Assembly (NCBI GenBank): GCA_030756715.1
Contig: JAVBJD010000002.1
Span: forward strand, 4,085 to 68,084
DNA from: Conexivisphaerales archaeon
Lineage (GTDB): Archaea; Thermoproteota; Nitrososphaeria; Conexivisphaerales; UBA164
Reading direction: 5' to 3'
Length of the DNA stretch: 64,000 nucleotides
Shown: positions 1 to 64,000 of the stretch, one piece after another
Position numbering within the stretch: position 1 is the stretch's first letter
How the letters are laid out: each line of letters begins with the position of its first letter
Program-made: the position numbers and the translations under genes
Notes under the pieces: model-generated
What the model was told of the DNA's origin: nothing
The model's input: only the letters and a program-made list of their open reading frames with translations
The model's database searches: none

Positions 1-223
1 GGTCTTCCCTTAGCAGGGGCTCTCCCCCTGTGAGCTTCAGTTCTTTTATCCCGAAATCCTTGAAAATTAGCCCGATTCTATAGATTTCATCAAGCTTAAG
101 GACATCCTCTTCCTTGACAAAATCTGGGTTGCTGGGCATGCAGAAAACGCACCTGTAGTTGCATCTGTCGGTAACCGAAAGCCTGAGCTTCTCCGCAATC
201 CTCGAGAACCTGTCTACCAGCAT
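1..223 (-). CDS. moaA: GTP 3',8-cyclase MoaA (radical SAM, molybdopterin synthesis); N-terminal part only, runs off the window
   Basis: Not in ORF track. Manual translation from ATG at 223: MLVDRFSRIAEKLRLSVTDRCNYRCVFCMP...LTGGEPLLR, containing CxxxCxxC and the MoaA-type SVTDRCN and TGGEPLLR motifs. Confidence 0.9.
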   Translation of the reverse strand, partial: MLVDRFSRIAEKLRLSVTDRCNYRCVFCMPSNPDFVKEEDVLKLDEIYRIGLIFKDFGIKELKLTGGEPLLRED

Positions 224-324
224 CTGCTAATAGAAATGAACAGGTAAATTAAACGTTTTTGTTTATTTTTCTGCCTTTTAAAACATAAATTACAGGTTAT
301 TAATGGATCTTCTTATAATACACA

Positions 325-338
325 GAAAGATTTATATT
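325..338 (+). promoter_or_regulatory. BRE-TATA promoter of tRNA-Gly
   Basis: gaaaga-tttatatt about 25 nt upstream of the tRNA 5' end at 363. Confidence 0.5.
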
Positions 339-362
339 AAAAACATCTTAAAAAATTTCTGA

Positions 363-436
363 GCGGTCGTCGTCCAGCCTGGCAGGACGTCAGCTTCCCA
401 AGCTGAAGATCGCGGGTTCAAGTCCCGCCGACCGCA
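363..436 (+). tRNA. tRNA-Gly(CCC), no intron, CCA not encoded
   Basis: Cloverleaf: GCGGTCG/CGACCGC acceptor, GTCC/GGAC D stem, TCAGC-TT-CCC-AA-GCTGA anticodon arm, GCGGG-TTCAAGT-CCCGC T arm, discriminator A. Confidence 0.97.
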
Positions 437-442
437 TTTATG

Positions 443-697
443 TCACTTATATTTGAGCTTTAAGATAATCAAGAGAAGTATTAGCAGGGCAGACACTCCG
501 TTTGCAGCTATAACAGGGATTGAAGTTATAAGCAACCCATAGTATAACCAGAGTAGAGCTCCTGTTAGCATGGTAAAAAGCCAGATCAAAGATATCCCCT
601 TTGTGTCCTTTGTGTTGAAAACTTTTATTACTTCGGGAACGTAAGCTACGGTGGTCAAAAAACCCGCAACTAAACCCAATAAAAGAACAAATCCCAT
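443..697 (-). CDS. SemiSWEET / PQ-loop family small transporter
   Basis: Three hydrophobic helices; GFLTTVAYVPEVIK..TKDTKGISL..WLYYG..PVIAAN pattern. ATG at 697 preferred; ORF track starts at 709. Confidence 0.8.
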   Translation of the reverse strand: MGFVLLLGLVAGFLTTVAYVPEVIKVFNTKDTKGISLIWLFTMLTGALLWLYYGLLITSIPVIAANGVSALLILLLIILKLKYK

Positions 698-815
698 AAA
701 AGCCTTCAAAAAACGTGTCTTAAAAACATATCTAAGTTAACGCTTTTCAATCAGCTAATGCGCAGAACAAAATTTAGAATACTTATTTATTCATGAATAT
801 AAAATAATTATATAG

Positions 816-1871
816 ATGAAAAAGGAGGCTCAGCTTCTGAAGAAAAAGGATGGCAGAATTGAGTGCCTTGCATGTGCAAGAGGCTGTACACTAGGCGAAG
901 GCCAGATAGGGTTCTGCGGCGTTCGAGGGGTCTATGGCGGAAAACTTTACCTCCTTAACTACGGAGTTTTAAACGCTCTGCACATGGATCCCATAGAAAA
1001 GAAACCACTGGTTCATTTTCACCCAGGCAGCAAAGTGCTCAGCATGGGGACCACTGGCTGTAGTTGGGCATGCTCCTTCTGTCAGAACTATGATCTTTCA
1101 CAGAGAAAAAGGGTAGAGGGTTATGAAATTACTCCAGAAGAAGTTTTGAACATCGCGAAAAAGTACGAAGCTGATGGGCTCGCTTACACCTACAACGAAC
1201 CCAGCATATTCGCAGAATTTGCCCATGACGTGGGAGTTATGGCGCACAGATCAAGTCTGTTTAATGTTTTTGTGAGCAACGGATATTTTACTGACGAAGG
1301 CGTCGATTACTTTTCTGAATTCCTTGACGGAATCACTGTTGACTTTAAAGGGAACGCCAATCGTGATTTTTTGAGAAAATACGCTGCTGTCCCTGATCCA
1401 GAGCCTATATTCAGGTCTTTAAAAGAGTTAAAAGATAAAAAAATACACATAGAAATAACTGACCTTGTAGTCCCAAAAATAGGCGATAACATAGAAGACG
1501 CAAAAAAACTTTCCAGATGGATAGCTGACAACCTTGGAGAAGATACCCCAATTCACTTTTTAAGATTTCATCCAGATTACAAACTTCTTTGGTTGCCAGA
1601 AACTCCTGTAAAAACGCTCGAAGAACACTACAGAGCAGCTAAAGGAGAAGGACTGAAATACATCTATATTGGAAACGTACCAGGCCATCCTTACGAGAGC
1701 ACTTACTGCCCTAACTGCGGGAGTCCCGTAATAAAAAGGTACGGTTTTGACATCATAGAATATAATTTAGACGAAGACAACAGGTGCAAATTCTGCGGCT
1801 ATAAGCTCCCGATAGTAGGCAAATTTAAGAAAGAGCCGTTTGAAAGGAGGTTTTTCCCTGTATGGCTGTGA
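816..1871 (+). CDS. amrS: AmmeMemoRadiSam system radical SAM enzyme
   Basis: N-terminal C..C...C.....[24 protein letters not shown] (CxxxCxxC), YTYNEP, C-terminal CPNC. Confidence 0.9.
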
Positions 1872-1918
1872 GCGACGTGGACAGATCGTTCAAAAGCTTT
1901 CTTAATCGGTGCTTTTAA

Positions 1919-2596
1919 ATGAAAAAATGTCTTGAAATAAAAGATGAGTTACGCGAAGGACTTGTGGTTGAAAGGTCTAACAGGTTCGCAGTAAAAGTTT
2001 TAGAGGGCTCAAGATTAAGGCTTTGTCATCTACACGATACGGGAAGGTTAGAAGAGCTGATCTTCTCCAATAACGCTGTACTTTTTGTAGATAAAAGAAG
2101 AAAAGCAACCGATTGCGAGATCATTGCAGCTAAATCACGCGATAACTGGGTAATAACTAACTCGCTCCTTCACAGAGACCTCGCGCTATGCGTTTTCCAA
2201 AGAAAATTAAATCTTGTACCAGAAGTTAAGCTTTACGAAAGCAGAATAGACTTCTTCATACCACCTGACCTTTACGTTGAAACTAAAGGATGCACGCTCA
2301 TCAGAAGAGGGGTCGCCATCTTTCCTGACGCGCCAACAGAAAGGGGCAAGAAGCACCTGCTAACTCTGATGAAAGCCGTCGAATCCGGTTATAAGGCTGA
2401 AATCATGTTTCTTGTTATGAGCGAGGAAGCGAAGTGCTTTTTCCCTAACTACAGGACGGATCCAGAGTTTAAAGAGTTGCTCTTTAAAGCTATGAGAATG
2501 GGAGTAAAAGTGAGGGTGCCTGTATTTTCGCTGAAAGGAAAAACAATTTACTACTTAAGGGAAATAAGCGTTTGCAAAGATCAACCTCAGATCTAA
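1919..2596 (+). CDS. sfsA: DNA/RNA nuclease SfsA (sugar fermentation stimulation protein)
   Basis: R.NRF, HLHDTGRLEEL, SRIDF, VETKGCTL, FPDAPTERGKKHL. Confidence 0.9.
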   Translation: MKKCLEIKDELREGLVVERSNRFAVKVLEGSRLRLCHLHDTGRLEELIFSNNAVLFVDKRRKATDCEIIAAKSRDNWVITNSLLHRDLALCVFQRKLNLVPEVKLYESRIDFFIPPDLYVETKGCTLIRRGVAIFPDAPTERGKKHLLTLMKAVESGYKAEIMFLVMSEEAKCFFPNYRTDPEFKELLFKAMRMGVKVRVPVFSLKGKTIYYLREISVCKDQPQI

Positions 2597-2661
2597 AATC
2601 CCAAAATATAAAGGAAAAAAGGTATTGTTTATTTACTTTTGAACGATTTTTTATAACATAA

Positions 2662-3630
2662 ATGGTTACAAACTTAACAGAAGAAGCCAAGGCTATATGG
2701 TCAAAGGCTATAATGACCAGGGATCCAAGTGAGAAGCTTAGACTTTTACAGCTGTTTTTTTCAAAGATGCCTCATCATAAGGGAACAGAAAAGCTAGAAG
2801 TTTCGATAAAAAGGCAGATGGCTTCATTAAAAGAAGAAATAGCTGAAAGCAAGAAAAAGAAAGCTGTAAGGAAAGACGTATGGATAGTAAAGAAAGAAGG
2901 CATTTTAGCTGTGGTAGTTGACTTCAATTTTACAGATTCGTTTCACAGGCTCACCGGCGTAAATATGTCAAAGTATGAAGTGTTTTCAAGGCCCGTTGTG
3001 GCTCCTATAAAAGCTCTAGATGTAACGCTTCAGACATATTACGCTCCGATCGGCGCTGGAAATTTCAGAAATTTCCTCAAGTTAATAAAACAGGCTGATG
3101 TGCTCATCATTGCAGACAAAAGGGCCATCGAGCTGATCGAAAATGAAGGCATAGTGCTAGTAACGAACAAAAGGAGACTTGTTGAAATCAGCAGGATGCC
3201 GAGCGGCGGCATAAGGATAATAGGTAAATCAAAAAATATTAACGAAGAAGAGCTCAGGAAGTTTTTGAAGAGCTATGGGCTTGAGAACTGTGTTATAAAG
3301 CTTAGCGAAGACGCAACGCTTGACGACGTCGAAGATTACATATTCGGGAGGATGCAAAAAGTTTATGTTTTTCCAACATATGATAAAGAAAAAGACGTCA
3401 GAAACGTCCTCAACGCGCTTGGACTTATAAGGGTCTATACCTTGGATTCCTCTGGAGTTGTAGAAGGTCCGCCGCTTTTGGTAAATGAAAACAGCACTGC
3501 CCAGGATATTGCTAACAAGATAAGCATAAAGAACATGAGGTTTGCTTATCTTATCAGGGACAATATAAGGATAAAGGTAGGAAGCAACTTTGTCTTAAAA
3601 GACGGTGACAAAATAAGGATAGTGCCATAA
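2662..3630 (+). CDS. DRG/Rbg-like TGS-domain protein with degenerate GTPase motifs
   Basis: Archaeal DRG N-terminus (MPHHKGTEKL), S5D2L-like insert (SGGIRIIG..LKSYGL) and C-terminal TGS (IRVYT..GDKIRI) present; no GxxxxGKS, DxxG or NKxD. Confidence 0.75.
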   Translation: MVTNLTEEAKAIWSKAIMTRDPSEKLRLLQLFFSKMPHHKGTEKLEVSIKRQMASLKEEIAESKKKKAVRKDVWIVKKEGILAVVVDFNFTDSFHRLTGVNMSKYEVFSRPVVAPIKALDVTLQTYYAPIGAGNFRNFLKLIKQADVLIIADKRAIELIENEGIVLVTNKRRLVEISRMPSGGIRIIGKSKNINEEELRKFLKSYGLENCVIKLSEDATLDDVEDYIFGRMQKVYVFPTYDKEKDVRNVLNALGLIRVYTLDSSGVVEGPPLLVNENSTAQDIANKISIKNMRFAYLIRDNIRIKVGSNFVLKDGDKIRIVP

Positions 3631-3642
3631 GATGGTCTCCGC

Positions 3643-3873
3643 GTGAACTACCCCAATCCTGCGATTGGGACTTTGTTCAAAGGCACCCCTACAGTATGAG
3701 TGATACTGTTGAATTCAGAGACTCGTGGAAGAGGCGCGATCATCCTAGGGCGATTCACCTGGGTTCCACAGGAAAGCCGTCTCTAGCAAAAAATTACTTG
3801 CTGAAATGTTTAAAAAGTTTTATATTATTCATTCTTTCCCTCGCGGAAAGGGCTTTCCTCCCCATTTATCGCC
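3643..3873 (-). mobile_element. Non-autonomous IS200/IS605-family mini-element (omegaRNA/PATE-like), no ORF
   Basis: Minus strand ends ...cccaatcgcaggattggggtagttcac (RE-type hairpin + TTCAC); left-end hairpin ctttcc-ctcgc-ggaaag; TTGAT directly 5' of the left end; homologous to 50323-50543. Confidence 0.7.
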
Positions 3874-3879
3874 ATCAAG

Positions 3880-3900
3880 TTTAAGACTTTCAGTCTTAAA
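3880..3900. terminator. Perfect 9-bp hairpin, possibly a terminator downstream of dph2
   Basis: tttaagact-ttc-agtcttaaa, 30 nt past the dph2 stop. Confidence 0.3.
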
Positions 3901-3930
3901 ATGCCTTATTTTATTTGTAGTAAACAAAAA

Positions 3931-4935
3931 TCAGAACCATAAAGCTCCTCTATAAGGGTTTGTAACTGGGATCTTCTTCTTTATCTTTATCAGCGCAAGA
4001 GCTTCTGGATAAGAAAGCAACGGTTTTTTGAAGCCTTCAACGTTCATGGGTATCCGTGGACAGGCTGTCTCAACAAAAGCATCCATGCCTTGAAACTTGT
4101 TAACCTTTTCAGGCGTTATTTCGTTCATAATAATCATGAAAGTTGACACGTTGAATTTTTTAAGCTCTCTACTGATGAAGTCTGCTTTCTGAAGGTTTGC
4201 CTGTCCTTCTTTTTCACCTACTATTATGCCTATCTTTTCTGCCCTGTTTGCTATAGCTATCCTTGCAAAAGAAGCTTTAAGGTATTTGTTTGCTTCTTCG
4301 CGCACGCCAGTTATCTCTTTTGTATGCGGATCAAGCATGAAGGTTTCCTTTTCAGTTGAAAGTTGCAAACCAATAGCGTGAAAAAGGCTTTCTCCAAGGA
4401 AAAAATTGTAATCTGTGTTTGGGACAAAAGCTGAATAAAAATTACAACCAAGAACCTGGCCTAGCAAAAGAGTTTCGTATTTGCCAGGTTTAGCTATATC
4501 GACCTTTCCTTCTAGCTTTTTTATAAGCATAGTATAAGCAGAATAATAGTTTGAAATCGTGTAGATCCCAATTTTACCGTTAAGTCTGTTTTCATTTATA
4601 TATCCGATCATCAGCTCTGTTATTTTTTCTATATCTTCTTCGTCAAAAATGTACTGAAAATTTATGAACCTTACATTTCCTATACTCTCAAGCCCTATTG
4701 TGTGTCCCACGTTTAAAATCAGGTCGGCTCCTGCTACGTACGCCTTGTTTAGCTGAAGGTCGCAGGAGCCATAAGATGGATCTCCGGATACATAAGCTCT
4801 AACTCCCATTGTCTCTAACTTTTTACCAAGATCTAGCAAAACGTCAACTATCCCGTCTGGACCAACAATTATTACTTTTTTTGGCTTCTCTTTTCTTACT
4901 ATATCTTCTACTCTCTCCCAGTCTAACCAGATCAA
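3931..4935 (-). CDS. dph2: Diphthamide biosynthesis enzyme Dph2 (Dph1/Dph2 family)
   Basis: PDG, DPSYGSCDL, VLGCNF, GEKEGQ, ETACPRI with three Fe-S cysteines; adjacent to rpl10e. Confidence 0.87.
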   Translation of the reverse strand: MIWLDWERVEDIVRKEKPKKVIIVGPDGIVDVLLDLGKKLETMGVRAYVSGDPSYGSCDLQLNKAYVAGADLILNVGHTIGLESIGNVRFINFQYIFDEEDIEKITELMIGYINENRLNGKIGIYTISNYYSAYTMLIKKLEGKVDIAKPGKYETLLLGQVLGCNFYSAFVPNTDYNFFLGESLFHAIGLQLSTEKETFMLDPHTKEITGVREEANKYLKASFARIAIANRAEKIGIIVGEKEGQANLQKADFISRELKKFNVSTFMIIMNEITPEKVNKFQGMDAFVETACPRIPMNVEGFKKPLLSYPEALALIKIKKKIPVTNPYRGALWF

Positions 4936-5438
4936 GATGAAGCGGGTTTTACCTGTATTATTTCAAGCTTTGTCTTCATCGGGAGCTTTGACCTTGCTAT
5001 CCTCATAGCTTCTTTTGCTTTGTCCAGGAACTCTTTCTTAACATAAATCTCTAAGACAGAGTCACCGGGTTCAATCCTCGCGGCCAGCCCTACAGGCTTA
5101 CCAAATGCCCTCCTCATACCTTCAGATAGCCTATCCGCACCGGCAGTGGCTATCATCTTGTTCTCCCTGAGTATTACATGCGGAAAAGGGACAAGCCTTA
5201 GAAAGTAGTTATCTTCCCCTATCTTTTCTATTACCTTGTTCGCGGCTACTCTGGCCGATTCTAAAGCGTTCTGCCTAACCTGAACGCTGGACTCTGAAGA
5301 CAACCTTAAAATATAATCATAACCGCTCGTAAGCTTACCCATCGTGAACTTGGCTATCCTTAAACCTGGTATTGCGTCTATGTATTCCCTTCTCACATAG
5401 GGCATTCCTTCAGGTCTTCTATAGTTTCTCCCTTTCAA
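4932..5438 (-). CDS. rpl10e: 50S ribosomal protein L10e (uL16)
   Basis: YVRREYI, QVRQNALESARVAANK, ENKMIATAGADRLSEGMRRAFGKPVGLAAR; TTG start. Confidence 0.97.
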   Translation of the reverse strand: MKGRNYRRPEGMPYVRREYIDAIPGLRIAKFTMGKLTSGYDYILRLSSESSVQVRQNALESARVAANKVIEKIGEDNYFLRLVPFPHVILRENKMIATAGADRLSEGMRRAFGKPVGLAARIEPGDSVLEIYVKKEFLDKAKEAMRIARSKLPMKTKLEIIQVKPASS

Positions 5439-5519
5439 CTTAGCATACCTTTGTCAATATCTGCTTAAAAACGTTTTGCGAACTGTTAAACCTTCGCATA
5501 ATGGTAGAAGCTCTAATTT

Positions 5520-6296
5520 TTAGTCAAGAAAAGCTATTGGAGGCATTCTTCTCTTGTGCTCGCTAGATCTCATTAGGCTTATAACTCTGGAAGCGCTTTC
5601 TCCATACTTTCTCATGATTTCTTCTTCTGAAACCTTAACGTCTATGAGTTCATGTAGAATTATGTCCGCAACCTCGTACGCGATACCGAGTTCGTCTTCT
5701 GCTGTCTGACCTGGCCAGAGCCTCGGGCTGCTCTTTTTGCCCGTAATTGTTTCAGGTATGTTAAAGTGAACCGCGAGTTCCCTTACTTCTGTTTTGTAGA
5801 CATCACCTATGGGCAGAATGTCCACACCGCCGTCCCCGTATTTGGTGAAGTAACCCAAGTATATTTCGCTTTTATCACCTGTTCCTATAACTATGGCATC
5901 ATTTATGTTTGCGAAATAATAAAGGATGCTCATGCGTATCCTTGCCTTCAGGTTCCCAAGCGCCTTTTTATCGATGACATCAAAGTTAGAAACATAGGAA
6001 CGCAAGATTCCATCGATGTACATTAGGCGGTAGTTTATGCCTAACCAAGACGCCAGCGTTAAAGCGTCCCTTATGTCTTCATATGGAGTTGATGATGATT
6101 CGGGCATTATTAGCCCCAGAACTTTTTCCTTTCCGAGCGAGGATACAGAAAAATATGCCGTAAGAGAAGAATCAATGCCTCCACTGAGCCCTATTACTGC
6201 TTTTTTATCTCCAACTTCTTTTTTTATGAAGCCTACTATTTTTTCTTTTACGTTATCGTAAGGCAACCCCCTTAAGCTTGTCTTTCCAAATAACAT
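5520..6296 (-). CDS. nadE: NH3-dependent NAD+ synthetase
   Basis: GLSGGIDSS, GNLKARIRM, GYFTKYGDG, SPRLWPGQTAEDELG. Confidence 0.95.
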   Translation of the reverse strand: MLFGKTSLRGLPYDNVKEKIVGFIKKEVGDKKAVIGLSGGIDSSLTAYFSVSSLGKEKVLGLIMPESSSTPYEDIRDALTLASWLGINYRLMYIDGILRSYVSNFDVIDKKALGNLKARIRMSILYYFANINDAIVIGTGDKSEIYLGYFTKYGDGGVDILPIGDVYKTEVRELAVHFNIPETITGKKSSPRLWPGQTAEDELGIAYEVADIILHELIDVKVSEEEIMRKYGESASRVISLMRSSEHKRRMPPIAFLD

Positions 6297-6397
6297 ATAA
6301 TAAATTATTAAATATTGATAATTAAGCGTTTATTAAGCTTTTAGCTTGATTAATAATAAAGCCTTCTAGTATACAGAAATTTTTAAAAAACAAAAGC

Positions 6398-7066
6398 TCA
6401 TTGCTTGCGAGCCTCATCCATAGCTTCTTTTAAAATTTTCACAAGCATCTCCATTGTGAGCTTTTTAGTAAAAGTGTTTTGAGGAGAAGGGTGATAAGAA
6501 CAGATAACTGTTACCGGGCCGGCCTTAACATTACATCCGTGCGAGAATTTTTTTGCATCTTCCGGCTTTTCTCCCAAAGAATCAAGGACCTTAAGAGTCC
6601 AGTAATAAGCAAAGCTTCCCAGCACAACAATTACCTTAGGATTGATGTACTGGATCTCTCTTTTCAGGAATTTCTCGCTACATGTTCTTGCTTCCTCGGT
6701 TATAGGTTTGTTTTCCGGCGGTGCACATTTAACAACTGCTGTTATGTAAGCTTCATTTACTTCTAAGCCATCTTTCCTGTTGATTGAAGTGGGTTTGTTG
6801 GAATATCCCGCTCTATAAAGAGCTTCAAACAGGAAATCCCCGGACCTATCCCCTGTAAAGACCCTTCCGGTCCTGTTACCTCCTTGTGCGCTGGGTGCAA
6901 GGCCTATTATCATTATCTTTGACCTTGGATTCCCGAAACCAGGAACCGGTTTTTTCCAGTAACCTTCTGGGGCTTCCTTTATTTCTGGCACTGATTCTCT
7001 GTACTTTACAAGCCTCGGACATGCCCTGCATGATATTATTTCATCGTAAAATATAGATTCGGACAA
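6398..7066 (-). CDS. udg: Uracil-DNA glycosylase, family 5
   Basis: C..CPRL, GLAPSAQGGNRTGRVFTGDRSG, VKCAPPENKP, SYHPSPQNT. Confidence 0.9.
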   Translation of the reverse strand: MSESIFYDEIISCRACPRLVKYRESVPEIKEAPEGYWKKPVPGFGNPRSKIMIIGLAPSAQGGNRTGRVFTGDRSGDFLFEALYRAGYSNKPTSINRKDGLEVNEAYITAVVKCAPPENKPITEEARTCSEKFLKREIQYINPKVIVVLGSFAYYWTLKVLDSLGEKPEDAKKFSHGCNVKAGPVTVICSYHPSPQNTFTKKLTMEMLVKILKEAMDEARKQ

Positions 7067-7067
7067 C

Positions 7068-7952
7068 TTAACCCAGTAACCTTTCTACGACCCACGACGG
7101 CTTGAAAGGGGTCAGATCTTCATAACTTTGTCCTGTCCCGAGGTACATTATCGGTTTCTTAGTGTAGAACGCAAGATTTAGTATGGAGCCGCCTTTAACT
7201 TCTGCGTCTACCTTTGTAACTATCGAGTGAGAAAACCCGGGGTTCTGAAGGAAGGTCGTTGCTTGGTTTATCATGTCGTAACCTGCGAGAGCGTCACCTA
7301 CAAAGACGTTCAGGTCGGATTTTACTACGTTAACGAGCTTTGCGAGCTCGTTCAGTAGCGACTCATTCGTTTGCATCCTGCCTGCGGTATCTATTAAAAG
7401 TATTTCATAACTGTTGGCTTGAGCGTACTCATAAGCTTCCCTTGAGAGAGCTGCAGGATCAGCGCCGTATTTTTTTGAATAAACTTCAACCCCTATCCTT
7501 GAGCCATGTTCTGCGAGCTGTTCTATAGCACCTGTTCTGTAAGTGTCAGCGGCCACCATCAAGGGTTTGAGCTTCATTTTCTTCAAATAATATGCAACTT
7601 TTGCTACAGTGGTCGTTTTTCCGGTTCCGTTTATCCCTAGAAAAACTATCACAAAGGGTCTCCTCGGCGATCTGCCGTATATCTCAGGAAGCGTTTCTGA
7701 TTCTTGGAATATACCGGCTATAGTCTTTTCAAGAAGCTCTTTCAGTGTTTCGCTTTTTGTGCCGTTGACCTTTACGTTCTTTACCTCTTCGATAAGCTTT
7801 TGCTTAAAATATTCAATAACGTCGATTGAAACGTCAGCTTCTATAAAGTCTATTTCCCTTTCCTTAAAAAATTCTTCTATGTCCTTTTCGCTTATCTTTC
7901 CTGTAACGCTTGAAATAAAATCGGAGAATACTTTCTTTAACTTATCGAACAT
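7068..7952 (-). CDS. ftsY: Signal recognition particle docking protein FtsY
   Basis: GINGTGKTTT, DTYRTGA, DTAGRMQT, TKVD, GTGQSYEDL. Confidence 0.95.
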   Translation of the reverse strand: MFDKLKKVFSDFISSVTGKISEKDIEEFFKEREIDFIEADVSIDVIEYFKQKLIEEVKNVKVNGTKSETLKELLEKTIAGIFQESETLPEIYGRSPRRPFVIVFLGINGTGKTTTVAKVAYYLKKMKLKPLMVAADTYRTGAIEQLAEHGSRIGVEVYSKKYGADPAALSREAYEYAQANSYEILLIDTAGRMQTNESLLNELAKLVNVVKSDLNVFVGDALAGYDMINQATTFLQNPGFSHSIVTKVDAEVKGGSILNLAFYTKKPIMYLGTGQSYEDLTPFKPSWVVERLLG

Positions 7953-8376
7953 TTTGAGATCTTTTAAGCAGCTCGTTAAGCTCGTACCTGGCTTCTTCGA
8001 GCTTTTCTTCGACGGTTTTTTTATCCTGCTGCGCGCTGTTAAGTGCTTTTTCCAGCTCCTCTATCCTTTCTTTCAAAAAACTTATGGCTTCGTCCTTCTT
8101 TTTCACCATTACTACGCCTCCGCCAACTTTCAGCATTATCTTGCTTGTTGCGTCAGCTTTAGTTTTCAGCAGGACATCTCCGCCGAGCGGAACTACTATT
8201 TCAGATTCTTTCTCTTGCGGGAGTATTTCAATTGCCGCTTGAGCTGCCTTTGTTTCTTCTATAGCCTGCCCTATAAGGTAAATGCGCGAAATTATGCTTT
8301 CGTAATAATTTTCTAGAACCTGTATAGCGCTTGCGAGTTCGTTGATCCTATTTTCTACATCACTCTGGCTCTGCAA
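7942..8376 (-). CDS. pfdA: Prefoldin subunit alpha
   Basis: Coiled coils flanking a VVPLGG..VGGGV.V beta-hairpin region; directly upstream of ftsY. Confidence 0.92.
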   Translation of the reverse strand: MQSQSDVENRINELASAIQVLENYYESIISRIYLIGQAIEETKAAQAAIEILPQEKESEIVVPLGGDVLLKTKADATSKIMLKVGGGVVMVKKKDEAISFLKERIEELEKALNSAQQDKKTVEEKLEEARYELNELLKRSQNVR

Positions 8377-8431
8377 TTTATGTTTACACCATAAAATTAT
8401 TGGTTAATTAACTTATTTATCTTTTTATGCT

Positions 8432-9406
8432 CTAAAGCCCGACTATCTCTTTCAGGACAGATTTAAAGCCCGATATGATCTTTTTAGATTCCACATCCGA
8501 GTTGCCTATGTAGATCCCGAACCCGTTTAAAAGAGATTCCACGATGTTGTTAACAGAAAAGACCTGAATAAAATTATGATAATAGGTAACGGTTCTCTTA
8601 GGTGGCAACAGATGAAACACTATTGCATAGTCGCTCTTTGTAACGTTATGAAGTGTCTTTGAGACCGTTAAAAGTATAAAAGCGAGATCCTGAAGCTCTT
8701 TTTGAGTGAGTTTCGTTATAGGCTTATAGTGGGTTGTGCTGGTTATTCTTACCTCGTTTATTCTGGAAGGAGACCAAGGGTAGTACGCAAGCCAGTTTTC
8801 GTTGCTGTAAATAAGCTTTGAACCTGACTCTTCAGCTTTTATGACCTCGCATATAGGGCATGAGTTTTTCTCTTCAAACGACTTCATGAATTTGTTCATT
8901 TCTTCGTTTATCGTCTTAGGAACGAAAGGCAGCCCAATGACGTCAAAGTGCGGGTGTCCTTCCATGTCTGCGCCGTTTGCAGAAAGCATTATGACAGCTA
9001 TGTATATTATTCTGTTCAGGTCCGCAAGCTTCTTATAGGTTTCCTGTATAGCATAAAGCGCTTCGTATACCTGATCCTTCGAAAGTTCATGAAAAGGTAC
9101 GTGATCTTTACCTATAAATACCGAATAGTGTTTCCCCTTTGCTGGCTCGCTTTTGTATGGCCAGTCGTTCCACTCACCGGTGTACTTATCGTCCACTAAA
9201 GGCTGTGGGTGTTCCCCTACCAAAACGTCCCAGCTCTCTATATCATCCTTCTTTATCCTGAGAAAGCTTGACCTGTTAACGCTTTCCTTAGATATAGAAA
9301 AGATAGAACTAAAATCGTTATTACAAACGGGGCACTTAATAGGAAAGGTTACATCCCACTGTATATGGGAAACGCCGCTTATGTTATCGTACCTGATCTG
9401 AGGCAT
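8432..9406 (-). CDS. GalT-like (galactose-1-phosphate uridylyltransferase / HIT superfamily) protein
   Basis: CPVC and CPIC Zn sites, HPH nucleophile motif, PWSPSR..E.RI. Confidence 0.7.
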   Translation of the reverse strand: MPQIRYDNISGVSHIQWDVTFPIKCPVCNNDFSSIFSISKESVNRSSFLRIKKDDIESWDVLVGEHPQPLVDDKYTGEWNDWPYKSEPAKGKHYSVFIGKDHVPFHELSKDQVYEALYAIQETYKKLADLNRIIYIAVIMLSANGADMEGHPHFDVIGLPFVPKTINEEMNKFMKSFEEKNSCPICEVIKAEESGSKLIYSNENWLAYYPWSPSRINEVRITSTTHYKPITKLTQKELQDLAFILLTVSKTLHNVTKSDYAIVFHLLPPKRTVTYYHNFIQVFSVNNIVESLLNGFGIYIGNSDVESKKIISGFKSVLKEIVGL

Positions 9407-9425
9407 CGTATCTATCTATTAACCT

Positions 9426-10052
9426 CTACAATAAAAGTTTTTTAAGCTCGTACTTCTTTGTTGCCCTGCCTTCCTCGTTTATTTCATATACTATTGGTAC
9501 GCCGGTCGGTATCTCGACGTTCACTATGTCCTGCGGAGGTATGTTTTCCAAGTACATCACGATAGACCTGAGGCTGTTGCCGTGGGCCACTACAAGCACG
9601 TTTTTCCTGTAATAAGTTAGGTCAAGCATCACGGTGTTCTTAAAGAACGGCACTGTCCTTTTCTGAGTGTCTTCCAAGCTTTCACCTCCTGGCGGTTTAA
9701 CGTCATAGCTTCTCCTCCACAGTTTTACCTGATCATCACCATAGATCCTTGCCGTCTCTGCTTTGTTTAGGCCCTGTAGATCACCGTAGTGCCTTTCATT
9801 TAGATGATAATCTTTTATTACGGGTATATCTTCCCCCAGCTCTTTCAGTATAATTTCGAGAGTTTCTATGGCCCTTGATAGCTGGCTTGTGTATGCAACG
9901 TTGATCTTGATCCCGCTCTCTTTTATAAGGTTCCCGGCGCTCCTTGCCTCTTCTCTGCCTTTTTCTGTAAGCGGTACGTCGACCCAACCCGTGAACCTGT
10001 TCTCCATGTTCCAGAGAGATTCCCCATGTCTTACTAGTATCAAATAAACCAT
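9426..10052 (-). CDS. gpmA: 2,3-bisphosphoglycerate-dependent phosphoglycerate mutase
   Basis: LVRHGESLWN.ENRFTGWVD, LNERHYGDLQGLNK, WRRSYD, AHGNSLR; start at ATG 10052 (ORF track extends upstream). Confidence 0.93.
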   Translation of the reverse strand: MVYLILVRHGESLWNMENRFTGWVDVPLTEKGREEARSAGNLIKESGIKINVAYTSQLSRAIETLEIILKELGEDIPVIKDYHLNERHYGDLQGLNKAETARIYGDDQVKLWRRSYDVKPPGGESLEDTQKRTVPFFKNTVMLDLTYYRKNVLVVAHGNSLRSIVMYLENIPPQDIVNVEIPTGVPIVYEINEEGRATKKYELKKLLL

Positions 10053-10177
10053 GCAAAGGTTTTGGTTGATCAGAAAATAAACTTTTTTATAAAAGCCAGG
10101 AATAAAAGCAAAGGACGTGCTTATCGTTTGCTGTATTTTAAATAAACGTTTTAAACGCATAAAAAAGAAGCTATTGT

Positions 10178-10798
10178 ATGGCTTTAACAGTATTTTTCGT
10201 AAGGCACGGTCATGCTGAAAACAACAGGGACGGATTCTTCCCTGATGACCAGAGATTCGATTACAAGCTAACTGAGAAAGGTGTGGAACAGGCTAAGCAG
10301 GCCGCTGAACTGCTTTATGACTCAAAAGCAGAAGCCATTTTTTCGAGCCCCGTTTACAGGGCTTACCAGACCGCGCAGATAATAGGAGAGAGGCTTTCTT
10401 TAAATGTTATTAAGGACGAAAGGCTTAGAGAAGTTGAGCTAGGCAACCTGAAAAATGCTCAAACAAAAGAAATATTTGAAAACGACCCGGACTGGTTCAT
10501 GGAATATTTTAACGTCAAAACCGTTTACGGTCTGGAAAAGTACGATAGCATAAGAAGAAGGATGCTCGATTTTGTAAAGAGCCTCTTTGAAAAGGGTTAC
10601 ACAAGAGTTATAGCGGTTAGCCATCTAGAACCAATAAGAGCTCTCGTAACTTTGCCTTTAAACGTAACTGGAAAAGAAGTCAGGAAAATAGAGATACACA
10701 ACGCATCTATAAGCACTTTGAGGTTCGAAGATCCAGGTCTAAATGAAATTAGGATACTTTCGGTAGACTGTGTTCCTATAAACCGTTTCTTTTCATGA
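10178..10798 (+). CDS. Histidine phosphatase superfamily protein (PGM-like)
   Basis: VRHG, LTEKG..QA, SSPVYRAYQTA, LREVELG, VSH. Confidence 0.87.
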   Translation: MALTVFFVRHGHAENNRDGFFPDDQRFDYKLTEKGVEQAKQAAELLYDSKAEAIFSSPVYRAYQTAQIIGERLSLNVIKDERLREVELGNLKNAQTKEIFENDPDWFMEYFNVKTVYGLEKYDSIRRRMLDFVKSLFEKGYTRVIAVSHLEPIRALVTLPLNVTGKEVRKIEIHNASISTLRFEDPGLNEIRILSVDCVPINRFFS

Positions 10799-10847
10799 TT
10801 AAGGATCTTTAAGCAAAAAATAAAAGCCTGCATTGAATAATTTTTTC

Positions 10848-11102
10848 ATGCAAATTATACTGTACGGAAGCCTCTCCAGAAAGCTGGGAAAGGTCCTTGA
10901 AATAGACGCTGATGGCCAGAAGACAATAAGGGATATATTACAAGAGCTTTCGACAAAAGAACCTGAACTTAAACCTGACAACCCGAACATACTTGTTTTT
11001 ATAAACGATGCAGAAGCTTCCTTGCTCGGAGGCCTCAGCTACAGGCCAAAGAACGAGGACAAAATTGCTGTATTGCCAGTAGCGCATGGTGGAGCGCAAT
11101 GA
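10848..11102 (+). CDS. Urm1/SAMP-like ubiquitin-fold (MoaD/ThiS family) protein ending HGG-AQ
   Basis: ILVFIND.E..LLGG and IAVLPVAHGG resemble Urm1; stop follows GG-A-Q; start at ATG 10848. Confidence 0.85.
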   Translation: MQIILYGSLSRKLGKVLEIDADGQKTIRDILQELSTKEPELKPDNPNILVFINDAEASLLGGLSYRPKNEDKIAVLPVAHGGAQ

Positions 11103-11434
11103 AGTTATACGTAGATAAGCAGCCGAATGAACCCTTTCTGTTTAAGGTGCACATAAAAGCAGAATGCATCAAGAGGATTGAAGTCCTTTATCTGATCGCG
11201 ATGCAGACCCTCTTTGCTTTGAAGAACAACGAGCTATTAGCAAAAACGCCGGAAATTGACTTTTTGATGAGGCTTGCCAGATCAGACCAGATATTTAAAG
11301 CAGAAAATGCATGTAGCGGCTCAGCTCATACGGTTTATGTTGTAGAATCTGGAGAAAATGAAAATCTTCAGATAAAAGAGGAGGATCTTGACGAAGCTGA
11401 GCTTTCTGCTTTAACGGTCTCAGAAAAAAGCTGA
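11099..11434 (+). CDS. cgi121: KEOPS complex subunit Cgi121-like protein
   Basis: LLAKTPEIDFLMRLARSDQIFKA matches the Cgi121 helix pattern; ATGA overlap with the Ubl gene. Confidence 0.65.
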   Translation: MKLYVDKQPNEPFLFKVHIKAECIKRIEVLYLIAMQTLFALKNNELLAKTPEIDFLMRLARSDQIFKAENACSGSAHTVYVVESGENENLQIKEEDLDEAELSALTVSEKS

Positions 11435-11472
11435 AAACGCTTATGTAAACAACATTTCTTCTGGTATATTAA

Positions 11473-12522
11473 ATGATTGATGATAGATTTTTGAATCGTT
11501 ATTCGAGGCAGATAGTGCTTAAAGAAATAGGTTTTGAAGGCCAAGAGAAGCTTCTAAAATCAAGGGTTACAGTCGTCGGCGTGGGAGGGCTTGGTTCAAT
11601 GGTAGCTTCGCTCCTTGCAAGGATGGGCTTTGGTGAAATCCACATAATTGACAGGGACATAGTGTCTTTGAGCGACCTGCACAGACAGATACTTTATGAC
11701 GAAGACGATCTGGGCCTGCCAAAAGTTTATGCTGCACAAAGAAAGCTTCAAAAGATAAACTCTGATGTAAAGGTTTTCCCGCATGCTATGAGCGCGAATA
11801 ATTATGAGCTCATGAAAGACGTAATCGATAGAACTGATGTAATAGTCGACGGCCTTGATAACATGAGGGCCAGGTTCAACGTCAACCTTTTGGCCGTTAC
11901 GCTAAAGAGGCCGTATGTGTTTGCGTCTGCCATAGAAAACTATGGAAACCTCAGCACTGTAATACCAGGAAAAACACCATGTCTGAACGAGTTCTATGGT
12001 GAATTCAGAGACAGAGAACTGCCAACGTGCGCTACGTCCGGTGTAAACCCGGCGATCGTCACCTCGGTTGCTTCTTTAGAAGTTAATGAGGCATTAAAAA
12101 TGATTGTTGAAGGCAGTTCGCTTTTCTCCGGAAAACTGGCGTTGCTGGACCTCAATCAGGGAAGCTTAGAGGCGATAGATCTAAAAAAGGACGAGGAATG
12201 CGAGGTGTGCAATATGAGAGCAAAACCAGAAAAAGAACCGGTTATAGAAATAAGCTGCAGCAAGGATGGTTTCTCTACAGTTTTTGTAAACAACTACGCT
12301 GGCAACATAGATACAGAAAATATTTCTCAAGTCCATGGAGTTAAGATTACAGCAAAAAATGACCTTTACGTCTCTGGAGCCTATGAAGATTCTTCTTTTA
12401 CTGTATTTAACAACGGTTATGCTGTTTTTCAGTTTAAATATTATGACGACCAGATAAAAAACAGGGTTGAAAGAATCTATGGAGAGCTCGTTGGGAGATT
12501 TAATAATAAGCAGGCTTTCTGA
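11473..12522 (+). CDS. ThiF/MoeB/E1-like ubiquitin-like-protein activating enzyme
   Basis: RYSRQ, GVGGLGS, DRDIVSLSDLHRQILY, DGLDN, PTCATSGV (catalytic Cys), CEVC, C-terminal extension. Confidence 0.9.
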   Translation: MIDDRFLNRYSRQIVLKEIGFEGQEKLLKSRVTVVGVGGLGSMVASLLARMGFGEIHIIDRDIVSLSDLHRQILYDEDDLGLPKVYAAQRKLQKINSDVKVFPHAMSANNYELMKDVIDRTDVIVDGLDNMRARFNVNLLAVTLKRPYVFASAIENYGNLSTVIPGKTPCLNEFYGEFRDRELPTCATSGVNPAIVTSVASLEVNEALKMIVEGSSLFSGKLALLDLNQGSLEAIDLKKDEECEVCNMRAKPEKEPVIEISCSKDGFSTVFVNNYAGNIDTENISQVHGVKITAKNDLYVSGAYEDSSFTVFNNGYAVFQFKYYDDQIKNRVERIYGELVGRFNNKQAF

Positions 12523-13153
12523 GGTTTACAGCATTAAAAAGGATGAATTTGCGCCTCTTAACTTCAAAGATCCATTCCTGATAATTGTTTCGATCATACT
12601 CAGCCAGAACACCACAGATAAAAACGCGCTTAAAGCAATGGAGAATTTAGTTTACAATGGACTTGAAAAACCCGAGGACTTTTTGAAAGCAGGAAGAGAA
12701 AAAATAAAAGACATGATCAGGGTTGCAGGGCTTTACGATCAAAAAGCTGAAGCCATAATCAGGCTTGCTAAGTGGAGCGTTCAAAAATATGGAGGAGACC
12801 TTTCTCTGTTAAAGAACGAAGATCCAGATCAAGTCTTCAATGAACTCACGAGCATCAAGGGAATAGGACCTAAAACAGCAGACGTTTTTCTCGTTTTTTA
12901 CTTAAGAGCTAGGACCTTCCCGATTGATACGCATATAAGGAGGGTTGTAAAGAGGCTCGGAATAGCTGACGGTAGTTACGATAAGATGAAAAAAAGGCTG
13001 CTGGAAATTTTCCCAGATCCCATGAAAGCTCACATACTTTTGATAAAACACGGGAGGACTACATGCAGGGCCAAAAACCCTAACTGTGAAAAATGTGTAC
13101 TAAATGACGTTTGCAGATATCATTTAACTTTAAAGACCGAAAAAAAGGCTTAG
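12479..13153 (+). CDS. nth: Endonuclease III (HhH-GPD DNA glycosylase)
   Basis: ILSQNTTD, KGIGPKTAD, FPIDTHIRRV, C-terminal CRAKNPNCEKCVLNDVC 4Fe-4S motif. Confidence 0.92.
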   Translation: MESSLGDLIISRLSEVYSIKKDEFAPLNFKDPFLIIVSIILSQNTTDKNALKAMENLVYNGLEKPEDFLKAGREKIKDMIRVAGLYDQKAEAIIRLAKWSVQKYGGDLSLLKNEDPDQVFNELTSIKGIGPKTADVFLVFYLRARTFPIDTHIRRVVKRLGIADGSYDKMKKRLLEIFPDPMKAHILLIKHGRTTCRAKNPNCEKCVLNDVCRYHLTLKTEKKA

Positions 13154-13158
13154 ATATA

Positions 13159-14502
13159 TTAGTCTGATAATGTTTCAAAAAGCAAGGCAAAGGCTTCGTT
13201 AGCGCTTGCTGCATGCTCGGACGAATTGTTAAGTTCTGAATACAAGTAAACAAGGCCTTCTGAAAAGTTCTTCGATATACCTGCCGGAACCCCCCAGCTC
13301 ACAGGATCAAGCTTGACCTTCTCGAGGACTTCTCTGGCGTTCCTGAATTTGCTTGGTTCAAACGAGTACATCTTCATGTCGTTCTCGACCCAGACGTACC
13401 TGTGGCTTTTAAGAAACGCCACAGAGCTTTCAGGTGAATAAACCGATGGCCCTGTTCTGATTTCAAAATCTCTTTTTTCAAATTCGAGAAAGATAGCGAA
13501 GCTGACCCACCCGCGTTCTTCTGATACTGCAGACCTTATTATCCTGTAACCTGCAGTTCTTAGAGCGTTCCGTAAAGCGTCTTCAGCCTTATAGTACATC
13601 CCCCACTTTATGTCCTCGACGAGATCTGGGGCTCTGAAAGAAAACATAACTACGGTACCAGTCGAACTGAAATCAGGTGTGATCTTCTTAGCCCTGAAAT
13701 AATTAATTTTGGGGTTAATAATAAACTCAAGAGATATAACTTTAAGTTTTGCAAAAACCCTGTTTTTTATCGCTAAAGCCAAGTTTCTTTTTTGATCTAC
13801 AGGGTCAAGGATTATTACCGGCGTATTAAAAACCTTCTTGGGGTCATAATCATAAGGCTCAAGAGCAATAACTTCTCCCTGGGACCACATAACTATGTTC
13901 TTCAAAAGCTCAACAAAAGAACCGTACTTTACAGTTAAAACTTCAGAAACATAACCGCTGAGCCCGCCCACCTTTATTTCAGCCCCATAGAGACCGTTGT
14001 TTTTCAAAAATTTCTTGAAAACTCTTATTTCACTTCTCAGCTCATCGTTGAGTTTTTTTATCAGATAGTCATTGTGATACCTGCTTCTGTCCATGCTCGT
14101 TATCCACTTCCCTGGAGGAACGTCAGCGCAGGGAACCAAGTTAAATTTTATACCGTTGATGGTGCCTTCTATATAAGGGTGCTCAGCATAATTAAGCCAG
14201 TAGTTTAAGCCTCTTACGACTTCTTTAAGGTCCTCGAGACCCTTTTTCCCTATCTCATCAGCGCCAAGTTCAGGATCGTACAGGACAAAAAAATCTATGT
14301 CTGCGTCTTCTGGGAGCCAAGTATCCCTTGCGTAAGAGCCTCCAAGCACGAACTTTAAACCTTTTGCCTTCAGCCTTTCAGAGATAACCTTTTCAGCTTC
14401 TTTTAATTTGTTCCTCTGTTCATGAGTCGGCGTGACTTCTGTCTTTATGATTTCGATTACTTTTTTTACCCCTTCGTAATCAGCTTTTAAATCCAAATTC
14501 AT
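13159..14502 (-). CDS. cca: CCA-adding enzyme (class I, archaeal)
   Basis: GGSYARDTWL..DADID, YAEHPY, DRSRYH, YGAEIKVGGLSGY, DPVDQKRNLA. Confidence 0.95.
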   Translation of the reverse strand: MNLDLKADYEGVKKVIEIIKTEVTPTHEQRNKLKEAEKVISERLKAKGLKFVLGGSYARDTWLPEDADIDFFVLYDPELGADEIGKKGLEDLKEVVRGLNYWLNYAEHPYIEGTINGIKFNLVPCADVPPGKWITSMDRSRYHNDYLIKKLNDELRSEIRVFKKFLKNNGLYGAEIKVGGLSGYVSEVLTVKYGSFVELLKNIVMWSQGEVIALEPYDYDPKKVFNTPVIILDPVDQKRNLALAIKNRVFAKLKVISLEFIINPKINYFRAKKITPDFSSTGTVVMFSFRAPDLVEDIKWGMYYKAEDALRNALRTAGYRIIRSAVSEERGWVSFAIFLEFEKRDFEIRTGPSVYSPESSVAFLKSHRYVWVENDMKMYSFEPSKFRNAREVLEKVKLDPVSWGVPAGISKNFSEGLVYLYSELNNSSEHAASANEAFALLFETLSD

Positions 14503-14556
14503 ACGCTGAACCTGAATACTATTTTAAACTATTTTAACGTTATTTTGCGATAACCT

Positions 14557-15075
14557 TTACTCAAAACCATAAGCTATTTCTTTTAAAGCTGTTTCTTCTG
14601 GTTTTTGAAGTTTTTTAAGAAGAAAGCCTATGCCCAAGCTATCAGCAATTTCTGGGTTAAAACCACCTTTTAAAGCCTCGCCCAGTATCCTCCTGGCTGT
14701 TTCGAAGTTTCCCCTCTGGTAATGGACTACTGCTACACAAACCTTAATAATGCTGTGTATTTCTTCTTTTTCGGACCCGTTTGCTTTATGCCATATCTCC
14801 TCAAGAACTTCATGAGCTTCCCAGCACCTTCCGTTTTTTATCAGTTCTTGCAGCGTTCTTCCGCATTTTTCAAGCTCACATTCTTCGACCTTTCTTAGTT
14901 TTAAAATATCCCCTATCTTTTCTCCTAAAAAAGAATCTGAAAAATAATCAACTTCTACAAACTTACCAACCCTTACGTCGTTTGCCTGAATTTCATTAGA
15001 TCTTAACAGGGATTTAAGAGATTGAGCTTGAGCGCTTCCATACCTATCGTTTTCAAAAATGGAAAGGCACCTCAT
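14557..15075 (-). CDS. DUF309 domain protein
   Basis: WEAHEVLEEIW..VAVVHYQRGN pattern. Confidence 0.75.
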   Translation of the reverse strand: MRCLSIFENDRYGSAQAQSLKSLLRSNEIQANDVRVGKFVEVDYFSDSFLGEKIGDILKLRKVEECELEKCGRTLQELIKNGRCWEAHEVLEEIWHKANGSEKEEIHSIIKVCVAVVHYQRGNFETARRILGEALKGGFNPEIADSLGIGFLLKKLQKPEETALKEIAYGFE

Positions 15076-15158
15076 GTTTAAGAATTAGGATAGCCTGTTT
15101 AAAAACACATGCAGCTGATATGCTGACCGAAAAATCAAGCGTACAAGAAATGCATCAA

Positions 15159-16496
15159 TCACTGTATAAATTCTTTATGAACAGCGCTTATTGCTTTTTT
15201 ACAGTCTTCGCTGTTGATTACAAAACCTATGTTTAGTTCGCTTGACCCCTGAGTTATCATTATTATGTTAATCTTTTCTCTAGCGACAGCTCCAAAAAGC
15301 CTGCTGGCGACCCCGGGCGTACCTTTCATACCTTCGCCAATTATTGAAACTGCGCACACGTTGTCGATAATTCTGTAATCCTGTATTTTTTCACCCATGA
15401 ACTGAATTTCAATAAGGTTTCTATACTTGTTTACGTCTTTCCTGTCAATTATTATGTTCACTTCTGAACCTGATGCGTTCTGTGTCACCGTGTAAAATTT
15501 AAGGTTTGAAAGCAAAAAACTGTTAAGAAGGTTTGGCAACAGGGACCTTAACCCTGTCCCGATTATAGTGAATATAGCCAGACCATCCAGATTTGCAACC
15601 GCTTTAACTACATTAGTTGAAATCACCCCTTCGCCCCTTATTTCTGTGCCGTTCTCTATCGGCTGCTTTATGTCGTTAATGTAAAGCCTTACGCCTTTTG
15701 ATTTAAGAAGTTCCATCGCTTTTGGATTAAAAATGTTAGGGTTAAACGAAAGGATTTCCAAAGCCTCATTGTAAGAAAGAATATCTATTTTATTGGCGTT
15801 ACTTATTATACCAGGGTCTGCGCTCATTAACCCTTGAGCGTTTGTCCACAGGTCAAGCTTCTGGCTCTCAGCAGATATAGCAAGTAAAGTTGCCACAAGG
15901 TCTGAGCCCCCTTCAGGAAGCCTGACTACTTTTTTATCAGAAGTTAAGGCCGTCAGACCTCCCACAAGGTTTATGCTTTGAGTATCAATGCTTTTGATAA
16001 AGCTCTTTCCTCTTTGAACAGAAGAGTTTATCATAACTTCATATCCTGATATCTGGTCCACTATGAGCCCTGCTTCATACCCGTGGAATACGTTTATCGC
16101 TTTGCCTATTTTGGATGATAAAAATTTCTTGATAGTAGAAAGAGTCATATCCTCAACCGAAAGATAAATCTGCCCTTCCAAGGCCGGGTATATTTCCTTT
16201 ATTTTTGAAATCAATTCAAAGATTTCAATTGATCCATTAAAAGATTCAAGAACCTTTTTTTCGTCATGAAAACCATTAACTCTGAACTTTTCATATACGT
16301 TCTTAAAAGCTAATGCGGCTTCTGCTTTGCCGCTCAATGCCAATTCGATGGCTTTCCTTATGTCGTTTTTTACGTTAGAAGGCACTGAAACAATAAAAAC
16401 CCCAGTAGCGTTGTACCTTTTTTCGATGAGCTTTTCTATGTCTTCATAATTAGATACATCAACTGCGCTACCACTAATCTTTGCTATTTCTTGCAC
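15159..16496 (-). CDS. Aspartokinase-like protein with two ACT domains and a divergent kinase domain
   Basis: GGSD, WT..G.MSADP, C-terminal VSIIGEGMKGTPGVASRLF..ITQGSSELNI; GTG start at 16496 preferred over ORF-track 16616. Confidence 0.8.
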   Translation of the reverse strand: MQEIAKISGSAVDVSNYEDIEKLIEKRYNATGVFIVSVPSNVKNDIRKAIELALSGKAEAALAFKNVYEKFRVNGFHDEKKVLESFNGSIEIFELISKIKEIYPALEGQIYLSVEDMTLSTIKKFLSSKIGKAINVFHGYEAGLIVDQISGYEVMINSSVQRGKSFIKSIDTQSINLVGGLTALTSDKKVVRLPEGGSDLVATLLAISAESQKLDLWTNAQGLMSADPGIISNANKIDILSYNEALEILSFNPNIFNPKAMELLKSKGVRLYINDIKQPIENGTEIRGEGVISTNVVKAVANLDGLAIFTIIGTGLRSLLPNLLNSFLLSNLKFYTVTQNASGSEVNIIIDRKDVNKYRNLIEIQFMGEKIQDYRIIDNVCAVSIIGEGMKGTPGVASRLFGAVAREKINIIMITQGSSELNIGFVINSEDCKKAISAVHKEFIQ

Positions 16497-16609
16497 GAAA
16501 ATACAGAAAAGGGTTTTAATATAAATTTTTTCATAGCAAAAAATTTTAACTGATAATAAGTATGAAAATAGTATAATATGTGAAATTATATGAATAAAAT
16601 TTCTTTTAA

Positions 16610-16625
16610 TTAACACCCCTGTTAA
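16610..16625. promoter_or_regulatory. Inverted repeat, candidate operator
   Basis: TTAACA-CCCC-TGTTAA about 30 bp upstream of the TATA-like tttata (16655-16660) of the wHTH gene pair. Confidence 0.3.
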
Positions 16626-16693
16626 CTTTCCGTTACATTCTTTGAAGAAAAGCTTTTATATAATAAACTGAAAATAAGTTAAAGTGAAAGAAA

Positions 16694-17176
16694 ATGTCAG
16701 TGAATTATTCTAAGGTTCGTTTGAAAATAGGTGTAAATGAGATAGAAATTTATGGAGTAAAGGAAGACATGGAATACCTCAGTCAGTTAGCTTTAAAGAT
16801 CTACGAAGGTATTTCTAAAAATGTACCTCAATCACAAGGTAAAGTGACGATCATAGAGAAGGAGGAAGAGCAGTCAAAGCAAGCTGAAAACATAATCCAG
16901 CTTCCTGATATACAGCCCGATCCAAATTCTTCTCTGCCAGCAAACATATTGAAGCTCTTTGTAAGCGAATGGGGCAAGAAGCCCAGGAGGCTTTCAGAAG
17001 TAAAGGAAGTGCTGGACAGCTTTGGGCTTGTATATCCCAAACAGACGGTGGCTGTTTCTCTTTTGAGGCTAGCTAAAGAGGGTAAAATACGCAGGTTTAA
17101 GAACGAGCGCGGTGAATACGTATATATTTCAGTTCCTTCAAAGATACTGCAAGAGGAGCAAGGTGAAACGGCATGA
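16694..17176 (+). CDS. Hypothetical protein, probable C-terminal winged helix-turn-helix
   Basis: PRRLSEVKEVLD..TVAVSLLRLAKEGKIRRFK..YVY wHTH pattern. Confidence 0.6.
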   Translation: MSVNYSKVRLKIGVNEIEIYGVKEDMEYLSQLALKIYEGISKNVPQSQGKVTIIEKEEEQSKQAENIIQLPDIQPDPNSSLPANILKLFVSEWGKKPRRLSEVKEVLDSFGLVYPKQTVAVSLLRLAKEGKIRRFKNERGEYVYISVPSKILQEEQGETA

Positions 17177-17676
17177 GTTCAAACGCATTAAAGGTTGACA
17201 TAAGCTATGGAGAAGTTTCAGCTACTTTCAGCGGCAACCCTGATGAAGTACTCATAGCTGTTACTAAATTCCTATCATCTAACCTGCCGGCAATAGAAAT
17301 AGCGAAAAAAGTTATTCTCAATTATGATTTGCAGGACCTTATTCAGATGTTTTCAGATTATGTAAAGATCACTGAAGAGGGTCCCAGAGTTCTCGCAAGG
17401 GAAAACCTTAGCATCAAACAAAAGATAACATTACAGCTTGTCGGGAACAGGATAGCTTATTTGCTTAACAAGATCCCGCAAGAACCTGTAACGATTCAGG
17501 ATCTCATAAACGTGCTTGGGCTCCCAGGTAAATCCATAAGCAGCAGGCTGAGCGAGCTTGTTAAAGCCGGTCATGTAACCAGGATTCAGGATGCAAAAAC
17601 TACCAAGTATCAGATCTCGACCATGGGGATCAAGTGGTTATCAGATACCTTAACAGGAAAAATTAAAGCCGATTAA
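17173..17676 (+). CDS. Hypothetical protein, probable C-terminal ArsR/MarR-like wHTH
   Basis: TIQDLINVLGLPGKSISSRLSELVKAGHV..YQISTMG; ATGA overlap with the previous gene. Confidence 0.62.
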   Translation: MSSNALKVDISYGEVSATFSGNPDEVLIAVTKFLSSNLPAIEIAKKVILNYDLQDLIQMFSDYVKITEEGPRVLARENLSIKQKITLQLVGNRIAYLLNKIPQEPVTIQDLINVLGLPGKSISSRLSELVKAGHVTRIQDAKTTKYQISTMGIKWLSDTLTGKIKAD

Positions 17677-18752
17677 AAGAGTTCTTTTTGATCAAGTATT
17701 TTTATATTTCCTTCTTTATATTTTTCCAGTATCATGGCTTTGAGTTTATCCATGTTTGTCCCCTTTAACGCTGATATTTCAACGTATTCTTTTATGTGAC
17801 CATCCTTGAACTCAAAGTCGTTCTTTTTCTGGTCAACCTTGTTAAGTACTGCAACTACGTTATCCAGGTTTACTTCTAGTTCTTCTAGTACGTTCAAGCT
17901 AGCGATATACTTTCTCCAGAAAAGCTCTTCATCTAAGCTGTAGTCAAGGACAAGGAGTATTAGATCCGAGTACTTTAATTCTTCAAGAGTAGACTTGAAA
18001 GATTCTATTAAGTAATGAGGAAGCCTTTCTATAAAACCTACAGTGTCGCTCAAGTACACGTTTTCCATGCCATTAATTTTCCTTATGGTTGTTGTTAATG
18101 TTGTGAACATCTTGCCAGTAACTGTTTTGTTTTCGTTTGTAAGAGCGTTAAAGAGTGTGGTCTTGCCAGCCCCTGTGTATCCCGCAAGAGCAACTATAAA
18201 TTTATCCTCTTCTATCCTCTTTTGTCTCTGAAGGCTTCTTCTCATCCTCTCACGATCAAGCTTTTTTCTCAATCCATTTATCTGACGGTTAAGGAACCTT
18301 ATGTATTTATCCACTTCATAAGCGCCGTAACCCATCGGTCCCGTCTGTTCACCCATTTTAGCGAGCCTCACAGTCTCCCTTATCCTTGGCACTTCATATT
18401 GCAGTTCAGCCAGCTTTACCTGAAGTTTTGCTTCGGTAGTCATGGCCCTTTTCTCAAAAATGTCCAGGATGAGCCTGATCCTGTCGATTGTCTTTACCCC
18501 TAAAAGCTTTGAAAGGTGATAGATCTGCGAAGCAGTGAGCTGTTCATCTACTATTACCAGCTCAGGCTTCAACTCTTCTGCCATATTCTTTAATTGTTCA
18601 GCCTTTCCAGTTGGCAGACCGTATTTACCTTCTTTCATGCTTTTTACTTTAAAGGTGGTCAAGGGTCTGTAGCCTGCAGAAAACGCAAGCTCAAGAGCTT
18701 CTTGCTCTGAGTATTGCTCTCTGTAAGTTACGACTATTGAGGTTTCGTTCAC
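17673..18752 (-). CDS. hflX: Ribosome-splitting GTPase HflX
   Basis: IFEKRA.T.EAKLQV.LA, GYTGAGKTT, FTTL, DTVGFI, NKVD, SA. Confidence 0.95.
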   Translation of the reverse strand: MNETSIVVTYREQYSEQEALELAFSAGYRPLTTFKVKSMKEGKYGLPTGKAEQLKNMAEELKPELVIVDEQLTASQIYHLSKLLGVKTIDRIRLILDIFEKRAMTTEAKLQVKLAELQYEVPRIRETVRLAKMGEQTGPMGYGAYEVDKYIRFLNRQINGLRKKLDRERMRRSLQRQKRIEEDKFIVALAGYTGAGKTTLFNALTNENKTVTGKMFTTLTTTIRKINGMENVYLSDTVGFIERLPHYLIESFKSTLEELKYSDLILLVLDYSLDEELFWRKYIASLNVLEELEVNLDNVVAVLNKVDQKKNDFEFKDGHIKEYVEISALKGTNMDKLKAMILEKYKEGNIKILDQKELF

Positions 18753-19126
18753 TTTCTGAGTTTCACCTTTAAGCTGAACTCTATCTTTCTTAGAGTTTGA
18801 TAATCTGGCATTATCTTTTCCTGTTCAATCTTGGCCAGAAGGGAAGGCTTTATACCTATCTTCCTGCCCAGCTGTTCCTGAGTCAGGTTCATCTTTTCTC
18901 TCATTTCTTTGATTACTCTGCCGTAACCATCAATGAGCTCGTACTCTTCCTCTTCTTGGTTCCTTGAAACCCTGTTAACGTTTACCTCCTTTGCTCCAAG
19001 CTTCTTCTTTTCATTAACGACTTTTCCATACTTTGCGCATTCATCACAAACTTTTAAGTACGCACCATCTACCTCGATCGTTATGGGCTTACCGTATATC
19101 GGCTTACCGCATATTTCGCAATTCAT
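18749..19126 (-). CDS. mbf1: Archaeal multiprotein bridging factor aMBF1
   Basis: CEICG..C..C Zn ribbon plus C-terminal Cro-type HTH (REKMNLTQEQLG). Confidence 0.92.
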   Translation of the reverse strand: MNCEICGKPIYGKPITIEVDGAYLKVCDECAKYGKVVNEKKKLGAKEVNVNRVSRNQEEEEYELIDGYGRVIKEMREKMNLTQEQLGRKIGIKPSLLAKIEQEKIMPDYQTLRKIEFSLKVKLRK

Positions 19127-19258
19127 TCTTTTACCTTAATTATTGTTTTAGTGTATATATACGATTTGCGCTGACTTCTGCTCTAATATGAGCCCTTAAT
19201 ATGTATACTTAGCGTAAATACCAAAAAGTTAATTAAACGGCGCATAAGAACATTTAAT

Positions 19259-19432
19259 ATGCCGACACACGGAAGTATTACAAAAGCTGGGAAAGTAAGA
19301 TCACAGACCCCAAAATTACAGGGTAGGGAGAGGCATAATCCTCCGCCGCGTATATCGTTAAGGTCTAAATATGAAAAAAGGGTTGAACTAAAAAGAAACC
19401 CGGGTCAGAACTGGGTATTTTTAAGAAAGTAA
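19259..19432 (+). CDS. rps30e: 30S ribosomal protein S30e (57 aa)
   Basis: Not in ORF track. Manual translation MPTHGSITKAGKVRSQTPKLQGRERHNPPPRISLRSKYEKRV... Confidence 0.93.
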   Translation: MPTHGSITKAGKVRSQTPKLQGRERHNPPPRISLRSKYEKRVELKRNPGQNWVFLRK

Positions 19433-19435
19433 TTT

Positions 19436-20590
19436 TTACGGTAAAACTGATTCTAATAGTTCCTGTAGTTCTATCTCTGAGACGCCTTTAGTAAGGCTCA
19501 TGCGCCTTTTTTCCAGTACCTTTTCGAGCTTATGAATAGCGTCTACAAGAGAGTTTCTAATGCCCCATCCTTCTCCTGTTACGGAAGTCTTTACATATGG
19601 CCCGTTTACCTGGATCCTTATTATAACGTGAGGTTTACCTCTTTTCTGCTTCTGGTCTCCGCTCACGTATATTGTAATGCTTGAATTCTGCAGAATTCTT
19701 GAATACTTTCTCGTTAAGCTCAGCATTCTGCTCCTTATAGTTTCAGGATCATACTCGAGCTCTTCTATAACCCCCTTTCTCGACAGCTGCAAAAATATAG
19801 AAGGTTCATTTACGTTCATTGAAGCTATCTGCCTGAGCAGATCTTCTTTAGTTACTATTCCGCTCAGGTAACTTTTGTTCGTTACTACGACAGATGAAAA
19901 CCTGAACCTTTTCATAAGCTCAAATGCTTCAAATGCATTTGAATTTTCCTCTACAGTCTTAACATCTTCAGTCATTATTGATTTTACAGAACCCTGGGCT
20001 ATTTCCTTGATCTCTCCGATAGGGCGGTCCCTTTTTTGTCTGAACTTTGGCTTAATGACTTTCTGTATTATGTCGTGTAGCGTAACAATTCCTGCTATCT
20101 TCTTCCCATCCATTATTATGACCCTTGAAACTCCTGCATTTCTCATTGTAGATAAAAGCTGCCCAATTGTTGAATCTACATCTAAAGTAACTGGATCGGG
20201 GGTCATTATGTCTTTAACGGCAATGTTCCTGAAAACGTTGCGGCTCTGCGTTATCACATCATCTGCAAACACGCCACCTCCTAGTGTCCCATCTTGCAAA
20301 ACATAAGGCAAAGTTTTAAAACCGCTCTCGACCATTAGCTTGCTTACCTCCTCTATGTTTTCGTTGCCAGAAAGCTTTGGAGCAACCTTCATGAGAGTCT
20401 TGACCTTTGTAGTTGTTGGGTCGTAATTGATCTTGTAAGCCAAACTCTCGTTTATTATGCCTTCATAAAAAGATCCGTTTGAAACAACTATGAGGTCTCT
20501 CTGCTTTTCAAAGAGGTCCTGTATTTCTGATATCGTGCTGTTTTTATCAACAGTTATAACGTCCTTTTTTAGAACAGACTCTAAGCTCAT
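19436..20590 (-). CDS. Four-CBS-domain protein with C-terminal HPF/RaiA-like domain
   Basis: Repeated CBS motifs (GIVTLHD, GIVTKEDL, DIMTPDP, SIMTEDV); C-terminal beta-alpha-beta-beta-beta-alpha-like segment ending DAIHKLEKVLEKRR. Confidence 0.78.
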   Translation of the reverse strand: MSLESVLKKDVITVDKNSTISEIQDLFEKQRDLIVVSNGSFYEGIINESLAYKINYDPTTTKVKTLMKVAPKLSGNENIEEVSKLMVESGFKTLPYVLQDGTLGGGVFADDVITQSRNVFRNIAVKDIMTPDPVTLDVDSTIGQLLSTMRNAGVSRVIIMDGKKIAGIVTLHDIIQKVIKPKFRQKRDRPIGEIKEIAQGSVKSIMTEDVKTVEENSNAFEAFELMKRFRFSSVVVTNKSYLSGIVTKEDLLRQIASMNVNEPSIFLQLSRKGVIEELEYDPETIRSRMLSLTRKYSRILQNSSITIYVSGDQKQKRGKPHVIIRIQVNGPYVKTSVTGEGWGIRNSLVDAIHKLEKVLEKRRMSLTKGVSEIELQELLESVLP

Positions 20591-20623
20591 ATACAGATTA
20601 TTGACCTGATACAATAAAAACGT

Positions 20624-21193
20624 TTATTCCTGTTCGAAAGCTTTTAAGATCTTTCCCTGAAGAAGCTCAAACTGCTTGTAAAGATCTTCAAGGCTTATGT
20701 CTTCGTTAACTATCATGAAATCTGCTGTAGCTATAACTGAACCTATGCCCAGCTCCAGCTCAAGTTTATCTCTTTCCTTGAAGTCACTGAAGTCTTTAGG
20801 ATCGTCTTCTCTACCCCTGTTTTTAAGAAGAAAGAACCTTCTCTTTGGGCTAGCGTGCAGAGCCAAAACTATCATTTTTGCGTTTTTGCTAAAAAAATCG
20901 ACCTCTGTAGGGGACCTTATTCCATCTATTATTATTAAATCCGAATTGCTTTTTTCTATCTTTTCTAGAGTTAGCTTTGCAACTATATCTTTACCGCCTT
21001 GTTCTCTTAAGATCTTTACCACCTTTCTCTGGCCTTCTTTGCTTAGCCCGTAACCCATTTCTATACTTTTTTCCCTTATGACGTTTCCCATAGAAAAAGT
21101 GGGAATCCCAAGCTTGCCAGAGATATAAGAAGCTAAAGTCGTCTTGCCCGCACCTGGCATGCCCGTTATGCCTATAATCCTGACATATGCCAA
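20624..21193 (-). CDS. UPF0200 family P-loop kinase (dephospho-CoA/adenylate kinase-like)
   Basis: GITGMPGAGKTT, IDGIRSPTEV, RGREDDP, RDKLELELGIG. Confidence 0.8.
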   Translation of the reverse strand: MAYVRIIGITGMPGAGKTTLASYISGKLGIPTFSMGNVIREKSIEMGYGLSKEGQRKVVKILREQGGKDIVAKLTLEKIEKSNSDLIIIDGIRSPTEVDFFSKNAKMIVLALHASPKRRFFLLKNRGREDDPKDFSDFKERDKLELELGIGSVIATADFMIVNEDISLEDLYKQFELLQGKILKAFEQE

Positions 21194-21289
21194 CTCATAC
21201 CCTTTATGACAAACTATATTTTAATCATTCTGTTTGTTCGCAATTTTATAGGAAACCGTTTTTATTAGCAAGCAAATCAGATTCAGGCG

Positions 21290-22408
21290 TTGAAAGTTCT
21301 GACTACTACGATAAGGGGTTTTGAAGAATATTCTGCAAAAGAAGCAGAGCTTCTGAATTGCAGTGTTGTTGAGCTCAGGCAGGCAAGGGTTCTGCTAGAA
21401 GGAAACGAAAGCTGTATATACATCCTGAATAATTATGCCAGAACCGTTAACAAAGTCCTCATACTTCTTAGCAGAGAAACAGTTGATGGCCTTGAAGATA
21501 TATACAGAAAAGCCTTATCTTTAGATTATACCTTTATAAGTCCAGATCAATCTTTCGCAGTAAGATCTGAAAGGAGCGGAATTCATGGTTTTACTTCCAT
21601 CGACATCGCCAGAACTGTTGGACAGGCTGTTATAGACTCCTACCTGAAAGATAAAGGGAGCAAGATCAAAGTTGACCTGGAAAACCCCGACGTTGAAATA
21701 GAGGCCGACCTTATAGGAAACGAGCTTTTTATAAGTTTGAACACTACTGGCAACGGACTTAACTTCAGAGAATACAGGACGTACAACCACCCCTCTTCGC
21801 TAAAGCCAACCCTGGCATCATCTTTGGTGATTATGTCTCAATGGGATGGTTCAAGCTTAATAGATCCATTTACTGGAGGAGCAACGATACCAATCGAAGC
21901 GGCGCTTTATGCGTTTTCATCGCCCGTAAAGCCATCCGGTAATTTCAGCTATAAGAAACTGAGCTTTTATGACAAATTTCAGGAAGAAATGGCTTTGAAG
22001 AAGATCGACAAAAAGTTTGATATTAAGGAAAAGATCGTTGGTATTGAAATATCTCGCAAGCATTTTACAGGGGCCTTAAAAAATGTGAGTTCTGCGAAAC
22101 TTAACGAGTATATTGAAATCATTCGTGGAGATTCTATAAACATAGATTTACAGGACCGCTTTAAGTTCCTGATATCAAATCCGCCTTATGGCATTAGAAG
22201 CGGGAGAAAAGAAAAGGTTCTTAGGATATACGAACTATTTGTAAAAAGGCTCGATAAGGTGCTTGAAGAAGGAGGAGAAGGCGTTATGATAACAACCGAA
22301 TACAAAAAGCTCTCTGACCTCTTAAATCAGAGAGGGTACAGGATAATTAAGGTTAACACTGGGCTTCACGGAAAGTTATGGGTCGGCGCGATACTTTTCA
22401 GATCTTAA
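21290..22408 (+). CDS. trm14: tRNA (guanine(6)-N2)-methyltransferase Trm14 (THUMP + SAM methyltransferase)
   Basis: THUMP (FAVRSERSGIHGFTS), REYRTYNHPSSLKPTLA, DPFTGGATI, SNPPYG. Confidence 0.85.
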   Translation: MKVLTTTIRGFEEYSAKEAELLNCSVVELRQARVLLEGNESCIYILNNYARTVNKVLILLSRETVDGLEDIYRKALSLDYTFISPDQSFAVRSERSGIHGFTSIDIARTVGQAVIDSYLKDKGSKIKVDLENPDVEIEADLIGNELFISLNTTGNGLNFREYRTYNHPSSLKPTLASSLVIMSQWDGSSLIDPFTGGATIPIEAALYAFSSPVKPSGNFSYKKLSFYDKFQEEMALKKIDKKFDIKEKIVGIEISRKHFTGALKNVSSAKLNEYIEIIRGDSINIDLQDRFKFLISNPPYGIRSGRKEKVLRIYELFVKRLDKVLEEGGEGVMITTEYKKLSDLLNQRGYRIIKVNTGLHGKLWVGAILFRS

Positions 22409-23943
22409 CCTAATGATTTTCTTAAGATTGCCATTTCCGATATGTTTTTAATTACTTCTTCATCGTTCTTTTCAATGAAAGCAACTAGAGTAAGGGTAGA
22501 CAGCAATCTGTGCTTTAAAACATCGTATCTTTCGCTTGCTTTTTTGAAGCTAAAATATGACTCTATAAAACTGATATCGTTCTTTATCTGCTGAATGATA
22601 CTTTCATCTACAAGCATTTTTTCCTTAAGGATCCTGAGGTTTTCTTCTGAAAAATAGTTCACGGCCGCCTTAAGGTCTAGGTCAAGGTACCTGTAGCTTG
22701 AAATGAGCGTGTTCCACTCCTCTTCGTTAAGCTTTCCTAAAGAAGAAGTGCCGAAGATTTCCGGCGGAAGACCAAGGCTGTAAAGCGCGCTTACAAAAGT
22801 TATAGCTCGCGGCAAAGTTATCTTGCCCGTGCTTCTTGAGTATCCAAAAAGACCTATGTGTAGCTTCCTTGCTCTCCTTCTTGGTACAAAACCAGAAATC
22901 CCGTTTATAAGTGGCGCCAGGCCCTCTATGATGTTCTGGTAAGAACGCGTGTAAGTTTCTATAATCTTTCTGAAAATTTTCTGCTCGTCTGCGCTGAGTT
23001 CTTCTTTTTCATAAGGTTTGCTTATGTTGAGAAACCTTATTGCGCTTCTTGCTTCTTCTAAACCATAATCATACCTGAACGCAGATTGCACTGTATAAGT
23101 CCATATTCCTCTGTATTCGTTGAAAACGTTTTCAACGTTAGACGGGCTTAGATGTCCTCTGAAAGGAAGGCTCCCCACACCTATGATGGGGTATATTGGT
23201 ATATGGCGCTCTTCTTCTGTCTTCTTTAGTTCACTCAGGGCGTTTTTAGCAAGAAGTACAGAGGTAACCATGCCGTAGTTCATCGCAGGATCTGACCTCG
23301 CAATGAAAACCCTCAGGTAAGGTACTTTTACTGCATCGATGTACCTTTCGATTATCAATTTTATGTTAAGAAGAGAGTCCATGTCCTCTATCAAAGGTAT
23401 GACTTCGATCCATTTAGGTTTGGTTTCACCTATAAGATCCCTGACCTTCAGGTTTTCAGTTAGCTGCATCCCTTCTTTGTTTACGACCGCTTTTTCATAA
23501 TATCTGGCTAAAGCTATGAGCTGTTCAGCGTTTGTAGTGAAAGGTAATATTGTTTCAAAAACAGGAACCGTGACGGCTTCCCCATAAAATCTCTCGCCAA
23601 CGTCGTGGTTTATAGGCACACTTTCAAGAGTTTCAGCAAACACCTTTCTGTCAACGCCTTCTATAAAAGGATTTGGCAGCCTGTAAGTTAAGTAAATGTG
23701 CTTTCCTAGGACGTTGTCTTTAAAATATTCAGGGTACATGGTTAAAAGTTTTCTCACGACGTGAGTGTCTACATCTTTGCCTTCTGCGTCCCACATTACT
23801 TCTTCTACGCCATAAGAAGAGTAAGCTAGATACGCTTCATAGACTTCATCATCTCCTTCTATTGAACCTCTGCCTTTAACCCAGCCAGGTACGTTTGCAT
23901 TATCCGGATGCTGGGTTGCCATAGTTCGTGGTATTTTTCTCAT
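22405..23943 (-). CDS. ppcA: Phosphoenolpyruvate carboxylase, archaeal type
   Basis: IPRTMATQHPDNA, MWDAEGK, RVFIARSDPAMNYG, GSLPFRGH, LPRAITF. Confidence 0.96.
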   Translation of the reverse strand: MRKIPRTMATQHPDNANVPGWVKGRGSIEGDDEVYEAYLAYSSYGVEEVMWDAEGKDVDTHVVRKLLTMYPEYFKDNVLGKHIYLTYRLPNPFIEGVDRKVFAETLESVPINHDVGERFYGEAVTVPVFETILPFTTNAEQLIALARYYEKAVVNKEGMQLTENLKVRDLIGETKPKWIEVIPLIEDMDSLLNIKLIIERYIDAVKVPYLRVFIARSDPAMNYGMVTSVLLAKNALSELKKTEEERHIPIYPIIGVGSLPFRGHLSPSNVENVFNEYRGIWTYTVQSAFRYDYGLEEARSAIRFLNISKPYEKEELSADEQKIFRKIIETYTRSYQNIIEGLAPLINGISGFVPRRRARKLHIGLFGYSRSTGKITLPRAITFVSALYSLGLPPEIFGTSSLGKLNEEEWNTLISSYRYLDLDLKAAVNYFSEENLRILKEKMLVDESIIQQIKNDISFIESYFSFKKASERYDVLKHRLLSTLTLVAFIEKNDEEVIKNISEMAILRKSLG

Positions 23944-24076
23944 GTTTCTATAAGATTGTTATAAATGTGTATTTAGCCGTTTCTTTTAGCGTCGTCGACA
24001 GCATTCAAAATTTTCTTTTTTAGTTAATGTACTATGATCCCTGATTCAGAAGTTATAAAAAAGATTGAGCTTCTAC

Positions 24077-24646
24077 CTAAGCCCATCCGTTAAAATGAAA
24101 AACCCCTTCTTTCTGCAGATATTTTGGTTTTGGCAAAGCGCCTGGTCGACCAAGTAGTATCATCCACTGAGGTTCAACGTAGTCCGGAATCCTGAACATA
24201 TCCGAAAATATATCGGGCCTTACCAAGGGGATCGCCCTCCAGTGCGCCCCCAAGCCTAGACAGTTTGCGGCAATCAATACATTTTCCGCTGCAGCAGCAA
24301 GGCTCTGCATTCCCATAAGCCTCTCGTTATGACTATCGCTCCTGAGCTTTTTGATGTTCAGAAAACCTATGAGGATCACTTTAGCAGAGGAAACGATCCT
24401 GTAGGTCCTTTCAGCTTTTTCTTCGTCAGCTTTCCCACTCTTAATGTACTCTTCCTTAAGCTTTGAAGCAAGTTTTTCTATGGTATGTTTTTCTTTCAGT
24501 ATCAAGAACTCCCAGGGCTGCTCGTTGTGCGGGCTGGGAGCGCTGATAGCCGAGTTCAGAAGCGCCTCGAGCTCTTCTTCTTTAATATTCTCATCGGTGA
24601 ACTTCCTTATGCTTCTTCGCTTTAGGATGCCTTCCAAACAGTCCAT
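24077..24646 (-). CDS. Nitroreductase family protein
   Basis: RRSIRKF, APSPHNEQPWEF, AAENVLIAA..LGLG. Confidence 0.88.
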   Translation of the reverse strand: MDCLEGILKRRSIRKFTDENIKEEELEALLNSAISAPSPHNEQPWEFLILKEKHTIEKLASKLKEEYIKSGKADEEKAERTYRIVSSAKVILIGFLNIKKLRSDSHNERLMGMQSLAAAAENVLIAANCLGLGAHWRAIPLVRPDIFSDMFRIPDYVEPQWMILLGRPGALPKPKYLQKEGVFHFNGWA

Positions 24647-24690
24647 TGCTTTTTTTATAAAGGTTAAATAATTAAGTTTTTAATACATAA

Positions 24691-25572
24691 GTGAAATTGA
24701 AACTAGGTTTTATTGGATTGGGTAAAATGGGACAGGCTTTAGCTCTTAGGGCTATTCAGTCAGGGTATACTGTTTACGGTTATAACAGGACCAAATCAAA
24801 AGTTGATTCCATAAGGGACAGGGTAGAGATACTCCCATCAATAAGCGATGTAGTAGAAAAAAGTGACGTAATACTTGTAAGCGTAACGGATGATGAAGCC
24901 GATGAAGACGTGATACTCGGGAACCACGGCATATCAGATTATATAAGGCCTAACAAAATGATAATAGACTTTAGCACAATTTCGCCTATAATGTCAAAGT
25001 ATATAAACGAAAAGCTGAAAAGGAAAAACGCTTACAGGCTCGAGGTACCTCTTATTGGCGGGCCAGATAAAGCACTGAGGGGCGAACTGATAGCCCTTAT
25101 CGGAGGAGACAGGTCAAAGTATGAAGAAATGTCAGACTTGATCAAAACTTTTGCGACCAGAACAATTTATGCCGGCAATATAGGAGATGCGCTGTCGCTT
25201 AAGCTTGCGTTTAACCTCTTAGTTGCGGGCTATGCTGAACTGATAGCTGAAGGGTTAACCCTAGTGCAGAAAATGAAAGTTGATCCAAGGTTGTTTATTT
25301 ACCTTATAAACGCTAGCGGCTACAAGACAGAATTCAGCGAAACTAAAGGACAGAAGATGCTTGTGAGTAACTATGAACCTACGTTTTATCTAAAGCACAT
25401 GAAAAAAGATCTGGGACTTATTTCAAAAGTCTCGGATAAATACAGCATTTACCTCCCTGTTCATTCAACTCTCTGGAGCACGTACACGGGCGCCACCGAG
25501 TTTGGTTTTGCAGAAGATGATTTCAGCGCAATCCTAGAGTATTTGCTAAAAATTAATAAGCTAAAAGAATAG
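24691..25572 (+). CDS. 3-hydroxyisobutyrate dehydrogenase / tartronate semialdehyde reductase family oxidoreductase
   Basis: GFIGLGKMG, YNRT, STISP, KLAFN, HMKKDL. Confidence 0.88.
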   Translation: MKLKLGFIGLGKMGQALALRAIQSGYTVYGYNRTKSKVDSIRDRVEILPSISDVVEKSDVILVSVTDDEADEDVILGNHGISDYIRPNKMIIDFSTISPIMSKYINEKLKRKNAYRLEVPLIGGPDKALRGELIALIGGDRSKYEEMSDLIKTFATRTIYAGNIGDALSLKLAFNLLVAGYAELIAEGLTLVQKMKVDPRLFIYLINASGYKTEFSETKGQKMLVSNYEPTFYLKHMKKDLGLISKVSDKYSIYLPVHSTLWSTYTGATEFGFAEDDFSAILEYLLKINKLKE

Positions 25573-25583
25573 AAGAAATATGA

Positions 25584-25655
25584 GCCGGGGTGCCGGAACG
25601 GCCACGGGTGCGGCTGCAGACCGCATTTATGTGGGTTCAAATCCCACCCCCGGCT
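25584..25655 (+). tRNA. tRNA-Cys(GCA), no intron
   Basis: GCCGGGG/CCCCGGC acceptor, TGCGG-CT-GCA-GA-CCGCA anticodon arm, GTGGG-TTCAAAT-CCCAC T arm, U73 discriminator. Confidence 0.93.
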
Positions 25656-25674
25656 CGTTTTAAATTTCAAAAAA

Positions 25675-26121
25675 TTAACCTAGAGTTTGAATTACCTGGT
25701 TTAAAAGGTCTTTAGCTTTGGATACCTTTTCCTGCAAGTTCTTTAACTGATCTTCTAGGCTCTTAACCTGCTGAGGTTGTTCGCATCCAGGCATAGTAAC
25801 GATAAATCCTTCGTTCTTCAGTTTTTCATAACTCTGTTTTATTATCTGGCCAGCTTTGGTCTCGCCTTTCAAGTGTTTTCTTATAGTAGCCTCTGTTACT
25901 CCTATTTCATCAGCTATCTGGCTGGCAGTCATCCCGGCCTTGTCCCTTGCAAATGCTGCCGCAGCTACATAAAGAGAATCGACCCATGTTAGCCTTTCAT
26001 GCGGATTGCCGATTGCGTCAACAGTTTCTTTTGAAAACAAAGAAATTGTAAGCAGAGCGCTTTCTAGCTTCCTTATGTCTTCCTTTCCCACAGGTTTTAA
26101 TGGTACAGATTCTGTGCTCAT
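25675..26121 (-). CDS. KaiC-associated HTH regulatory protein
   Basis: GMTASQIADEIGVTEATIRKHLKG HTH, C-terminal coiled coil; directly downstream of the KaiC gene. Confidence 0.7.
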   Translation of the reverse strand: MSTESVPLKPVGKEDIRKLESALLTISLFSKETVDAIGNPHERLTWVDSLYVAAAAFARDKAGMTASQIADEIGVTEATIRKHLKGETKAGQIIKQSYEKLKNEGFIVTMPGCEQPQQVKSLEDQLKNLQEKVSKAKDLLNQVIQTLG

Positions 26122-26274
26122 ATTATATTTTTTAAAAAACTTATTTTTAAATTTTTAAACTAAATAGCAGTATCGAAAAACAGGAATTTTTACTATTTTT
26201 ACTGAAACATTAAACAAAATAGAAAAACAACGATTTTCAAAAATTAAAGCATCTCCAATTTAATCTATAAATTT

Positions 26275-27111
26275 TTAATATTCTTCTTGAACTTCATGAA
26301 CCCCTTTTTCCGCTTCTTCAACCGCCTTTTTCATTTCTTCTTTAACTTCTGCAGGAAGATCGCTTATCTTTGCGCCTGCAGGTGAAATGTTCAGAGATTT
26401 ATCCCAGAGAACCTTTATACCGTCATCATTTATTTCCATAGGGTGCCTAACCATTGAAATCTTCGAATCCCTCATCTTCCAGACTATCACAGACCTGTAA
26501 AGCCTGCCTTCTACCTCATCGAGATCTATTCTTACAATGCCGTCTACAGCGTGCTCAACGCCGGGTCCCCCGAAACCTCTTTCACCTACAGATATCTGGC
26601 TAACGAAAAGCGCGGTGTTACCAAGACCAGCAATAACTCTTTTTAGTATCATAACAGTACCTCTGGCAAGAGCTGGCTTCGTAAGATAAAGCGTGCTTAC
26701 GGAGTCTATCGCAACTCTTTTTGCGCCCGTGTCCTTAATGGCAGCCCTTAAAACGTCAACAAGTTCTTGAACGCTTTCAGGATCCTTTACCAAATATCTT
26801 TCTCTCTGAGCTGAAGAACCTATACCTGCTGTAAAAGCGTCAACTATTGCAAACGAGCCCTCCTTTTCATATTTAGATATGTCCCATGAAAAGTGAGCAA
26901 AGCTTCTCCTGACTGATACTGGGTGCTCTTCTAGCGCAACGAAAACCCCGTGTTCTCCCTTTAAAAGGCCGTTATAAAGGAACTGCTTTGCTAGTATTGA
27001 CTTCCCCGTACCAGGCCCTCCGGAAACAAGAACAACGTTCCTTTCAGGTATTCCTCCATAAAGTATTTCATCAAAACCTGGAACAAAAGTTCTTACTCTG
27101 AAGATTTTCAT
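26275..27111 (-). CDS. Single-domain KaiC-like RecA-superfamily ATPase
   Basis: [37 protein letters not shown]. Confidence 0.9.
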
Positions 27112-27197
27112 AATATAATAATCACGTTACTTTTTTATAATCGTTTCTGTACTGATTCCAGAAAGATAATGGTAAACGAAAAATATTAAATTTGTAG

Positions 27198-28409
27198 CTA
27201 AACCTTTGTAAAATACGTATATTCGTTAGCCATAAAAGAACCTTCGCCAAGCGACCATAATCCTAATGCCCTTACTTTTTCTCCTACTTTGAAGTCCTTT
27301 AACTTTGATGACAGTTCTGATGATGCCAATATTTTTCCTTCGCCTGAATCATCTCCTATCATCATTTCATACTTGTCAGGTGTCCTCATTACAAGTTCAG
27401 AAAGCACTATAAAATCAAGCGAAACGTAGCCTTTTTCTGCAGAAGTTACTTTTTGAAGCAAAGGTTGATAGTTCAGTTTTGCGTTATGCTTCAGACATTC
27501 TTCAACTATAAAAATTGGGAACTGAAACCTAGCTTTTTTTAAGATTACTGATTCAGAACCGGCGCACTCACTGTTAAGCTTAGACGGCCTGACGTTACCA
27601 AATTCATCCAAAAGCAGAATGTTTTCTCCAGCGCCATAAACCTCCATGATAGAAGGCGCTAATATCACTGTATATGGTTTCAAGAATGATACCTCTTGCC
27701 CGTAATCGCTTTTCCTGATTAGCGCAGGTGCTGCTGTTATCGTGAGGCCTTCTTCGATTGGCACTTCATATTCGTAGTCCCACAAAACTGCCCTGTACCT
27801 AGTTATGTTTTTTACAAAAAAGCTGACCCCGCTGCCCTCGGACCCGTCTTTTTTCTTGTATGAAACCTTTTTTACCGGGCCTTCAACTATGCCCCTAATT
27901 ATAAAATTCTTTGCGTTTGGGCTTTTTAAAAGAAGTTCCTCCAGCTTTAAGACTTCGTTTGTCGTGCTAACGCTTGATTGTGAGTTCAGATGAACCTCCA
28001 GCTGTTCTTTGTTGCCTTTTTTAACCTGAGCGTTTTTCAGTATTATTTTTGAGCCCAGTGGTATGCTCTTGAAAACATCTTCTTCTCCCCAGTATATACC
28101 TCTCATCAGGTACTCATCATAAATGTAAAAAACCGTCCTTTTTTCGTACTTTTTATAGGACAAAAGGTATGCGGTTAAGTTTACCCCTTTTTTCTCAGCC
28201 GTGATTTCAGATAACTTAGTGTATTCCTCCAACTTTATCCCAAGTTCGTTTAAAATTAGGTAAAGGGCACCGAGATCTGTAAGGTAACCCGCACCTATCT
28301 GCTGCTTTTTTTCTTTTATAAGTTCCATTAGCTTATCTTTTGTCAGATCTTTCCTTGACTCTAAAACTCGATCTATGATTCTGGTCAGTTTTTCATTTTC
28401 AGCATTCAT
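27198..28409 (-). CDS. Replication protein A-like multi-OB-fold ssDNA-binding protein
   Basis: N-terminal IKEKKQQIGAGYLTDLGALYLI helical module, OB-fold segments (YKKKDGSEG, RAVLWD, IGDDSG). Confidence 0.7.
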   Translation of the reverse strand: MNAENEKLTRIIDRVLESRKDLTKDKLMELIKEKKQQIGAGYLTDLGALYLILNELGIKLEEYTKLSEITAEKKGVNLTAYLLSYKKYEKRTVFYIYDEYLMRGIYWGEEDVFKSIPLGSKIILKNAQVKKGNKEQLEVHLNSQSSVSTTNEVLKLEELLLKSPNAKNFIIRGIVEGPVKKVSYKKKDGSEGSGVSFFVKNITRYRAVLWDYEYEVPIEEGLTITAAPALIRKSDYGQEVSFLKPYTVILAPSIMEVYGAGENILLLDEFGNVRPSKLNSECAGSESVILKKARFQFPIFIVEECLKHNAKLNYQPLLQKVTSAEKGYVSLDFIVLSELVMRTPDKYEMMIGDDSGEGKILASSELSSKLKDFKVGEKVRALGLWSLGEGSFMANEYTYFTKV

Positions 28410-29371
28410 TCTTTTTCCTTTATTTCCTGAAGATATCTTAAAGCGTCCAACGCTGCCTTTGCTCCCATGCCAGCAGCAGTGATTGCCTGCCTGTATACTG
28501 GATCTGCTATGTCTCCAGCCGCAAAAACCCCATTAATGCTTGTTCCTGTTTCTCCGTAAAGTTTTATGTACTTGTTCTCAGTAAGCTCGACCTGCCCCTC
28601 GACCAGCATCGTATTCGGTATGTGACCTATATCAATAAAAACGCCTTTTGCTGGAATAAGGGTAACTTCGTTTGTAATTTTGTTTTTTACTTTTACCCCT
28701 TCAACTCTGGTATCACCCACGATCTCCACTACTTCGCTGTTCCACACAAACCTTATGTTAGGCAATGAAAAAGCCCTTTTCTGCATTATAGCCTGAGCTC
28801 TGAGCTTATCCCTTCTGTGTATGAGTGTGACGCTTTTACAGATCTTCGCCAAATAGATAGCATCTTCAACTGCTGTATCTCCTCCTCCAACAACAGCCAC
28901 ATCCATGTTCTTAAAAAACATGCCGTCACACACAGCGCAGTATGAAACCCCTTTACCCTTGAACTTTCTTTCTGAAGGCAACCCGAGTTCTTTTGCGGAA
29001 GCGCCCATAGCTAGTATAACTGCATCTGCTAGGTAAGTGTCATCTTCAACCTTGATCTTAAATGGCCTCTCCATCAGGTTAATTTCCGTAGCGTCCTTAT
29101 CTATAATCTGTGCACCAAGCCTTTCAGCCTGTTGCCTCATCCTTTTCATCAGTTCTGGACCAAGGATGGGCTCTGGAAAACCAGGAAAATTTTCAACTTC
29201 GCTTGTAAGCATCAGTTGGCCTCCTGAAGAATATCCGCCTATCAGTATCATGTCTGCTCCTCCCCTTACAGCATATATAGCTGCCGTAAGACCTGCAGGG
29301 CCGCTCCCTATTATTACTACTTCGTGCTTTTCGGTTTTACCTCCTTCAAAGCCCGACAGCTTAAAACCCAT
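28406..29371 (-). CDS. trxB: Thioredoxin-disulfide reductase
   Basis: GSGPAGLTAA, ENFPGF, YCAVCDG, GGGDTA, FAAGD. Confidence 0.95.
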   Translation of the reverse strand: MGFKLSGFEGGKTEKHEVVIIGSGPAGLTAAIYAVRGGADMILIGGYSSGGQLMLTSEVENFPGFPEPILGPELMKRMRQQAERLGAQIIDKDATEINLMERPFKIKVEDDTYLADAVILAMGASAKELGLPSERKFKGKGVSYCAVCDGMFFKNMDVAVVGGGDTAVEDAIYLAKICKSVTLIHRRDKLRAQAIMQKRAFSLPNIRFVWNSEVVEIVGDTRVEGVKVKNKITNEVTLIPAKGVFIDIGHIPNTMLVEGQVELTENKYIKLYGETGTSINGVFAAGDIADPVYRQAITAAGMGAKAALDALRYLQEIKEKE

Positions 29372-29478
29372 GGTAAAGATAACGTCTTTCTAAAATAATA
29401 AGCGTTATGGAATAATATTCTCCTTTCTGGTTCCAAAAAGCCTTTAAAAGGCAAAGTTATGACCTAAGATGAGAAGAG

Positions 29479-30744
29479 ATGAGCTACGTAACAAAAATGG
29501 TTTGTTCAAGGTGTGGAAAAGTTTACGACCCTAAAGAAGGTCACGTGATGTGTGATAAAAAAGATCTGGGCAGACTGGACGTATTTTATGATTACGAAAA
29601 GATAAAAGAGAAGCTAACGAAGGAATCGCTTTCGAAAAGGCCCCACGACACATGGAGATGGAAAGAACTGATGCCGGTTGATGAAAAGTTCGCTGTCAAA
29701 CTCGGAGAAGGCGGTACGCCTTTGATAAAGGCCACAAGGCTTGCAGAAGCTTATGGTTTGAAGGAGCTCTATATAAAGGACGAAACCAGAAACCCAACAG
29801 GTTCGTTCAAGGACAGGTCCATGTCTGTCAGCGTCGCAAAGGCAGTTGAATTGGGGGTGAAGGTCGATACAACTGCCAGCAGTGGGAACGCTGCGGCAGC
29901 GCTTGCTGCTTACTCTGCAAAGGCTGGAATAAAGACAGTTGCGTTTGTTCTTTCAACTGCCAGCGTTTCTAAAGTGGCCCAGCTGAAACTCTACGGCGCA
30001 TCGGTGATAAAGGTAAGGGGCATAGAAAAAGGGGAAGATCCAACAGTAAAGATGATGCTTGCTGCTGTAGAAGAAATGGGCTGGTATCCTTCACCTTCTT
30101 TCGGTCCTTTTAACCCATACCAAGTTGAAGGGCCTAAAGGCATATCTTTTGAAGTTGCAGAACAGTTTGAATGGAAGCCTTATGACTGGATGCTCGTGCC
30201 GACAGGCAGCAGCTGTCTGCTAGCAGGGATTTGGAAAGGGGTAAGGGACTTAAAAGAGATAGGTTTTGTTAACTACTATCCTAGGCTTGTCCCCGTTCAA
30301 CCTGAGGGAAACAGCCCTCTGGTAAGGGCAATCAAGAACAACATACCTTTTGAAAAGATTGAGGCAGAAAAGCATCCTCATACAATCGCTTCAGGATTAT
30401 CAGACCCATATCCTTGGGATGGTGACGCTTCATTAGAAGGCGTTAAAAAGACGAGAGGTACGGGTGAAACTGCCAACGATGAAGAAATCGCTCAGGCTGT
30501 TAAAGACCTTGCTAAGTACGAAGGAATATTTGCCGAACCCAGTGGTGCCGCTGCTCTTGGCGCTTTAAGAAAGCTAATTGACAATAAGGTGATTGATCGC
30601 AGCGATCGTGTAGTAGTTCTGGTCACTGGCTCAGGGTTCAAGGATCTCGCGTTCGCACAATCCCTTTATAAAGAACCCCCTGAAATAGATGCAGACATAA
30701 ATCAGCTAAAAAAAGCATTAAAAGAAGAAGGAGTTCCTTTTTAA
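29479..30744 (+). CDS. thrC: Threonine synthase (PLP-dependent)
   Basis: LGEGGTPL, NPTGSFKDR, ASSGNA, EPSGAA, VTGSGFKD. Confidence 0.87.
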   Translation: MSYVTKMVCSRCGKVYDPKEGHVMCDKKDLGRLDVFYDYEKIKEKLTKESLSKRPHDTWRWKELMPVDEKFAVKLGEGGTPLIKATRLAEAYGLKELYIKDETRNPTGSFKDRSMSVSVAKAVELGVKVDTTASSGNAAAALAAYSAKAGIKTVAFVLSTASVSKVAQLKLYGASVIKVRGIEKGEDPTVKMMLAAVEEMGWYPSPSFGPFNPYQVEGPKGISFEVAEQFEWKPYDWMLVPTGSSCLLAGIWKGVRDLKEIGFVNYYPRLVPVQPEGNSPLVRAIKNNIPFEKIEAEKHPHTIASGLSDPYPWDGDASLEGVKKTRGTGETANDEEIAQAVKDLAKYEGIFAEPSGAAALGALRKLIDNKVIDRSDRVVVLVTGSGFKDLAFAQSLYKEPPEIDADINQLKKALKEEGVPF

Positions 30745-30748
30745 AAAA

Positions 30749-31225
30749 TTAAACCTTTTCTTTTTTATAGTATTTTTCTGCGTCTTTTACAGCTTCGTAT
30801 ATCTGATAATAAGTGCCACACCTGCATATAACACCGTTAAGTTCTTTTTTCAGTTCCTCACCATCTATATCAGGATTCTTGCTCAGAACGTAATGCGATG
30901 TAACTACAAAAGCAGGAGTGCAGAACCCACACTGCATAGCTCCGTGTTTAACGAAGGACTCCATGAGCTTCTTTGCTCTTTCATCAGAATACAGACCTTC
31001 TGCAGTTATTACCTCTTTTCCATCAGCTTCTACAGCAAGCGTCATGCAGCTCTTTACAGGAATGCCGTCAAGTAGAACTGTGCATAGCCCGCACTCACCT
31101 CTCCAGCAGGCAGCTTTAACGCTTGTTACGCCAAGTTTTTCTCTTAACACATTTAAAAGCAGTTCATTATCTTCTACAGCTACTTCTTTGACTATACCGT
31201 TAACCTTAAGTGAAATGGTCCTCAT
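30749..31225 (-). CDS. Xanthine dehydrogenase family small (2x[2Fe-2S]) subunit, CoxS/CutS-like
   Basis: C.RGECGLCTV, QCGFCTP, CRCGTY; GGAGG upstream of ATG 31225. Confidence 0.92.
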   Translation of the reverse strand: MRTISLKVNGIVKEVAVEDNELLLNVLREKLGVTSVKAACWRGECGLCTVLLDGIPVKSCMTLAVEADGKEVITAEGLYSDERAKKLMESFVKHGAMQCGFCTPAFVVTSHYVLSKNPDIDGEELKKELNGVICRCGTYYQIYEAVKDAEKYYKKEKV

Positions 31226-31226
31226 T

Positions 31227-32093
31227 TCAGGCACCTCCAAAAACTTCTTTTAGAGCACGAGCGGTAAGTATTTTTGACATTTCTTTTCTATATTCTGCGC
31301 TAGCCACAGCATCTGACATAGGTTGCACGGCTTTATATACCACGTCAGAAGCTCTCTTTATGTTTTCTGCAACAGATCCTTCCCAGTTCCATTGAAGAGA
31401 AGAGTTATCAAAATAATAAGGCCTAGGAGCTATAGCCCCAACCGACAAGGCCAATTTTTTCTTTTCATGATGCACTGTGACGGCAACTGTAGCAATGGCA
31501 ACTTCGCTGGCGTTAATAAATTTCAGATATGTTCCCATAACTTTTTCGTCGTTAGGTACGATTATCTTTGTAATGATCTCATCTTCTTTCAGAGATGTCC
31601 TTCCTATGCCAAGAACCAGCTCAGAGGAAGGCAAGAAACGTTTACCTTCAGAGCTCCTGACTTCCAGTACTGAATCCATAGACATAAGTGCAGGTAAACC
31701 ATCTGTACTCGGCATTCCAACACTTATGTTTCCGCCTATAGTAACTGTATGCTGTAGAGTCCTGTCTCCCATAAAGGAAGCCGCCTTAGCCAGCGCAGGG
31801 CATTTTTCTTTTATAAGTTTCGAATTTTGCAGTTCTATTGCAGTTACCATGCTTCCTATTTCAATTCCATTTTCTGTAACGTTTATCTTCTTCAATTCAT
31901 CTATGTTCTTCAAGTCTATTACGTATTCAGGAAAAATCTGCCTTTCTTTCATCAAATTTACAAGCATTATACCCCCTGCCATGACCTTTGCTCTTCCTTT
32001 GTGCTGCTTTAGCATGCCCAGCGCTTCTTCGATATTTTTTGGCTTGAAATAAACGAACTTGGGTAGAGTAAAATAAGGCGTTGTAAAGCTCAT
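31227..32093 (-). CDS. Xanthine dehydrogenase family FAD-binding medium subunit, CoxM/CutM-like
   Basis: MAGG, TIGGNI, AIAPRP, DAVASAEYRK. Confidence 0.92.
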   Translation of the reverse strand: MSFTTPYFTLPKFVYFKPKNIEEALGMLKQHKGRAKVMAGGIMLVNLMKERQIFPEYVIDLKNIDELKKINVTENGIEIGSMVTAIELQNSKLIKEKCPALAKAASFMGDRTLQHTVTIGGNISVGMPSTDGLPALMSMDSVLEVRSSEGKRFLPSSELVLGIGRTSLKEDEIITKIIVPNDEKVMGTYLKFINASEVAIATVAVTVHHEKKKLALSVGAIAPRPYYFDNSSLQWNWEGSVAENIKRASDVVYKAVQPMSDAVASAEYRKEMSKILTARALKEVFGGA

Positions 32094-34489
32094 ATCTGTT
32101 CAACCTCTTTTATGCCTTCTTCAAAAAATGATTTCAAGGCTTTATCTATCAGTTCTGGTTTCTGTTCTTTTATCGCCTTCCATAACTTTTCAGCTGTTAT
32201 AGGCAATTCGTTAATCTTAACTCCCGTTGCTCTGAATATCGCATTTGCTATTGCAGGGGCCACAGCAACCATAACGTGTTCTCCAACACCCCTAGCGCCG
32301 AGGGGTCCATCCTTTTGCGGAGTCTCTATAATATAACTCTCCATGCTTGCAGTCATGTCTTCAAAGTGAGGAACATAATAGGTTATGAGGTTTGGATTTA
32401 GAACTTTTCCGTCTTCGCCGAATTTTAACTGCTCAAACAACGCTGAACCGAGTCCCATTATAAAGCCCCCGTCCATCTGGCCTTTTACAAGCAGAGGATC
32501 TATTGCCTTCCCAACATCATATACCTGCACGGCTCTTAGCACTTTAACTTCTCCTGTAAGCAGGTCTATCTCAAGCTCCACACCTGTACCGCCGTATGTA
32601 TGAAAAACGGTGTTAGATCCATGGCCGTTTGCGTCCAAGAAAGTGTTCAAAATCGGTGCATAGCTTCCTCTTCCTATAACGGGCGAACCAACGGTCGTCC
32701 CATCCGGATATGTATAACCCATAGCAAACTCTCTGATCTCCTTTCTGATCCATGGGTGCGTTTTTGAGTAAGCATAGCCTTCTGATATTTCAACATCGTC
32801 AACCGGCACCTTGAAGACCCGTGAAGCCGTTTCCTTTATCTGATTTTTTGCGTCCTCGATAGCCCTAAGTAGAGCTATGCCGTCAGAGAAAAGCCCTCTG
32901 CTTCCAACTGTCTGCCAAGTATATGGGTTTGTATCCGTGCTAACCATTTCTAGCTGGTTTATCTTGATTTTTTCTAGAGGAACCCCAAATGCCTCTGCAG
33001 CTAAGATCGCTAAGGATGTCGGTGTTCCCTGACCCATGCTGCCGTTCCCTGTTAAAACGTCTATTGTTCCGTCTTCGTTTAACTTCACCACAGCTGAAGC
33101 TCCGGCGTTAGGCGGCTGAGAAGGCGCCTTTACCAAGAGCGCTATACCTTTTGCTCTTATTTTCCAAGGTTCTGAAGCCCTTTCTACATGGTTGAGGTCT
33201 ATTGCTTGGGCCAGAACACTAAGAACTTTTTGAGGGTCGCCTTCGTCTTCTCTAACCCGTTCCCCCGTTGCCCTTACAGACTCCCCTGGCTTTAGCAGGT
33301 TCTTACGCCTTATTTCAACAGGGTCAATTCCAAGGACGCTCGCGGCTCTGTCTAGAGTAAGCTCAAGTGCCCAGTGGTTCTCAGGATGTCCAAAACCCCT
33401 CATAGCTGTTGTTGGAATTTTATTTGTATAAACAGCGTAAGACGTAACGTGAACGTTCGGAATATCGTAAGCCCCGTCAGCAGAATAACCTGCTGTCCTG
33501 GCTACATTTATAGTATAATCTGCGTAAGCTCCAGCATCCAGGTAAAATTCTGCCTTGTATGCTACAAACCTTCCGTCTCTTTTAAATCCGGCCTTAACTT
33601 TTGCTATGAAGCCGTCCCTCGCTGGAGCAGAAGTCATCTGTTCTGCCCTGCTTAAAACCAGCTTAACGGGTTTTCTGCCTGCAAACTTTGAGAGAAGAGC
33701 CACTAGCGGCTCCCAGCCTAGCCCTGCCTTTAACCCAAAACCTCCTCCTGCGGGTGGTGCATGAATTATTATCCTGTTAACGGGCAACTTTAGAGCGTCG
33801 GCCATCAAATACCTTGTTGCAAAAGGCGACTGTATGCTTGTCCAAACCTCGACATAATCGTCAAATCTCCACCAAGCAAGCACGTTTTGAGTTTCCATTG
33901 TAACGTGGCTTATCTGAGGAAGTCTGTATGTTTCTTCAATTATAATTGTATCTTCCTCTTTTAGTGCATTTTCGACATCGCCGTGTTTAAGCTCAAAAAC
34001 GTTTGCGATGTTTGTCCCTGGAACTGGATGAAAACCTGGAAAAACTCTGTACTCTCCAAGCTTTTCGTGAATCAAAGGAGCATCCTTTTCAAGAGCCCTT
34101 TCAACCGTAAGCACGGGCTCTAGCGGTTCGTATTCTACTTTAACTTTTTCTGCGGCTTCTTCAGCAGCTTCTAGAGAATCAGCTATAACTGCTGCAACAG
34201 GATGCCCTATCCACCTTACTTTATCTACAGCGAGCACATCCCTGTCAGATAGATAAAGTCCAAGCCTGTATGGAAAATCCTTTCCGGTTGCAACGTTTAT
34301 AACGCCCTTTACTTTCAAAGCTTCCGATATATCGATGCTCTTTATTTTAGCGTGCGGTAACTTGCTTGTAACAAGCTTTGCATAAAGAGTTCCAGGAAAG
34401 TTAATGTCGAAAGCGTATTTCAGGGTCCCAGTTACTTTCAACCAAGAATCTGCTTGCGGGACCTCTTTTCCAACATTTTTATAAGTCAT
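32090..34489 (-). CDS. Xanthine dehydrogenase family molybdopterin-binding large subunit
   Basis: GGGFGLK, AMRGFG, MGQG, GQMDGG..MG.G, RGVGE (catalytic Glu). Confidence 0.93.
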   Translation of the reverse strand: MTYKNVGKEVPQADSWLKVTGTLKYAFDINFPGTLYAKLVTSKLPHAKIKSIDISEALKVKGVINVATGKDFPYRLGLYLSDRDVLAVDKVRWIGHPVAAVIADSLEAAEEAAEKVKVEYEPLEPVLTVERALEKDAPLIHEKLGEYRVFPGFHPVPGTNIANVFELKHGDVENALKEEDTIIIEETYRLPQISHVTMETQNVLAWWRFDDYVEVWTSIQSPFATRYLMADALKLPVNRIIIHAPPAGGGFGLKAGLGWEPLVALLSKFAGRKPVKLVLSRAEQMTSAPARDGFIAKVKAGFKRDGRFVAYKAEFYLDAGAYADYTINVARTAGYSADGAYDIPNVHVTSYAVYTNKIPTTAMRGFGHPENHWALELTLDRAASVLGIDPVEIRRKNLLKPGESVRATGERVREDEGDPQKVLSVLAQAIDLNHVERASEPWKIRAKGIALLVKAPSQPPNAGASAVVKLNEDGTIDVLTGNGSMGQGTPTSLAILAAEAFGVPLEKIKINQLEMVSTDTNPYTWQTVGSRGLFSDGIALLRAIEDAKNQIKETASRVFKVPVDDVEISEGYAYSKTHPWIRKEIREFAMGYTYPDGTTVGSPVIGRGSYAPILNTFLDANGHGSNTVFHTYGGTGVELEIDLLTGEVKVLRAVQVYDVGKAIDPLLVKGQMDGGFIMGLGSALFEQLKFGEDGKVLNPNLITYYVPHFEDMTASMESYIIETPQKDGPLGARGVGEHVMVAVAPAIANAIFRATGVKINELPITAEKLWKAIKEQKPELIDKALKSFFEEGIKEVEQI

Positions 34490-34627
34490 GTAAGCTTATA
34501 ATGAATGTTTGCTTATTTAAACTTTTTAACAAAAATAACAGAATTTAGACGAATTTCTATTTTTTAGCATTTTAAGTGTACAATAGGTTTTTAAAATGGG
34601 CAAAGATTGTTTAATATGGCTTTTTGT

Positions 34628-35332
34628 TTAATCTTCTAGCATCTTTATGTGCTTTACAGGGTTCCCTTCAAATTTAAAAGCTCTGCTTATTATCATGAGT
34701 TCTGGCCCTGTAGTGCTCCGACCTACAATAAGACCATTAGTATTTCCAACAATTCCCGAAGCTACAAAAGGTACCCCACCATTTATGGAGCCCACATCCA
34801 CATCAACGCCGAGCGCCTCTTTGGCTTTTTTAAGCTCTTCCCCGTTTGACATGGGATGCAGCAGCGCTCCGTTATTTGTAGCCATGCCAACAGCCCCAAC
34901 CTGAAAGTATCCCGCTATAGGCATCCTGATGAACTTTACTTTTAATACTCTAGATGCCTGCTCAACTTCCCTGTCAGAAAGAATGGGTGAGGCTATACCG
35001 CCATAGTCATTGACCAAAAAAAGGTTTCCAACTGATGTGTAAATAGAGTCGAGCCTTTCCACTTTTCCGCTTATCGATCTTTCTATCCCTGCTACTTCAT
35101 CATCAGTTGCGAACTTGGTCACAAGCGCCCCAGAAGAATTCATAACCATCAATGGCCCTAGTAGCCTTCCGCCCCCAGCACTGGCGTAATAAAAGTTAAC
35201 CCTAAGCATTTCGGCCATCAATTTTCCCTTTCTTTCAGGGTAACCTTGAGGAATCAATAATGCTCGCTCAGATACCTTTAGGAACAATCCAACGTTTGGG
35301 TTTCTGTATACATTGTAAAGGTATATCGACAA
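34628..35332 (-). CDS. eif6: Translation initiation factor aIF6 (eIF6)
   Basis: VGNLFLVNDYG, VGAVGMATNNGALLHP, GSINGGVPFVASG..N..G..VG..TTGPEL. Confidence 0.93.
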   Translation of the reverse strand: MSIYLYNVYRNPNVGLFLKVSERALLIPQGYPERKGKLMAEMLRVNFYYASAGGGRLLGPLMVMNSSGALVTKFATDDEVAGIERSISGKVERLDSIYTSVGNLFLVNDYGGIASPILSDREVEQASRVLKVKFIRMPIAGYFQVGAVGMATNNGALLHPMSNGEELKKAKEALGVDVDVGSINGGVPFVASGIVGNTNGLIVGRSTTGPELMIISRAFKFEGNPVKHIKMLED

Positions 35333-35413
35333 CTTTTGTTTCTGTAATTTTTCCCCTTTTAAACGTTTATTAAATTCCGCAATGTTTTTTATTACTTAAG
35401 TTAAAGTTTAGGT

Positions 35414-35971
35414 TTGATGCAGGAAGCCTTAAAAATAGCTTTGATCGCTGTTACTGCAATATTTTATTTGCCCGGCGCAATCGAAGATTTCCTCCATAGA
35501 GAGGTTGATGATATATTTATCTTTCTTCCTTATCTTTCTTACATAGTTACTTATTTTATATTTGGAATAAGGGTTGCCTTGTTTGGGGTTTTTATGGGCA
35601 TAATAATAGGAATAGCGTCCTACATATTATTTAGGTATAATTATATTGCAAGCGGTGACCTCCTCGGCCTGCCCGCTATATTTTCTGCTGTGTATGTTCT
35701 GGACTTTTTGCCCGTGTTTTTATCGATTATAACCATTTTTGACCTCATGAGGGTTTATCTAAGGAAGAAGGGGCTTAAGATAAAAAAGGACAAAATTAAA
35801 AACGAAGAAAGGAAGTTCTGGTTGCCAGAAAAACAAGGATCAGAAAATAATGAAAAACAAGATAATTCAAAAACAGAATTTTATCAGTATGGCGTTCCTC
35901 TACTGGGTTATGCATTTTTAGCGTATTTCCTGTCTGCTGTTTTATATTTAATCATAAACTTCTTTACATAG
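35414..35971 (+). CDS. Membrane protein, probable A24 family prepilin/class III signal peptidase
   Basis: D...REVDD in the first loop, ASGD (GxGD-like), C-terminal YGVPLL; highly hydrophobic. Confidence 0.55.
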   Translation: MMQEALKIALIAVTAIFYLPGAIEDFLHREVDDIFIFLPYLSYIVTYFIFGIRVALFGVFMGIIIGIASYILFRYNYIASGDLLGLPAIFSAVYVLDFLPVFLSIITIFDLMRVYLRKKGLKIKKDKIKNEERKFWLPEKQGSENNEKQDNSKTEFYQYGVPLLGYAFLAYFLSAVLYLIINFFT

Positions 35972-36016
35972 AGACAAACAATCTTATTTTTCGATCGGCT
36001 ACGACTTATTTTAAAA

Positions 36017-36090
36017 TGGGCCCGGTGGGACTTGAACCCACGACCGCCCGGTTATGAGCCGGGCGCTCTGCCATCCTGAGCTACGGGCCC
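36017..36090 (-). tRNA. tRNA with CAT anticodon, most likely tRNA-Ile2 (agmatidine-modified)
   Basis: GGGCCCG/CGGGCCC acceptor (Ile-type), CCCGG-CT-CAT-AA-CCGGG anticodon arm, GTGGG-TTCAAGT-CCCAC T arm. Confidence 0.92.
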
Positions 36091-36129
36091 TTTATCTTGG
36101 TTGTTGTTTTTTGTTTTTAACTTTGTCGT

Positions 36130-36504
36130 TTATTTAAGCAACACACCTGAAAGGGCGCCGTTCTTTGATGGTTTTGAAGTTATCCTAACTTTTCCTAGCT
36201 CTGTAGCTACAATAGCGCCTTTTGTAATAACGCCCCTTCTTTCATAATCTCTGTTAGCTGGGTTAGAAACGACGGATAAAATTTTAACGTTTTTAGTTCC
36301 TTCTGGAGTTGCAACGTTTACTTTATCTGTTCTCACCACATATGTTACTATATTTCCGCCCCTAACTCTTCTACTTTTAGTTATAAGCTCACCAACTTCA
36401 ACGACACGTGGCTGCGCTTTCCTTTCTCTTCTCCTTTTTCCCCTGTACGCTCTCCTTTTACCTCCCGTAATCTTTCTTTTGGTTAAATTTTCAATGTTTG
36501 GCAT
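36130..36504 (-). CDS. rps8e: 30S ribosomal protein S8e
   Basis: KRKITGGKR, RVRGGN, NPANRDYERRGVITKGA, RITSKP..G. Confidence 0.95.
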   Translation of the reverse strand: MPNIENLTKRKITGGKRRAYRGKRRRERKAQPRVVEVGELITKSRRVRGGNIVTYVVRTDKVNVATPEGTKNVKILSVVSNPANRDYERRGVITKGAIVATELGKVRITSKPSKNGALSGVLLK

Positions 36505-36664
36505 TTATCTCGCTTTTTCCTTTCATTTTATATAAATATAACTTTTTCGAGCAAAACTCCATGATTGCGATTTTTATGACCTCCTCTAAAACTTGAAAAT
36601 GCGTAAATTTGATCAGCTTCTTAATGAACGCTTTGTTTTTATAATGGGATAAAAAATAAGTTAA

Positions 36665-37969
36665 ATGATGGGAAATAATAATTTGCGAAGCTACATCAGC
36701 AATCTTGAAAGCAAAAAAATGCTTAAGGACGTAGGAGAAGTTGAAAGGAAGTTTGAAGCAGCAATCTACGAAAAAAACATAAATTCGCCCATCAAGATGA
36801 AGCCTAAGGATAAAAAAGGTTACATAGTATCGAACCTCATAATGTCGGAAAAAACTGTTTCTATAGCTTTTGATACAGAGCCAGCGAACATTCATGACGA
36901 ATTTATAAGATCCGTTGTGTCCCCCAAAAAAATTGTAACGAAAAACTTTGAGGTAAGCGGTTATCAAAAGATTTCAGACAACGACATCCCGGCGATATGG
37001 CATTTTGAAAAAGACCTTGGTTATTACGTCACATCGAGTATAGTTATTGCTAAGAGCCCAGATAATAAGATTCTCAACGCCAGCGTGCACAGGATCAGGC
37101 TCTTGGGAAACGGTAAAGGTGTCATAAGGATGGTTGAGGGAAGACATCTGCACGCTATCTGGAACATGTGGAAAGAATCAGGCAAAGATGCCCCGGTAAC
37201 TGTAGTTATAGGAGTTCATCCAGCAGTCGAAATGGCCGCAGCTTACCAGGCTCCTCTAGGAACGTTTGAAATGGAAATCGCCAATTCTCTTGCTGAAGGG
37301 TTAGATTTTTATGAAAGCCCATTGCACAAATTGCCAATTCCCGAATCTGAATTTGTTATAGAAGGTTACATAAGCAGAGAAGAAAGGGATTCTGATTGCA
37401 TGGTTGAAATGCTGGGAAATTATGACCATACCAGGCAACAACCAGTTATCAGATTTGAAGAAGTTTACAGCAAGATAGACCCAATTTACTGGGATGTCCT
37501 GCCCGGGGGAACAGAGCACAGATGGCTCATGGGTTTTCCTGTTGAAGCAAAGCTGAACAAAGATGTGAAGAGCTCAGTTCCATCGGTAAAAAAGGTTGTG
37601 CTGAGTGAAGGCGGAAGCAAATGGCTTCACGCAGTTATACAGATAAACAAAAAGCTAGAAGGAGATCCTGTTAACGCTATCATAGCGGCTTTTGCTGCCC
37701 ATCCTTCTCTGAAGCTTGCCGTAGTTGTTGACGATGACATAGACCCTGCTAATCCAGTTGATGTTGAACGAGCTCTTGCTACAAGGTTTCAAGCATCCAA
37801 GGGCCTGCTAGTGATCAAGAACGCTAAGGGTTCTAGCCTTGATCCCTCGAGCGATCAAGAAATGCTGTTAACAGATAAGCTAGGGATAGATGCCACGATA
37901 CCTTTAAGAGCAAACAAAGAAAGATTTAGAGAAGCAACGATACCTGGCGAAGCTAAAAATGAAAGTTAA
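36665..37969 (+). CDS. UbiD family prFMN decarboxylase, probable anhydromevalonate-phosphate decarboxylase
   Basis: NASVHR, EMLGNYD, VVVDDDID, GSSLDPS, KLGIDAT; coupled to DUF126. Confidence 0.88.
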   Translation: MMGNNNLRSYISNLESKKMLKDVGEVERKFEAAIYEKNINSPIKMKPKDKKGYIVSNLIMSEKTVSIAFDTEPANIHDEFIRSVVSPKKIVTKNFEVSGYQKISDNDIPAIWHFEKDLGYYVTSSIVIAKSPDNKILNASVHRIRLLGNGKGVIRMVEGRHLHAIWNMWKESGKDAPVTVVIGVHPAVEMAAAYQAPLGTFEMEIANSLAEGLDFYESPLHKLPIPESEFVIEGYISREERDSDCMVEMLGNYDHTRQQPVIRFEEVYSKIDPIYWDVLPGGTEHRWLMGFPVEAKLNKDVKSSVPSVKKVVLSEGGSKWLHAVIQINKKLEGDPVNAIIAAFAAHPSLKLAVVVDDDIDPANPVDVERALATRFQASKGLLVIKNAKGSSLDPSSDQEMLLTDKLGIDATIPLRANKERFREATIPGEAKNES

Positions 37970-38363
37970 AGCAGAAGTTATAGTTGAAGGTTCAGCTCTT
38001 ATAAGTTCAACACTAAAAATTGTTGAAAACCCGATATCTTTTTTAGGCATGGTCAATCCAAAAAGGGGAACCTTAAAAATTGATGATAGAGAAATAGAAA
38101 TAACGGGGAAAGTTCTATCCTTTCCATACATGATTGGAAGCACAGTCGCTCCATACATTATTTACAGTTTAAAGAAAAACAAAAAGGCCCCTTTAGCTAT
38201 AATAACTTCTTCAGTAGACGCGCTTTTGGCTTCAGGTTGCGCTATAAGCGACATACCCCTTTTGACGATAAGCCAACATGATTTTGATCTTATAAAGAAG
38301 TTCAACGATAAGGCTATTACCGTAGATCCAGTGAGCGGGGATGTTTACATTGATGAACAGTGA
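37959..38363 (+). CDS. DUF126 / AcnX swivel subunit, probable phosphomevalonate dehydratase small subunit
   Basis: PISFLG.V.P..G, GKVLSFP..IGSTV.PY..Y, AP.AII. Confidence 0.88.
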   Translation: MKVKAEVIVEGSALISSTLKIVENPISFLGMVNPKRGTLKIDDREIEITGKVLSFPYMIGSTVAPYIIYSLKKNKKAPLAIITSSVDALLASGCAISDIPLLTISQHDFDLIKKFNDKAITVDPVSGDVYIDEQ

Positions 38364-39141
38364 GATTGATTTAGAAGGCTTGCTTTCGTTTATATATGAA
38401 AGCTTTATAAAAAATGATAAAATAGTGCCAGATGAGGTTCTACGTTTTGTAAACGATAGTTTACTTGCTGAAGATATAGTGAGATCTTACAAAAATCTTA
38501 CTAGCGAGACGAACTATATCAAAAAAGGAAATTTTATAGTTGTCTCTGGAATCGATAAGTCTGGCAAAGAAACTCAGGCTATCTCAGGGAAAGGATGCGT
38601 TAAACCGCTAAAACAGTTTTTAACTGAAAAAGGGTATAACGTGCTTACAATATTGCAACCGTCTTATGAAACAAGGCTTGGAGGTTTGATCAAACATTAT
38701 CTTACTGAAAACAAAAAAACAATCAAGCTAGCCTGGATGCTTTGGAGCCTGGATAGAGCGCAGCACAAACAAAAGGTAATTGAATGGCTCGCCGGGGAAA
38801 AAAACGTGGTTCTTGCAAAGCGCTGGAGCGAAAGCAACGTAGTTTATCATGCGGCTAAAGGGATAAACGCAGAAGAAATACTAAATTTTGAAAAAAATGT
38901 GCCAAAGCAGGATCTAACACTAGTAATAGACATCAAACCTGAAACTTCTGTAAAACGAAATCCTGAGCCAGACACATATGAGAATTTGAACCTGCTCAAA
39001 CTCGTATGGGAAAATTATATGAAATTAAACTACTTTTATCCTTATGGCGATAAAATATACATAGAAGGCGAAGCCGATCCGTGCACTGTGAACAATACTT
39101 TACTTTCTATAACAAATGATTACTTAGAATTGATGACTTAA
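38353..39141 (+). CDS. Thymidylate kinase-like protein with N-terminal extension
   Basis: FIVVSGIDKSGKETQA, PSYET.LG.LI, DRAQH, PKQDLTLVIDI..E, YENL. Confidence 0.72.
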   Translation: MNSEIDLEGLLSFIYESFIKNDKIVPDEVLRFVNDSLLAEDIVRSYKNLTSETNYIKKGNFIVVSGIDKSGKETQAISGKGCVKPLKQFLTEKGYNVLTILQPSYETRLGGLIKHYLTENKKTIKLAWMLWSLDRAQHKQKVIEWLAGEKNVVLAKRWSESNVVYHAAKGINAEEILNFEKNVPKQDLTLVIDIKPETSVKRNPEPDTYENLNLLKLVWENYMKLNYFYPYGDKIYIEGEADPCTVNNTLLSITNDYLELMT

Positions 39142-39557
39142 GATTCCTGAATCAAGTACTGTGAAAATTTTCTGAGATCTTCTACATGGTTTATACCTTT
39201 AGCTATCTCCCTGACTTTTTTTCTCGTACTGAGATCTATCGTAACGCCGCCATATGATAATTTTTCTGTCACAGACTTGACTAGGCTTTCTCCTTTTTTA
39301 TCATAGTCCAGCATTATAACAATTTTTTTATAATAAGACAGTTCAGATGCAAGGTTTCCAGTGCCCTTTCCACTCCCGCATAGCTGGAATATTTTACCCT
39401 TATATCCAAGGCTTTTTATAGCGATATAATCTCTTTTACCTTCTACTACAACAATGGTTCCTTCATCATCTAACTCTGAAAAGAGCTTATACAAAGAAAA
39501 AGCAACTTTCCTTTTGCTCTCCATCTGCCATTTGCCTAACTGTTTTCTATCTTTCAA
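39138..39557 (-). CDS. Stand-alone TOPRIM domain protein
   Basis: VVVEGKRD, IMLDYDKKG. Confidence 0.8.
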   Translation of the reverse strand: MKDRKQLGKWQMESKRKVAFSLYKLFSELDDEGTIVVVEGKRDYIAIKSLGYKGKIFQLCGSGKGTGNLASELSYYKKIVIMLDYDKKGESLVKSVTEKLSYGGVTIDLSTRKKVREIAKGINHVEDLRKFSQYLIQES

Positions 39558-39696
39558 TACTATTTTGTGCCCCCTATTTTATTGATAAAATTGTTACTAA
39601 AATTTTTTCTCAGTTTTAATCTAAAAATGGCCGATAAAAACTTTCACTATGATTTTGTCATCTACTTTTATTAATCGAGCAAGCAAAAAATATACA

Positions 39697-40431
39697 ATGC
39701 GAGATCATGTCTTGCCAAACTACTTAAAGTTTGTTGAAGGATACCCGGCTATACTGATCTTTAACAAATATCTTGCAATAGCGGACCTCCATGTAGGTTA
39801 TGAAATATCTGAAAGAGAACGAGGGATATACGTGCCGATTCAAAAAGAAAGATACATAAAAAGAATCCAAGAGTTGAAGAGCATTACGGGTGCTGAAGAA
39901 CTGATAATTGTTGGAGACGTAAAAGACAGCATATTGATGCCGACAGCAGAGGAAATAAACGAGCTTGTATCTGTCTTTCAAGAAGTTTCTAAACTTTTCA
40001 AGATAACGATAATACAAGGTAACCACGATGCATACATAGATAAGATTCTTCATAACTTTGCAGCGTATGCCGGTTCGGAAGGCATAGTCCTAAAAAATGG
40101 CAGGGCTAAAGTCGGTCTAGCACACGGACACGCTAGGCCTTCTGATTCGTGCTTGAAAAGCGATGCTTTAGTTCTCGCGCATCTTCATTTTTATATAAAA
40201 TTCGAGAACAGCAAATATCCTGTTTGGCTCGTTGGAAAAAAAGGAAAACAAACGCTTGTTCTAATGCCTCCTTTTAACGATCTGCTGTCTGGATATTACC
40301 AAGAAGATGTTGATGCCAAAGTTCCGTTTACGGATTTCAAGCTTCAGGATTTAAAAGTAATAACGCTCGATGGCTATAATCTGGGAACGTTAAAAGATTT
40401 AAGAAGCATAATAGAGGAAGAATCGGATTAA
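39697..40431 (+). CDS. Metallophosphoesterase (calcineurin-like, ICC-related)
   Basis: ADLHVG, VGDVKD, GNHD, AHGH, AHLH, MPPFN; start at ATG 39697. Confidence 0.88.
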   Translation: MRDHVLPNYLKFVEGYPAILIFNKYLAIADLHVGYEISERERGIYVPIQKERYIKRIQELKSITGAEELIIVGDVKDSILMPTAEEINELVSVFQEVSKLFKITIIQGNHDAYIDKILHNFAAYAGSEGIVLKNGRAKVGLAHGHARPSDSCLKSDALVLAHLHFYIKFENSKYPVWLVGKKGKQTLVLMPPFNDLLSGYYQEDVDAKVPFTDFKLQDLKVITLDGYNLGTLKDLRSIIEEESD

Positions 40432-40511
40432 TTTCAAACGTTCATGCATAACGCTTGGGTAAAGCCTTTAAATCAAAATGCTTTTTAATATGTTGTTTGC
40501 ATTATTTTGAT

Positions 40512-40757
40512 ATGAATAGCGACCAGGTTTTGGGTGCAGTAATAATGATTGTAAGCATATTGGTCATATTCGTATATGGATATTTAATTTTCATGTATCC
40601 ATTAATCGTTTTGCAGATAACTGTATTCTTAGTTGTTGCGGTGCTTCTCGGGATTCTTGCTTGGATCGGATACACCCTTCTTACCACCCCAGCTCCTAAA
40701 CCGATCGAAGAAACTTCTGAAAACAGTACGCAAAACTCTCAAGCCGAACAAAAATGA
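40512..40757 (+). CDS. Small two-helix membrane protein
   Basis: MNSDQVLGAVIM..LAWIGYTLLTTPAPKPIEE; start at ATG 40512. Confidence 0.7.
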   Translation: MNSDQVLGAVIMIVSILVIFVYGYLIFMYPLIVLQITVFLVVAVLLGILAWIGYTLLTTPAPKPIEETSENSTQNSQAEQK

Positions 40758-41479
40758 AAGATTATGCTATCATATATGATCAGAGGCTTAAGAAGCTAGC
40801 CGCATCGCTTTCAAAAATAAGCGAGGCCCCCGCTTATCAGGCTGGAACGAGCGTTGTTTATGATCGATACATGGTGCTGTGGAGCTACAGAACAAACTAT
40901 TCTCAAGAAAGGAGCAAGCTCGAAAACTTGTTAAGAGAGCTTAATGATTCAGGATACATAGAGGTTCTTTTGTTACTGCCCGCACCGTACCAGAAAGGTG
41001 GAGATGTATCACAATTCATGCAGGAAGTTTCTGGATTCGATTTTGTTGGTAGAATAATATTCTTTGACCTAACGCCTGTAAGCAAGATAGGGCTTACTCC
41101 AAGGCCCTCGGTTAACCTTTCAGCTATCCCAACGCTTATAAAATATATGAAAGAAAACGGGTTGAAGGCTAAAGTTCTTACATTTAATCAAGAGCTTACA
41201 ACTCAGGCTAAGATAATAGAAAGCACAGCTGGTAAAAGCGATGATAGCGTGATGATCATTGATAATTATGTGGAAGATCCCGAAAAATTTGTTCCTGTGC
41301 TGGAGACGTACAAAGAAAAAGGTGTGAAGACCTATGTTTTTTCCACATTTTTTGCTGTGTCCCCAGAGTCAATAAAAAACATGTCCGAAGTTATAACAAC
41401 CAACGCTATATACTGGGATAACGTCATAACGCTAGATATATCATCAGCTATTGCAGAATTTGTAGATGCTGTAAGTTGA
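40754..41479 (+). CDS. Ribose-phosphate pyrophosphokinase-like protein with degenerate active site
   Basis: NLSAIPTLIKY, VMIID, VITTNAI, LDISSAIAE scaffold segments align by eye to Prs; catalytic motifs absent. Confidence 0.6.
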   Translation: MKDYAIIYDQRLKKLAASLSKISEAPAYQAGTSVVYDRYMVLWSYRTNYSQERSKLENLLRELNDSGYIEVLLLLPAPYQKGGDVSQFMQEVSGFDFVGRIIFFDLTPVSKIGLTPRPSVNLSAIPTLIKYMKENGLKAKVLTFNQELTTQAKIIESTAGKSDDSVMIIDNYVEDPEKFVPVLETYKEKGVKTYVFSTFFAVSPESIKNMSEVITTNAIYWDNVITLDISSAIAEFVDAVS

Positions 41480-42354
41480 AATGCGTAATAGCTGTTGACG
41501 TTGGCGCATCAAACTTAAGGTTAGCTACTTTTTCAGGCAGAAAGATGAAAAACAGAATTTCATTCAAGCTTCAGAGCTCTGTAAATCCGATAGACTATAT
41601 AGAAGAATACATAAAAAAATTTTCAAAAACATGTAGCCCTATAGGCATAGCTAGCGCCGGGCCGATAGACATTAAAAAGGGCTCTGTTAAGCTGATAAAT
41701 TATAACAATTTAACGATTAACTATGTAGAATCCTTAAAAGGGTACGGCGACGTATATATAACAAATGACTGTATAGCGGGACTATTGGCTGAAAAACGTT
41801 TTGGCGAAGCTAAAAAAACAAAAAATGCCGTTTATTTAACTTTCAGCAGCGGTATAGGGGCTGGCGTTATGGTAGACGGCCACATACTTATAGGTAAAGA
41901 TGGGAACGCACATGAGATCGGGCACCTTGTACTAAATTATGAAGATGATACAGTTTGCGGGTGTGGGAAAAACGGCCACTGGGAGGCTTATTGCGGAGGA
42001 AAATCTATGCCTAAATTCTTTTATAAAGTAACTGGCAAAAAAGTTATTTCTCCTGAAGAAATTTTCAAAATGTACTATGAAGGACAAAGCGAAGCTGTTG
42101 AATTTATAGAAAAATGTATGAAGATAAACGCAGCAGGACTTGCAAGCCTAATAGACGCTTATGATCCTGAAGTTATAATATTGAGCGGGAGCGTATACCT
42201 TAACAATGAAGATGTTTTTATGAAAAAGCTACAGGAACTAACAAAAAACTACGTGATGAACCGGATGCCAGAGCTAACAACAGCTAGGCTTAGAGAAGAT
42301 TCAGTTATATTTGGGGCTGGAATTTTGGCGACATTAAAAGGTAAACTTCCTTAA
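41476..42354 (+). CDS. ROK family sugar kinase (glucokinase-like)
   Basis: DVGAS, NDC.AG..AE..FG, SGIGAG, EIGH, CGCGKNGHWE. Confidence 0.92.
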   Translation: MKCVIAVDVGASNLRLATFSGRKMKNRISFKLQSSVNPIDYIEEYIKKFSKTCSPIGIASAGPIDIKKGSVKLINYNNLTINYVESLKGYGDVYITNDCIAGLLAEKRFGEAKKTKNAVYLTFSSGIGAGVMVDGHILIGKDGNAHEIGHLVLNYEDDTVCGCGKNGHWEAYCGGKSMPKFFYKVTGKKVISPEEIFKMYYEGQSEAVEFIEKCMKINAAGLASLIDAYDPEVIILSGSVYLNNEDVFMKKLQELTKNYVMNRMPELTTARLREDSVIFGAGILATLKGKLP

Positions 42355-42357
42355 CTT

Positions 42358-42888
42358 TTAGCCTATTTCGCTTATTTTACTTTTTATATGAGAGCTACAA
42401 AGGTCTTCAATTAAGTCATCCACATTTTCATAAAACCTAAATTTTCCGTTTTTTCTGCTATCCGGATATTCGCCTAACTTTTCAAGTTTATCTGATGGCA
42501 TGCCAAAACCTTTTAAGATAAAAACTTCCTTTCCCATAGCATATCCAATCAAAGCTTCGATCATCGTTCCTGAACTGCCTCCGAGCGCAATCAAAAAATC
42601 GGATGATCTGACTAAGGGGACGGACCTGGCTCTGTACTCTTCACCTGTTTTTATCAGGATTACTCCTTCAGGCGCTGAGATATTTTCGTTTTCAATCGGA
42701 AGCAAAAGTACAGTTTTCATAGAAAGCTTTACCGCCTGATCTACGACGGTTTTCATTAGGCCCCAGTAACCACCCAGTATCAATACTGCATCCTTACATC
42801 TTTCATTGAGTAATCTGACAAGCTCTTTTGTTTCTAAAGCTAAACTTTCTGGAATTTCGCCACTGTGAGCCGCTATTCCTATTTGCAT
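42358..42888 (-). CDS. LOG / TIGR00725-like nucleotide-binding protein
   Basis: GGYWGLM, RS..LVRSSD..IALGGSSGT..E. Confidence 0.82.
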   Translation of the reverse strand: MQIGIAAHSGEIPESLALETKELVRLLNERCKDAVLILGGYWGLMKTVVDQAVKLSMKTVLLLPIENENISAPEGVILIKTGEEYRARSVPLVRSSDFLIALGGSSGTMIEALIGYAMGKEVFILKGFGMPSDKLEKLGEYPDSRKNGKFRFYENVDDLIEDLCSSHIKSKISEIG

Positions 42889-42972
42889 GTGTTATTCTTG
42901 ACTGATGGTTTTATAAAATTACCTATATGTTTCAATTGTCAAGGTCTGCATTAAGCCTGGGACATCAAACAG

Positions 42973-43692
42973 CTAAGCCGTGTTATTCTCTTTTTCTTGT
43001 TTGTTCTTCTGCAGACTTTCTATCACAAGCGGTGCTACCTCATCGAAAGCATACTTAACTATATCTTCAACGGTACCTTTTGAAAACATCGTTATAACGC
43101 AGTTCCTTGTCAGACCGATTATTTGAGAAATGCTTTTAGCTCTTACAACGATGTACCATAGTAACCCGTGTTCTTGGTACATTTTAAAAAGATCCGTTTG
43201 AGAAAGCGCGTCCCCGTACAATGCAAGAACGTTTACGTTGGGTATATCAATCTGATCAAAATATGCTACGCGAGTTTCTTCCAAGCTTTTGTTATAATAG
43301 TCTAAAAATATGTTCGGATCTATCCTGGCTTCAACGACAAATCCTGGCCTTATGAACACTGCTTTGCTGAATTCGTTAGCCAAGTAATTGGCCAAAGGCT
43401 TTTTTGCGAGTATGAACAAAAAGTTATAACCCTGTATCTTTCTTATAAAAAACTGAACCTTCATAGTTGAAACTTCGGGCTTGAACCCTTCCTTTGTGCC
43501 AACTTTTATAACCCTGTCATAATAAATTATACCGTCGAGAGAATTATCATCATAAGTGTTTACTGAAAATTCAAAGTTTAACTGGACGTGCGTTTCTTCA
43601 TCTTCCCTAGTTATTTTAAAACTTGATAGCTTGTCAGCTATAAAAGCCAAACTCTGGTCTGTATTTATTTTAAAAAGCTTTCCTGCGAGCAT
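42973..43692 (-). CDS. Hypothetical protein
   Basis: 239-aa ORF with normal composition, co-oriented with the PAC2 gene; no motif recognised. Confidence 0.6.
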   Translation of the reverse strand: MLAGKLFKINTDQSLAFIADKLSSFKITREDEETHVQLNFEFSVNTYDDNSLDGIIYYDRVIKVGTKEGFKPEVSTMKVQFFIRKIQGYNFLFILAKKPLANYLANEFSKAVFIRPGFVVEARIDPNIFLDYYNKSLEETRVAYFDQIDIPNVNVLALYGDALSQTDLFKMYQEHGLLWYIVVRAKSISQIIGLTRNCVITMFSKGTVEDIVKYAFDEVAPLVIESLQKNKQEKENNTA

Positions 43693-43715
43693 TTTAACGT
43701 TTATGCTTATGGCTT

Positions 43716-44441
43716 TTAAGTATATATGTTTGTGGGCGGTTTAAACTCCTGTTGTGATGTTTCTTTTGCAAGCTCGGCTTCAATCGTTTCTGCTCCTTTT
43801 ATGAGCGGCGTAACGTCAATTTCGAATCCATAGTACTTTGATAGCGTCTCAACAGCTATGCTGGCGGCTCTGGGGTCAACCCTGTCTGGTGATGCGTATG
43901 CAAGAAGCGCTACTGCTGGGAAGTTCTTTATTTCAAAGTAATTCAGGAGTATGGCAACTGGTCCAACTATTATGTGCTCATCTTCAAGCGGCTTCGCTTC
44001 AGAAAGCAAACCCCGGAGCTTATAGGCGCTTGTTGCAGCGATCCTGTATTTACTATCGTCGGTCTTTAAAGTTGAATCAAGTCCTCCCACTAAAAATACT
44101 TCTTTGACCCCTTTCTTTATTATTTGATCTGCAAAGCTTCTGTAAAATTTAAGTTCTTTATCTTTCTGCACCGGGACATCTACTTTAAATATCGCAAGGT
44201 CATTATAAGTAAAGATCTCATAAGGGGTGCTTATCATTCCGTTAATAAGGGTAGAAACCGGCGCTGAATCTTCATAATCAACAATACAACATCTTTTAAC
44301 TGGCAACTTTTGAACAAGGTATTTTACGCTCCAGTACCCCGTTGCCCCTATTCCATGAAAACCGCTTATCAAAGTTTTGCCCTTTAGTGACGCGTTCTTT
44401 GGATATATCGATACGTAATTATTATAACTCAAACTTTTCAC
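43716..44441 (-). CDS. Proteasome assembly chaperone (PAC2 / PbaB-like) family protein
   Basis: GFHGIGATG, LVGG, VGPVA.LL, PDPR-like VDPRAA. Confidence 0.85.
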   Translation of the reverse strand: MKSLSYNNYVSIYPKNASLKGKTLISGFHGIGATGYWSVKYLVQKLPVKRCCIVDYEDSAPVSTLINGMISTPYEIFTYNDLAIFKVDVPVQKDKELKFYRSFADQIIKKGVKEVFLVGGLDSTLKTDDSKYRIAATSAYKLRGLLSEAKPLEDEHIIVGPVAILLNYFEIKNFPAVALLAYASPDRVDPRAASIAVETLSKYYGFEIDVTPLIKGAETIEAELAKETSQQEFKPPTNIYT

Positions 44442-44471
44442 CTAATCAGGTCAATTTTAATCTACCGCTTA

Positions 44472-44819
44472 TTAACTTTTTCCATTAACTTCTTCTTCAT
44501 ACTTTTTTAAAACAAGCTCTTCTACTTTCATAAAATATATCTGCGTGGGCTTAGGCATCCTGTTAAGGTTTTTCTCTATGGCCGCGATAAAATAGTCAAT
44601 AGCCCTCTTGCTAACCTTGATGTTGAACTTCATGGGAAGTATGGGATCCTGTTGAATTTCAAGCTTATCCTTTAATTCTTCTGGTGCTGTTTTGATATAG
44701 TCCTCTAAGATTATATTGTACCATTCAGAAAGAACTTCAGGAGTAAGGCTCTCTTTCTGCTCTATTATGTACTGGGCCATTTTAAAAACCATATCTTCGC
44801 TCACTTTAAACTCTGCCAT
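44472..44819 (-). CDS. Hypothetical protein
   Basis: 115-aa ORF; QDPILPMKFN..SKRA motif recalled from thaumarchaeal hypotheticals (unverified). Confidence 0.55.
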   Translation of the reverse strand: MAEFKVSEDMVFKMAQYIIEQKESLTPEVLSEWYNIILEDYIKTAPEELKDKLEIQQDPILPMKFNIKVSKRAIDYFIAAIEKNLNRMPKPTQIYFMKVEELVLKKYEEEVNGKS

Positions 44820-44893
44820 TTTCTATAAAACTTATATTTAAACAAATAAAAGACAACTTTTTTAAACCTAAAGCCAATTTAATTCGAGTTTAT

Positions 44894-45535
44894 TTATACC
44901 ACGTGCAGGTTTAAATCGTATATAAAAAGCCCTACATCCAGAACTCCTGGCGTTTTAACAAGATCTTCGTACAAGCCTTTGAGATCATAGCTTTCTGGAT
45001 AGTTTATGTCAAAGATGTAATTGCCATTTTCAGTTATAAAAGGATATCCCCTTGCATCGACCCTTAAGTTAGGCGTTAAACCCAGCTTTAATATCTTACT
45101 CTTAACAAGTGTATAAGCAAACGGCAAAAATTCTAGAGGTACGGGGTGATCCAGTTTCTCAACAACCTTTTCTTTTGATACAAAAACGTGTCTTTCTTTA
45201 GAAATTTCCCATACAATTCTTTCTTTAGTGAGAGCCCCTCCGCCTCCCTTTATGACATACCCGTTATAACTCGATACCTGATCCGCCCCATCTACTACAA
45301 CGTCAAGTGTATCAAAGATAGGCTCTGATATCAAAAAGAAGTCGGAAACTTCAAACTTTATCTGAGCAGATGTTGCAACGCCTATAGGCTTTATGCCTTT
45401 ATCGTTTAACCTTTTTCCGAGTTCTTTCAATACCTTTGAAGCCGTCCTTCCGCTTCCCAAACCTATTATGGGGGTGCGCTTTAATGCCAAAACCTTCTGT
45501 TCTAAAGCACCTAACGCTAGATCGAGTCCCTGCAT
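44894..45535 (-). CDS. rpiA: Ribose-5-phosphate isomerase A
   Basis: GLGSGRT, DGADQV, IKGGGGAL..E, TENGNYIFD. Confidence 0.95.
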   Translation of the reverse strand: MQGLDLALGALEQKVLALKRTPIIGLGSGRTASKVLKELGKRLNDKGIKPIGVATSAQIKFEVSDFFLISEPIFDTLDVVVDGADQVSSYNGYVIKGGGGALTKERIVWEISKERHVFVSKEKVVEKLDHPVPLEFLPFAYTLVKSKILKLGLTPNLRVDARGYPFITENGNYIFDINYPESYDLKGLYEDLVKTPGVLDVGLFIYDLNLHVV

Positions 45536-45559
45536 GATTAAATTATTAACGTAAACATA

Positions 45560-46576
45560 TTAAATGTTTATCTCGTCCAAGATATTTGATACTTCGTCTT
45601 TTGTTAAGTTAAGCTTGTGTAATATCGTATACCTTTCAGGTCTCAAAGAAGGAGCCAAAGTAACTGCTTCTAAAACTTCTTCTCTCTTTACCCCTATCTG
45701 TAAAAATGACACCGGTAGACCGACTTCCTGCATTTTAGCTTTTATTTTCTTCCAGTTCATTCCATAAAGGTAAGCTATGAGCACAGTGCTTAAAGCGACT
45801 TTTTCTCCATGTGTACCTTTTTCTGGCGCTATAATATCTAAAGCGTGAGATATCAGGTGTTCACTTCCGCTTAGCGGTCTACTGCTTCCAGCTATGCCTC
45901 CTGCAACCCCCGCGCTTATGAGGGCCTCCATTAAGTTTCTTACAGAAGAATATTTTAGATCCTCAATCCCCTTAGTGCTGATCATTGCGTGTTTGGCGCT
46001 TTCGTAGGCCAGCTTGGAAGCGTATTCCCCAAAATATTCTCCTTTTTCAATCCATGCAAGTTTCCAGTCCCTTGTAGAAGTGAATTTTCCTAAGAGGTCT
46101 CCTAAACCGCTGAGTATATACCTTTTTGGAGCCTTCATTATTACAGAAAGGTCTACAATTACTCCGCGGGGCGGTTTTACCTTAAGCGAGTATGGGTGTA
46201 TTCCTCCCTTTAACGAAGAAAACGGGCTGGCTATTCCGTCGTTTGATGCTGAAGTTGGAATGCTTATGACTTGAATGCCAGCCTTATAGCCAAGGTATTT
46301 TGCAACGTCCAGAACCTTTCCTCCACCGAAACCAATCACGGCCTCAGAGTTAACATCGAACTTTTCCCTGTAAATCTTTTCTGCTTCTTCGTATGTTGAA
46401 GATTCAACTATCGCTTTTTTATAATCAAAACCGCTTAAGGCTGAACTTATTTTTGATTCAAAAATGTTGCTTACGTTCGGCCCAGTTAGCAGAAATGCCC
46501 TTTTTTTGATAAACAAAGAAAGGTTTTCTTTATTAAATGTTTCATCGCCTATTATCACTGCTTCTGGAAGCTCCAT
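45560..46576 (-). CDS. egsA: sn-glycerol-1-phosphate dehydrogenase
   Basis: GGGKVLDVAK, PTSASNDGIASP, SSRPLSGSEHLISHALD, HGEKV, RPERYTIL. Confidence 0.93.
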   Translation of the reverse strand: MELPEAVIIGDETFNKENLSLFIKKRAFLLTGPNVSNIFESKISSALSGFDYKKAIVESSTYEEAEKIYREKFDVNSEAVIGFGGGKVLDVAKYLGYKAGIQVISIPTSASNDGIASPFSSLKGGIHPYSLKVKPPRGVIVDLSVIMKAPKRYILSGLGDLLGKFTSTRDWKLAWIEKGEYFGEYASKLAYESAKHAMISTKGIEDLKYSSVRNLMEALISAGVAGGIAGSSRPLSGSEHLISHALDIIAPEKGTHGEKVALSTVLIAYLYGMNWKKIKAKMQEVGLPVSFLQIGVKREEVLEAVTLAPSLRPERYTILHKLNLTKDEVSNILDEINI

Positions 46577-46584
46577 TATGTGGC

Positions 46585-47862
46585 TTAACTCTGCTCCCCC
46601 CTGTTTGATATAAATTCTTCGACCTTAATCAAGCTTTGTTTGTACAGATCATCAAAAACTAACTTTCCGTCTTTTTTCAAGTAAACCCCGTCAGAAATAA
46701 CGTCTTTTATAATCTCCGGATTGCCCTGATAGCCTAGAGCAGATATCATGTCCCATGAAGGATAAATTTTGCTCAGGTCGAATGTTATAAAATCCGCATT
46801 ATAGCCGGGTTTTATCGTACCAGAGCTTACCCCTAAAGCCCGATTGCCGTTTAATGATGCCATGTGCATTGCGTCTTTAACTGAAATGCCTAAGCTTGTG
46901 GTTGAAGCCCTTGACAACAGAGTTGCGAGCCTTATCTCGTTAAAAATGTTCAGTGTCTCTGAGCTTCCTGGCCCATCTGTGCCAATGGTTATCTGTATGC
47001 CTTTATTCTTCATTGCATTTATTTTTGCTATACCGCTTCCCAGCCTCGAGTTGGAAAATGGACAATGAGAAACAAATATGTTGTCTCTTGCCAGTTTGTT
47101 GAATCTAACAGGATCTAAATGAACTGCATGCGCAAGTATAAGCCATTTATCCAAAGCGTCAAGCCTTTCTAAAATTTGTATGGGATCATCGTTGTTATAA
47201 ACCTTTTTTATTTCCTCAATCTCTTCTTTGTTCTCAGCGAAGTGTATCTGGTACTTGAAGCCTTCTAGGCTGAAAAGCTGCTTTAACAATTCTTCGCTAA
47301 CTGCATAGAGAGAGTGAGGTGAAATGAAAACTTCAAATCCTTCGCTTTTAAGATCGCTTGATATGCTTTTTATGTTTTTTAGCCTCTTCCAGCTTTCCTC
47401 TTCCATGTAAGGCACTTTGTCCATAAAAGCAAGGCCAAGCTTTACCTTGATAGGCAAGCCTATCTCTTTAACCGCCCTGACCATCGGTTGTATGTCATAA
47501 AAATCAAGCACAGCTGTGACGCCAGAGTTTATCAGCTCGCCAAGGCCTAGGACGTCAGCGTAGTACAAAAGTTCATAATTTAATTTTGACTCTATCTGCC
47601 ATACTTCTTGCAACCAATCATAAAGAGCTTTGCTTTCTCCTATACCTCTGAGCGCAACCATTCCTACGTGCGCATGTGTGTCAGCAAAAGAAGGAGCTAT
47701 AACTACGTTACCCAGGTCATTAATTTCATCTGCTTCCTTTTTTAATTCATCGGTTTTTCCAACTTTAACTATTTTTTTATCCTCAACGAGAACAGAAAAA
47801 TCGTTAAAAAGTTTGTTTAAATAATCAGTTAATAAGTACTTGCCTTTAAAGAGTTTTTTCAT
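46585..47862 (-). CDS. Amidohydrolase (MTA/SAH deaminase-like)
   Basis: DTHAH, SPHSLY, IHFAE, AHAVH, GTDG. Confidence 0.87.
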   Translation of the reverse strand: MKKLFKGKYLLTDYLNKLFNDFSVLVEDKKIVKVGKTDELKKEADEINDLGNVVIAPSFADTHAHVGMVALRGIGESKALYDWLQEVWQIESKLNYELLYYADVLGLGELINSGVTAVLDFYDIQPMVRAVKEIGLPIKVKLGLAFMDKVPYMEEESWKRLKNIKSISSDLKSEGFEVFISPHSLYAVSEELLKQLFSLEGFKYQIHFAENKEEIEEIKKVYNNDDPIQILERLDALDKWLILAHAVHLDPVRFNKLARDNIFVSHCPFSNSRLGSGIAKINAMKNKGIQITIGTDGPGSSETLNIFNEIRLATLLSRASTTSLGISVKDAMHMASLNGNRALGVSSGTIKPGYNADFITFDLSKIYPSWDMISALGYQGNPEIIKDVISDGVYLKKDGKLVFDDLYKQSLIKVEEFISNRGEQS

Positions 47863-48533
47863 TGTTTCTTAGTGTATATTTCTGCAAATTCTACTTGGTT
47901 TATTTCTGGAATTATATCCAAAATGTCACTGGCAATCGCTCTTTTTATATACTGCAGCCCGTCTGTCAGGAAATACTGCTCTGGAATTTCAATCCTTACC
48001 TTGTTTTGATCAACCTTGTACGTTGGATTCTGGATATCTATTCTTCTCCGTATGAGCCTTTCTATTTTCTCGTTCAGGTCTGTTATTTCTTTAACTATTT
48101 CTATCTCATAAACTAACGTTTTACCGGCCAGCTTGTCATTAAAGTCTACCTGAACCCTGCCGCTGTTGATCGATATGACTGTTCCTATCTGGCCGTTATA
48201 TTCAATTTCATCCCCAACCTTAACGTCCTTTGCTCTATCTCCGAATTTTCTCAGTGGTATAACCTTTATCTTTGATGGATCGCGGTTACCAAAAGCTTTT
48301 TCTGGAGTGACTTCGATCGTGACTTTATCGCCTACGTTAAGTTTCTGAATTTCCTCGTCAAGTGCTTTAAGTATCCAGCCCTTTCCGACAGCAATCAGCT
48401 TTGGCTCATATTTTGTTCCTTCTTTGTAAATTTTGTTTGCCTTTGCTACTTCTTCTACAGTAGTTTCTATGATTTCTCCTGTTTCCTTTATCTTTGTTGT
48501 GTAATTTATTAATATCAGAGAGTTTTGGTTCAA
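47859..48533 (-). CDS. slyD: FKBP-type peptidyl-prolyl isomerase (archaeal long SlyD type)
   Basis: P..AFG.RDP, GRVQVDFN..LAGK.L. Confidence 0.9.
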   Translation of the reverse strand: MNQNSLILINYTTKIKETGEIIETTVEEVAKANKIYKEGTKYEPKLIAVGKGWILKALDEEIQKLNVGDKVTIEVTPEKAFGNRDPSKIKVIPLRKFGDRAKDVKVGDEIEYNGQIGTVISINSGRVQVDFNDKLAGKTLVYEIEIVKEITDLNEKIERLIRRRIDIQNPTYKVDQNKVRIEIPEQYFLTDGLQYIKRAIASDILDIIPEINQVEFAEIYTKKQ

Positions 48534-49699
48534 ACGCTATCTAACCCCTTTAACTTTTCCTCTGCCACCTCTATAGCTTTTTCAACATTAACATTTATGC
48601 CTTGCGCTATCATTGAATGGCCAACAGCGAGTATAGTTGGCAGTATCTTTGAGCGCTCAATTATTCCCATGTTACCTATTCTGAATATCTTCCCTTTGAG
48701 TTCACCGAAGCCACCAGTTATAACTATGTTGTAATTGTTTTCTAAGTATTTTCTGAATTTTACATCATCAACACCCTGTGGGTACTTTATTGAAATTACT
48801 ACGTTTGACCTGAACCTTTCCTCAACAAACGGTTGGAGCCCCATAGTTTCAAATGCCTTGTAATAAGCCTCTGCACCTATCTTGTGTTTTTGAATAATTT
48901 TGTCCAAGCCTTGTGCAGAAATCTTCTGCAAGGCGGTCTCAAGCGCGTAGAAAATTGGAAGCGCGGGCGTAAACGGAGTTTCAAACTTAGCCAAGAAATC
49001 TACGTAAGAGGCATAGTTAAAATACGTTGTTAAAGGAGGATCTTTTCTTACATAGTTAACAACATCGTCGCTAACACCTACCAGAGCAAGTCCTGGAGGT
49101 GTAAAGAGACACTTTTGGCTGCCCGCTATCACGACGTCCGCGTGCCATTCGTCCATCGGTAAAATATCTCCACCAAACACCGATATAGCATCTATAACGT
49201 AAAACATTCCATATTTTTCAGCTATGTCACCTATTTCTTTTGCGTATCTGTATGTTGTTCCGGGTGAGGTGTCATTATAAACTAAAAATATTCCTTTTGC
49301 GTCTTTGTTTTCAGAAACTGCATTTTCAATTTGTTCAACAGAAGGTGCAGTTCCAAAAGGCGCGTTTACTCTGACAACTTTCCCACGAGCTGCTTCGATT
49401 TGCTGCGCGAGCCTGCCGCTGAATTCACCGAAAACGGGTACTATAGCTTTATCTCCTGGTCTTATGATGTTCATGACAGCAGATTCCGCTCCGCCTGTTC
49501 CTGATGACGATAAAACTATGACGTTGTATTTTGTCTGAAAGATCTGCTTGCTTATCCTTTCTATATTTGCCATAAGCTGATGGAATTCCTCTCCTCTGTG
49601 ATTAATTACAGGCTTACTCATTGACATAAGGACATCGTCTGGAACATCTACAGGACCTGGTAGCATTATTGATTTCCTTTTAATTTCCATTTCAGTCAC
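48530..49699 (-). CDS. Class V aminotransferase (serine-pyruvate / alanine-glyoxylate type)
   Basis: MLPGP, HRGEEF, SSGTGG.E, DAIS, GSQKCL, FRIGNMG. Confidence 0.92.
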   Translation of the reverse strand: MTEMEIKRKSIMLPGPVDVPDDVLMSMSKPVINHRGEEFHQLMANIERISKQIFQTKYNVIVLSSSGTGGAESAVMNIIRPGDKAIVPVFGEFSGRLAQQIEAARGKVVRVNAPFGTAPSVEQIENAVSENKDAKGIFLVYNDTSPGTTYRYAKEIGDIAEKYGMFYVIDAISVFGGDILPMDEWHADVVIAGSQKCLFTPPGLALVGVSDDVVNYVRKDPPLTTYFNYASYVDFLAKFETPFTPALPIFYALETALQKISAQGLDKIIQKHKIGAEAYYKAFETMGLQPFVEERFRSNVVISIKYPQGVDDVKFRKYLENNYNIVITGGFGELKGKIFRIGNMGIIERSKILPTILAVGHSMIAQGINVNVEKAIEVAEEKLKGLDSV

Positions 49700-49843
49700 C
49701 TTGTCTTAACCTTAAAATTATTCGTTAATAAACGTTTAACTTTTATTCAAGAAGGAGTGCTTTGAAAGCAATGCAATATTACTATATTAAATTTGTTTTG
49801 TGTTTATATATTATTAATTAAAAAATCCTAGAAAAGTGTGCTA

Positions 49844-50278
49844 TTAGATAGTGAACTCTAGCTGAAGCACTTCGAGTTTCTTACCACTTTCATGAGGATA
49901 TATAACCGTAGCGTTGTAGCTATCTCCAAATATTATAACTATAAGGTCCTGATCGCGATATATTTCTGCCTGAAAGCCCGCTACAAAGAGCGTGCCCAGT
50001 GAATTTATTCTGTTTATTACATCTCTGAGCAGATCAGAAAAACCATCTTCCAGTAATTTTTGACAGTTCAGAGCTCCATGATCTTCGTGGACGTCAACTT
50101 CAAATTCACAAAGATCGGAGGCGCTTTCCGAAGCGTTTTTAAGCTCTTTTTGAAGGTCTAAGTTTTCTTGAGTTGGAACGGCTTCAACTGATAGTAACGC
50201 GCTGGTATTGCCGTTTTCTCTCATCCTAGATATTTCCTTATCCAGCTTTTCCCAACCAGATGATGCCACTTTAAACAT
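49844..50278 (-). CDS. Hypothetical protein (acidic, no recognised motif)
   Basis: 144-aa ORF with ATG start and an upstream TATA-like aaaggttaataa. Confidence 0.55.
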   Translation of the reverse strand: MFKVASSGWEKLDKEISRMRENGNTSALLSVEAVPTQENLDLQKELKNASESASDLCEFEVDVHEDHGALNCQKLLEDGFSDLLRDVINRINSLGTLFVAGFQAEIYRDQDLIVIIFGDSYNATVIYPHESGKKLEVLQLEFTI

Positions 50279-50322
50279 TTGTTTCCCTCATGCTTAAGTA
50301 CAAGTGCTTGTTATTAACCTTT

Positions 50323-50543
50323 GTGAACTACCCCCGCCTTTGCAGTTGGGGCTTCTGCTTCACTGGCAAGACTCTTGACCTGCGATCGTGGAAGTCTCAC
50401 CGTCCTCAAGCATACCGTCTGCGTTCCACGGGCAAAACCCTTTCGGACAAAAATACTATATCAACTTCATTTTATAAATTTGTCTATAATGGGCTATCCG
50501 CCTCCTCCCTCACGTAAAGGAGACTTTGCCTCCATTAATCCGC
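50323..50543 (-). mobile_element. Non-autonomous IS200/IS605-family mini-element (omegaRNA/PATE-like), no ORF
   Basis: Minus strand ends gaagcagaagccccaactgcaaaggcgggggtagttcac; left end gcggattaatggaggcaaagtctcctttacgtgagggag preceded by TTTAT; homologous to 3643-3873. Confidence 0.72.
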
Positions 50544-50736
50544 ATAAAGTTAAATTTATTTCAAAAACGATAAGAAAAATGGTAGAGCGATCAACGTTAG
50601 GTTTGATTATTGACCTTATTAATATAGAACCAAAGCCTCGCATTTTTCATTACTGACAGGTGTGCTATGCGTTTTTGGGGAAAGATTAAATAATAAGCCC
50701 GTCAATGTTTTCAAAAAGTTAAAAACTGAAGGCAAA

Positions 50737-51984
50737 ATGCAGATAAAAGTGTTAGGTGCCGGAGGAAACATAGGTAATTCCGGCATTTTGATAAAAGATG
50801 ATTCAACTAGTTTACTCTTAGATTACGGATTAAATCCAGGTAAAAATATAGTACACCCATTACATGTAAGGCCAAAGGACGTTACCGCACTTATTACGAC
50901 TCACGCTCACCTTGATCATATAGGCTACGAACCTTACCTTTACATAGACGGGAACGTGCCTCATTATGCTACTAAAGTCACAATAGAGCTTACAGAACTT
51001 CTCTTATACGATCTACTGAACATTTCTGGCGATAAACTTCCGTTTACACAGCAAGAAGTAAAGAAACTCGTAAGGATGAGCAAAGCGGTAAATTATAACG
51101 AACCGTTTAACATAAACAATTTGGAATTAGAATTTCTGAACGCTGGGCATATTCCAGGAAGTTCTATGGTTTATGTAAAGGGAAGCAAAAAAGTTCTATA
51201 TACAGGAGATGTAAACCACATACAAACAAGGCTCTTGGAACCAGCTTCTTATGATCTACCAGAAGTAGATTATTTTGTATCCGAATGCACTTATGCCATG
51301 CAGGACCACCCTGAAAGAGACCAAGAAGAAAAAAGGCTTATAGATTTTTCAAACGAAATAATAGAAAATGGCGGAACTGTCCTTATTCCGGCCTTTGCTG
51401 TCGGAAGAGCCCAGGAGCTTGCTGAAATATTTTATTCCTATGGGTTTAAACACGACGTTTATATGGACGGAATGGCTCTCACGGTCAACGACATACTTTT
51501 AAATAATCCACAATTTTTAAGGGACCCAGAATTTTTAAGAAAGGCTCTAGGCAGAGTAAATTACGTCAACGGGTGGGAAGACAGAAGAAAAATAATAAAG
51601 GAACCATCCGCGATAATTTCGCCCGCAGGAATGCTAATGGGTGGAGCTTCTGTATTTTACAGCAAAAAGATTTCAAAAAATCCTAATAACGGCATAGCAA
51701 TTGTAGCTTATCAGGTTGAAGGAACACCTGGCAGATCATTGGTTGAAGACGGTACTTTAAATTTCAACGGAAATCATTACAACGTTAATGCAAAGGTAAG
51801 TAAGTTCGACCTTTCTAGCCATTCAGGTAGATCACAACTGCTGAGCATGTTCAAGTCATTAAAAGGTTCCCCAAAAATAATTCTCGTACACGGCGAACAG
51901 GAAAGCTGTGAAGCTTTTGCGTTAGAGCTAAATAGTATGGGGCTAAACGCTACATGTGCAAGGACGGGTGAAATAATTGAGTGA
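50737..51984 (+). CDS. MBL-fold beta-CASP ribonuclease (aCPSF1b/aCPSF2-like)
   Basis: LLDYG, THAHLDH, AGHIPGS, YTGD, FAVGRAQE, SSHSG, VHGE; start at ATG 50737. Confidence 0.92.
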   Translation: MQIKVLGAGGNIGNSGILIKDDSTSLLLDYGLNPGKNIVHPLHVRPKDVTALITTHAHLDHIGYEPYLYIDGNVPHYATKVTIELTELLLYDLLNISGDKLPFTQQEVKKLVRMSKAVNYNEPFNINNLELEFLNAGHIPGSSMVYVKGSKKVLYTGDVNHIQTRLLEPASYDLPEVDYFVSECTYAMQDHPERDQEEKRLIDFSNEIIENGGTVLIPAFAVGRAQELAEIFYSYGFKHDVYMDGMALTVNDILLNNPQFLRDPEFLRKALGRVNYVNGWEDRRKIIKEPSAIISPAGMLMGGASVFYSKKISKNPNNGIAIVAYQVEGTPGRSLVEDGTLNFNGNHYNVNAKVSKFDLSSHSGRSQLLSMFKSLKGSPKIILVHGEQESCEAFALELNSMGLNATCARTGEIIE

Positions 51985-52504
51985 AAAAAAGATAAACAAA
52001 CTTGAAATCGATCTGTATTTTCTTAACGGGTACGTTACGAGATACATTGACAGTTATAAAATCGCGGCATCTTTATACAATATGATCCTAAAAGAGCACA
52101 ATGACGTTGACCTTAAGGTAGATTTCAAACAGTTTGACGGTGATTATATATTAAGAGAAATAAAAGAAATAGTTCCCAAGAATCATCATTATGTATTTAT
52201 AGTTTCAGGCTTGCCAATGATCGATTCCTCTGGATCAAGGATTTTTGGTATTGTCGACCCAAAAGAAAGGGTCGCCGTGCTTAGCGAAGACAGGCTGGTT
52301 TCAGATCCAAAGCTTGCCAAAGAAAGGATAATGAAAGAAGCGGCGCACCTTATAGGCCACTTCTGGGGTCTTGGACACTGTTTAAATCAAACATGTATTA
52401 TGAGCTATGCAAAATCATTAAAGGACGTTGACAATAAATTGCCGATGCTCTGCAAGTCTTGCCAAGAAGACTTTAAGAAAGCTTATAATGAAATGATTAA
52501 ATGA
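51977..52504 (+). CDS. Archaemetzincin-like Zn protein lacking the catalytic Glu
   Basis: KEAAHLIGHFWGLGHC..C.MSYA..L.DVD.K...C..C. Confidence 0.82.
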   Translation: MSEKKINKLEIDLYFLNGYVTRYIDSYKIAASLYNMILKEHNDVDLKVDFKQFDGDYILREIKEIVPKNHHYVFIVSGLPMIDSSGSRIFGIVDPKERVAVLSEDRLVSDPKLAKERIMKEAAHLIGHFWGLGHCLNQTCIMSYAKSLKDVDNKLPMLCKSCQEDFKKAYNEMIK

Positions 52505-52543
52505 TTCTTTATAAGAATTAATAGTATTGTTTTTATATTACTA

Positions 52544-53704
52544 ATGGGAATATCTTTAAAATTGAATGACGAAACAGAAGCTATTCATGGGCACGATTAT
52601 CATGACGAGTTTGGCTCAAGGATACCCTCGATTCATCTATCAGCTATGTTCGAACAAAGGGGAGAAGCCAACAAAAGCGATAGAAACGTAGATCTTAAGT
52701 ACTCGAGGGAAGAAAATCCGACAGTCCGTTATCTTGAAAAGGTTATTTCAAAATTAGAAAAAGCAGAAGACTCGCTTGCTTTTTCGAGCGGAATGGCTGC
52801 TATAGCTTCATTATATTTAAATTCTCTTTCTTCAGGAGATGAGGCTGTTGTTACGTGTGAAGCTTATGGTACCACCGTTAAGCTTCTGGAGTACCTTTCC
52901 AAGTTTGGCGTCAAGGCTAAAATAGTCTTACCCTCTGCTGAAGAAATTGCGTCTGCAGTAACAAAAGATACAAAATTAGTTTTTGTTGAATCAATGACAA
53001 ATCCGACGCTAAAAGTCATAGATCTAGATCATGTGAAGGATTCAATAAAAGGCAAAGCAGAATTTGTGATAGATAATACATTTCTTAGTCCTGTTCTATT
53101 CAAGCCCATAGAAAGAGGTGCTGATGCTGTTATAGAAAGCCTCACAAAATATATATCAGGGCACAATGACGTCATAGGTGGAATAATTGCAGGGAAAAAA
53201 GAAAAAATCTTGCAGCTCTGGGAAACTAGAAGGATGACAGGATCTATTCTGAGTCCGTTTAACGCTTATCTTACTTTAAGGGGCCTCAAGACGCTTTATG
53301 CCAGAATTAGAATTCAGCAAGAGAGCTCCCTTAAAATCGCAAAATACCTTCTGAATAACCCTAAAATTGAAGAGGTGATGTATCCTTGCTTGGAATCAGA
53401 TCCTTACTACAATCTTGCAAAGAAGTATTTTAATGGATGTGGAGGCGTTATCAGCTTTAAAGTAAAAGGTGGAAAAGAAGAAGCGATCACGGTGCTAAAA
53501 AATCTGAAGTTAATAATTCCGTCTCCAAGCTTAGGAGGAACAGAATCCATAATGACTTATCCTGTTCTTTCTGCATCCTCTTCTCTTAATGATGATTGCA
53601 AGAAAAAGCTCGGCATAACAGAAAACCTCCTGAGGCTTTCAGTTGGCTTAGAAAACCCTGAAGACATAATAAGCGATCTTGAAGAAGCTTTGAGCTTTAT
53701 ATAG
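52544..53704 (+). CDS. metB: Cystathionine gamma-synthase / methionine gamma-lyase family PLP enzyme
   Basis: YSREENPT, FSSGMAA, DNTF, SLTKYISGHNDV, SLGGTES, RLSVGLE. Confidence 0.88.
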   Translation: MGISLKLNDETEAIHGHDYHDEFGSRIPSIHLSAMFEQRGEANKSDRNVDLKYSREENPTVRYLEKVISKLEKAEDSLAFSSGMAAIASLYLNSLSSGDEAVVTCEAYGTTVKLLEYLSKFGVKAKIVLPSAEEIASAVTKDTKLVFVESMTNPTLKVIDLDHVKDSIKGKAEFVIDNTFLSPVLFKPIERGADAVIESLTKYISGHNDVIGGIIAGKKEKILQLWETRRMTGSILSPFNAYLTLRGLKTLYARIRIQQESSLKIAKYLLNNPKIEEVMYPCLESDPYYNLAKKYFNGCGGVISFKVKGGKEEAITVLKNLKLIIPSPSLGGTESIMTYPVLSASSSLNDDCKKKLGITENLLRLSVGLENPEDIISDLEEALSFI

Positions 53705-53705
53705 A

Positions 53706-55394
53706 TCATTTAGAAGTATATATTGCCTTTATGGTGCCATTTTCCATAGATTCTATCTTGCAGAAGAATTTCCTTTCAAGCTGAACAACTTTGTCTATTT
53801 CATCTTTAAGCCCAGTTTCCGCCAGCCCACGCAGTTCACTGCCATCATCTGTTAAAACGCTTATTTTAAGAGTTATATCTGACGGCAACCAGTGCAGATG
53901 CGGAAATTCTTTTGCTCTCATAAGATCGTTATCAGTATACTCAGCGTAGTCTTTTTTGAGGACAAAGTTGCCCAGGCCCATAAACCTTACATTTTTGCCT
54001 AGGTTTGATTCGTAGTCATTTTTCTCAAGAATTATTTCTGCCTTGCTAAGCGTTATCTCTCTTATTTCACTCTTTCTGTTAGGATGCTTATAAAGCTGAA
54101 CAGTTTTTGGCACTTCCACATTTTTTAATGAAATTTTAACGTATGGCTCAAATACAGCAAAATATCTGTTAGCCACAGGGTCTATCAGCTTCCTGTTTAT
54201 CGCATAGAGGTTTTCCATACTTATTATAGCGTCGTTTGTATTTATTCCCATTGAAAGCACCAGCTGCTTAATGGCTTCCGGCATTATACCCCTTCTTTTT
54301 AAAGCCCTTAGAGTGGCTAATTTTATATCGTCATAACCGCTGTAGATGCCGGTTTTGATTCCTTTTTCAATTTCAGATTTGCTGAGCGGCTTACCTTCTA
54401 TCATGAGCCTCCCGTAGTGTACAGCATATGGGTACTTCCATCCGAATGCAGAATAAAGATATTTCTGCCTGACCATGTTTACGAAATGTTCTTGTCCTCT
54501 GAATATGTGAGTTATTCCCATAAGGTGATCATCTATCGCTGAAGCCCAGTTGTAAAGAGGCCATACCCTGTATTTGTTTCCAACTATCGGATGCGCATAC
54601 CTTTCTGTATCTATAATTCTTAGAGCTGGCCAGTCCCTTACTGCTGGATTGGGATGTGAAAGGTCTGTTTTTACCCTTACAACGGCTTCGCCCTCTTTAT
54701 ACTCGCCTGAAAGCATCTTTTCCCATCTCTTAATCTGCTCTTTTACTGAGAGTTCTCTGTCAGGACATGGTTTCTGCTGCATTACGTATTCTTTGAACTT
54801 CTGCCTGTCACATTCAGTTATGTAAACGGCTCCTATTTTGATGGCTTTTTCGACGTAATCATAATAAATGGGCAACCTTTCGCTCTGATAATATTCTTCA
54901 TCCCATTTTATGCCTAACCATTGAAGGTCTTCTTCTATATATTTGTAGTATTTTAAATCTGACCGTTTTAACCTTGGATCGGTGTCTTCAAACCTTAAGA
55001 TGAATTTTCCTTTATAGAGTTTTGTATACTCATAAGACAAAATAGCTGCTCTTGAAGAACCTAAATGAAGTACACTATTCGGATTTGGCGCAAAACGAGT
55101 TACAACTCTACCTGTTTCTGCTCCTTCAAGAGGGGGTAGTTTGATTTCTTGCTTCTTTTTCTCCTCAAACTCTCCAGCTAGCTCTTTCTGTTTTTCAGGC
55201 GTCAAGTTCGTTACATAATCGCAAACCTCTTTAACTAAAGGCAATATTTCCTTTAACTTTGGTTTTAAATCTGGTCTCTCAGATACTATTTTTCCTATGA
55301 CCGCAACTTGATCAGCTTTACCTCCGTGCTTTGCCGCGTTTTGGGCTGCATACTTTATTATTAATGATCTTAACTCATCATCGCTGTCGCTCAA
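53706..55394 (-). CDS. gltX: Glutamate--tRNA ligase (archaeal)
   Basis: TRFAPNPN..LHLG, RFEDTDP, RDWPALRI, LSKS. Confidence 0.96.
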   Translation of the reverse strand: MSDSDDELRSLIIKYAAQNAAKHGGKADQVAVIGKIVSERPDLKPKLKEILPLVKEVCDYVTNLTPEKQKELAGEFEEKKKQEIKLPPLEGAETGRVVTRFAPNPNSVLHLGSSRAAILSYEYTKLYKGKFILRFEDTDPRLKRSDLKYYKYIEEDLQWLGIKWDEEYYQSERLPIYYDYVEKAIKIGAVYITECDRQKFKEYVMQQKPCPDRELSVKEQIKRWEKMLSGEYKEGEAVVRVKTDLSHPNPAVRDWPALRIIDTERYAHPIVGNKYRVWPLYNWASAIDDHLMGITHIFRGQEHFVNMVRQKYLYSAFGWKYPYAVHYGRLMIEGKPLSKSEIEKGIKTGIYSGYDDIKLATLRALKRRGIMPEAIKQLVLSMGINTNDAIISMENLYAINRKLIDPVANRYFAVFEPYVKISLKNVEVPKTVQLYKHPNRKSEIREITLSKAEIILEKNDYESNLGKNVRFMGLGNFVLKKDYAEYTDNDLMRAKEFPHLHWLPSDITLKISVLTDDGSELRGLAETGLKDEIDKVVQLERKFFCKIESMENGTIKAIYTSK

Positions 55395-56343
55395 CCAAAC
55401 TGTTCACCATTTTAACCAACTCAGAATTTGCATCTCCAGAACCCAGATGCCCGATAGCTGATAAAGCATTATCCAGGTATCCCTTAATAATCTTTTTAAC
55501 GTCCTCTTCAATCCCAAGATTCCTGATCATTTCAACTGCTTCGTTAATTTCTTTTTCATCTGCTTTTTTACCATAAACCTGCAAAATCTTATTTTTGAGC
55601 TCTTCATCGGCTTTTTTTAAAGCCAGAAAGATTGGCAGAGTTGACTTGCCTTCTCTAAGATCCGATCCGACAGGCTTTTTTGTCACGCTTGGATCACCTA
55701 CAAGACCTAGTAGGTCGTCAGTGAGCTGGAATATTATCCCAAAGTTTTCACCGAACTTTATCGCATACTCCTCAAGGTCAAACCTCCCTGCTGCATAAAC
55801 CCCATAGAGAGCTGATAATATAAAAAGCGAAGACGTTTTCTTTTTTATCAGTTCATAATAGAAATCTTCGCTGAACTGTGCCGGAGGCTTTATGTCCATG
55901 TTTTGCCCTTCACAAAGATCTATAACGTACTTGCTCAACGCCGTTACTGATTTATGAAACTTTCTTTCGTCATCCTTAAAAGGTTTAACGTCGTCAAGAA
56001 CTTTGTATCCCATGGCAAAAAGCAAGTCTCCTGCAAGTATAGCAACAGGTTCTCCAAATACTTTATGAACGGTAGGCACCCCCCTTCTAAAATCATCGTT
56101 GTCCATTATGTCATCGTGAATTAGCGTGAAGTTATGTACAAGCTCTACTGAAGCCGCAGCAGGAATTATATCGACGGCGTCGCCCCCTAAAGCCTCGTAG
56201 ACCCTTGCGACCATCAGAGGCCTTAGCCGTTTCCCGCCAGCAAAAACTAAATGAGCTGATGCCCTATAAACTTCAAAATTCTTTGATAAAGTATCTTTAA
56301 GGTATTCATCCACTCTTTTCAAAAGAACTTCTTGTTTTATCAT
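55378..56343 (-). CDS. idsA: Geranylgeranyl diphosphate synthase (polyprenyl synthetase)
   Basis: GGKRLRP, LIHDDIMDNDDFRRG, GQ.MD, FQLTDDLL; ATG 56343 overlaps the fni stop. Confidence 0.93.
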   Translation of the reverse strand: MIKQEVLLKRVDEYLKDTLSKNFEVYRASAHLVFAGGKRLRPLMVARVYEALGGDAVDIIPAAASVELVHNFTLIHDDIMDNDDFRRGVPTVHKVFGEPVAILAGDLLFAMGYKVLDDVKPFKDDERKFHKSVTALSKYVIDLCEGQNMDIKPPAQFSEDFYYELIKKKTSSLFILSALYGVYAAGRFDLEEYAIKFGENFGIIFQLTDDLLGLVGDPSVTKKPVGSDLREGKSTLPIFLALKKADEELKNKILQVYGKKADEKEINEAVEMIRNLGIEEDVKKIIKGYLDNALSAIGHLGSGDANSELVKMVNSLVERQR

Positions 56344-57407
56344 AAATAACCTACCTGTCTGGCCCACTCTGCCAGAGGACCTAAAAGAACCTTTCTTTTT
56401 CTCTTTAGTTCTTGAGCATTTTTCGAACCAGTCAAGAAAAGTGCTAATCTGTATTCATTTATGCTGTTAACCAAATATTCTTTAGCCTTTTCGTATCCAT
56501 TCTTTAACAATTCTTTCAAAACGCTGCCGGCCATAGCCCCTGCGTCAGCCCCAAGCGCGATAGCTTTTGCCACTTCAAGCCCGTTCTTTATACCGCCAGA
56601 AGCTATTATCGGGAGGTCTGTTACGCTTCTGACCTCTATTATTGAGACGGCAGTAGGAATTCCCCATTCACCAAAAACTTCTGCTAAATTGTAATTTTCC
56701 ATTTTCTTTGCTCTCTTTGCTCTCTCTCCTTCGATTTTTGCCCAGCTTGTCCCTCCGGCTCCTGCCACATTTATGGCAGAAATACCGGCCAGTTTGAGGT
56801 TTATTGCAACTTCTTTAGAAATTCCTGAACCAACCTCTTTAACTATTATAGGAACGTTTATTGACTTTGTAAGATCAGACAGCTTTTGTAGAACGCCCTT
56901 AAACTTTGGTTCTCCCTCCGGTTGGACGGCTTCTTGGAGGGGGTTTAAGTGTATGGCCAAAGCGTTTGCCTTTACCATTTCTACTGCTTTCTTTATCTTA
57001 TCTACATCGTACACTAAAAGCTGAGCAGCTCCAAGGTTGCCTATTATAAATATGTCCGGAGCTACTTCTCTTACCACAGAATAAGTATCAGCTAATGAAG
57101 GATCCTCTATGGCTGCCCTCTGTGACCCAACGCCCATACCAATTCCTAGTTCATGAGCCAGAGTAGCAAGGTTTCTGTTTATTTCTTTAGTCTCTTCGTT
57201 ACCACCTGTCATGCTGTCTATGAAAAAAGGTGCTGAGAGTTTAAACCCCAAAAAGTTTACAGTAGTGTCAACATCCTGAAGATCAATTTCAGGTAAAGCC
57301 TGGTGAATCAGGTATACGTATTCAAACCATCCGGAAGTTTCTTTATATTCAACTCCGCCTTTTTTTACTATGTTTATATGTTCCGCTTTCCTATTCTTTA
57401 CTTCCAT
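56340..57407 (-). CDS. fni: Type 2 isopentenyl-diphosphate delta-isomerase
   Basis: RKAEH, SMTGG, GVGSQRA, HLNPLQE, KEVG.G, GAGGTSW, ASGG. Confidence 0.96.
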   Translation of the reverse strand: MEVKNRKAEHINIVKKGGVEYKETSGWFEYVYLIHQALPEIDLQDVDTTVNFLGFKLSAPFFIDSMTGGNEETKEINRNLATLAHELGIGMGVGSQRAAIEDPSLADTYSVVREVAPDIFIIGNLGAAQLLVYDVDKIKKAVEMVKANALAIHLNPLQEAVQPEGEPKFKGVLQKLSDLTKSINVPIIVKEVGSGISKEVAINLKLAGISAINVAGAGGTSWAKIEGERAKRAKKMENYNLAEVFGEWGIPTAVSIIEVRSVTDLPIIASGGIKNGLEVAKAIALGADAGAMAGSVLKELLKNGYEKAKEYLVNSINEYRLALFLTGSKNAQELKRKRKVLLGPLAEWARQVGYL

Positions 57408-58203
57408 CAGACATCACTACACTACCCTCAAACTTATAACCCTTTATTGCTTTAATAATATTTTCTTTGTCAGCGGCATTTATAAAAGCTGAATTTATAC
57501 CCTTTTTAGCCAGTATGTATGCGACGTAAAGCTTGTAGCTGATCCCACCTGTAGCATCAGGAGAATTTTCAGACAACTTTAACAAAATTTTTTCAAACTT
57601 TTCGGCTCCGTTCCCTACCATGATTGGAACGTCACCTATATATACAGACCCTTTTGATTTTACTATGCTGATTTTTTCTATAATGTTTCCATTTTCATCC
57701 AAAATTCCCGGTGTGCCCATTATAAAAACAACTTTTTTTACAGGAAACTTATCGCTTAATTTTAAGGCTATCTCGTCTCCTCCTATAACCCTGAATCCCT
57801 TATTTCTTTCATAAATTACATCGCCATAAGTTAAAGGATAAACAGACTTTTCGATCATTTCTAAAATTTCATCCCTGTTAAGTACTTCTAAAAGCTGTGC
57901 AGGAAAATAAAATGTGGAAATGCCTTTTTCTAGAAGAAATTTTTGAACCTGAACGCTAAGCTGTTGCATTTTGATCTTTGTAAAACTTACACCTTTATTT
58001 GATTCGCAATAAATAAAGCTAGAAAGACCGTAAATTGCTGCTGCAGGGTGGCCCCATGAACCCCCTCCATGTATCAAAAAGTAGCGTTCTTTGGCATCAG
58101 CTAAAGCTTCTGCGATGTTTTTAATTCCATCTTCATTTATGCTGAACGGTTTATCCTTGAATGTTATGGATGAACCACCTAGCTTTATTATAAATAAAGA
58201 CAT
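57391..58203 (-). CDS. ipk: Isopentenyl phosphate kinase
   Basis: KLGGS.IT.K, HGGGSWGH, GD, DATGG..K. Confidence 0.92.
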   Translation of the reverse strand: MSLFIIKLGGSSITFKDKPFSINEDGIKNIAEALADAKERYFLIHGGGSWGHPAAAIYGLSSFIYCESNKGVSFTKIKMQQLSVQVQKFLLEKGISTFYFPAQLLEVLNRDEILEMIEKSVYPLTYGDVIYERNKGFRVIGGDEIALKLSDKFPVKKVVFIMGTPGILDENGNIIEKISIVKSKGSVYIGDVPIMVGNGAEKFEKILLKLSENSPDATGGISYKLYVAYILAKKGINSAFINAADKENIIKAIKGYKFEGSVVMSDGSKE

Positions 58204-58328
58204 TTGACTACGCTATTATTTGCTTAAAACTTAACCTTTTCTAACTTTAATTCTGTGCATTTATACAGAGCTTTATCATTGAAGCTTTCTGGAAAAAGCC
58301 ATAATGGAGTTTTGTTAAGGTTGACACA

Positions 58329-59234
58329 TCATCGAATTTTACCGTCCTGTTCGTAATCGCTTTTTTTAAAATTAATTTCATAAGATCCAGGAACTCCAAG
58401 TTTGGCCTCTTTTGTTTTTAAACCGTCTACGGTTCTAACGGGCAACCCTATAAGATAACCTCCTCCTCCAGCTCCCGTTATTTTTGCTGATATCCCTTCT
58501 TCATCAAGCTTTTTCAATATAGAACTTATTTTGGGCGTAGATACATCGATAATCTCCAAAAGGGCTTGGTTTATCTTGAAAAGCGCTTTAACCTTTTCAA
58601 CGTCTCCGTTTTCTAAAGCGTCTTTCATTGATAATGATATGTAATCGGCCATTTTTATGAGACCGTCGAACTTTTCCGGCTCGTTTTCTTTTAAATAGCC
58701 TACCTTGCTAACCAAAATGCCTGTATTCCTTCTCTGTCCAGAATCTATCAGTAAGATTTTATCGATCTTTGAACTTATGGGTAAATGCCCTTCTCCTCTT
58801 TTAAACAGTAACGTTCCCCCGTTTAAAACGGTCCACACATCGATACCGCTAGGGTTTTTGTGTACGTGCTTTTCGAGTTCCATTGCTTCATCGAATATCT
58901 TTTCCATTGTAGGAGTTATGCCTGCTAGTCTGTAAGAGGCTATTACAGCCGCTACGTGAAAAGAAGCTGAAGAACCGAGCCCGGCTGACTTTGGTATAGA
59001 GCTCTTAACCTGTATTTTGACCTTGCTAAGTCCTGTTATTTGTTTGACTTTTTCAAGCGTATAATCAGCGTGAATTATTTTACCGTTAGAGTATATGACG
59101 TCCTTAGCGTTATCCTCAACCTTTAGCTTTAAGTAAAGGTTTATAGCCCCAGCTATAGCCCTAGCACCATGAACTACGAAATGCTCCCCTGATAGAATAA
59201 CTTTTGCAGGAGCAATGGCTTGACCAGAGTTCAA
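58329..59234 (-). CDS. mvk: Mevalonate kinase (GHMP)
   Basis: APAKVILSGEH.VVHG, P.SAGLGSSA, PSGID, KITGAGGGG. Confidence 0.95.
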   Translation of the reverse strand: MNSGQAIAPAKVILSGEHFVVHGARAIAGAINLYLKLKVEDNAKDVIYSNGKIIHADYTLEKVKQITGLSKVKIQVKSSIPKSAGLGSSASFHVAAVIASYRLAGITPTMEKIFDEAMELEKHVHKNPSGIDVWTVLNGGTLLFKRGEGHLPISSKIDKILLIDSGQRRNTGILVSKVGYLKENEPEKFDGLIKMADYISLSMKDALENGDVEKVKALFKINQALLEIIDVSTPKISSILKKLDEEGISAKITGAGGGGYLIGLPVRTVDGLKTKEAKLGVPGSYEINFKKSDYEQDGKIR

Positions 59235-59310
59235 CCTACTAACAAATAAATCAGCCGCTTTAAAAACGATCTGCTATTTCTTACCCAAACCAGCTAACAG
59301 CGGTTACATT

Positions 59311-60162
59311 TTATGATTTATAGAAACCTACAGACGCATAGCCAACCACTGCAGAATAATCTCCTGTTACGTCTCCGCTGTTTGCGTGCTTGAGCAGTTT
59401 AACGCTGTTATAACCCATCAGGTTGCTTAAATGTATGAGCACGGATGCTGGGCCATAGCCACACATAGTTATGTCATATCTTCTAAGAACCCTGTAAAAT
59501 TCATCCAGGTCCTTCTTGATTATAGCATTTATCGCTATTTCGTCTTTTTTGTTAACGCTATCGGCCGGCTCATAATGCGTTAAATCAGATGAAGCTATTA
59601 TATAATAGTTCTTTTTATCTTTTATTTTTTTATAAATTATCTCAGCCACTTCGACAGCGTATTCTTTTTCCATCAAAGTCATTGAAATCGGCAATATTTT
59701 AAAGTCCTTTTTTATGTACTGTAAATACGGTATCTGAACCTCTATGCTGTGTTCTCTCCAGTGAGCCGCATCATCCATATCAATTATGGATCTTTCTGAA
59801 AGTATTTCATTTCTCAAACTTGTGTCTACCTTTACCTGCCCCAGAGGGGTTTCCCATATTTCGCTTTGAGGCAAAGCTATAGGGCTTCCTATCCCGTAAT
59901 GATTGGGCCCGAGAATTATGAAAGTTGAGCCTTCAGGTAATGCAGAAATTTCTAAATACGCGTGGGCTGCAACGTAACCGGAATATTCATAACCAGCATG
60001 AGGAACAAGATAACCTATTGCTTCTTTTTGCTCTTTTGATGGGGGAAGCTTTCCTGGACCTATTTTATCTGACTTAAAGGTTTCCTCTATTAAGCTTATG
60101 AGTTTATCCTTATCGCTTGGATAAAAATAACCTGCAACTGCTGGTTTTCTAACTCTCCACAT
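59311..60162 (-). CDS. amrB: MEMO1 family protein (AmmeMemoRadiSam protein B)
   Basis: R.PAVAGYFYP, PHAGYEYSG, EHSIEVQIP, SSDLTHYE, MCGYGP. Confidence 0.93.
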   Translation of the reverse strand: MWRVRKPAVAGYFYPSDKDKLISLIEETFKSDKIGPGKLPPSKEQKEAIGYLVPHAGYEYSGYVAAHAYLEISALPEGSTFIILGPNHYGIGSPIALPQSEIWETPLGQVKVDTSLRNEILSERSIIDMDDAAHWREHSIEVQIPYLQYIKKDFKILPISMTLMEKEYAVEVAEIIYKKIKDKKNYYIIASSDLTHYEPADSVNKKDEIAINAIIKKDLDEFYRVLRRYDITMCGYGPASVLIHLSNLMGYNSVKLLKHANSGDVTGDYSAVVGYASVGFYKS

Positions 60163-60820
60163 AGCTTCCTTCTTCAAACTTTGTTTCAAAGTCTGATGGG
60201 TTGTACTTCATGGCTTCGTTTGGCTGCATAGCTCCTGAGTTTATCAGATAGCTTCTGGCGAGTAACCAGAAAATCATAGCGAGGGATTTTCTGCCTCTGT
60301 TATTTCCGGGTATTATGAGATCTACAAAGTTGCAGACGTTGTTTGTATCACAGATAGCCACCACTGGTATGTTTACCCTAACGGCCTCTTCTATAGCTTG
60401 CTTATCAACAGCTGGATCCACAATGAGCACTACATCTACGTTCTTGTAATCTGGCAGATATGGATTTGTAAGAGTACCTGGCAAAAGCCTTCCGAGGACA
60501 TAGTTAACTCCAGTGAGCTCGGCGAATTTTGATATTGGTGTAAAAGCTGCCTCTCTAGTAGAGTAAACAAGAACCCTCTTCGGGTCATACCTTGACAAAA
60601 ACTTTCCAGCTATTTCTATCCTCGAGAGTATCTTGTTAAGGTCAAGTATGTTTAAACCGTCTTCCCTACGTCTAGCAACGAACTGTCTCATATGTTTTGT
60701 TGCAACGTTGGTTCCGATCCTTATTCCAGATGCTATAAGAGCGCTCTCTGTAAGCTGTACATTAATCTTCTTGTTCTCTGAACCTTCTTCACTTTTATCT
60801 TCAGGTTGCTTTTCTGCCAT
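60149..60820 (-). CDS. rps2: 30S ribosomal protein S2 (uS2)
   Basis: GIRIGT, PGTLTNP, DPAVDKQA..EA, CDTNN, PGNNRGRKS. Confidence 0.95.
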   Translation of the reverse strand: MAEKQPEDKSEEGSENKKINVQLTESALIASGIRIGTNVATKHMRQFVARRREDGLNILDLNKILSRIEIAGKFLSRYDPKRVLVYSTREAAFTPISKFAELTGVNYVLGRLLPGTLTNPYLPDYKNVDVVLIVDPAVDKQAIEEAVRVNIPVVAICDTNNVCNFVDLIIPGNNRGRKSLAMIFWLLARSYLINSGAMQPNEAMKYNPSDFETKFEEGSYVES

Positions 60821-62037
60821 TATATGCTCGGCCTCCAAAGAGGTATCTTTTCATTTTCTTCATTTATCCTGGCTAACCTTATAAGCTTTGACATTCTTTC
60901 TCCTCCAACAACCCCACTTTTCATCAAAGATGATCTCATACCGACAGCTATATCCGCAAGATAACCCTCGCACACATCTCCACTTCTGTGCGAAGTAATA
61001 ACAGCATAGTTGTTCTTGTGAGCTGTTTCGGCAAATAGTTTTGCCTGATATAACGTTCCAACTTGATTTACTTTGAGAATAACTCCATTAGCCGCCCCCA
61101 TTTTGACGGCTTTTTCCAGCCTCCTGTAGTCTGTGGTAAAAAGATCGTCGCCAACTATTAGCGATTTAGAGCTCTTGGTAAGCTCAGCAAAAGATTCGAA
61201 ATCTTCTTCAAAAAAAGGATCTTCAACGTATTTTAAGTCGAACTTGTTTATTATATCTTCAACGTATTTTAGCTGGTCTTCTTTTGAAAGTTTTTTGCCC
61301 TTTCTGGAATAATTGTAAACTCCATTTTCATATAGAGTTGAAGCCGCCATATCGACCCCCATTATTATCCTTACTCCATAATCTTTTGAAACCCTATCTA
61401 TGGCTGTCCTGACAACTTCTAAAGCTTCTTCATCTTTAAGTCTTGGAGCCCATGCGCCCTCGTCGCCTTTACCGCCTGCAAACATGGGATCCCTTTTTTC
61501 TATTTCTTTTCTGACTTCTCTGTGTACCTTGATGTTTAAAGTTATTGCTTCAAAAACGTTTTTAGCTCCAACCGGGGATGACAGAAATTCTTGTATGTCC
61601 GGAGAGCCAGGCCCTGCGTGTTTTCCTCCCCCTAGGACATTCCCCAGAGGGTACGGTATTCTAGGTTCAAACCCAATGAGAGTGTAAAAGGGTTTACCGG
61701 ACGCTAAGGATTCAGCAACTGAGGAAGCCACTGAGACGGCAAAGGCCGTTGAACCGCCTATTTTTTCAAACTTTTCTGAACCGTCTATTTTTAATAATGC
61801 TTCGTAAACAGCCTTAAGGTCTCCAGCGTCAACACCGATTAGTTTTGATTTATCAAAATTTTTTATTACTGTAGAAAAGCCGCCTTTTGGTAAATGAATG
61901 ACTTCTGTCTCCCCTGTACTTGCTCCAGCAGGTGCAGTAACTGTAGCGCTAAAATTTTTTATATATACTGTAGCTTCTACTGTGTCGTCCCCTCTGCTAG
62001 TAAAGCTTGGACGAAGCTTTACGTCAGTTATTTCCAA
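60820..62037 (-). CDS. eno: Enolase
   Basis: APAGASTG, GDEG.WAP, EDPF, VGDDL, ILKVNQ.GT, SHRSG. Confidence 0.95.
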   Translation of the reverse strand: MEITDVKLRPSFTSRGDDTVEATVYIKNFSATVTAPAGASTGETEVIHLPKGGFSTVIKNFDKSKLIGVDAGDLKAVYEALLKIDGSEKFEKIGGSTAFAVSVASSVAESLASGKPFYTLIGFEPRIPYPLGNVLGGGKHAGPGSPDIQEFLSSPVGAKNVFEAITLNIKVHREVRKEIEKRDPMFAGGKGDEGAWAPRLKDEEALEVVRTAIDRVSKDYGVRIIMGVDMAASTLYENGVYNYSRKGKKLSKEDQLKYVEDIINKFDLKYVEDPFFEEDFESFAELTKSSKSLIVGDDLFTTDYRRLEKAVKMGAANGVILKVNQVGTLYQAKLFAETAHKNNYAVITSHRSGDVCEGYLADIAVGMRSSLMKSGVVGGERMSKLIRLARINEENEKIPLWRPSI

Positions 62038-62268
62038 TTAAATTTCGTCCTCCTTTTCATTCAACATAGCAGTAGCTTCAGCATAAGGTAACATCTTGTT
62101 TAAAGATTCGAAATTACTTAATATCATTCTTCTGCAACAATACCTTTTTACGCCCAATTTATCCAGTGCCTTGGAAGGCTCCATACCCTTTGCAACAAGG
62201 GTATTAAACTTTTCATATTTATCGCCCAGTAAAGCTCCACAGCTAAAACATCTTATAGGTGAAAGCAT
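62038..62268 (-). CDS. rpoN: DNA-directed RNA polymerase subunit N (Rpo10)
   Basis: PIRCFSCG..LG..RYCCRRM. Confidence 0.96.
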   Translation of the reverse strand: MLSPIRCFSCGALLGDKYEKFNTLVAKGMEPSKALDKLGVKRYCCRRMILSNFESLNKMLPYAEATAMLNEKEDEI

Positions 62269-62355
62269 CGAACTAGTTAAAAAGGCTCTGAATATAAGTT
62301 TTTCTAATTAACCTAAAAACTTTAGAAATTTGAATCAATACAAAGCTTAAATAAA

Positions 62356-62892
62356 TCATAATACATTACGATGAACCCTGCATCTCGGTTCATACTGATC
62401 ATACCCGCCTATTAGGATCTCCTGTTGCTCTTTGCTCTTTCTTATTGTGAAACTAGCAGGTTCCCCGCATATCGGGCACACTGCTGTAAGTTTGATAACT
62501 TCATCGGCTATCGCTAAAAGCAATGGCATCGCTCCAAAAGGTTTGCCGAGAAAGTTCTTATCGAGACCTGCTACAACCACGCGTTTACCTTCGTCTGCAA
62601 GCTTGCTTACAACTTCAACAATTTCAGACCCAAAGAATTGAGCCTCGTCTATCCCTATGACTTCATATTCTTTTCCTATTTTATATATATCATAAGGGTC
62701 TGAAACCTTAAAAGCCTTCATCTTTCTCCCGTCGTGGCTTACAACATATTCTTCCCCATATCTGTTATCTATAGCGTGTTTGAACAGCGCTATCTTCTTT
62801 TTTCCAAGTTCATACCTTCTGAGTTCTATCAGCAATTCTTCTGTCTTCCTGCTAAACATAGGTCCCGTGTATACCTTTATCCATCCCTGCAT
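62356..62892 (-). CDS. tdk: Thymidine kinase (type II)
   Basis: GPMFSRKTEEL, IDEAQFF, AGLD..F, CPIC, YEPRCR. Confidence 0.95.
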   Translation of the reverse strand: MQGWIKVYTGPMFSRKTEELLIELRRYELGKKKIALFKHAIDNRYGEEYVVSHDGRKMKAFKVSDPYDIYKIGKEYEVIGIDEAQFFGSEIVEVVSKLADEGKRVVVAGLDKNFLGKPFGAMPLLLAIADEVIKLTAVCPICGEPASFTIRKSKEQQEILIGGYDQYEPRCRVHRNVL

Positions 62893-62926
62893 GAGCTTAC
62901 TTTTTATTTTTTATTTATATAAGGTC

Positions 62927-64000
62927 TTATACGTTCATTTTTACATACTTGTCAACAATTTCTTCAACGTCCATGAGCCTCACGTTTATTTTTGACTGAT
63001 GCTTAGTGTAAAAATAATGTTTGGCACTGTTGCTTACTACGCTAGTATATCCGAAAGTCTCTGGCAAATATGACAAAGAAGGACATATATCAAAGTATAT
63101 TTTGAGTCCTGAATCAGCCAAAGCCTCTTTTTCCTCATCAGCAAGTTTTGAAAAGCTTATCCTGTCTACAAACACATAAGCAGGTAAATTAAAATGCTTG
63201 CCCTGGACGAGATAAGCCAATTTTTTCATTTCTTCAACAGAAAGCAAAGGACAACCAAGCACAATAGCTTGGGGCTGGACGTCATCGTTTATCTTTGACA
63301 GGGCTTCTTTTAGCTGGTTTTCTTCTAAAGTGATAACTTCTGCGTCTTTTGTTTCTGGTTCTATGACGAACATTGGCTGAGGGCCATAAGTTCCAACAGA
63401 AGCCGATAGCGCTTTAAGTTCCTCTTTGTTTGCTGTCCTTATCCCTTTTATACCAACTATTTCCTTCGTTAGCTTACCTATAAAATAACCGAGAGCTCCA
63501 AATTGTACTGCTCCCTTGATCTCAAACGAGAGCCTTATGACCTTCTGAGGCTTTCTGTTTTCGTCTAGATGCATACCATAATTTGGAGTAAAACCGAGTA
63601 TTGCAGCTGCAAGGGCGCTTATTCCTCCTTCCTTATTGGTGTATATTCCCATAACAGAATTACCGTAAACCACAGCAGAACTTTCTGCCCAGCTAACGTG
63701 TTCTCCCTTTTTTGGCACGTTTAAACCATCATAAGGCACGCAAGTACATGAGTTCTTAGCTCCCATCTTCATAAAAGCGTTGTATATGACCCTTTGTTTT
63801 TCCACTAGTTCTTTGCTAAAGGTGGCATCATTTTCAAGCACTGGAGCTCCACATGGGTTTATGGACGTCGGAACCGCGAAACGAGCGACCTTTGAGATAT
63901 CGTTTAAAAGTTCTAAGCCTGCATCTCCTATGTTGTAATAATTTACACCTGAGATATGAGCTGAAGTTATTTTTATAAAGCCTTCTGATTTTGAAGCTTT
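62927..64000 (-). CDS. Aconitase X (DUF521) catalytic subunit, probable phosphomevalonate dehydratase large subunit; 5'-truncated by the window edge
   Basis: Frame is open to 64000 (AHISGVNY..IGDAGL); SCTCVPY, WAESSAV.YGNSV.G..TN.EGG, LGCP, DICP. Confidence 0.9.
   Translation of the reverse strand, partial: KASKSEGFIKITSAHISGVNYYNIGDAGLELLNDISKVARFAVPTSINPCGAPVLENDATFSKELVEKQRVIYNAFMKMGAKNSCTCVPYDGLNVPKKGEHVSWAESSAVVYGNSVMGIYTNKEGGISALAAAILGFTPNYGMHLDENRKPQKVIRLSFEIKGAVQFGALGYFIGKLTKEIVGIKGIRTANKEELKALSASVGTYGPQPMFVIEPETKDAEVITLEENQLKEALSKINDDVQPQAIVLGCPLLSVEEMKKLAYLVQGKHFNLPAYVFVDRISFSKLADEEKEALADSGLKIYFDICPSLSYLPETFGYTSVVSNSAKHYFYTKHQSKINVRLMDVEEIVDKYVKMNV

Follow-up and report, generated by a model that had tools for sequence, protein, structure and literature searches.

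The window, by which we mean the whole 64-kb stretch of DNA analysed here, contains genes for Dph2, L10e, an archaemetzincin and a beta-CASP nuclease and has a GC content of 40%, with tRNAs of ~70% GC, which identifies it as part of an archaeal chromosome. Homologues of its DRG-like protein carry the label Nitrososphaeria, and the window sequence is also present in the MAG GCA_049976885.1. Two segments of the minus strand, copy A (3643-3879, 237 nt) and copy B (50323-50549, 227 nt), were found to have a common layout, in which a hairpin-bearing left end and an archaeal TATA box are joined directly to a right end of ~130-150 nt terminating in GGGTAGTTCAC (Table 1). The GC-richer region of this length begins near CCTGTGGAACNCAGG, holds the terminal hairpin and finishes with GGGGTAGTTCAC, a 12-mer that occurs exactly twice in the window, once in each copy. 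No third copy is present in the 64-kb window: with 2 mismatches, the 12-mer is matched at chance level, and the next-best score of the scaffold model described below is 11 bits.

All minus-strand sequence features listed in a preliminary description of copy A were recovered, including an ACAGTAT/ATACTGT hairpin. The same description pointed to a similar order and spacing of elements near 50323-50543, and alignment of the two copies bore this out: the order and spacing of the features match, conserved blocks are aligned, and the identity amounts to ~64-72%, the value of 72% referring to alignment columns. Judging from folding and sequence, the hairpins at the two ends are similar in form, copy A having CCCTTTCC-GCGA-GGGAAAG on the left and CCCAATC-GCAG-GATTGGG on the right; the left-end hairpins of copies B and A differ by changes on both arms. 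The absence of an ORF, as initially reported, holds for the minus strand but not for the plus strand, where two mechanical ORFs lie opposite copy A (3696-3884, 62 aa, and 3806-3955, 49 aa). These ORFs are most likely spurious, since the homology of the region is non-coding. Separately, a perfect 9-bp palindrome, TTTAAGACT-GAA-AGTCTTAAA (3880-3900, minus strand), is located directly upstream of copy A and downstream of dph2. Its 3' arm supplies the TTAAA that adjoins the left end of copy A, and the palindrome may be either a hairpin resembling a terminator or a single-stranded target that is preferred.

Table 1. Features of copies A and B in the window, with the evidence on which each assignment is based
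Feature	Position	Strand	Basis
Copy A, complete 237-nt element	3643..3879	-	boundaries by analogy with the empty site of B and left-end alignment; right end by the family-wide GTTCAC terminus
Copy A, TAM position: TTAAA, one base off the family TTTAA	3880..3884	-	sequence; L072 also has a TTAAA/CTTG junction
Copy A, TTGAT, then ggcgataaatggggaggaaagccc	3878-3874	-	sequence inspection
Copy A, left end: hairpin CTTTCC/GGAAAG (6 bp, 3850-3834) and alternative GGAAAG/CTTTCC pairing	3817..3879	-	fold; aligned to left ends of L007 and L037
Copy A, TATA box TTTTTAAA	3809..3816	-	aligns with the tnpB-proximal left-end TATA of L007 and L037
Copy A, predicted omegaRNA scaffold	3643..3791	-	covariance model R1, 54 bits, E 6e-14 (inflated, see text)
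Copy A, CCUG/CAGG hairpin	3772-3758	-	scaffold model
Copy A, GTGGAA pairing with TTCCAC	3769-3764 with 3730-3725	-	sequence inspection
Copy A, terminal hairpin CCCAATC/GATTGGG	3669-3652	-	scaffold model
Copy A, terminus GGGGTAGTTCAC (RNA GGGGUAGUUCAC)	3654-3643	-	sequence inspection
Copy A, predicted guide GCGGAGACCATCTTATGGCA	3623..3642	-	position right after UUCAC, as in S. islandicus TnpB7 (PMC11043419)
Copy B, complete 227-nt element	50323..50549	-	alignment to L067 breaks at 50550/50322; intervening segment missing in L067
Copy B, TAM TTTAA	50550..50554	-	L067 empty site; at least 13 independent sites
Copy B, left-end hairpin, 9 bp, GUCUCCUUU/GGGAGGAGC	50500..50524	-	fold
Copy B, TATA box TTTATAAA	50471..50478	-	left-end alignment
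Copy B, predicted omegaRNA scaffold, terminus GGGGGUAGUUCAC	50323..50451	-	R1, 47.9 bits, E 4e-12 (inflated, see text)
Copy B, terminal hairpin	50351-50331	-	scaffold model
Copy B, predicted guide AAAGGTTAATAACAAGCACT	50303..50322	-	identical to the sequence after TTTAA in the L067 empty site

The right ends and the 3' ends of tnpB genes

Two blocks common to copies A and B were combined into the search pattern GTGGAACNCAG-N(80-110)-GGGTAGTTCAC, which matched 16 loci in 596 Gb of genomes and 37 loci in metagenomes (individual loci are denoted by L numbers). Nearly all of these are either tnpB 3' ends or protein-less mini elements laid out like A and B; among the 16 genome loci, only L011, from a GC-rich Acidoferrum, resembles a chance match. 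A full tnpB ORF enters the scaffold or stops just short of it in L006, L007, L014, L037, L038 and L046, and a partial tnpB is present at ~13 more pattern loci. The tnpB-linked loci belong to Nitrososphaeria, Methanosarcina, Chitinophagales and Fretibacterium; just upstream of their scaffolds lie a zinc finger and the RuvC-III motif DRD...AA. The encoded TnpB proteins contain the Pfam domains OrfB_IS605 and Cas12f1-like_TNB and match the structures of ISDra2 TnpB (8bf8, 8exa and 8h1j).

Nine tnpB-linked scaffolds, none of them from the window, served to build a covariance model, R1, which was run with filters off. In the 64 kb, it detected only copies A and B, with scores (Table 1) that are inflated because 21 nt of the scaffold are fixed by the search pattern. 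R1 also detects divergent scaffolds that lie outside the search pattern and are thus free of this circularity. One of them is found at the tnpB 3' end in L072, a locus that was reached through TnpB protein homology alone; it scores 71 bits and reads ACGGAACATAGG instead of the pattern. In an alignment of 58 distinct sequences fitted to the model, 92.8% of the cells in the two R1 helices are paired, compared with 35-45% in slid controls, and compensatory double changes are present in 11 of the 20 helix pairs. The family-wide covariation favours a short CCUG...CAGG hairpin around UGGAACG together with the terminal hairpin, and a GTTCAC terminus is common to all family members. The GTGGAA/TTCCAC stem proposed initially is present in both A and B but is confined to them. 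By contrast, the proposal that a TnpB omegaRNA scaffold makes up the right part, ending in GTTCAC and followed by a guide taken from the flank, is upheld, the same scaffold overlapping the tnpB 3' ends in archaeal and bacterial relatives. A covariance-model search against known families, suggested along with that proposal, retrieved no counterpart: Rfam 15 returned three tRNAs only for the whole window at the gathering score, and with relaxed thresholds nothing rose above noise at copies A and B. OmegaRNA-type elements of this kind have no Rfam family at present.

The pattern loci from genomes and metagenomes were taken together and sorted by tblastn, in a sample that the pattern itself biases to one subfamily. 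In this sample, a full tnpB is present at 6 loci, a partial tnpB at ~13 loci (many at contig ends) and an N-terminal tnpB fragment fused to the scaffold at 3 loci, and ~25 plus 4 loci are TnpB-less copies, all with a TATA box. The TnpB-less copies, which outnumber the tnpB-bearing ones here, occupy at least 17 distinct insertion sites, each with a different flanking guide. Neither copy exceeds ~70% identity to any scaffold in the sample, and the two share 64% identity, so that A and B are old, separate insertions.

Further variants of the element were seen in the same sample. At L017, L032, L036/L053/L063/L064 and L039, the TATA box and the full scaffold are kept and the left-end hairpins are lost, so that these promoter-omegaRNA copies are presumably immobile; L040 carries an intact element at the site of the L036 group. 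A second deletion class is represented by L003/L048, L033, L066 and L055, as well as L045 (4493-4645), L030 (2779-2922) and L057 (2880-3024). Here, a promoter-like CCTTA(C/T)AGAAA(T/C)GTT lies ~135 nt upstream, and a short internal piece of tnpB (...GG(I/E)..A...AS) precedes the scaffold.

Insertion site, left end and promoter

A clean empty site for copy B was found in L067 (GCA_964342655.1), which has ~90% DNA identity to the window and aligns on both sides of the copy, with a break at window positions 50550/50322. The empty site reads ...AAATAAATTTAA/AAAGGTTAATAACAAGCACTTG..., also written ...AAATTTAA/AAAGGTTAATAAC... (TTTAA/AAAGG). The occupied site in the window reads TTTAA followed by C TTTATGCGG...GGGGGTAGTTCAC and then AAAGGTTAATAAC, with 227 nt between TTTAA and AAAGG. 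Thus, copy B is a 227-nt insertion 3' of TTTAA, without target duplication. TTTAA(C) also stands directly before the left end at no fewer than 13 independent insertion sites, the upstream sequences of which are unrelated. For copy B, then, the insertion itself, its boundaries, the TAM and the identity of the guide to the vacant-site target are established.

The preliminary description had instead placed the insertion 3' of TTGAT. This candidate TAM is ruled out by the empty site and by the left-end junctions just mentioned, TTGAT, TTTAT and TTTTT being variants of nucleotides 2-6 of the left end itself. The boundaries given at that time were also 6 nt too short on the left, and the alignment break relative to the empty site shifts them outward in both copies, to the extents listed in Table 1. 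The outer left boundary of copy A was placed at C3879 by homology with B; the pentanucleotide before it, TTAAA, differs from TTTAA at the position to which TnpB7 of S. islandicus is most sensitive. This IS605-type TnpB7 uses the TAM TTTAA and an RNA that terminates in UUCAC and is followed at once by the guide (PMC11043419).

The suggestion that an empty site be sought in relatives was thus borne out for B but not for A, for which none that is clean was found among the 70-73% and 85% relatives. In the 70-73% relatives, dph2 and the DRG-like gene abut, lying 1-6 nt apart, and the flanks are therefore not comparable. In the 85% relatives, the A site is occupied by 200-230 nt of other (unrelated or decayed) sequence, in which a left-end remnant is marginal in L027/L028 (nhmmer E 0.014) and not significant in L018/L019. 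As for the B site, it is empty in the ~90% relative, retains only ...GGTAGTTCAC at the identical junction in the 86% relatives (L068/L069) and shows nothing in a 63% relative. The decayed neighbour sequences in relatives receive no score with the scaffold model. Contigs of several relatives (L012, L025, L026 and L029) end at these elements, as expected for repeats.

Two observations concern the neighbourhood of copy A in other genomes. The flank ...CCATCCTGC(G/A)CTAAAAAAGTTTTGATC(G/T)ACTG is found downstream of the DRG-like gene in an 89% relative (L025, L026) as well as upstream of truncated mini copies elsewhere (L036/L053/L063/L064), and may belong to another repeat. In L029 (2912-2927), where the DRG-like protein is 98% identical, the 16 nt that follow the stop codon agree with the L018 type of the 85% relative and not with the window, so that exchange or re-invasion between close lineages may have affected the dph2/DRG intergenic region.

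The full-length elements L007 and L037 read TTTAAC/TTTATGGGGGTTAAGGGGCGAAAGTCCCC...GATAGCC..TTACA.CAGGTTTTTATATAAAG...GTGCCCAAC, followed by tnpB. Copies A and B align along this whole left end, and their TATA boxes align with TTTTTATATAA in the tnpB-proximal left end of L007, L037 and all mini copies. The protein-less copies have the identical type of left end, including the TATA box, in which ...GCCCAAA is joined directly to GGGCTTTGCCTGTGGAAC; judging from the alignment, this junction corresponds to a deletion of tnpB. Because the mini copies thus carry the left-end TATA of tnpB next to the scaffold, what had been described as a promoter of the mini element's own is the left-end BRE/TATA promoter that normally drives tnpB, moved to its present place by the internal deletion. 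The promoter assigned to copy A on the basis of its TATA-like sequence is accordingly retained, with this homology to the left-end promoter of full-length tnpB elements added.

The predicted guide of copy A (20 nt) is antisense to the DRG-like gene (2662-3630). The antisense orientation with respect to the 3' end of this gene had been recognized before, but most of the overlap is with the 3' UTR (12 nt), the remainder consisting of the stop codon and the last 5 coding nt. The guide of A has no second match anywhere in the window, and that of B has one other match in the window, with 2 mismatches and no TAM, which is within chance expectation; TAM-flanked targets in trans are absent from the window for either guide.

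Origin, proposed operation and alternative readings

Copies A and B are very probably non-autonomous, protein-less deletion derivatives of an IS200/IS605-family tnpB element, that is, PATE-like elements or stand-alone omegaRNAs. The initial designation as a TnpB-less IS200/IS605 mini element is in keeping with the homology of both ends to tnpB-carrying elements. On the strength of these alignments, which establish the ancestry of both ends in A as well as in B, an internal deletion can be taken to have eliminated tnpB, so that the left end, with its TnpA-type hairpin and promoter, now abuts the terminal ~130-150 nt of the right end. As in omegaRNAs, the scaffold is the 3' end of tnpB in full-length relatives, its structure covaries, and the guide of B equals the vacant site beside the TAM; as in PATEs, insertion occurs at a short motif without target duplication or terminal inverted repeats, and both ends are homologous to tnpB/tnpA elements.

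Transcription, loading onto TnpB and cleavage in the host organism would proceed as follows. Transcription would begin ~30 nt downstream of the TATA box, the usual TATA-to-start spacing predicting starts at ~G3787 (A) and ~G50448 (B), at a distance of 29-30 nt counted from where the TATA box begins. The transcript would comprise the scaffold ending in ...GGGUAGUUCAC and continue into the flank, the first 16-20 nucleotides of which would serve as the guide. A TnpB encoded by a complete element at another locus of the genome, or within the population, would bind the RNA of A or B, and the complex would cut the vacant allele at TTTAA plus a guide match (for B, TTTAA plus AAAGGTTAATAACAAG). Repair from the occupied copy would then restore the mini element, which would amount to selfish retention or homing. 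The occupied site itself would be spared because the target there is flanked by TTCAC in place of the TAM; S. islandicus TnpB7 does not cut its native TTCAC-flanked site (PMC11043419). Transfer to fresh TTTAA sites would require a Y1 TnpA in trans. The scheme follows the mechanism that has been published for PATEs and stand-alone omegaRNAs (PMC10055086, PMC10691335).

The proteins invoked in this scheme are not encoded in the 64-kb window: tblastn found no tnpB, the single weak match being the scaffold itself read as a TnpB tail, and no tnpA when the TnpA of L072 was used as the query. Both genes are present in related Nitrososphaeria. L072 (1071-2774; GCA_038873935.1, a Nitrososphaeria MAG) is a complete IS605-type unit, in which a Y1_Tnp gene (134 aa) overlaps tnpB (433 aa). 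Its scaffold is at 2615-2774, and its junction, TTTTAAA/CTTGTGAG, resembles that of copy A. In L012, at the end of the contig that also holds the empty B site of the ~90% relative, the scaffold follows a 3' remnant of tnpB, and copies of the tnpB type thus exist in the immediate lineage.

The lack of tnpB and tnpA in the window would also suit the plausible, although less likely, case that A and B are decaying, silent or functionless relics with no TnpB partner left in the genome. The same can be said of the divergence of A and B from each other and from all sampled copies, by which they could be inactive, of the 85-86% relatives, which hold only remnants at the orthologous sites, and of the TTAAA at the TAM position of A. 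However, none of the blocks that are invariant in the family is lost from A or B, the two hairpins persist with compensating changes, and a good TATA box stands at the right distance, whereas truly decayed neighbours get no model score. Furthermore, the B site is polymorphic with respect to the ~90% relative, which has the tnpB remnant and scaffold of L012, suggesting fairly recent activity in the lineage.

The 144-aa gene (49844-50278) downstream of copy B is read in the same direction as the copy, the end of which lies 44 nt from the ATG of the gene; the interval is free of T-runs, and the guide falls 25-44 nt upstream of the ATG. Past the scaffold of copy A, the first T-run (TTATTTT) comes ~30 nt on, within the end of the convergent gene. 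It is doubtful, nonetheless, that the copies act mainly as mobile promoters, through read-through into the 144-aa gene from B and antisense transcription into the DRG-like gene from A. The empty-site relative shares the 44 nt upstream of the gene, which it presumably expresses although B is absent there, and such transcription would be a side effect that leaves the conservation of the scaffold blocks unexplained.

In the archaeal TnpB clade linked with the scaffold (L007, L008 and P0078-P0197), Gln occupies the position of the RuvC-II catalytic Glu, and an acidic residue is present at +2. The motif [FY]Q[NDGKA][DE]..W was found in all 57 homologues with a listed motif, out of an alignment of 99 that reaches down to ~40% identity, whereas those TnpB partners of the scaffold that are bacterial or from Methanosarcina retain the Glu. 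The clade is probably equivalent to the archaeal branches termed 'RuvC-II rearranged' in Altae-Tran 2023, and TnpB branches with a RuvC-II that is 'rearranged but active' have been published (PMC10691335, PMC11579290). A reading of the Gln as the mark of a dead TnpB was set aside, because the residue is clade-wide, comes with the conserved acidic residue at +2, is found in elements present in multiple copies and fits the published active branches. The variant of the preliminary description in which the RNA guides a dead TnpB or regulator has nothing in its favour.

Adoption of A and B by the host as guide-RNA genes for regulation or defence, for instance with a nuclease-altered or dead TnpB, is very improbable: the Gln, the hairpin-less metagenome copies that still keep TATA and scaffold, the excess of TnpB-less copies in the sample and the placement of B just upstream of a gene and of A antisense to a gene end are compatible with it, but in the window the guides match their own flanks only, beside TTCAC and not a TAM, the Gln variant belongs to mobile, multi-copy elements and suits the active branches cited above, the loci of A and B are not conserved in relatives and show no sign of long-term conservation, and no tnpB-like ORF lies near either copy. 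The number of modules relative to tnpB in the sample, together with the hairpin-less copies, leaves a little room for a broader idea, to which we attach scant credence, namely that in thermophilic Nitrososphaeria the promoter-omegaRNA modules form a pool of guide-RNA genes for the rearranged-RuvC-II TnpB clade, with a role at the host level. If so, a single protein would have many chromosomal targets, in regulation, defence or directed recombination, and A and B would be kept through use and not through selfishness alone.

Comparison with known systems

Read as protein-less derivatives of a tnpB element, copies A and B can be set beside several described systems. Guide RNAs of TldR, a group of nuclease-dead TnpB repressors, are encoded beside tldR and direct the protein to a distant promoter with a TAM (PMC10705468). 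A and B resemble them in being TnpB-family guide RNAs with a guide near a host gene, but differ in lacking an adjacent protein gene and in having guides that match, within the window, only their own flanks. An identity as TldR-type guide RNAs was rejected on the same grounds, there being no nearby tnpB-like ORF and no TAM-flanked match elsewhere in the window. Haloarchaeal sotRNAs, reportedly described by Gomes-Filho et al. in 2015 as sense-overlapping RNAs from the 3' end of IS1341-type tnpB, are now understood as omegaRNAs. They overlap an intact tnpB, whereas A and B stand without one.

The elements of S. islandicus TnpB7 and SisTnpB1 (PMC11043419, PMC11579290) are, like A and B, archaeal and thermophilic, with a TTTAA TAM and a scaffold that terminates in UUCAC next to the guide. 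However, they carry tnpB (and tnpA), and A and B carry neither; the likeness of the scaffolds refers to the terminus. For a TnpB clade that occurs in TACK and other archaea, the occupied/empty pair of copy B fixes the TAM TTTAA, the element boundaries and the start of the guide without experiment, which helps in the annotation of such elements.

The omegaRNA identity of the right part and the PATE-like class of the whole element are of a kind previously described, to which A and B add an archaeal case. Stand-alone omegaRNAs (Altae-Tran et al. 2021, via PMC10691335) are mobilised loci without effector or transposase, found in effector-carrying lineages and able to act in trans with a TnpB that is compatible. 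Copies A and B similarly have no effector and no transposase, and are set apart by their host, a thermophilic Nitrososphaeria, and by the visible origin of the promoter, which appears to be that of the tnpB left end, fused by deletion. The PATEs of the IS605 family in Geobacillus stearothermophilus (Meers et al. 2023, PMC10055086) are minimal, protein-less elements that often encode an omegaRNA and require TnpB and TnpA in trans. A and B are likewise made up of the two ends and contain no protein gene, but they belong to another TnpB clade and another domain of life, with TTTAA as the TAM and an archaeal TATA promoter.

The general picture of OMEGA systems is unchanged by this case, which contributes a clear occupied/empty pair and a visible promoter origin and may be useful for choosing thermostable TnpB/omegaRNA pairs. 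Copies A and B thus appear to offer a natural example, from an uncultured thermophilic archaeal lineage, of a stand-alone guide-RNA gene born by one internal deletion.

What the first reader, a model, noticed from the sequence alone, without database searches (positions are those of the whole stretch)
10848..11434. Urm1-like modifier with a blocked diglycine (HGG-AQ-stop) locked onto cgi121
Seen: ...cat ggt gga gcg caa TGA; the stop overlaps the cgi121 ATG (ATGA), cgi121 is in the -1 frame, and GGAG inside the GG codons could act as its Shine-Dalgarno. Known: E1 enzymes adenylate a free C-terminal GG, and prokaryotic Urm1/SAMP/MoaD proteins usually end exactly at GG. Ubiquitin precursors need a protease such as JAMM to mature. 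I recall reports of Ubl-Cgi121 linkage or fusion in Thaumarchaeota (verify). Inference: either a precursor-type archaeal Ubl needing processing, or a split/frameshifted Ubl-Cgi121 fusion tying sulfur transfer or urmylation to KEOPS t6A synthesis.
Basis: partly seen in the sequence, partly recalled or inferred. Interest (0 to 1): 0.65.

Follow-up and report, generated by a model that had tools for sequence, protein, structure and literature searches.

The report
Split Urm1-like/Cgi121 gene pair
A hot-spring archaeon encodes a ubiquitin-like sulfur-carrier protein with two extra residues after its reactive Gly-Gly. Its stop codon overlaps the start of the tRNA-modification gene cgi121, making this a conserved split version of a gene fusion known since 2010 rather than an error.

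Summary
Window 10848-11102 encodes an 84-aa ThiS/Urm1-like protein ending HGG-AQ-stop. Its TGA overlaps the ATG of a compact 111-aa Cgi121 (11099-11434), and a ThiF-type E1 follows (11473-12522).

It is not an assembly error. Contigs from four runs show no indel, and 22 distinct orthologues all carry exactly two residues after HGG, as 10 different dipeptides.

The closest relatives outside this clade are fused Ubl-Cgi121 proteins with an internal HGG, the fusion reported in Thaumarchaea by Makarova & Koonin (2010). At the same syntenic locus, one sister lineage is fused (193 aa). Another is split and ends exactly at HGG-stop. Trees place the tail-bearing clade as a single group next to, or nested among, fused forms, so the tail is most simply a leftover of the fusion linker.

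Best reading: a short pro-form, translationally coupled to Cgi121 and trimmed after Gly-Gly before E1 activation. JAMM-processed SAMP precursors are documented in Caldiarchaeum.

This is a modest new variant of a known kind.

The parts
10812..10827 (+). A/T-rich box AGCAAAAAATAAAAGC about 20 nt upstream of the Ubl ATG; candidate archaeal BRE/TATA for a leaderless Ubl-cgi121 transcript
   Evidence: Conserved in 6 of 7 aligned orthologous upstream regions. Its promoter role is inferred from position and composition only.
10848..11102 (+). Urm1/ThiS-like ubiquitin-fold protein, 84 aa, ending HGG-AQ-stop
   Evidence: Pfam ThiS 9e-9 and Urm1 8e-6, both above gathering score. The family profile's best PDB match is mouse Urm1 1wgk, 4e-7. 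There are 22 orthologues of 84-86 aa.
11085..11093 (+). Invariant His-Gly-Gly codons (residues 80-82)
   Evidence: H80, G81 and G82 are invariant in alignment A2. HGG is also kept in fused and GG-stop relatives.
11094..11099 (+). Two-codon tail (Ala-Gln) after the diglycine; sequence varies and length is fixed in the clade
   Evidence: Tails are AQ, IQ, SK, KN, HD, RD, GQ, QY, KY and AI across 22 sequences, always 2 residues.
11099..11102 (+). ATGA overlap: the cgi121 start codon shares 3 nt with the Ubl TGA stop (termination-reinitiation coupling)
   Evidence: An (A/T)TGA overlap is conserved in 7 loci with an ATG or TTG start. L005 uses a TAA stop with an upstream ATG, and sister L047 overlaps directly on the last Gly codon.
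11099..11434 (+). Compact Cgi121 (KEOPS subunit) homologue, 111 aa
   Evidence: NCBIfam NF011465 Cgi121 gives 2e-7, 31 bits, below the cut-off of 40. It aligns with 141-aa Nitrososphaerales proteins named Cgi121 and shares QT..A...LLAK.PEIDFL.RLA..QI. The family profile hits P. furiosus Cgi121 1zd0 at 3e-10 and M. jannaschii Cgi121 at 0.014.
11434..11453 (+). Conserved box AAAACGCTTATGTAAACAAC between the cgi121 stop and the E1 start; candidate separate promoter for E1
   Evidence: Conserved in 7 aligned loci about 20 nt upstream of the E1 ATG. Its function is inferred.
11473..12522 (+). ThiF/MoeB/UbaA-type E1-like adenylyltransferase, 349 aa, with a C-terminal alpha/beta domain of about 90 residues
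   Evidence: Pfam ThiF 1e-64. E. coli ThiF matches at 3e-39 over residues 2-247, with the GxGxxG motif, the Asp of DGLDNM and Cys186 aligned to ThiF's CRTAGV cysteine. The AF2 model has pLDDT 86.7, and Foldseek gives ThiF 1zud TM 0.92, rmsd 2.1 A. C186 is invariant in 13 E1s.

Best explanation
This is the split form of the Urm1-like/Cgi121 gene of Nitrososphaeria.

Proposed mechanism:
1. One probably leaderless transcript carries the Ubl and cgi121. Ribosomes finishing the Ubl at TGA restart at the overlapping ATG or TTG, so Cgi121 output is tied to Ubl output.
2. The Ubl is made as a short pro-form, HGG plus two disposable residues. The tail is most simply what remains of the linker of an ancestral Ubl-Cgi121 fusion after a frame-shifting fission. 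Its length is now held by the overlapping start codon.
3. Before use, a Gly-Gly-specific peptidase removes the tail. A JAMM/MPN+ enzyme encoded elsewhere is the most likely candidate.
4. The neighbouring ThiF-type E1 can then adenylate Gly82, for sulfur transfer (Urm1/SAMP-type tRNA thiolation) and/or protein conjugation.

Shown: the anatomy, its conservation, family memberships, orthology to fused and GG-stop forms, and an apparently intact E1 active site.
Inferred: the promoters, translational coupling, tail removal, the identity of the peptidase, and the downstream chemistry.
For: Anatomy and families.

Not an artefact: no indels in contigs from 4 runs, and 22 orthologues all carry a 2-residue tail.

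Closest relatives: an exhaustive profile search of 1.84 billion representatives finds N-terminal-Ubl/Cgi121 fusions with an internal HGG as the nearest relatives outside the clade (P0088 at 2e-22, also P0090-92, and Nitrosopumilaceae proteins of about 259 aa). Sources annotate these as MoaD/Cgi121.

Same synteny (His_Phos x2 - Ubl/Cgi121 - ThiF - HhH-GPD), three junction states:
- fused in L043;
- HGG-stop with an ATGA overlap in L047;
- HGG+2 here and in L001-L005, L028 and L040.

Trees: in the E1 tree the tail clade is monophyletic (100/99) and sister to the fused L043 plus GG-stop L047 pair. In the Ubl+Cgi121 tree it is nested among fused forms.

Conservation pattern: HGG is invariant in all three states, while the sequence after it is free. 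Close pairs differ in the tail (RD/HD) while identical elsewhere.

Precedents:
- C. subterraneum SAMP precursors are cleaved by CsJAMM, and the 9-residue CsUb tail by CsRpn11 (PMC6043591).
- HvJAMM1 cleaves linear SAMP1-MoaE fusions (PMC4443979).
- The two thaumarchaeal genomes with the fusion each encode two JAB proteases (Table S1 of PMC2948915).
Against: - No JAMM/MPN gene lies in the 64-kb window or in the flanks of related loci (motif scan; Pfam on 20 ORFs, mostly small; neighbourhoods).
- There is no proteomic or RNA evidence; no RNA run holds the locus.
- The fixed tail length is also explained purely by the overlapping start codon, so it is not independent evidence for a pro-peptide.
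- Fused relatives can equally be read as showing that the Gly-Gly need not be free.
- Polarity (fission rather than fusion) rests on parsimony over moderately supported nodes (86/74).
Confidence: 0.6

Rival explanations
1. The tail is never removed. In this lineage, and in the fused relatives, the Ubl is not activated at Gly-Gly. It acts as a non-covalent ubiquitin-fold partner or domain of Cgi121/KEOPS, and the neighbouring E1 serves another carrier.
For: Many relatives have the Ubl covalently fused upstream of Cgi121 with an internal HGG. No peptidase gene was found nearby. The Ubl-Cgi121 pairing persists even where E1 is not adjacent, as in AOA loci L044 and L046.
Against: HGG is invariant across all states, including lineages where it is exactly C-terminal (L047, L044, and 98 of 150 family representatives). 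That invariance is hard to explain without a role for the diglycine. The Ubl-Cgi121-E1 order is conserved in three related clades. Processing of linear Ubl precursors by JAMM enzymes is documented in a related thermophile.
Confidence: 0.2
2. The tail exists only for RNA-level reasons. It is six nucleotides of spacer placing the Gly-Gly codons, as a Shine-Dalgarno-like element, upstream of the overlapping cgi121 start. It has no dedicated maturation system and is nibbled by general carboxypeptidases or simply tolerated.
For: A GGAG or GGTG core lies 4-7 nt upstream of the start in the window, L001, L003 and L040. The last tail codon always supplies the A or T of the start codon. Tail residues are unconstrained.
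Against: L002 and L004 have no SD-core match. Sister L047 achieves the same ATGA overlap with no tail at all, so coupling does not require the spacer. By the established E1 mechanism, the terminal Gly carboxylate is what gets adenylated, so a tolerated tail would block activation.
Confidence: 0.15
3. The split is an artefact, or is bypassed. Either a sequencing or assembly frameshift broke a true fusion, or programmed -1 frameshifting makes a fused Ubl-Cgi121 protein.
For: cgi121 lies in the -1 frame, and that frame is open for about 40 codons upstream of its ATG (read from the sequence). Fused orthologues exist.
Against: Contigs from four runs show no indel. Eight loci and 22 proteins share the state. 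Start codons (ATG/TTG) are conserved at the overlap. No X XXY YYZ slippery heptamer lies before the stop in any of the loci tested; the only pattern match, in L040, lies downstream of the Ubl stop.
Confidence: 0.03

Closest known systems
Ubl-Cgi121 fusion protein of Thaumarchaeota (Makarova & Koonin 2010, Archaea 2010:710303, PMC2948915)
   Same: The same two protein families in the same order (Urm1-like Ubl with HGG, then Cgi121) and the same phylum. A fused orthologue sits at the same syntenic locus in a sister lineage (L043). Nitrosopumilaceae fusions hit Pfam ThiS plus CGI-121.
   Different: Here the two halves are separate cistrons in different frames. The Ubl stops two codons after GG, Cgi121 is a compact 111-aa form, and a ThiF-type E1 follows directly. 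In ammonia oxidisers the neighbours are instead S17e, THUMP and Sua5.
SAMP precursors and CsJAMM, and CsUb precursor and CsRpn11, of Caldiarchaeum subterraneum (Fuchs et al. 2018, PMC6043591)
   Same: Archaeal beta-grasp modifiers encoded with residues after the Gly-Gly that must be cut off, shown biochemically. The host is a thermophile. My own recollection is that GTDB places Caldiarchaeum in the same class as this organism.
   Different: In Caldiarchaeum the JAMM gene (Csub_C0703) is next to the SAMP gene (Csub_C0702). Here no protease gene is nearby and no cleavage has been shown. There is also no E2/E3 operon here.
Eukaryotic Urm1-Uba4 system
   Same: The C-terminal half is Urm1-like, including the HGG ending (ILVfINDa..LLGgL.Y......l...HGG; mouse Urm1 at 4e-7). 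The partner is a ThiF/MoeB-type E1, and Uba4 is among its structural matches.
   Different: Urm1 ends exactly at GG and needs no processing. Uba4 carries a rhodanese domain, whereas this E1 has a different C-terminal alpha/beta domain. The NCBIfam Urm1_like equivalog score is far below cut-off (27.6 against 70).
Eukaryotic ubiquitin precursor genes (ubiquitin-ribosomal protein fusions; polyubiquitin with extra C-terminal residues)
   Same: The modifier's Gly-Gly is followed either by a few disposable residues or by a whole unrelated protein of the translation apparatus. The states vary between lineages while the GG stays invariant.
   Different: The analogy rests on gene architecture only. The family is different (Urm1/ThiS-like, not ubiquitin), and cleavage is unproven here.
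Haloferax volcanii SAMP/UbaA/HvJAMM1 system
   Same: A ThiS/MoaD-type Ubl plus a single ThiF-type E1 used for both sulfur transfer and conjugation. HvJAMM1 can cut linear SAMP1-MoaE fusions (PMC4443979).
   Different: From my own recollection, SAMPs end at GG. There is no Cgi121 linkage. The NCBIfam SAMP1 and UbaA equivalog scores are below cut-off here.

Membership tests
ThiS/MoaD/Urm1 beta-grasp sulfur-carrier/modifier superfamily | Sequence match to the family profile above the curated threshold | tested here: met
   Pfam ThiS 36.1 bits (cut-off 22.5) and Urm1 26.6 bits (cut-off 21.8).
ThiS/MoaD/Urm1 beta-grasp sulfur-carrier/modifier superfamily | Gly-Gly at the very C-terminus of the gene product | tested here: not met
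   GG is at residues 81-82 of 84, followed by Ala-Gln. This holds for all 22 clade members. 98 of the 150 closest family representatives do end at GG.
NCBIfam Urm1_like (NF053661) / SAMP1 (NF041918) equivalogs | Score at or above the equivalog cut-off | tested here: not met
   27.6 against 70 and 24.5 against 60. It is Urm1-like in motif but not a member of these curated equivalogs.
Cgi121 (KEOPS subunit) | Sequence match to curated Cgi121 models | tested here: inconclusive
   There is no Pfam PF08617 hit for the 111-aa protein. NCBIfam NF011465 gives 31.1 bits, below the cut-off of 40. However, the family profile hits P. furiosus Cgi121 1zd0 at 3e-10. Homologues are named Cgi121, and a fused Nitrosopumilaceae relative of the family hits PF08617.
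Cgi121 (KEOPS subunit) | Cgi121 fold | tested here: inconclusive
   The AF2 model has pLDDT 66.8. Six of the seven top Foldseek hits are Cgi121 structures, but all have E >= 0.18.
Cgi121 (KEOPS subunit) | Presence of partner KEOPS genes (Kae1, Bud32, Pcc1) in the genome and binding to Bud32 | not testable with these tools
ThiF/MoeB/UbaA E1-like adenylyltransferases | Family profile match, Rossmann GxGxxG motif, catalytic Asp and conserved Cys, ThiF fold | tested here: met
   Pfam ThiF 218 bits. The alignment to E. coli ThiF keeps VGVGGLGS, DGLDNM and C186. Foldseek gives 1zud TM 0.92. The first Zn-site CxxC is degenerate (C-L-N-E) and the second is kept (CEVC), read.
Precursor-type Ubl processed by JAMM/MPN+ protease | Residues after GG in the primary translation product | tested here: met
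   A two-residue tail conserved in length.
Precursor-type Ubl processed by JAMM/MPN+ protease | A cognate JAMM/MPN+ protease in the genome and cleavage after GG | not testable with these tools
   None was found in the 64-kb window. Cleavage needs experiment.

The most novel reading that the evidence does not exclude
In Nitrososphaeria and related Thermoproteota, everything after the invariant HGG is a disposable pro-sequence. It can be nothing, two residues, or a whole Cgi121.

The Urm1-like modifier would then be made, like eukaryotic ubiquitin, as a precursor released by a Gly-Gly-specific peptidase. The KEOPS tRNA-binding subunit would be produced in fixed ratio with it, from the same polypeptide or the same coupled message.

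The three junction states at one orthologous locus would be neutral drift permitted by that peptidase. This would be an archaeal counterpart of ubiquitin-fusion genes, linking tRNA thiolation/urmylation with t6A synthesis.
Probability: 0.4. Interest if true: 0.6.

Novelty: new variant of a known kind. Interest (0 to 1): 0.4.

Why it matters
The Ubl-Cgi121 fusion has been known from genomics since 2010, but I found no experimental test of whether the Ubl half is ever freed and activated. Two full-text searches gave none.

This clade and its two sister lineages form a natural allelic series at one orthologous locus: GG-stop, GG+2 and a full fusion. Each has the presumed E1 next door. Small thermostable proteins like these are convenient for asking three questions:
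- Is there a Gly-Gly-specific processing activity?
- Does the E1 require a free GG?
- Is Cgi121/KEOPS physically or only stoichiometrically tied to the Urm1-like pathway?

The answers bear on how ubiquitin-style precursor processing arose before eukaryotes.

If the tail is simply a tolerated remnant, the finding is ordinary comparative-genomics detail.

Tried and rejected
1. **Assembly error.** Rejected by contigs from 4 runs with no indel and by clade-wide conservation.
2. **Conserved Shine-Dalgarno in the Gly-Gly codons.** GGAG occurs only in this window, GGTG in 4 loci and nothing in L002/L004. L047 couples without any tail.
3. **Programmed frameshift.** No slippery heptamer before the Ubl stop.
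4. **JAMM nearby.** A regex for HxH..S..D over all six-frame ORFs of the window and 39 loci gave no credible hit. Pfam on 20 window ORFs, mostly small, found none and only a Peptidase_M54.
6. **Word-indexed search with a concatenated Ubl+Cgi121 profile.** It found stand-alone Cgi121s but missed the fusions. The exhaustive HMM search found them.
7. **Fold confirmation of Cgi121.** The model was too weak (pLDDT 67) and Foldseek was not significant.
8. **RNA evidence for the bicistronic transcript.** No RNA run holds the locus.
9. **tblastn and HMM of the Ubl against distant E1 loci** (Bathyarchaeia, Methanomethylicia). Nothing reached significance; the best stray hits were E >= 0.38. The Ubl-Cgi121-E1 arrangement was therefore seen only in the window clade and its near relatives L043 and L047.

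Full report
**What is there.**
- The + strand from 10848 encodes an 84-aa protein, MQIILYGSL...LPVAHGGAQ. Its last codons are CAT GGT GGA GCG CAA TGA at 11085-11102.
- It matches Pfam ThiS (36.1 bits) and Urm1 (26.6 bits), both above gathering score.
- A profile of the family finds eukaryotic Urm1 as its best solved relative (mouse 1wgk at 4e-7). The shared block is ILVxINDa..LLGxL.Y......l...HGG.
- The next ORF starts at the ATG at 11099, overlapping the TGA by ATGA in the -1 frame, and encodes 111 aa.
- That ORF has no Pfam hit and a sub-threshold NCBIfam Cgi121 hit (31 against 40 bits).
- It nevertheless aligns with 141-aa Nitrososphaerales proteins named Cgi121 through an invariant QT..A....LLAk.PEIDFL.RLA..QI block. 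It differs by two deletions.
- The family profile hits Pyrococcus Cgi121 (1zd0, 3e-10) and M. jannaschii Cgi121 (0.014).
- An AF2 model was weak (pLDDT 67). Foldseek ranked Cgi121 structures first but without significance.
- Thirty-eight nucleotides further on begins a 349-aa ThiF/MoeB-type E1 (Pfam ThiF 1e-64). The nucleotide-binding glycines, the DGLDNM aspartate and Cys186 align to E. coli ThiF. The modelled fold is ThiF-like (TM 0.92), followed by a beta-beta-alpha-beta4-alpha C-terminal domain of about 90 residues.
[quoted passage not shown] I did not test whether this one is TBP-like.

**Is it an artefact?** No.
- Logan contigs from four runs of two hot-spring samples cover 10700-11700 without any indel or joint. 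A 97.5%-identical strain differs at the junction only by a synonymous GGA>GGG change.
- Orthologues from at least eight divergent Nitrososphaeria MAG loci keep the order Ubl - Cgi121 - E1. E1 identity falls to 57% and Ubl identity to 63%. All keep a stop two codons after HGG.
- In seven of these loci the TGA overlaps an ATG or TTG start of cgi121. In L005 the stop is TAA and the likely start is an ATG 17 nt upstream.
- In total 22 distinct proteins of the clade all have exactly two residues after HGG, as ten different dipeptides: AQ, IQ, SK, KN, HD, RD, GQ, QY, KY and AI.
- One pair of sequences is identical except for the tail (RD versus HD).
- So the tail is fixed in length and free in sequence, while H80-G81-G82 are invariant.

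**What it is related to.**
- An exhaustive profile search of 1.84 billion cluster representatives shows that the nearest relatives outside the clade are longer proteins. The same Ubl sits at the N-terminus, HGG is internal, and a Cgi121 domain follows.
- Examples are P0088 (193 aa, 2e-22...PAAHGGSEAPQ...), P0090-92, a large group of about 256-261 aa, and a deeper group of about 250-280 aa.
- Sources annotate them as MoaD/Cgi121. One member of the 259-aa cluster is from a Nitrosopumilaceae MAG and hits Pfam ThiS plus CGI-121.
- This is the fusion Makarova & Koonin reported in 2010 as conserved in all Thaumarchaea then available (PMC2948915).

**The informative comparison is at the orthologous locus.**
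- The neighbourhood His_Phos(-) / His_Phos(+) / Ubl-Cgi121 / ThiF-E1 / HhH-GPD glycosylase is shared by the window, by L040 (the most divergent tail-bearing relative) and by L043. In L043 the Ubl and Cgi121 are one 193-aa protein.
- L047 has the same core (Ubl, 111-aa Cgi121, E1, HhH-GPD). There the Ubl ends exactly HGG-TGA, and the cgi121 ATG overlaps the last Gly codon (GGATGA).
- An ammonia-oxidiser-type locus (L044) has a fourth arrangement: an 85-aa Ubl ending HGG-TAG, a 4-nt gap, then a 141-aa Cgi121, next to S17e, THUMP and Sua5.
- In an E1 tree the tail-bearing clade is monophyletic (100/99) and sister to L043 (fused) plus L047 (GG-stop) (98/93).
- In a Ubl+Cgi121 tree it is nested among fused forms, with fused P0088 as sister (86/74), and the outgroups are fused.
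- Parsimony therefore favours a fused ancestor and one fission at the base of this clade. The distance from GG to the conserved LFKV of Cgi121 is 51 nt in P0088 and 44 nt here. That is not a multiple of three apart, which is consistent with a frame-shifting event. This polarity is an inference on moderate support.

**How it probably works.**
- Conserved A/T-rich boxes lie about 20 nt upstream of the Ubl ATG and of the E1 ATG, and none lies before cgi121.
- I infer two units: a leaderless Ubl-cgi121 message, on which cgi121 depends on termination-reinitiation at the overlap, and a separate E1 message.
- By the established mechanism of ThiF/MoeB/Uba-type E1s, the terminal Gly carboxylate is adenylated, so the two extra residues must be removed before activation.
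- HGG stays invariant whether it is terminal, followed by two residues or followed by a whole protein. Among the 150 closest family representatives, 98 end at GG, 16 have 1-3 extra residues, 11 have 4-30 and 24 have more than 30, nearly all of them Cgi121 fusions (one gave no locatable GG).
- This pattern is what a Gly-Gly-specific processing activity would permit.
- Such processing is documented. CsJAMM cuts C. subterraneum SAMP precursors, and CsRpn11 removes nine residues from CsUb (PMC6043591). HvJAMM1 cuts linear SAMP1-MoaE fusions (PMC4443979).
- Both thaumarchaeal genomes analysed in 2010 carry two JAB proteases.
- An unchecked note from this scan says another MoaD-like gene in this same genome ends GG-Cys.

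**What is missing.**
- I found no JAMM gene in the window or in any neighbourhood.
- No RNA or protein data exist for the locus.
- The fixed tail length is fully explained by the overlapping start codon, so it does not by itself argue for a pro-peptide.
- The alternative remains open: that the Ubl is a non-activated partner of Cgi121, in line with the fusions.

**Verdict.**
The 'split Ubl-Cgi121 fusion' reading is supported as evolutionary history. The 'assembly error' and 'private stop-loss' readings are refuted. The 'precursor needing processing' reading is the best mechanistic inference but is untested.
- This is a new variant of a known kind. Earlier notes of this scan describe the same architecture in a sister genome (GG-QY) and the fused forms in ammonia oxidisers.
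- Its main value is as a clean natural series for testing whether archaeal Urm1-like proteins are made as precursors.

Noticed in passing
window 51977-52501 (+): A 175-aa ORF matching Peptidase_M54 (archaemetzincin) at 1.3e-17. It is the only peptidase seen among the 20 window ORFs scanned, and nothing links it to the Ubl.
   Followed up: no
window 8435-9406 (-): A 324-aa protein with no Pfam hit, containing GHPHFDVIG. ORFs of similar size without Pfam hits are present in L040 (326 aa) and L043 (322 or 324 aa). A first-reader note calls it GalT-like.
   Followed up: no
window 12467-12522: The HhH-GPD/EndoIII-like glycosylase ORF (12467-13153, TTG start) overlaps the 3' end of the E1 gene by 56 nt. 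Called genes in L040 and L043 overlap similarly, by 29 and 23 nt, so E1 and the glycosylase may be co-transcribed.
   Followed up: partly
L044 3921-4742 and L049 4151-4999: In ammonia-oxidiser-type loci, a 273-282-aa protein with an LDGMHR motif (ParB/sulfiredoxin-like by eye) lies between S17e and the Ubl or Ubl-Cgi121 gene. It abuts or overlaps the start of that gene.
   Followed up: no
L050 4773-5840: A deeper-branching fused Ubl-Cgi121 (279 aa, ...PVSHGGFSS...) lies directly after S17e, beside a thermosome gene and a HerA-like ATPase. This is the neighbourhood Makarova & Koonin described for stand-alone Urm1 of Sulfolobales.
   Followed up: partly
L046 5769-6886 and L044 5423-6540: In ammonia oxidisers the Ubl-Cgi121 gene(s) sit tail-to-tail with THUMP and Sua5/TsaC genes. 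Sua5 belongs to the t6A pathway. This link is absent from the window's neighbourhood, where an E1 follows instead.
   Followed up: partly
same genome, another contig (scan note e1-5033419): An unchecked first-reader note reports a second MoaD/SAMP-like gene in this genome ending GG-Cys-stop. If true, post-GG residues are not unique to the Cgi121-linked Ubl in this organism.
   Followed up: no
E1 residues 165-175 (window about 11965-11997): The first zinc-site CxxC of ThiF/MoeB reads C-L-N-E here, so the second Cys is lost, while the second pair (CEVC, residues 243-246) is kept. C170, C243 and C246 are invariant in 13 relatives.
   Followed up: partly

Follow-up and report, generated by a model that had tools for sequence, protein, structure and literature searches.

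An aspartokinase homologue of Conexivisphaerales with an eroded active site and a conserved second ACT domain: a candidate pseudo-aspartokinase

The class-I aspartokinases (AKs) typified by the Thr-sensitive enzyme of M. jannaschii (MjAK; structures 2HMF, 3C1M and 3C1N) and by its orthologues in Nitrososphaeria and Bathyarchaeia consist of an AAK-fold catalytic domain, with an N-lobe that carries a helical insertion and a C-lobe, followed by two ACT domains, ACT1 and ACT2. The roles of individual residues are taken here from the paper on the CaAK structure (PMC4142519), which summarises the mutagenesis of EcAKIII and the nucleotide contacts of MjAK: K8 of EcAKIII is the catalytic lysine, E119 binds the amino group of aspartate and R198 its α-carboxylate, D202 is the organising, catalytic aspartate, and D239 of MjAK contacts the nucleotide. 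The same source places the effector sites of class-I AKs between two ACT1 domains and assigns the stabilisation of the dimer to pairs of ACT2 domains. In the α2β2 class-II AKs (C. glutamicum, T. thermophilus, P. aeruginosa) the β subunit is made from the same lysC gene, lacks the kinase domain and serves effector binding and regulation. Archaea also have a divergent AK-like pair of Pyrococcus type (TIGR02078/PRK08373), whose activity is uncertain and which is devoid of ACT domains. Pseudoenzymes in general (reviewed in PMC10211241 and PMC5106787) combine the loss of catalytic or binding motifs with purifying selection and with an active paralogue alongside. Full-text searches of the PMC open-access and bioRxiv subset turned up no description of a pseudoenzyme in the aspartokinase or amino-acid-kinase family, and a search of open-access full text found no paper on an AK in Conexivisphaerales.

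The gene considered here lies in a stretch of 64,000 nucleotides (the window) that belongs to a MAG of non-AOA Nitrososphaeria (1.26 Mb in 138 contigs, 91% complete). Its product is best explained, at a probability of roughly 55%, as a non-catalytic, AK-derived protein with a ligand-sensing or regulatory function. The features on which the argument draws are the following.

15159..16496, minus strand: CDS of an eroded class-I AK paralogue, 445 aa, with a GTG start at 16496 placed by homologue starts; stop included.
16514..16525, minus strand: TATA-like box TTTATATTAAAA, its centre ~24 nt upstream of the GTG; sequence read directly.
16017..16496, minus strand: kinase N-lobe, the former Asp-binding lobe (residues 1-160), the most eroded and fastest-evolving part.
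16464..16481, minus strand: K6-I-S-G-S-A in place of KFGGTS, with the catalytic Lys kept (alignment).
15627..16016, minus strand: kinase C-lobe, the former nucleotide-binding lobe (residues 161-290).
15900..15923, minus strand: R192-L-P-E-G-G-S-D in place of TLGRGGSD, in which Glu195 stands for R198 of EcAKIII and Asp199 (D202 of EcAKIII) is kept.
15831..15848, minus strand: W217-T-N-A-Q-G in place of WTDVDG.
15723..15746, minus strand: F251-N-P-N-I-F-N-P (251-258) in place of FGAKxxHP.
15381..15626, minus strand: ACT1 (residues 291-372), its fold predicted to be kept, with a glycine-rich effector loop three residues shorter (G313-T-G-L / RSLLP) and without PG.
15162..15380, minus strand: ACT2 (residues 373-445), near-canonical, with GEGMKGTPGVA and QGSSELN.

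A mechanically called ORF on this strand is longer (16616-15159). Its start at 16616 is spurious: the homologues open with ATG at the position of GTG 16496, and since these starts coincide the product is one of 445 aa. Read on the plus strand, 15159-16496 contains many stops, which leaves the minus strand as that of the gene. The putative promoter element TTTATATTAAAA fits the short start as well as a leaderless transcript. The divergent promoter also holds the palindrome TTAACACCCCTGTTAA, which is absent from every relative's locus and for which 34 of 100 shuffles give at least one match at ≤1 mismatch; on both counts it was dropped as evidence.

The protein is predicted to keep the full class-I AK architecture, with its AAK-fold catalytic domain and both ACT domains. 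The AF2 model, for which alignment A2 was used (mean pLDDT 91.2, pTM 0.88), shows ACT1 and ACT2 both folded as β-α-β-β-α-β, and Foldseek matches this model first to the MjAK chains 3c1m/2hmf/3c1n (TM 0.85-0.87), then to CaAK, AtAK and EcAKIII (TM 0.81-0.88 to EcAKIII and AtAK). A search of PDB sequences likewise returns the Thr-sensitive class-I AK of M. jannaschii as best match (2hmf/3c1m; E 1e-47), and the MjAK type, whose ACT2 motif content is near-identical, is taken as the evolutionary parent. Pfam AA_kinase is matched in the C-lobe half alone (residues 166-273, 54 bits). ACT2, which carries the glycine-rich β1-α1 loop, scores 94.2 bits with ACT_9 (PF22468; cut-off 27), and ACT1 has no Pfam match (ACT_9 PF22468 or ACT PF01842) in spite of its predicted ACT fold. 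ACT2 also matches the ACT-only β subunits 2DTJ, 2DT9 and 5YEI_D at 1e-8 to 1e-11. As a whole the protein scores 184.7 bits with TIGR00657, below the cut-off of 208.7; none of the NCBIfam AK models exceeds its curated cut-off, with 20+ AK equivalog models far below. Membership of the Pyrococcus-type pair, which it resembles in being a divergent archaeal AK-like protein, was rejected at 35.6 and 31.1 bits against cut-offs of 242 and 237. By analogy with class-I AKs, the protein is probably an ACT-mediated homodimer.

A preliminary description of the locus had listed five replaced motifs, and a multiple alignment bears out all five in this protein; the alignment also allows each to be followed through the eroded clade (genera g1, g2 and g3 of family f1, to which we return below). 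In the KFGG loop the first Gly is Ser in all members and the second is Ser in half of them. VVSAM is replaced by I35-VSVP, and the Thr of SA..G.TD (canonical Thr43) by Lys43. The segment SFGERL reads LSVEDM (112-117). Here the preliminary description needs a correction: only the Gly is gone, and the Glu of GE survives as Glu115, which is invariant (an assignment based on the ungapped multiple alignment and anchored by genus g2, which reads SYAESF). The aspartate-binding pair is consequently incomplete, with Glu115 kept and the Arg replaced by Glu195. On the nucleotide side the first Asp of WTDVDG is N or G throughout the clade; Gly, Ala, Lys and His of FGAKxxHP are lost across it; the equivalent of MjAK Arg241 is Gly229, so that the DPR motif reads DPG. 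Asp227-Pro228 alone is kept among the phosphate and nucleotide motifs, which read KISG, TNAQG, DPG and FNPNIFNP and do not support AK membership. The erosion is far from chance. Scored over columns at least 90% conserved among 50 canonical homologues (alignment A2), the protein keeps 11 of 32 in the N-lobe, 24 of 44 in the C-lobe, 5 of 16 in ACT1 and 26 of 34 in ACT2. In contrast to the MjAK-type enzymes, to which it is 24-31% identical, it is without the Asp-binding Arg, the Asp of TD, GAK..H, the Thr of SA..G.TD, the GG of KFGG, the ACT1 effector loop and a link to asd, and it stays below the AK cut-offs. The protein descends from class-I AKs, and its HMM score, Arg position, nucleotide motifs and pathway linkage all depart from those of an active AK.

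The residues that remain are Lys6 (K8 of EcAKIII), Glu115 (E119), Asp199 (D202), Ser37 and Asp227-Pro228 (D239 of MjAK), and they are invariant across ~3.4 substitutions per site. Of the four residues whose roles are backed by mutagenesis, three, Lys6, Glu115 and Asp199, are invariant over the whole eroded clade, Lys6 and Asp199 in canonical sequences as well. Invariant cleft residues would be unexpected if the cleft were functionless. Together with a basic residue at position 192 in all members of g1, they leave room for ligand binding or for residual or altered catalysis, and because they are retained, inactivity is something that we infer rather than read from the losses.

The protein could, then, still be a kinase: a weak or unusually regulated AK isozyme, or an AAK-fold enzyme for an altered substrate, in which binding would be re-specified by the change from Arg to Glu at the α-carboxylate site and regulation would fall to ACT2. 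Beyond the invariance of Lys6 and Asp199 (catalytic) and of Glu115, which binds the amino group, and the retention of Asp227-Pro228, this is what one might make of the substitutions G8S, S11A and G252N, which are fixed in the clade (as are A384S, S424G and G432C in ACT2), of the basic residue 192 of g1 as a possible 'migrated' carboxylate binder, of the Arg or Lys that g2 keeps at position 195, and of the purifying selection on the kinase lobes. UMP kinases tolerate Gly-to-Ser in the KxGG loop, and genomes with two active AKs are common in the order. The substrate-site positions, however, have not settled on one new state (195 is E, D, K or R; 43 is K, R, I or V), and other former active-site positions vary as well (219 is N or G; 221 is Q, K, E or D; 254 is N, S, T or E), a variability that argues for relaxed rather than re-specified constraint. 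The Lys and His of GAK..H, the Asp of TD and the equivalent of MjAK R241 are lost or variable; g3, the most degenerate genus (KVGSD, PDDGWAD), has neither WT..G nor ADP; no pathway context is found in the neighbourhood; and all AK HMMs score below cut-off. A surviving kinase is on balance unlikely. The earlier suggestion of a kinase for another substrate is weakened by the want of a fixed new state at the changed positions, the Arg position among them, and keeps its footing in the invariance of Lys6, Glu115 and Asp199.

The ACT domains bear on the reading as a non-catalytic sensor or regulator in a different manner. The well-conserved ACT domain is ACT2, which is near-canonical by column count and by its ACT_9 score; in ACT1 the loop GxGMxGxPG is reduced to GTGL followed by a three-residue deletion. 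As effector sites of class-I AKs lie at ACT1, whose loop is shortened here, the sensing of Thr or Lys is not directly deducible from the conserved ACT domain. Conservation of ACT2 may reflect dimerisation, contact with a partner or a new ligand.

The gene is under strong purifying selection and is not decaying. Its ORF is intact in all 13 genomes of g1-g3, with no stops or frameshifts, and pairwise dN/dS (NG86) is 0.07-0.17 over the whole gene, compared with 0.04-0.10 for the LysC-type AK introduced below. By region the values are 0.07-0.32 for the N-lobe, which is still under purifying selection, 0.03-0.22 for the C-lobe, 0.015-0.07 for ACT1 and 0.008-0.08 for ACT2, so that selection is strongest on the ACT domains. 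Identity to canonical sequences is 13-18% in the N-lobe, 28-34% in the C-lobe, 17-26% in ACT1 and 47-63% in ACT2, where canonical sequences compared with one another give 30-59% (N-lobe), 47-67% (C-lobe) and 42-71% (ACT2). Relative to active AKs the constraint is inverted, ACT2 being far more conserved than the kinase lobes. These data dispose of one further alternative, that of a functionless remnant in the course of pseudogenisation after takeover by the LysC-type enzyme. Fast evolution (the same ~3.4 substitutions per site, measured on the tree from the canonical node) and the loss of many canonical residues are what such a remnant would exhibit, but the intact frames, an ACT2 identity of 62-84% across the genera of the clade and a confidently predicted fold are not, and the dN/dS values together with the retention of the gene effectively refute it; we regard it as scarcely credible. 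The combination of lost catalytic and binding residues with purifying selection, which serves as the operational test of a pseudoenzyme, is thus found here, as it is in pseudoenzymes generally; this protein departs from their general pattern in that Lys and Asp of the catalytic core survive.

Few genomes carry the eroded form. Among 121 Nitrososphaeria genomes it occurs only in family f1, in 8 of 8 genomes of g1, 4 of 4 of g2 and the single genome of g3; the order to which f1 belongs is apparently Conexivisphaerales, and public relatives are labelled as Nitrososphaeria and Conexivisphaerales MAGs. The canonical enzyme (KFGGTS / SFGER / GRGGSD / W[ST]DVDG / FGAK..HP) is found in the fourth genus of f1, g4, and in families f3, f4, f5, f7 (AOA), f8 and f12. 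Of the clusters at 90% identity found among 5.8 billion proteins, only ~10 belong to the eroded clade. When 1.84 billion representatives (50% identity) were searched with a profile, the full eroded pattern turned up in two clusters only (g1 and g2), which makes the clade a narrow one. In the tree, g1, g2 and g3 stand apart from every canonical sequence, on a branch ~1.0 substitutions per site long (support 100/100), a topology that points to a single origin and to fast evolution. In g4 the kinase motifs are canonical and the ACT1 loop is already two residues shorter, and it seems on this evidence that erosion of ACT1 preceded erosion of the kinase.

The gene neighbourhood is informative about ancestry. 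Next to the window gene lie genes for DUF309, a CCA-adding enzyme, two small wHTH-like ORFs, HflX, an HTH protein and a CBS protein. A syntenic block that includes a PEP carboxylase-like gene, a THUMP methyltransferase, AAA_17, the CBS protein, the two small ORFs, HflX, the HTH protein and the CCA-adding enzyme is common to g1, g2 and g3, is present in part in g4 and recurs in public relatives, and it supports the window gene as the positional orthologue of the canonical class-I AK gene. Adjacency and orientation vary from genus to genus: g2 has the block in inverted orientation, and both g2 and genome G038 carry an inserted radical SAM gene. No functional or operon-level link emerged from gene context at the window locus or at the relatives' loci.

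The same genome has another aspartokinase. The preliminary description had proposed looking for a canonical lysC elsewhere in the genome, and a canonical-looking LysC-type AK was found on contig C22: it is ~390 aa long, scores 219 bits with TIGR00657 (over the cut-off), carries the motifs KMGGS, SALKGETN, SMGERVS, TLGRGGSD and KDVG, and lies 4 bp upstream of asd; the genome further contains thrC-hom and two DHDPS homologues. That description had also named the case that would tell against a dead enzyme, namely the only aspartokinase of a prototrophic genome, and with the LysC-type AK present this case does not apply. Near hom on contig C54 lies a third AAK-family gene; first taken for a possible Pyrococcus-type AK, it proved to be a carbamate kinase. 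The LysC type was found throughout f1 apart from two incomplete genomes (66% and 73% complete), and in each sufficiently complete genome with the eroded gene it adjoins asd. It lies on a different contig from the window gene, which has no asd linkage. It also evolves more slowly: relative to genome G000, its identity is 79-91% within g1, where the window gene gives 46-80%, and 64-66% in g2 and g3, where the window gene gives 32-39%.

In g1-g3 the LysC-type AK reads GSG for GSK with the nearby His kept, where g4, f4, f3 and f2 read GSK or GAK. With that lysine gone from the LysC type as well, absence of the GAK lysine is by itself unsafe as a mark of inactivity and was rejected as such; in the eroded clade the His is missing along with the Lys, in the LysC type the Lys only. 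This change, the poorly recognisable first ACT domain of the LysC type, and the co-occurrence of the two genes in sufficiently complete genomes of g1-g3 together suggest a specific version of the main reading, in which the eroded protein would be a dedicated regulatory subunit of the LysC-type AK, supplying the effector-binding ACT interface that the latter lacks. Class-II AKs, in which ACT domains of α and β subunits pair (PMC4142519), offer a precedent, albeit one whose ACT arrangement differs from that of class I. The two genes are not co-localised, and co-occurrence and the GSG change each map to a single branch and so carry no statistical weight. Such a dedicated subunit is quite improbable.

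For the broader reading, a non-catalytic sensor or regulator whose partner is left unspecified, the nearest functional precedent would by analogy be the same ACT-only β subunit of class-II AKs, which is likewise AK-derived and ACT-bearing, and non-catalytic as the window protein appears to be. Unlike those β subunits, the window protein is full-length and separately encoded, with a kinase domain that is eroded and nonetheless constrained. A sensor or regulatory subunit without catalysis, as first proposed, is the best supported of the readings: it gains from the second AK beside asd, from the variable active-site positions and from selection that weighs most on the ACT domains. What it leaves unaccommodated is that Lys6, Glu115 and Asp199 do not vary.

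A sequence of events that would join these observations runs as follows. The ancestral gene would have encoded a Thr-sensitive, M. jannaschii-type class-I AK of the kind found in other Nitrososphaeria. In the common ancestor of g1-g3, AK duty would have been carried by the co-resident LysC-type AK of the lysC-asd operon; the window copy could then have lost canonical aspartate and ATP binding with the whole AK fold kept, as selection shifted mainly to the ACT domains and above all to ACT2. A small ligand, plausibly an amino acid of the aspartate family, might bind at the glycine-rich loop of ACT2 and/or in the remnant cleft (Lys6, Glu115, Asp199), and the conformational change that it drives would be passed to a partner protein and not to catalysis. 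Among possible partners, one candidate is the co-resident LysC-type AK. In its strongest form, which we put at somewhat short of even odds, the proposal is that a full-length AK scaffold has become a stand-alone metabolite sensor or regulator that acts through ACT2 and/or the remnant cleft to control another protein, for example the LysC-type AK, and that it is the first aspartokinase-derived pseudoenzyme.

The scope of all this is narrow, a few uncultivated hot-spring genera and a protein whose function is predicted. Within it the genera form a graded natural series, from g4 (kinase intact, ACT1 loop eroded) through g2 (Arg kept) and g1 to g3 (most eroded). Some pipelines annotate the eroded proteins as 'aspartate kinase'; metabolic reconstructions of non-AOA Nitrososphaeria should leave them out when AK isozymes are counted. 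If the proposal is true, the concept of the pseudoenzyme would reach the amino-acid-kinase/aspartokinase family as well, and the clade would show, in a clean natural case, how a metabolic enzyme under feedback control turns into a pure regulator after a paralogue has assumed the catalytic role.

The second aspartokinase (AK) of the source genome, a LysC-type enzyme encoded directly upstream of asd, differs at one site wherever a genus has the eroded paralogue.

Contig C22, L001:1351-2514: LysC-type AK (other LysC-type loci compared: L030-L039 and L060-L065).

In genera g1-g3 a conserved C-lobe Lys is replaced by Gly, the motif reading GGSGLIHYKA, whereas it is G[SA]K(L/F) in genus g4 of the same family and in families f2, f3 and f4. 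The genera with the altered motif are exactly those with the eroded paralogue. The remaining AK motifs are all retained, and the gene is under strong constraint (dN/dS 0.04-0.10). The same genome also encodes an amino acid kinase of another kind.

Contig C54, L010:1489-2451: carbamate kinase (TIGR00746, 431 bits).

This gene adjoins those for adenosylhomocysteinase and TFE-alpha; the thrC-hom pair is ~2.5 kb away.

The eroded AK-like gene is flanked by the following features.

14557-15075, minus strand: DUF309 protein, 172 aa, 83 bp downstream of the AK-like gene and on its strand.
16610-16625: perfect palindrome TTAACACCCCTGTTAA, in the intergenic stretch from which the AK-like gene and the small ORFs diverge.
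16694-17676: pair of small wHTH-like ORFs (counterparts at L015/L016, 3750-4762).

The DUF309 gene may be co-transcribed with the AK-like gene. The arrangement is repeated in another g1 genome (L017); in g2 a DUF309 gene is nearby on the opposite strand. The small ORFs overlap (160 and 167 aa, the second weakly MarR-like); both are conserved in g3 at 57-60% identity and are also present in g2. Compared with g1, g2 has the orf160-MarR-HflX-HTH block in the opposite orientation, and adjacency of the block to the AK-like gene is thus not conserved. The palindrome was found in none of the relatives' loci compared and is not significant by shuffling (at least one match with ≤1 mismatch in 34 of 100 shuffles).

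Members of the eroded clade are labelled inconsistently, as 'aspartate kinase' (JGI, some NCBI entries) or as 'ACT domain-containing protein' (NCBI PGAP, P0006), because their HMM scores fall below cut-off. Elsewhere in the representative library, unrelated-looking class-I AKs (P0132, P0139, P0141) display independent partial erosion. One motif set is TLGPGGAD, WSGVDG and SFGDRF, accompanied by an eroded ACT1; the other is TLGVGGSD, WARVDG and SGVK. More than one origin of degenerate AK paralogues is therefore possible.

Within the family, genus g4 looks like an intermediate state.

L041/L042 (genomes G083/G091): MjAK-type AK of g4, resembling the class-I AK of M. jannaschii.

Its kinase motifs are fully canonical, and its ACT1 effector loop is already shortened by a 2-residue deletion and lacks the PG (GPLVGG--NIATKIL). 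This combination suggests that feedback regulation was lost before catalysis.

Follow-up and report, generated by a model that had tools for sequence, protein, structure and literature searches.

The protein encoded at 40754-41479 of the stretch of DNA analyzed here, denoted pseudo-Prs, is predicted to adopt the full two-lobe fold of PRPP synthetase (Prs) and, judging by alignment with canonical Prs of the same archaeal order, has lost all six catalytic elements of that enzyme. Its gene is live, is under strong purifying selection and has passed vertically through two related families of Nitrososphaeria that are uncultured and come from hot springs. PRPP synthesis by such a protein is very unlikely, and we propose that it may serve as a non-catalytic binder or regulator derived from Prs. 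The coordinates of the genes and of the motif-equivalent segments are given in Table 1; unless another locus is named, they refer to the window, i.e. the whole 64,000-nucleotide stretch that was analyzed.

A Prs fold and the loss of its catalytic elements

The assignment of the fold comes from structure prediction and profile comparison. The AF2 model of pseudo-Prs has a mean pLDDT of 83.5 and a pTM of 0.78, and all its top Foldseek matches in the PDB are Prs or PAP structures (E about 1e-8, TMq 0.70–0.76). In VIA-align, 38 Prs/PAP entries, including the archaeal enzymes 3MBI, 4TWB and 1U9Y, score with Z of 17.3–19.2, compared with 8.4 for the next unrelated fold; these alignments comprise 223–233 residues spanning positions 3–241, with an rmsd of about 3.2 Å. 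Profile comparison with hhalign, using 14 pseudo-Prs members and 12 canonical Prs from the same order, gave a probability of 96.2% (E 2e-9) over 238 columns, end to end. A PDB search with the single sequence reached PAP39/PAP41 at E of about 0.01–0.02, and a profile of nine orthologues reached PAP41 at 9e-5 and PAP39 at 1.8e-4. The identity between pseudo-Prs and the Prs of its own lineage is 16–18%, and the protein falls short of the Pfam family models for Prs (PF13793; PF14572/PF00156): its one match to them, PF14572, scores 15.8 bits (E 0.014) where the gathering cut-off is 27, and the Pfam scan yields no match to PF13793, the model of the Prs N-domain.

Several other matches were rejected. 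The designed PPR and alpha-solenoid proteins that head the phmmer/hmmsearch lists (6EEN, 4OZS) owe their rank to summed matches of a single 25-residue helix-turn segment to a repeat, and the weak Pfam matches to HAD, NYN and Arfaptin, as well as a 17-bit PADLOC match to PDC-S05, were judged to be noise.

The state of each motif was read from MAFFT and hhalign alignments with the two canonical Prs of the same genome, and loss was judged against the invariant columns of the 12 canonical Prs of the order. On these alignments, every catalytic element is gone, by substitution or by deletion (Table 1). The two deletions, of the FLAG hairpin in the N-domain and of the catalytic flexible loop in the C-domain, are the reason why pseudo-Prs is about 60 residues shorter than Prs. 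The catalytic loop is absent from all 14 family members. The FLAG deletion itself is found in the three genera denoted g1, g2 and g3, and in the deep-branching members the hairpin keeps its length and loses its F, D and E residues; these members also still have an Asp at the GPD position. The deep-branching proteins have 259 and 244 aa. Degeneration thus proceeded in steps, and it is a less reduced form that occurs in the second GTDB family (f4, see below).

Table 1. Positions of pseudo-Prs, its neighbors, its motif-equivalent segments and the canonical prs genes of the same genome.
Feature	Coordinates	Strand	Details
pseudo-Prs (Prs-derived pseudoenzyme)	40754..41479	+	241 aa, stop-free translation
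Metallophosphoesterase	39697..40431	+	244 aa from ATG at 39697; mechanical ORF from 39649
Small two-TM membrane protein	40512..40757	+	81 aa from ATG at 40512
ROK-family sugar kinase	41476..42354	+	292 aa, TTG start
Deleted N-domain FLAG hairpin (F-P-D-x-E-x-Y-V-R-I), ~14 residues	40838..40843	+	between residues about 29 and 30
PYARQDE (RF-loop start) equivalent, P76-D84, PAPYQKGGD	40979..41005	+	R-Q-D replaced by K-G-G
VDxH equivalent FDLTP and invariant loop K111..S123 (F104-S123)	41063..41122	+	His replaced by Thr
GPDxEA pyrophosphate/Mg loop equivalent, T143-L148, TFNQEL	41180..41197	+	Asp replaced by Asn145
Deleted catalytic flexible loop (C-domain beta9-beta10 hairpin, K-x-R), ~24 residues	41213..41218	+	near I154/I155
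Ribose-5-phosphate loop (VDDIISTGxT) equivalent, I169-F179, IDNYVEDPEKF	41258..41290	+	only D170 kept
S-S-D-T-V motif equivalent, I214-D222, ITTNAIYWD (T-T-N-A-I)	41393..41419	+	Asp replaced by invariant N217
Canonical prs paralogues	L001:958-1860 (contig C103); L002:961-1851 (contig C3)		both pass PF13793 and PF00156

Three acidic ligands of Prs, namely the Asp of GPD, the second of the two in DD and that of SDT, have become near-invariant Asn residues (N145, N171 and N217); only D105 and D170 are common to Prs and pseudo-Prs, and both are invariant. Where VDxH has its histidine, the family members have T, V or L. The F104–S123 region contains the 9 consecutive residues with the highest conservation in the family, and the loop within it is the part of the model with the lowest confidence (pLDDT <50 at 112–120). 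The phosphate-binding half of the ribose-5-phosphate loop is acidic and variable. The original prediction, made from the sequence of the window, had described a Prs-shaped scaffold of 241 aa with altered or missing motifs and had suggested a structure search; the model and the structural matches bear out the scaffold, with Prs and PAP ranking at the top in a PRTase-like two-lobe fold, and the motif readings (PAPYQKGG, FDLT, DNYVEDPEKF, and the missing PD.G and KxR) all recur in the alignments, as does the length.

The chemistry of Prs is provided for elsewhere in the genome (1.26 Mb, 91% complete), where a search for canonical prs, also suggested in that prediction, finds two intact genes on other contigs, encoding proteins of 300 and 296 aa in which no invariant residue of the Prs alignment of the order is missing. 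At least one canonical prs is present in 33 of the 36 genomes of the order. The presence of pseudo-Prs shows no evident link to the copy number of canonical prs, with one or two copies found both in genomes that have pseudo-Prs and in those in which it has no match, and among the loci examined the pseudo-Prs gene is never adjacent to prs.

The canonical genes have some features of their own. The two paralogues of this genome are only 37% identical to each other, one of them lies head to tail with a gene for an FGGY-kinase C-domain, and the two prs types are patchily distributed across the order, with one or two per genome. In one genome of the same genus (G018, 92% complete) and in two less complete genomes of that genus, the Prs N-domain model has no match; the gene is probably located in assembly gaps.

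Selection, inheritance and gene neighborhood

The nine orthologues of pseudo-Prs, all of 241 aa and 60–87% identical, share 91 invariant columns, and the Nei-Gojobori dN/dS for pairs with unsaturated dS is 0.04–0.13, values that point to a live gene under strong purifying selection. The original prediction had named absent or decaying orthologues as an outcome that would count against it, and the opposite is seen. Among 301 sampled Nitrososphaeria genomes, pseudo-Prs is present, with open frames, in 16 of the 16 other genomes of the GTDB family to which the window belongs (f1) and in both genomes of the sister family f4; the frames are intact in all 20 genomes with a match. Taken together, the fold, the full-length homology, the loss of motifs, the purifying selection and the two intact canonical prs genes sustain the description of the protein as an inactive Prs homologue.

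The distribution of the family is narrow. Pseudo-Prs was not found in the two other families of the order, including their closed or 99% complete genomes, and outside the order the 301-genome sample contains only one marginal partial match (E 6.7e-4, limited to residues 150–237, in an open frame of 304 aa), which was taken as a canonical Prs. HMMER, run in filter-only mode and over all lengths against 1.84 billion representative proteins, returned six hits, comprising four full-length proteins (the query included) and two short fragments, and no fused or otherwise longer form. All named records with the family are MAGs of uncultured hot-spring Nitrososphaeria or ‘Thaumarchaeota’, and the sequencing runs listed for the locus consist of hot-spring metagenome DNA only. 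In the tree, the pseudo-Prs family is monophyletic, with an internal topology that matches the taxonomy, as would be expected of vertical inheritance in two related families. The branch that separates it from Prs is very long, at about 1.85 changes per site; when the parent paralogue was sought in the Prs tree, this branch had no settled attachment, and the risk of long-branch artifacts was flagged.

The phosphoesterase, membrane protein and ROK kinase listed as neighbors in the original prediction are all found, with domain matches for the two enzymes. The metallophosphoesterase matches PF00149 (E 2.6e-5) and TIGR00024, the archaeal SbcD-related putative phosphoesterase (E 7e-29, under the model cut-off), and its start at 39697 is favored by the starts of the orthologues. 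It is separated from the two-TM gene by an 80-nt A/T-rich gap with TATA-like A/T boxes, and the junctions that follow are tight, with 4-nt overlaps between the two-TM stop and the pseudo-Prs start (ATGA) and between the pseudo-Prs stop and the ROK start (TTGA). The ROK kinase matches PF00480 (E 6e-43), and the closest NCBIfam model is that of the Pyrobaculum-type ATP-dependent glucokinase (E 1e-70, under the cut-off); the residues of its ATP-binding DxGxT motif and of the Zn-binding Cys/His motif are invariant in nine orthologues.

Some additional features of the locus are worth recording. The apparent TTG start of the ROK gene is seen in the genus of the window (L-K/R-C-...-A-V-D-V-G-A), and the other genera have an ATG in the same register. 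The two-TM protein has a conserved tail, W-I-G-Y-T-L-L-T-T-P-A-P-K-P, and belongs to no Pfam family above the cut-off. Convergent to the ROK gene is a SLOG cluster-4 (LOG-like) gene (window 42358-42888, minus strand), and 2.5 kb further on lies the gene for ribose-5-phosphate isomerase A (window 44894-45535, minus strand), both of which are syntenic in g1–g3; a thymidylate-kinase-like gene is located at 38341-39141. This region of the window is rich in nucleotide and pentose genes, possibly by coincidence.

Across lineages, the neighborhood is conserved only in part. The order of the two-TM, pseudo-Prs and ROK genes is kept in every locus examined from g1, g2 and g3, nearly always with the phosphoesterase upstream, and the window shares the 4-nt overlaps at both junctions with most other loci of these genera. 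In the genus g4 (L016:4986-6023 and 6168-7928), the pseudo-Prs homologue is directly downstream of an adenosine deaminase gene (PF00962, E 4e-89) and is also next to a divergently transcribed adenine deaminase gene and an MFS transporter gene; this purine-salvage setting is absent from the window. In the family f4, the pseudo-Prs gene abuts those for a UPF0020 methyltransferase (2-nt gap) and RNase Z. Both g4 and f4 possess the pseudo-Prs, ROK and two-TM genes, all apart, with the ROK orthologue among other neighbors. The two-TM protein is present in 35 of the 36 genomes of the order, with 46–60% identity and in varied contexts, including families in which pseudo-Prs has no match. From these gene orders, the suspected operon is a lineage-specific array of two widely held genes around pseudo-Prs in compact genomes; because the string is kept in three closely related genera only and the genes are apart elsewhere, it is weak evidence for a common function. 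The conservation of the operon, a check suggested in the original prediction, thus extends to g1–g3, and not to g4 and f4.

Comparison with known Prs pseudoenzymes

The best known inactive relatives of Prs, PRPSAP1 and PRPSAP2, originate from class I PRPS, with which they still share about 40–50% identity, and their association with Prs is documented. In Prs dimers, the FLAG hairpin completes the ATP site of the neighboring subunit. The structures of these proteins, PAP39/PAP41 (2C4K, 2JI4), are the best sequence matches to pseudo-Prs among solved structures (Z 17.7–17.9), and the likeness goes further, to a full-length Prs fold with replaced catalytic residues that is selected alongside an active Prs. 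The differences lie in the two hairpins and in the degree of divergence. The FLAG region and both dimer interfaces are still present in PRPSAPs, whose catalytic flexible loop is enlarged by insertions (NHRs; PMC12238573), whereas pseudo-Prs is devoid of the FLAG residues and has deleted the loop that the PRPSAPs expand, so that both hairpins are removed; its identity to the Prs of its own lineage is far below that of PRPSAPs to PRPS. As an analogy, then, the proposed archaeal counterpart of PRPSAP1/2 holds, both being dead Prs folds, but the parallel breaks down at the lost FLAG residues and the deleted catalytic loop.

Recent pan-domain surveys regard the possession of several PRPS genes, and of PRPS pseudoenzymes, as a strategy of eukaryotes, with all 37 events being eukaryotic, and in the same surveys archaeal PRPS diversity is limited to class III and the halophile class XII (PMC13252144, PMC12238573). 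The 37 eukaryotic pseudoenzymes, each of independent origin, were judged likely to associate with the parent active PRPS (PMC13252144). The sequence data argue for an origin of pseudo-Prs that is independent of the opisthokont class I duplication, because its members come from just two families of a single archaeal order and form a monophyletic long branch; the tree behind this argument comprises archaeal Prs and pseudo-Prs only.

With the archaeal class III Prs, such as those of Sulfolobus (4TWB), Thermoplasma (3MBI) and Methanocaldococcus (1U9Y) and the two of its own genome, pseudo-Prs shares the two PRTase-like lobes, the order of secondary-structure elements and an end-to-end alignment. 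It differs from them in having none of the elements that bind substrate, metal and the transition state, in its shorter length and in scoring under the Pfam thresholds.

In the ESM Atlas, several clusters of short Prs-like proteins (244–284 aa), of phage (Uroviricota) and archaeal origin, have cosine values of 0.87–0.88 to pseudo-Prs. These clusters resemble it in length and in Prs-like features and are to be taken as leads only (<0.9), most of them carrying Prs or PRTase domains of Pfam. Prs-like proteins of such short length may occur more widely than one would expect from the canonical classes.

Proposed role and its alternatives

By analogy with the eukaryotic pseudoenzymes, pseudo-Prs could be a non-catalytic, Prs-derived binder or regulator that works through Prs-type pairing, a proposal that we hold with as much doubt as confidence. 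An old duplicate of an archaeal Prs would have kept both PRTase-like lobes while losing all the elements for the binding of ATP, Mg and ribose 5-phosphate, along with the two protruding parts of the enzyme, the FLAG hairpin and the catalytic flexible loop. The resulting protein would make no PRPP and would act by binding rather than by Prs chemistry. It would pair via a putative Prs-type dimer surface, forming either homodimers or heterodimers with catalytic class III Prs, a view taken because the eukaryotic PRPS pseudoenzymes are thought to stay with their parent active enzyme (PMC13252144). A heterodimer of this kind would leave the ATP site of the partner incomplete, and since pseudo-Prs has no FLAG residues to donate, PRPP synthesis is expected to be damped rather than supported. 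A ligand that controls this behavior may bind in the remodeled, conserved cleft, with its three Asp-to-Asn replacements and its invariant flexible loop. The cleft positions equivalent to the Prs motifs are indeed the more conserved ones, with a mean entropy of 1.11 compared with 1.55 for the rest of the protein (Mann-Whitney p 3e-4).

Several observations count against pairing. With an identity of only 16–18% and a very long branch, retention of the dimer interface is an assumption; part of the dimer contact is lost together with the FLAG hairpin; the gene is never beside prs, and its neighbors differ between lineages; and a scaffold role accounts for the conservation of the cleft no better than a new ligand-binding or catalytic function would.

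Such a new function, in which the inter-lobe cleft would bind a new and probably unphosphorylated ligand (a sugar or a nucleoside) and the protein would be a Prs-independent sensor or a new enzyme, is the strongest of the alternatives, even if rather unlikely. It would account for the fact that the positions equivalent to the Prs active site are the best-conserved part of the family, for the near-invariant Asn residues that replace the metal- and ribose-binding Asp, for the invariance of D105 and D170, and for the invariant loop 111–123 that is predicted to be flexible; the acidic, variable character of the former phosphate-binding half of the ribose-5-phosphate loop and the position of the g4 gene after adenosine deaminase and beside adenine deaminase agree with it too. 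However, the motif positions are located at the ends of core strands, where structural conservation would be expected anyway, the neighborhood is inconsistent between the lineages, and no candidate ligand, catalytic constellation or related characterized family was found. A partnership limited to the genus of the window, in which pseudo-Prs, the co-translated TM protein and the ROK glucokinase would act together and pseudo-Prs might, for instance, tether sugar phosphorylation to the membrane or regulate it there, is less probable still. The invariable gene order in g1–g3, the overlaps and the frequent presence of the phosphoesterase upstream are what such a module would leave in the genomes, but g1–g3 are close kin, for which synteny is weak evidence, and these compact genomes form tight junctions with any neighbor, as the methyltransferase gene in f4 illustrates. 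Moreover, in g4 and f4 the three genes coexist apart, and the TM protein is nearly universal in the order, including families in which pseudo-Prs has no match. A complex prediction for pseudo-Prs and the ROK kinase, both entered as alignments, scored 0.00, which speaks neither for nor against binding. Finally, the loss of all catalytic motifs and of about 60 residues could be read as the mark of a prs duplicate in decay, or of one that persists as a relic with no function. This is hardly credible for a gene with such low dN/dS, with 91 invariant columns among nine orthologues that diverge down to 60% identity, with intact frames wherever it is matched and with a confident compact fold in the AF2 model; the data on selection and conservation refute it.

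A more far-reaching reading is tentative and, in our estimate, somewhat more doubtful than the pairing proposal: pseudo-Prs could be the first PRPS pseudoenzyme known from prokaryotes, built differently from those of eukaryotes as a ‘shaved’ Prs that lacks both hairpins, and acting as a FLAG-less damper of class III Prs that responds to a ligand in its conserved Asp-to-Asn cleft, or else as a new ligand sensor outside the Prs complex. The practical reach of the finding is limited, given that the family is tiny and known from uncultured hot-spring archaea only and that its function is deduced from comparison. A selectively maintained archaeal Prs pseudoenzyme would nevertheless show that the route known from eukaryotes has also been taken in prokaryotes, in the archaeal case by deletion of the loops, compared with their expansion in eukaryotes, and pseudo-Prs would offer a minimal, thermostable system for studying the role of a catalytically dead Prs subunit.
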